From Candidatus Heimdallarchaeota archaeon (GTDB lineage: Archaea; Asgardarchaeota; Heimdallarchaeia; JABLTI01), in assembly GCA_030614005.1 (NCBI GenBank), contig JAUWKS010000103.1:1-7675 (forward strand): DNA of 7,675 bases, read 5' to 3'. Both the position numbers and the translations under genes were made by a program. The notes beneath the pieces are model-generated. The model did no database searches and was not told where the DNA came from. It saw only the letters and a list, made by a program, of their open reading frames with translations. This document shows positions 1 to 7,675 of this stretch, piece after piece (position 1 is the stretch's first letter; every line of letters starts with the position of its first letter).

Positions 1-516
1 ATCGATATCAAAATCAATTAATGAGTCAGCTAAATTATTACCAATGAAACATTCTTTTCCCTCTAAACTACTGAAATTATTGTCATTATTTCCATATTGG
101 TCATCTAGAACAAAATCACCAAATCCTTTATCGAGCTCTTCATCTATCCCTAGAATAGTAACTATTGGTTCGGTTTGATCAGTAACAGTAGAAATTGCCC
201 CCACTAAGTTAGTTATTCTTGGAGCGATGCCATCAATATATTGACCAATAGTTGGATCATTCTTAAAATTCTCATAAACAGAGTAATCGAAGAATTCGAG
301 CTGATATTCTCCTTTTTGTATCGCAATATCAGCATTGCCATATCTTAAACTAACAGTTTCTTGCATAGCATTAACTAACGAATCTGTGGCAACTTGCACA
401 CCAGCTAAAAGTGACACACCAATAAGTATTCCAAGTGTATTTATTACGTTCTTTAATTTCCTTCTGCTGATTCCTCTTAAAGCATGTTTAATGGCAAATA
501 ACAACTGGTAGCCCAC
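1..516 (-). CDS. ABC transporter permease, MacB/FtsX-like family, 5' part only (runs off the left edge)
   Basis: Hand translation gives a stop-free frame from GTG at 516 to base 1 (172 codons), with an in-frame TAA shortly upstream and AGGA before the GTG. Sequence: (M)GYQLLFAIKHALRGISRRKLKNVINTLGILIGVSLLAGVQVATDSLVNAMQETVSLRYGNADIAIQKG...IDGIAPRITNLVGAISTVTDQTEPIVTILGIDEELD...ECFIGNNLADSL. The basic amphipathic helix, 'RRKLKNVINTLGILIGV' TM1, extracytoplasmic domain with 'xxPRI', 'ILGID' and 'IGxxLA' match the MacB_PCD pattern. Confidence 0.85.
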   Translation of the reverse strand, partial: MGYQLLFAIKHALRGISRRKLKNVINTLGILIGVSLLAGVQVATDSLVNAMQETVSLRYGNADIAIQKGEYQLEFFDYSVYENFKNDPTIGQYIDGIAPRITNLVGAISTVTDQTEPIVTILGIDEELDKGFGDFVLDDQYGNNDNNFSSLEGKECFIGNNLADSLIDFDID

Positions 517-758
517 TCCAATGTTTCCTATAAATAATAATTAGTTGTATTGTTATAAATTGATAAACATTGATATTCTAATAGATAAGGTACTATTTCT
601 TATAGTTTTTAAGTGAAATGTTTGTCACTTGTTGCTTACTTTCCAAAAACGGTTTATCTACATTAACTTTTTGAAAGGGAATGAAATAAATGTTACAACC
701 TCAAAAGATTTATTCATTAAAAATCCAATATAAGTAAGATTTTCAAAACAAGAGATGT

Positions 759-766
759 TTTATAAG
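759..766 (+). promoter_or_regulatory. Candidate archaeal TATA box (TTTATAAG) with purine-rich BRE-like upstream sequence
   Basis: TTTATAAG follows AAAACAAGAGATG and lies 30 nt before ATG 797. AGGTG (SD-like) is at 785-789. The region is AT-rich, so chance matches are possible. Confidence 0.35.
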
Positions 767-796
767 ATAGGAGAAAAAAATTTCAGGTGCAAAATT

Positions 797-2362
797 ATGA
801 GTTACTCGGATGAGAAAGAAGCAGAAATAGTAAAGTTCCCGGGAATTGCTAGCATATCTTTATCAATTACTCCAATTAGAGAGTTTGAGAGTTTCGAAAT
901 GCTGGAAGCAGTTATCCGAGTCTATGATGAAAACGAAGAACAAATTATGAGGCAAAAAGCAAGATCATTACAAATTATTGCTAAAAATCTCAAACTATTC
1001 ATTCAGAATAGAACTGATTTACCAATAAATGATCGAAGAATGTCAACATGGTTTGCTGATTACCTAACAAAAATGGGTATTAAATTAGATGAAGAAGAAT
1101 CATATCAAATCATCAAAAAGGCTTCTCAGGCACTTGAACGAGTATCTAAGGTAAATATAGAATTAGTTGAACCTTCAGATTTAGTGTCAATTGAGACAGA
1201 TGTCTTAGCTAAGCTGATAGGTTTAAAATCCGATCATTTAATGTCAGAAGATGAACTTAATGATTTATTAGAGAAACATCAAACACCCGTCACTAACAAA
1301 GTTGTTCGAACAATGACCTATATCAATAACGGGGGAATCGAACACAAAGATACTCTTAATCTCGAAATTGTTCCTTCTGAACAAATCTTAAAACACTCTT
1401 TAGTAGCTTCTTTCAAAAATGAAACTGAAAAGGAATTAACAAAAGTTGTTATTTCAGATATTATTCCTTTTACATACAAAGTAACTGATGTAACAAGTAA
1501 AGAGGGAGGAAAATATAAAAAAGAATTATTAGAAAGTGGTTTGAAAATTACTTGGAAAGTAAGTAAAGTTGCACCAGGTAATGAAGTAAAAATGATCTAT
1601 AATTTTGAGAAAAGAATTCCTAGAACAATTTACATAAGAAAGAATGAAGAAATTAGAATAGTTCAAGATTATAATTCAATAATTGTTGAGAAACCAGAAG
1701 GTGTACCAGTAAAGAGATACTTCATTTCGGAAGTTATCAATCTATTACCTGTAACATTGGATGAACTTATTATTCGAGATTTAATTCCAACAGAAATGCA
1801 AGTAAAGGAAGAGAGCATTACTGAAGAAACAAAGTCAATTGATTTTGGACAAAACTTTGGTATAAACATCCAAGTTTCGGAAACAAATGTTGAAACCGGA
1901 ACCAAACATTTGAAGAAATATGAAATCATTCCTTCTCCTTTGATTTGGAAATACAGCCTTATTTCGCCAGTAAGTGAAGAAGATTCACGAGAAATTGCTG
2001 TAACAAAACTAATTGAACAAACTTCCAAAGAAGACATTTACATTTGTACAATTGTTGCATCAACTCCTGAACCTTGCAAAATAATTTGTCAAGTAGAAGA
2101 TGGCTTAAAAGCAACTGAATTCATGCCATCTGAACTTGCTCCAAATGCTTCTGGAAACACACTTACTTGGGAAATTGAGGGAAAATTAACCGTTTCATTA
2201 GTTCTTGAAGGGAAACTATCTAAACGGCCTCAACCACCAAAAGTTAAAATTGGCACTAAAGACTACGAAATGCCTGAAAGTAGCATTGTAATGGAAAGAA
2301 AGAGTAAGATAATCGCTATGCCTTTCAGTCATGTTGCTCTTTACAGAAAAGTTTCGAGATAA
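797..2362 (+). CDS. Uncharacterised protein: N-terminal alpha/beta domain plus three DUF11-like Ig/beta-sandwich repeats, no signal peptide or TM helix
   Basis: Long ORF (track 755..2362). Start placed at the second Met (797) because AGGTG precedes it and ATG 755 abuts a TATA-like box. Repeat motifs: 'FKNETEKELTKVVISDIIP...ITWKVSKVAPGNEVKMIY', 'VINLLPVTLDELIIRDLIP...TNVETGTKHLKKY', 'VTKLIEQ...YICTIV...GNTLTWEI'. These resemble the DUF11 pattern 'V-x-N...V-V-x-D-x-L-P...L-x-W-x-I-x-x-L-x-P-G'. Coding is well supported; the domain call is by eye. Confidence 0.6.
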   Translation: MSYSDEKEAEIVKFPGIASISLSITPIREFESFEMLEAVIRVYDENEEQIMRQKARSLQIIAKNLKLFIQNRTDLPINDRRMSTWFADYLTKMGIKLDEEESYQIIKKASQALERVSKVNIELVEPSDLVSIETDVLAKLIGLKSDHLMSEDELNDLLEKHQTPVTNKVVRTMTYINNGGIEHKDTLNLEIVPSEQILKHSLVASFKNETEKELTKVVISDIIPFTYKVTDVTSKEGGKYKKELLESGLKITWKVSKVAPGNEVKMIYNFEKRIPRTIYIRKNEEIRIVQDYNSIIVEKPEGVPVKRYFISEVINLLPVTLDELIIRDLIPTEMQVKEESITEETKSIDFGQNFGINIQVSETNVETGTKHLKKYEIIPSPLIWKYSLISPVSEEDSREIAVTKLIEQTSKEDIYICTIVASTPEPCKIICQVEDGLKATEFMPSELAPNASGNTLTWEIEGKLTVSLVLEGKLSKRPQPPKVKIGTKDYEMPESSIVMERKSKIIAMPFSHVALYRKVSR

Positions 2363-2392
2363 AAAGAAAGTAAAAGAAAAATGGAAAATAGT
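2363..2392 (-). terminator. U-rich archaeal-type terminator candidate for pyrF
   Basis: The 32-nt gap between convergent genes reads CTATTTTCCATTTTTCTTTTACTTTCTTTT on the minus strand, directly after the pyrF stop. Confidence 0.45.
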
Positions 2393-2394
2393 TA

Positions 2395-3222
2395 CTATTT
2401 TCCTTTTCTTACTTCGTTGAATTTTTTATTATATTCTTCAGCTGATGCGTGTAAATCAGAGGAATAAAGAATAGCACGACCAACATTTAACATAACATTT
2501 TCTCCACCGTGTTGAATAATTTTCTTTAAATCACCTTGTTGTTTTCCAATCCCAGGAACCAACATTACAACATCCTCTCCTGCTAATCGTCGAATAGTTT
2601 GTATGTCTTCTGTGGTAACATGTCCCGTAGCACCAACAACCATTCCATCCCCATTACTTATTTTAAGCTCCTCTGCAATAAATTCATAACCTTTTTTTCC
2701 ATCAATAATACCCTCTTTCATAAAATAGATTGCATCTGGATTGGACATTAAAGTAAGAGTAATTAACCCTAAACCAGCATTGTGTGCACTCTTGAGACTA
2801 TCAGCAATATTGCCAGCAAATGGAGAAAACGTTACTGCATCAAAACCCATTTCCTTCATCCAATAGAAACCAGAATCATTTGTAGAACCAATATCACCGA
2901 TTTTCTGATCGAGAATAGAAACTAAGCCTTGGTCATGAATTTTTTTATTCATTTTTTTGTAAGCATCAATGCCAATATGAAAGATATACTGATTATTAGG
3001 TTTGATTGCACAACAAAAATCTTGAACGCTCTCTAAAAAATCATCAAAAAATGAGAGGATTGCGTCTTCATTTGATGTACCATCAGCAAAATAACTTTCT
3101 TTCATAACGTTTTTTTCTCTTTGCTGAGGAATTGCAGGATCAAAACCAGCACAAAGAATGGAGTCTTTTTCATCGCGAGCTTTTTGATAATTCTTTAAAA
3201 AGTCCTTATCATAGGTAGTCAT
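2395..3222 (-). CDS. pyrF: Orotidine-5'-phosphate decarboxylase
   Basis: Catalytic DxKxxDIxxT motif (DQKIGDIGST), plus LCAGFDP, AIKPN, DAVTFSPFAG, VVGAT, LVPGIGKQQGD and NVGRAILY. These motifs match the long 'subfamily 2' OMP decarboxylases. Confidence 0.95.
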   Translation of the reverse strand: MTTYDKDFLKNYQKARDEKDSILCAGFDPAIPQQREKNVMKESYFADGTSNEDAILSFFDDFLESVQDFCCAIKPNNQYIFHIGIDAYKKMNKKIHDQGLVSILDQKIGDIGSTNDSGFYWMKEMGFDAVTFSPFAGNIADSLKSAHNAGLGLITLTLMSNPDAIYFMKEGIIDGKKGYEFIAEELKISNGDGMVVGATGHVTTEDIQTIRRLAGEDVVMLVPGIGKQQGDLKKIIQHGGENVMLNVGRAILYSSDLHASAEEYNKKFNEVRKGK

Positions 3223-3358
3223 TATTCTTTCAACCTTCTTTCTAAATTGTTTCAGAACTAGAATATTACTTTTGCTGAAAAAACAACCTTCATAATTTAA
3301 ATATTAAAGAATAAACCTTATTTGTAATGATACTAGTCGATAACTAGTGAGTAGACAA

Positions 3359-3577
3359 ATGAAAGTTCGTACAATAGGTTTCGCTGAGAAAATGTTTGGA
3401 TTCAAAGAAAAAGAGATTACCTTTGAAGGAGCCAAATTATTAAGCGAAGTTCTAGATTTTACTGAAATTCCACTGAATCTGATTGCAATAATAATAAACG
3501 AAAAAGCAGCAACCAAAGATCATAAAGTAAAAAATTCAGATAAAGTAATAATAACACAAATTGTTGCAGGCGGTTAA
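3359..3577 (+). CDS. Ubiquitin-like beta-grasp sulfur carrier / small modifier, ThiS/MoaD/SAMP family
   Basis: 72 aa from ATG 3359 (76 aa if GTG 3347 is used). MKVRTIGF first strand, IAIIINEKA, 'KVKNSDKVIITQIVAGG*' with a free C-terminal di-glycine directly before the stop. Confidence 0.88.
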   Translation: MKVRTIGFAEKMFGFKEKEITFEGAKLLSEVLDFTEIPLNLIAIIINEKAATKDHKVKNSDKVIITQIVAGG

Positions 3578-3814
3578 TTCATTCTCTTTTACATTAACTT
3601 GTTTTCGAAAATATGCAAAGAAAATCATTCAACTTTCTATTTCTTCTGAAGCAATTTTATTCAATTAATCATATACAGTAAAATTTCAAAATGTATTTTA
3701 ATATGATTGATTCAATTTAGTTCGTACTTCATTTGAGTACATATTACAACTATAATCGATGAATATCGATCAACAATCTGATGCAGAAGTTTTGCATAAG
3801 GGTGTTGCAACTAT

Positions 3815-3820
3815 AAGGAG
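3815..3820 (+). promoter_or_regulatory. Shine-Dalgarno-like site for the hydrolase gene
   Basis: AAGGAG ends 11 nt before ATG 3832. Confidence 0.5.
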
Positions 3821-3831
3821 TAAGATATATT

Positions 3832-4611
3832 ATGCCTAAAAAGGCTCATTTTCACGAGAAATTAGATATTAGTGCTAAAATTGTAGTAGCTACTGGATTG
3901 GGCGGTGCAGGACGAGAATATCCTGATTATTTTGAGAAATTTGGAAAAGAAAACGTCACAATTGTTTGTTGGGATGATTCTGTTTCAGATCTTAATTCCC
4001 ATATTGCGAAATTGAAGGAAAGTATTCCAAAAGAAGAACCTTTTGTGGCAGTTGGTCACAGCATGGGTGGTTGTATCTGGTTGGAACTTCTGAACAGAGA
4101 GATTATTCCGAATCAGCTCGGACAAGTTTTAGTTGGTTGTTCAAGAAGAGTGAGAGGAGATCAAGGTGTTGAATTTATTATGAAACGCCCTTGGTGGTTT
4201 ATTTGGATAATGGTTCTTGGATTGACATTAATCTTTCCAATAATGCTTCTCGTTTGGCGAAAGAAAACCTTTGACACTTATCGAGAGCTTTGGCGATTTG
4301 TAACAAAAGATGGCGCAAGGAAAATTCATAATCAGTACAATTTAACACTCAAAAAATTAGGAAATATAGAATCAGTAATGAATCCAGATTTACCTTTAGT
4401 AATCATTCGCTTAACAAGAGACACTCTAGTTGATGAAGAAGATTTAGAATTCACTAAATCGATGTTCAACGATCATCGTGAGCAAATCATTGAAAGCAAT
4501 TCGCTACACTTAACAGAGAAATTCGACCATATTACAGTTGAAAAAATCGCTCTTGAAGCAGAATACCTTGGATTAATTTCTAAGAAAGAAAAAATAGCAG
4601 TTATGCATTAA
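3832..4611 (+). CDS. Alpha/beta-fold serine hydrolase (esterase/lipase-like), probably membrane-associated
   Basis: Nucleophile elbow VAVGHSMGG (Ser77), oxyanion-loop-like VVATGLGG, candidate Asp197 (IIRLTRDTLV) and His226 (SNSLHLT) in canonical order. Hydrophobic segment at residues 121-142. Confidence 0.85.
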   Translation: MPKKAHFHEKLDISAKIVVATGLGGAGREYPDYFEKFGKENVTIVCWDDSVSDLNSHIAKLKESIPKEEPFVAVGHSMGGCIWLELLNREIIPNQLGQVLVGCSRRVRGDQGVEFIMKRPWWFIWIMVLGLTLIFPIMLLVWRKKTFDTYRELWRFVTKDGARKIHNQYNLTLKKLGNIESVMNPDLPLVIIRLTRDTLVDEEDLEFTKSMFNDHREQIIESNSLHLTEKFDHITVEKIALEAEYLGLISKKEKIAVMH

Positions 4612-4638
4612 CTGCTTTCTTTTATTTATTTTATTATA
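4612..4638 (+). terminator. T-rich terminator candidate for the hydrolase, overlapping the nadC stop
   Basis: CTGCTTTCTTTTATTTATTTTATTAT follows the hydrolase stop in a 14-nt gap between convergent genes. Confidence 0.35.
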
Positions 4639-5489
4639 TCAAGAGATAGATCAATTGATTTGAATGAATGAGTTAGAGCTCCAGAAGAAATAATATCTGC
4701 ACCCAATTTAGCGTATTTATTGATATTCTCTTTGTTAATTCCGCCACTCAATTCCAAAAGCACTCTATCACGTAGTTTGTTTTTCTCTAAGATCTCAATA
4801 GCTTTAACAACTTCCTTGGGGCTCATATTATCTAACATAATAATATCTGCACCTGCTTTAGCTGCTTCAAGCATTGTTTCATAATCTTCTACTTCCACTT
4901 CAATTTTCTTCGAAAAGCTAAGGTGTTTCCTCAATTGTTCAATCGCCGTTGTAATTGAAGTAAATAATACCCTATGATTGTCTTTGAGAAGAACCATATC
5001 ATCTAATCTCAACCTATGAGTATCTCCACCACCACAAGTTACTGCATATTTCTCAAAGAGACGCATACCAGGTGTGGTTTTTCGTGTCGCAGCAATTACT
5101 GTTTTAGAACCTTCAGGAACTTGCTGTACAAAAGACCATGTCTTTGTTGCAATGCCACACATTCGTGCTAAGAGATTGAGTGCCAGCCTTTCTCTGAGAA
5201 GAATATTTTTCATTGATCCATAAATGAGAGCAATATCTTGATCTTTTACCAATTTATCGCCATCATTTGCTTTTAGAATAACTTCACAACCTAATGGTTC
5301 GAAAATGTCAGAAATTAATACTGCACCAGAAAGAACACAATCTTCTCGAGTGAATATTCTAGCTTGTGCTTGCTTTTCTACAGGAATAAGAATTTCTGAA
5401 GTGATATCGCCATATCCCTCATCTTCTATTATGAAGTTTTTTAGTAATTCACCTGCGAGTGTTTTCGGAAAAGGATAGATTCTCTTCAT
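4626..5489 (-). CDS. nadC: Nicotinate-nucleotide pyrophosphorylase (quinolinate phosphoribosyltransferase)
   Basis: GDITS, ERLALNLLARMCGIAT, TRKTTPGMRLFEKYAVTCGGG, HRLRLDDMVLLKDNH, IEVEVE, ADIIMLDNM, ELSGGI, DIISSGALTHS. Its ATG overlaps the nadA TGA (ATGA, 5486-5489). Confidence 0.97.
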   Translation of the reverse strand: MKRIYPFPKTLAGELLKNFIIEDEGYGDITSEILIPVEKQAQARIFTREDCVLSGAVLISDIFEPLGCEVILKANDGDKLVKDQDIALIYGSMKNILLRERLALNLLARMCGIATKTWSFVQQVPEGSKTVIAATRKTTPGMRLFEKYAVTCGGGDTHRLRLDDMVLLKDNHRVLFTSITTAIEQLRKHLSFSKKIEVEVEDYETMLEAAKAGADIIMLDNMSPKEVVKAIEILEKNKLRDRVLLELSGGINKENINKYAKLGADIISSGALTHSFKSIDLSLDIIK

Positions 5490-6442
5490 GTTAATTCAAA
5501 CATCCTCAATATTGCTTTTTCCGCTTTATCATGAATTTCTTTTGGTATGATAATTTCATGTTGTTCATATAAGAGTGAATCGCGAACGAGTTCTAATGTA
5601 TTCTTTTTCATATTTTTACATATTGCAGTATCCTTTGCTAGAATAAAATTCTTTTCGGGATGATCATGATTTAATCGATCTACTAAACCCTTTTCCGTCG
5701 CAACAATGACATTTTTTGCTTCTGTTTCTTTCCCGAAGTAAATCATTGCAGCTGTAGATCCAACGAAATCAGCAATATCTTGTACTTCTGGATTGCATTC
5801 AGGATGAGCAATAACAACTGCATCTGGATACTGTTTTTTTATTTCATTAATAGTTGCAACATCAAATCTTCTATGGACGTAACAATGACCATTTTTGGGT
5901 ATTGGAATAACTTCAACATCTGGTAACGTTTTCTTTACGTACAATCCTAGGTTTTTATCTGGACCGAAGAAGACTTTCTTCACTCCAAGGTTTTTCACTA
6001 CAGTTGCAGCATTACTACTCGTGCAAGTTACATCTGCAGCTGCTTTCGTTTCAGCAGTTGTATTCACGTAAACAACGACAGGTATATCCTCATCGTATTC
6101 TTTGCGAGTGGCTTCAATTAACTCTGCACTGCATTGATCCGCCAAAGGGCATCCAGCATCAGGGTTTGGAATGAGAATTTTCATTTTAGGGTTTAGAATT
6201 TTTGCTGTTTCAGCCATGAAATGCACTCCAGCAAAAATAATCATTTTGGCATCTTTTGCATCACGCGCAGCTTCACTTAGTCCTAATGAGTCCCCAACAA
6301 GATCAGCAATTTCTTGAATTTCCAATTCTTGATAGTAATGTGCCAAAATAAAAGCATTCTTTTCCTTCTTCAGTTTGCGAATCTCTTGTTGGAGCTTAGC
6401 AATTTCTTCTGGTGTTTTTTTAGCTGGTATTTTTAAAGCCAT
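5486..6442 (-). CDS. nadA: Quinolinate synthase A, [4Fe-4S]
   Basis: ILAHYYQ, VGDSL, FAGVHFMAETAKILNP, YVNT, CTSSNA, FGPDKNLG, AHPEC, GST, TEKG. The three cluster-ligating Cys motifs are present: AGCPLA, GHCYVH and AICKNMK. Confidence 0.97.
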   Translation of the reverse strand: MALKIPAKKTPEEIAKLQQEIRKLKKEKNAFILAHYYQELEIQEIADLVGDSLGLSEAARDAKDAKMIIFAGVHFMAETAKILNPKMKILIPNPDAGCPLADQCSAELIEATRKEYDEDIPVVVYVNTTAETKAAADVTCTSSNAATVVKNLGVKKVFFGPDKNLGLYVKKTLPDVEVIPIPKNGHCYVHRRFDVATINEIKKQYPDAVVIAHPECNPEVQDIADFVGSTAAMIYFGKETEAKNVIVATEKGLVDRLNHDHPEKNFILAKDTAICKNMKKNTLELVRDSLLYEQHEIIIPKEIHDKAEKAILRMFELT

Positions 6443-6466
6443 AGGAAACCAAACGTCCCTTAAATT

Positions 6467-6474
6467 GTTTATAA
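6467..6474 (-). promoter_or_regulatory. Candidate TATA box for nadA-nadC (probably a leaderless or very short-leader mRNA)
   Basis: TTATAAAC on the minus strand, with 24 nt between it and the nadA ATG, a purine-rich GAGGAAAAGAA upstream, and no obvious SD before the ATG. Confidence 0.45.
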
Positions 6475-6532
6475 TAGAAGTTCTTTTCCTCTTTACAATT
6501 AAAACCTTCGCTTAGCTATCTTAGTTTTGATT

Positions 6533-6554
6533 AATAAAAAAATTATAAAAATAA
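6533..6554 (-). terminator. U-rich terminator candidate after the zinc-ribbon/CdvA-like gene
   Basis: The minus strand reads TTATTTTTATAATTTTTTTATT about 55 nt after the stop, upstream of the candidate nadA promoter. Confidence 0.4.
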
Positions 6555-6608
6555 GTGTTTCAAGAGAATTAAGGAAATCACTTCTTTTAACGCTCTTGTT
6601 TAAATAAC

Positions 6609-7394
6609 TCATACTCGAGACATTCGAGCAATCACTTCATCAACAGCGCCAATTAACCCTTCAATATTTCGCGCATCTAACTCTTTTATTTGTGCACGAT
6701 ATTCTGCATCAGTTAATTCACCAACTTGATGGCGAGCAAATAATTCTTCTTTCTTTGCAATCGTTTCATCCTTATCATAAAGGAGATTATCACGGTATTG
6801 TTTGAGCTTTGCTTCCTCTTCTTCAACTTTAGCCTCGGTAGCTTCTTCTTTATCATGATATTCTTTCTTTAATCGATCATAAGTTGAATCTTGAATACGA
6901 CCTTCTTTGTAAATATCTTCTAATTTTTCTTGACGCTCGCGCATTTCAAGCACATCTTGTACAAGGTTCAAAAGTGATACAGAAGCCATTGCTTTTCGTT
7001 TGTCTGCGATACTTTTTTCATGTTTTTTAATTGCAGTAGTTATTTTCTTTAAATCAGCATCATATTCTTTTTCAGTTATTGCTTCTTCAACTCTAAATTT
7101 AATCTCTAACAAATCTTTGTCTTTGTTTAAGGTCTCAACTTTCTTTTGGATAGGAATAATTTTTGAGAGAGCTAGAAGTGATTCTTCTTCCTCAGGTGTT
7201 AATTCCACTTTTACTTTTGGAGGTTTCTTTGAACTGGAACGTGGTTTGGTTTTTTCTTTGACTGGTTCCACAGGTTCTTCACTTACATTTACTTGAGAAG
7301 TGGTTTTTTCTTTATCCAATTTTGTACCACAGGATCTACAAAAACGAGCACCGGGTATTGCTCTGGCACCACATTTAGAACAAAACTTTACCAT
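6609..7394 (-). CDS. Zinc-ribbon protein with CdvA-like helical/coiled-coil repeats
   Basis: N-terminal C5xxC8-x10-C19xxC22 (FCSKCGA...ARFCRSCGTKL), a Lys/Pro/Ser/Glu-rich linker (about residues 27-70), then three helical units with turn motifs 'LLEIKFRVEEAITEKEY', 'LEDIYKEGRIQDSTY' and 'LFARHQVGELTDAEY'. The zinc ribbon and coiled coil are solid; CdvA similarity is recognised by eye. Confidence 0.7.
   Translation of the reverse strand: MVKFCSKCGARAIPGARFCRSCGTKLDKEKTTSQVNVSEEPVEPVKEKTKPRSSSKKPPKVKVELTPEEEESLLALSKIIPIQKKVETLNKDKDLLEIKFRVEEAITEKEYDADLKKITTAIKKHEKSIADKRKAMASVSLLNLVQDVLEMRERQEKLEDIYKEGRIQDSTYDRLKKEYHDKEEATEAKVEEEEAKLKQYRDNLLYDKDETIAKKEELFARHQVGELTDAEYRAQIKELDARNIEGLIGAVDEVIARMSRV
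7317..7394 (-). other. C4 zinc-ribbon domain (zinc_ribbon_2-like) within the CDS
   Basis: MVKFCSKCGARAIPGARFCRSCGTKL contains two CxxC pairs. Confidence 0.85.
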
Positions 7395-7675
7395 TTTTAA
7401 TCAGCTACCATATTATTAGTAATGTATAACGTCACAATCTCGTATTTATTAATATTTCAATATCATAGATTAAAAACAATAACCAAGGATTTTTTTAATT
7501 AGACTGTTATTTTATGTTATATTTGACTAATATATAAAATAATGAGTATTTTGTATGCTTTTCTTGTGAGGCGCTGTTCTTTTGAGAGCATTTTTTCTTC
7601 ATACTATTATTGTTTAGCTGAATATATTTCATTTAGCTAAAGAGGTTACTGAAAGTATTGTCCTTTATTTAAAAG

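Follow-up and report, generated by a model that had tools for sequence, protein, structure and literature searches.

At positions 6609–7394 of the minus strand, the window (the whole stretch of 7,675 nucleotides of Heimdallarchaeota DNA analysed here) contains a single complete open reading frame encoding a protein of 261 amino acids followed by a stop codon. Sequence searches returned 46 homologues of this protein, 255–274 amino acids in length and 57–100% identical to it, which come exclusively from Heimdall-group or 'Asgard group' MAGs. Their alignment covers the full length of the protein; the zinc ribbon and the helical part hardly vary, and the linker between them is variable. Measured against four orthologues, dN/dS is 0.11–0.19 for the gene overall, 0.06–0.15 for the zinc ribbon, 0.08–0.15 for the CdvA-like C-terminal domain and 0.27–0.80 for the linker. 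Because of the 46 homologues and the low dN/dS values, the reading frame is more than a chance ORF; it is a real gene under purifying selection. The features of the gene and its surroundings are collected in Table 1.

Judging from the motifs that flank it, the 261-aa gene is probably transcribed separately from nadA. In five orthologous loci, no stretch upstream of the gene is better preserved than the TATA-like motif, and T-runs follow the stop codon. A search of the 7,675-nt window against Rfam gave no match. Two other assignments of the product were considered and rejected. Some source annotations of homologues name an SMC/SbcC-type ATPase, a likeness that is confined to the coiled coil and lacks an ATPase domain. 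Furthermore, a phmmer search of the PDB with the 261-aa protein as a single sequence returned only eL40-type zinc ribbons at E > 1, and a relationship to ribosomal eL40 was discarded as the match is limited to the zinc knuckle.

Table 1. Features of the 261-aa gene and of the surrounding window, with the evidence for each.
Feature	Position	Strand	Basis
CDS: zinc ribbon, tether, helical hairpin, CdvA-like coiled coil	6609..7394	-	ORF, 46 homologues, dN/dS 0.11–0.19
C4 zinc ribbon, residues 4–26 (CxxC...CxxC), nearly invariant across the family	7317..7385	-	Pfam PF13240
Predicted disordered, poorly conserved tether, residues 29–61	7212..7310	-	pLDDT, alignment, dN/dS 0.27–0.80
Predicted first helical hairpin, residues 67–136 (helices 67–102, 108–136)	6987..7196	-	AF2 model, pLDDT ~90
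Predicted CdvA-type three-helix coiled-coil domain, residues 138–261	6612..6983	-	Structure and family profile
Turn of coiled-coil domain, G165	6900–6902	-	
Turn of coiled-coil domain, G225	6720–6722	-	
TATA-like A/T-rich box, ~50 nt upstream of the ATG; putative archaeal promoter	7443..7453	-	Read from sequence
T-runs after the stop codon; putative archaeal terminator	6535..6554	-	Read from sequence
TnpB element of IS200/IS605 type, multi-copy; 5′ end only, with upstream region and first 14 codons	7550..7675	-	Repeat copies
Other window genes: MacB-like permease, unknown 535-aa ORF, pyrF, ThiS-like protein, hydrolase, nadC, nadA			

The domain layout of the protein emerges from Pfam, from the family alignment and from an AlphaFold2 model (mean pLDDT 79, and ~90 in the helices). 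The N-terminal zinc ribbon is matched by Pfam PF13240 (Zn_Ribbon_1) at residues 4–26 with E 3e-7, above the cut-off, and the columns K3, C5, C8, G9, A10, R11, P14, G15, A16, F18, C19, R20, S21, C22 and G23 are invariant in the family alignment. The tether that follows has a pLDDT below 50 at residues 29–55, and its alignment columns are variable and gapped. Structure comparison found only generic hairpin matches for the first hairpin (Z ≤ 9.4). The coiled-coil domain is modelled as helices at residues 140–163, 169–223, 229–240 and 244–260, and a third, weaker copy of its turn motif lies further upstream, around residues 96–118, within the first hairpin. Outside the zinc ribbon, Pfam yields weak matches only, including one to SHOCT (PF09851) at residues 216–239 (E 0.04; 14.0–14.5 bits, which does not meet the gathering score of 27 bits); the orthologues score 16.8–17.9 bits against the same model, also below its gathering score.

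The initial annotation of this DNA, which was made from the sequence without database searches, had described the C-terminal part of the protein as a CdvA-like coiled coil. The sequence strings that it quoted, and the two turn glycines G165 and G225 at a distance of 60 residues, are all present in the translation, and the span that it assigned to this module, 6609–6977, corresponds to residues 140–261 plus the stop codon. The two-turn pattern that it gave for CdvA is real as well: Sulfolobus islandicus CdvA (9s9g) has the turns 'LEELYNKQEIPKSDY' (at I100) and 'LKMSYISSEIPENAY' (at I160), likewise spaced by 60 residues, and in a gapless HMM alignment they coincide with the turns at I167 and L227 of the 261-aa protein. 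Sequence profile and predicted structure agree in placing a CdvA-like coiled coil in the C-terminal ~124 residues.

A profile of the helical part of the family, built from 24 sequences, was compared with all PDB sequences, and S. islandicus CdvA (9s9g_A, E 0.014) was the sole match in a search that listed matches up to E 10. The alignment runs without gaps over 90 residues, with family positions 150–239 corresponding to CdvA 83–172. Predicted structure leads to the same protein. When the AlphaFold2 model was compared by VIA-align with 48,161 representative PDB chains, without a sequence filter, the top match was again CdvA 9s9g_A, with 124 residues superimposed at an rmsd of 1.4 Å and Z 13.6, although a shared arrangement of helices can by itself be enough to give all-helical models a Z near 13. 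The runner-up reached Z 9.4, i.e. 4 Z units below CdvA. Residues 138–261 of the model are equivalent to CdvA 71–196, with 124 of 126 residues aligned, and the structural and sequence alignments share one register, at an offset of 67. Foldseek aligned the model to CdvA chains with a probability of 1.00 and an rmsd of 1.6–2.9 Å over ~120 columns; its E-values are poor.

Curated domain models point in the same direction at lower scores. PF18822 (CdvA-like coiled-coil) is the commonest Pfam match both among the orthologues (15/24 at E ≤ 1, best 8e-5) and among the distant Asgard relatives (14/28, best E 4e-6). The Pfam scan of this 261-aa protein itself gave no PF18822 match up to E 10, and ten orthologues scanned singly matched it at 14–19 bits over profile positions 2–89 of 123, where the gathering score is 30 bits. 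Similarly, the NCBIfam equivalog model for CdvA, NF041007, scores 10–14 bits (10.2 and 13.6) against a cut-off of 350. Every sequence match to a CdvA model therefore lies below the curated cut-off. The expectation that the module would match CdvA by profile or structure is borne out by the ranking of 9s9g as top structure and sole PDB profile match, and does not extend to these curated scores. Homology of residues 138–261 with the coiled-coil domain of CdvA is nevertheless well supported by family profile and predicted structure, because the match stands clear of the field, spans the whole domain on both sides, and is in agreement with independent sequence evidence.

The likeness to CdvA covers the three-helix coiled coil, including the two conserved turns with their 60-residue spacing and common register, and the two proteins differ elsewhere. 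In CdvA (arCOG04054; structures 9s9g and 9s9i), the division scaffold of Sulfolobus and the TACK archaea, a PRC barrel is followed by the three-helix coiled coil and then by a flexible linker, at the end of which the E3B peptide binds the winged helix of CdvB (PMC12818579). The N-terminal PRC barrel gives way in the 261-aa protein to the zinc ribbon, the tether and one additional hairpin; Pfam and the AlphaFold2 model, in which no beta-barrel is found, concur here with the earlier description of a PRC barrel replaced by a C4 zinc ribbon and a flexible linker. At the other end, CdvA runs on to residue 238, whereas the 261-aa protein stops at residue 261, equivalent to CdvA 196, and thus lacks both the linker and E3B. 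In the absence of a PRC barrel and of an E3B peptide, the 261-aa protein is therefore not a CdvA orthologue, and it cannot recruit ESCRT-III by the route that CdvA uses.

The interface through which CdvA polymerises also differs. Filaments of CdvA are abolished by mutation of six hydrophobic contact residues, A90, L94, I100, I149, M153 and I156 (PMC12818579), which correspond to K157, I161, I167, E216, A220 and Q223 in the 261-aa protein. Three of these six positions are thus polar, namely K157 (A90), E216 (I149) and Q223 (I156); the first two of these residues do not vary across the family alignment. Because half of the contact residues are polar, the hydrophobic head-to-tail contact of CdvA, and with it CdvA-style polymerisation, is by sequence not conserved as such; a polar version of this contact is conceivable.

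CdvA is encoded in a cdv cluster, whereas the 261-aa gene lies outside any. As the initial annotation had stated, no cdvB, cdvC or Vps4 gene is present in the 7,675-nt window. The ESCRT-III (Snf7) genes of this genome are on two other contigs (C9 and C107) and its MIT/Vps4 genes on two more (C85 and C63), with none on the contig studied here. Likewise, no ESCRT gene was found near the orthologous loci or the distant homologues in the neighbourhoods examined. In five closed or near-closed Asgard genomes, superfamily members lie between 64 kb and more than 1 Mb from the ESCRT-III genes.

The 261-aa gene is a member of a pan-Asgard family of zinc-ribbon/hairpin/CdvA-like coiled-coil proteins. An exhaustive profile search of 1.84 billion representatives returned 32 clusters at E < 1e-3, and the distant clusters that carry names belong to Promethearchaeota, Hermod-, Hod- and Njordarchaeota. 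The distant members align over profile positions 3–200 at E-values from 1e-17 to 1e-3, and those found in genomes over positions 6–204. What they have in common is a module of ~200 residues, comprising the helical hairpin and the three-helix CdvA-like domain; a zinc ribbon usually precedes it at the N-terminus, and in a few members is C-terminal or absent. In a sample of 101 Asgard genomes that were at least 80% complete, with membership set at E ≤ 1e-8, the module occurs in 68 genomes, many of which have two or three copies. Among the class genomes searched, the orthologue group of the 261-aa protein itself is confined to one Heimdall-group genus. The distant homologues have varied neighbours, for example an Arf/Ras GTPase together with a Roadblock protein, and no PRC gene was found beside them in the neighbourhoods examined. 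The present genome encodes a second family member (C9:23221–23982) that shares the architecture of the 261-aa protein and is 25% identical to it (E 7e-12), as well as a weaker match to the module inside a 527-aa ORF on another contig (C82), for which the Protein Atlas returned nothing usable.

Within the genus, the gene has a characteristic partner in its neighbourhood. Six orthologous loci from other assemblies (L008–L012 and L020), with protein identities from 92% down to about 58%, share the gene order L40e and a gene of ~600 codons, followed divergently by the 261-aa gene, nadA and nadC. The two assemblies nearest to the present one (L011 and L012) have an additional epimerase-family gene between L40e and the ~600-codon gene; in L011 the pair occupies 5889–7691 and 8001–8789. 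The ~600-codon gene and the 261-aa gene are adjacent and divergent in all seven same-genus genomes that have both on one contig, and between pairs of some of these genomes synonymous sites are saturated (dS > 1.5). Among the class genomes searched, both full-length families were found only in this one genus.

The product of the ~600-codon gene (P0094) is predicted to contain a PRC barrel, a disordered acidic linker, a helical-repeat and winged-helix region and a K/T-rich tail. Its N-terminus matches Pfam PF05239 (PRC) at E 0.02–0.07, a profile of residues 1–95 finds the PRC-barrel protein MTH1895 (1pm3) at E 0.0036, and the model has the strands of a beta-barrel at residues 24–80. This profile found MTH1895 and did not pick out the PRC barrel of CdvA itself. 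Residues 214–536 form the helical-repeat and winged-helix region, modelled at pLDDT ~90, which in structure comparison resembles the PCI subunits of the CSN and of the proteasome lid, and armadillo repeats. For the N-terminus of this protein, the Protein Atlas gave only PRC-leaning hints.

The head-to-head arrangement of a PRC-barrel gene and a gene for a CdvA-type coiled coil suggests a 'split CdvA'. The pairing is seen in one genus only, and it may reflect plain synteny among kin, since nadA, nadC and L40e also keep their places.

In the genome studied here the pair is interrupted, or the partner has been lost, because a TnpB-element fragment lies in the intergenic region and the assembly lacks the partner. 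Only 281 nt separate the ATG of the 261-aa gene from the contig end; the proximal ~155 nt match the orthologous intergenic region, and farther out, beyond about position 7555, the sequence differs. The repeat that begins at 7550 and runs to the contig end at 7675 is present in 11 copies in the assembly, several of them at contig ends, and a complete copy of the element (on C8) encodes a 499-aa OrfB_IS605/Cas12f1-like TNB protein whose first 14 residues are those encoded by the fragment. In relatives, the sequence found in place of this fragment continues to the PRC-barrel gene. Another assembly of this species (L019) has its break at the same place, and the 261-aa gene is intact and identical in both. 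Searches of the 90%-complete assembly, which used the full-length partner protein as well as the PRC profile, did not find the PRC/PCI-like partner gene, and recovered only a paralogue (on C57) with 24% identity over the helical-repeat and winged-helix region. The neighbours of this paralogue include a NurA-like gene and are uninformative.

In the CdvA filament, coiled coils touch one another head to tail along a strand, and the PRC barrel from the opposite strand docks onto them. With a probability of about 0.55, we consider that the 261-aa protein represents a pan-Asgard CdvA-like module which, together with its PRC/PCI-like partner, supplies in its genus the two halves of a CdvA-like scaffold. 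The CdvA-type domain would then self-associate, dock the PRC barrel of the partner in trans, or do both; docking in trans would be expected by analogy, because the PRC barrel and the coiled coil of CdvA meet between filament strands. The zinc ribbon, on its tether of 35 residues, could recruit a further client. The likeliest setting would be cell division or the organisation of the membrane or cell envelope, a role that is our best guess by analogy with CdvA and with the CdpB PRC proteins. A bolder form of the proposal would have CdvA dismantled into two back-to-back genes whose products reassemble as a scaffold at the membrane or the division site. The coiled-coil half would bring the tethered zinc ribbon, and the PRC half a PCI-type platform. 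PCI-type platforms build the proteasome lid, the CSN and eIF3, and such an Asgard-specific machine would unite a TACK-type division scaffold with a eukaryote-type assembly platform; this we regard as improbable.

Two other explanations have to be weighed against the CdvA-like scaffold module. The protein could be a generic oligomerising coiled coil made of SHOCT-like helix-turn-helix repeats, with a coincidental PRC neighbour and a role unrelated to division or ESCRT, such as that of a zinc-ribbon client tether; its resemblance to CdvA would then go back to an ancient and widespread hairpin motif and would not imply a common role. SHOCT (PF09851) does match the third turn at E 0.002–0.04 in 4/24 members and reaches 3e-8 in 5/28 distant relatives, and models for GvpG, Sec66 and phage scaffold proteins also score weakly; moreover, all CdvA model scores are below cut-off, and the contexts of distant homologues vary and are devoid of PRC or ESCRT neighbours. 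What speaks against SHOCT as the better match, an outcome that the initial annotation had named as refuting its reading, is the extent of the similarity: the SHOCT match spans 24 residues, whereas the CdvA match takes in the entire 124-residue domain at 1.4 Å in a register that agrees with the sequence. CdvA is, in addition, the sole PDB sequence match, and PF18822 the commonest Pfam match in both near and far family sets. A generic coiled coil is thus a serious, if rather unlikely, alternative.

Zinc fingers of Vps36 bind ubiquitin or cargo, and an ESCRT-linked adaptor can be imagined along similar lines, in which CdvA- or steadiness-box-like hairpins join an ESCRT-I-type headpiece or recruit ESCRT-III, while the zinc ribbon binds ubiquitin or cargo. 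The CdvA hairpin has been connected with the steadiness box that Vps23, Vps37 and Vps28 contain, and Asgard ESCRT-I/II proteins often have zinc ribbons (PMC11188069; 10.1101/2023.07.25.550441). The genome has ESCRT-III and MIT/Vps4 genes, and hairpins of the ESCRT-I core are among the structural matches (2caz_D at Z 9.2 and rmsd 1.3 Å over 60 aa; 2f66_A, 2p22_A and 6vme_B at Z 8.4–8.5), but these values of Z 8.4–9.2 fall inside the generic helical background of Z 8–9.4. No Pfam match to the Vps23 core or Vps28 is found in the 261-aa protein or in family members, and the proposal of a stand-alone ESCRT-III adaptor made by the initial annotation is not supported, as the CdvB-binding linker and E3B-type tail are missing. 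The neighbourhoods of homologues, which it had suggested surveying, likewise offer no ESCRT link near the gene, its orthologues or its distant homologues, with the distances in the five genomes given above. An ESCRT adaptor is accordingly very improbable, and as an ESCRT-III adaptor the protein has its least supported reading.

To our knowledge, CdvA is usually regarded as TACK-specific and as missing from Asgard archaea; a complete coiled-coil domain of CdvA type that is common across Asgard genomes bears on this picture. Should the proteins polymerise or act as scaffolds, they would be candidate components of the poorly understood machinery for division and membrane organisation in the archaea most closely related to eukaryotes. 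They are also relevant to the proposal that CdvA and the ESCRT-I steadiness box share an origin. The pairing with the PRC-barrel/PCI-like protein in this one genus points to a concrete candidate interaction between two proteins. If a split-CdvA machine is real, then the pan-Asgard coiled-coil family marks an unrecognised cytoskeletal or division system; if the likeness comes down to a shared hairpin motif only, then the protein is one more uncharacterised coiled-coil protein.

The occurrence of a CdvA-like domain in Asgard archaea has already been noted in surveys, so that at the level of the domain the finding is not new. An Asgard cluster labelled CdvA (cog.004117) is cited in 10.1101/2023.07.25.550441, and CdvA-like proteins encoded outside the cdv locus are reported in Bathyarchaeia (PMC11188069); the remark of the initial annotation that CdvA-like helical fusions are known from surveys is in line with both sources. 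What sequence comparison and modelling add is the zinc ribbon/tether/hairpin/coiled-coil architecture and its Asgard-wide spread, with a CdvA-like scaffold module as its candidate role. A close parallel by description is found in Thermoproteales, where arCOG03733 proteins combine a zinc ribbon, a long coiled coil and a CdvA-like domain, and have a ribbon-less paralogue, arCOG03734 (Makarova et al., 2024, PMC11188069). The likeness to arCOG03733 lies in the order of the parts, which leads from a zinc ribbon at the N-terminus through a helical spacer to a CdvA-like helical domain, and in a gene position remote from ESCRT genes. The comparison is by description only and concerns a different phylum, and the two arCOGs pair with each other and not with a PRC/PCI-like gene.

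Asgard steadiness-box proteins (UEV-Vps23, Vps28 and Znr_PH_CC_SB, cog.011556) resemble the 261-aa protein in their zinc ribbons, coiled coils and hairpin of CdvA/SB type. In contrast to them, the 261-aa protein is without a UEV, PH or Vps28 C-terminal domain, is encoded outside ESCRT clusters, and matches the full three-helix CdvA domain and not a single SB hairpin. SHOCT (PF09851) shares the turn motif L-x-x-L-x-x-x-G-x-I/L-[ST]-x-x-E-Y and a presumed role in oligomerisation; it is a single C-terminal unit of 28 residues, whereas the 261-aa protein has three turns in a ~200-residue module, the last 124 residues of which match CdvA. Finally, the neighbour encoded next to the orthologues shares a PRC barrel of the archaeal stand-alone type with CdpB1/2/3 of Haloferax and with MTH1895 (1pm3), and differs from these proteins in that its barrel is fused to a PCI-like helical-repeat and winged-helix scaffold and to a basic tail.

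The zinc-ribbon protein has a paralogue elsewhere in the source genome (contig C9), built of the same parts, namely a zinc ribbon, a linker, a hairpin and a CdvA-like module. Its gene is flanked by those for a double-HTH regulator and ribosomal protein uL16, and its orthologue at locus L018 shares this context. A 527-aa ORF on contig C82 matches the profile of the coiled-coil family weakly, and the turn motifs of its N-terminal 200 residues resemble those of the family. Neither Pfam nor Atlas yields a match for the 300 residues at its C-terminus, where some stretches nevertheless resemble PRC-barrel motifs.

Some other Asgard genomes encode two family members in tandem within a span of 1-3 kb, reminiscent of the paired genes of Thermoproteales arCOG03733/03734. 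Separately, Promethearchaeota possess a distant family member with a zinc ribbon at each end, near which lie genes for a small GTPase of the Arf/Ras type and for a Roadblock/LC7 protein, typical 'eukaryotic signature' neighbours in Asgard archaea (L016:2354-3007 and 6290-6664; L017).

In relatives, the product of the zinc-ribbon gene's conserved neighbour begins with a PRC barrel. An acidic linker follows, in which a motif of the 'QADATEQLSK' type is invariant, and then come a PCI-like scaffold of helical repeats plus winged helix and a K/T-rich tail. Its family comprises 71 members, all from one genus. The paralogue of this neighbour in the source genome adjoins a NurA-like gene.

Upstream of the zinc-ribbon gene, the 160 nt 5′ of the ATG (window 7395-7555) are about as conserved as the coding sequence among the three closest orthologous loci, with near-identity over the final 100 nt. 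At farther orthologous loci, upstream conservation is limited to an A/T-rich TATA-like box ∼50 nt 5′ of the ATG. The TnpB element at the contig end is oriented towards the zinc-ribbon gene and is represented only by its upstream part and first 14 codons. The TnpB of this element carries OrfB_IS605 and a Cas12f1-like TNB, and the source assembly holds 11 copies, several of them at contig ends.

Coordinates of the features described (G000, source assembly; G099, G104 and G109, other Asgard genomes; C, contig; L, locus)
Feature	Location	Strand	Remarks
Coiled-coil family paralogue, 259 aa	L005:1498-2277 = G000:C9:23221-23982	-	25% identity to zinc-ribbon protein
527-aa ORF	L007:1447-3030 = G000:C82	+	Weak family-profile match, E 8e-5, N-terminal 200 residues
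Conserved PRC-barrel/PCI-like neighbour	L011:5889-7691 and orthologues	-	Family alignment A4
Paralogue of PRC-barrel/PCI-like neighbour	G000:C57:5277-6785		24% identity across helical-repeat and winged-helix region
Tandem coiled-coil family pair	G099:C6:944704-948247
Tandem coiled-coil family pair	G104:C14:37216-40364
Tandem coiled-coil family pair	G109:C114:32641-34027
IS200/IS605-type TnpB element, 5′ end	window 7550-7675	-	Contig terminates within element
Full TnpB-element copy	L026:1585-3084 = G000:C8
535-aa ORF	window 755-2362	+	Family unclear; weak DUF11 match only
ThiS/MoaD-family ubiquitin-like protein, 76 aa	window 3347-3577	+	C-terminal end GG

Two further genes of the window are kept in relatives. 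The position of the 535-aa ORF is retained, its counterparts at the orthologous loci L011 and L020 being 521-aa genes with no Pfam matches, and the ThiS/MoaD-family gene, also retained, adjoins pyrF and a hydrolase gene.
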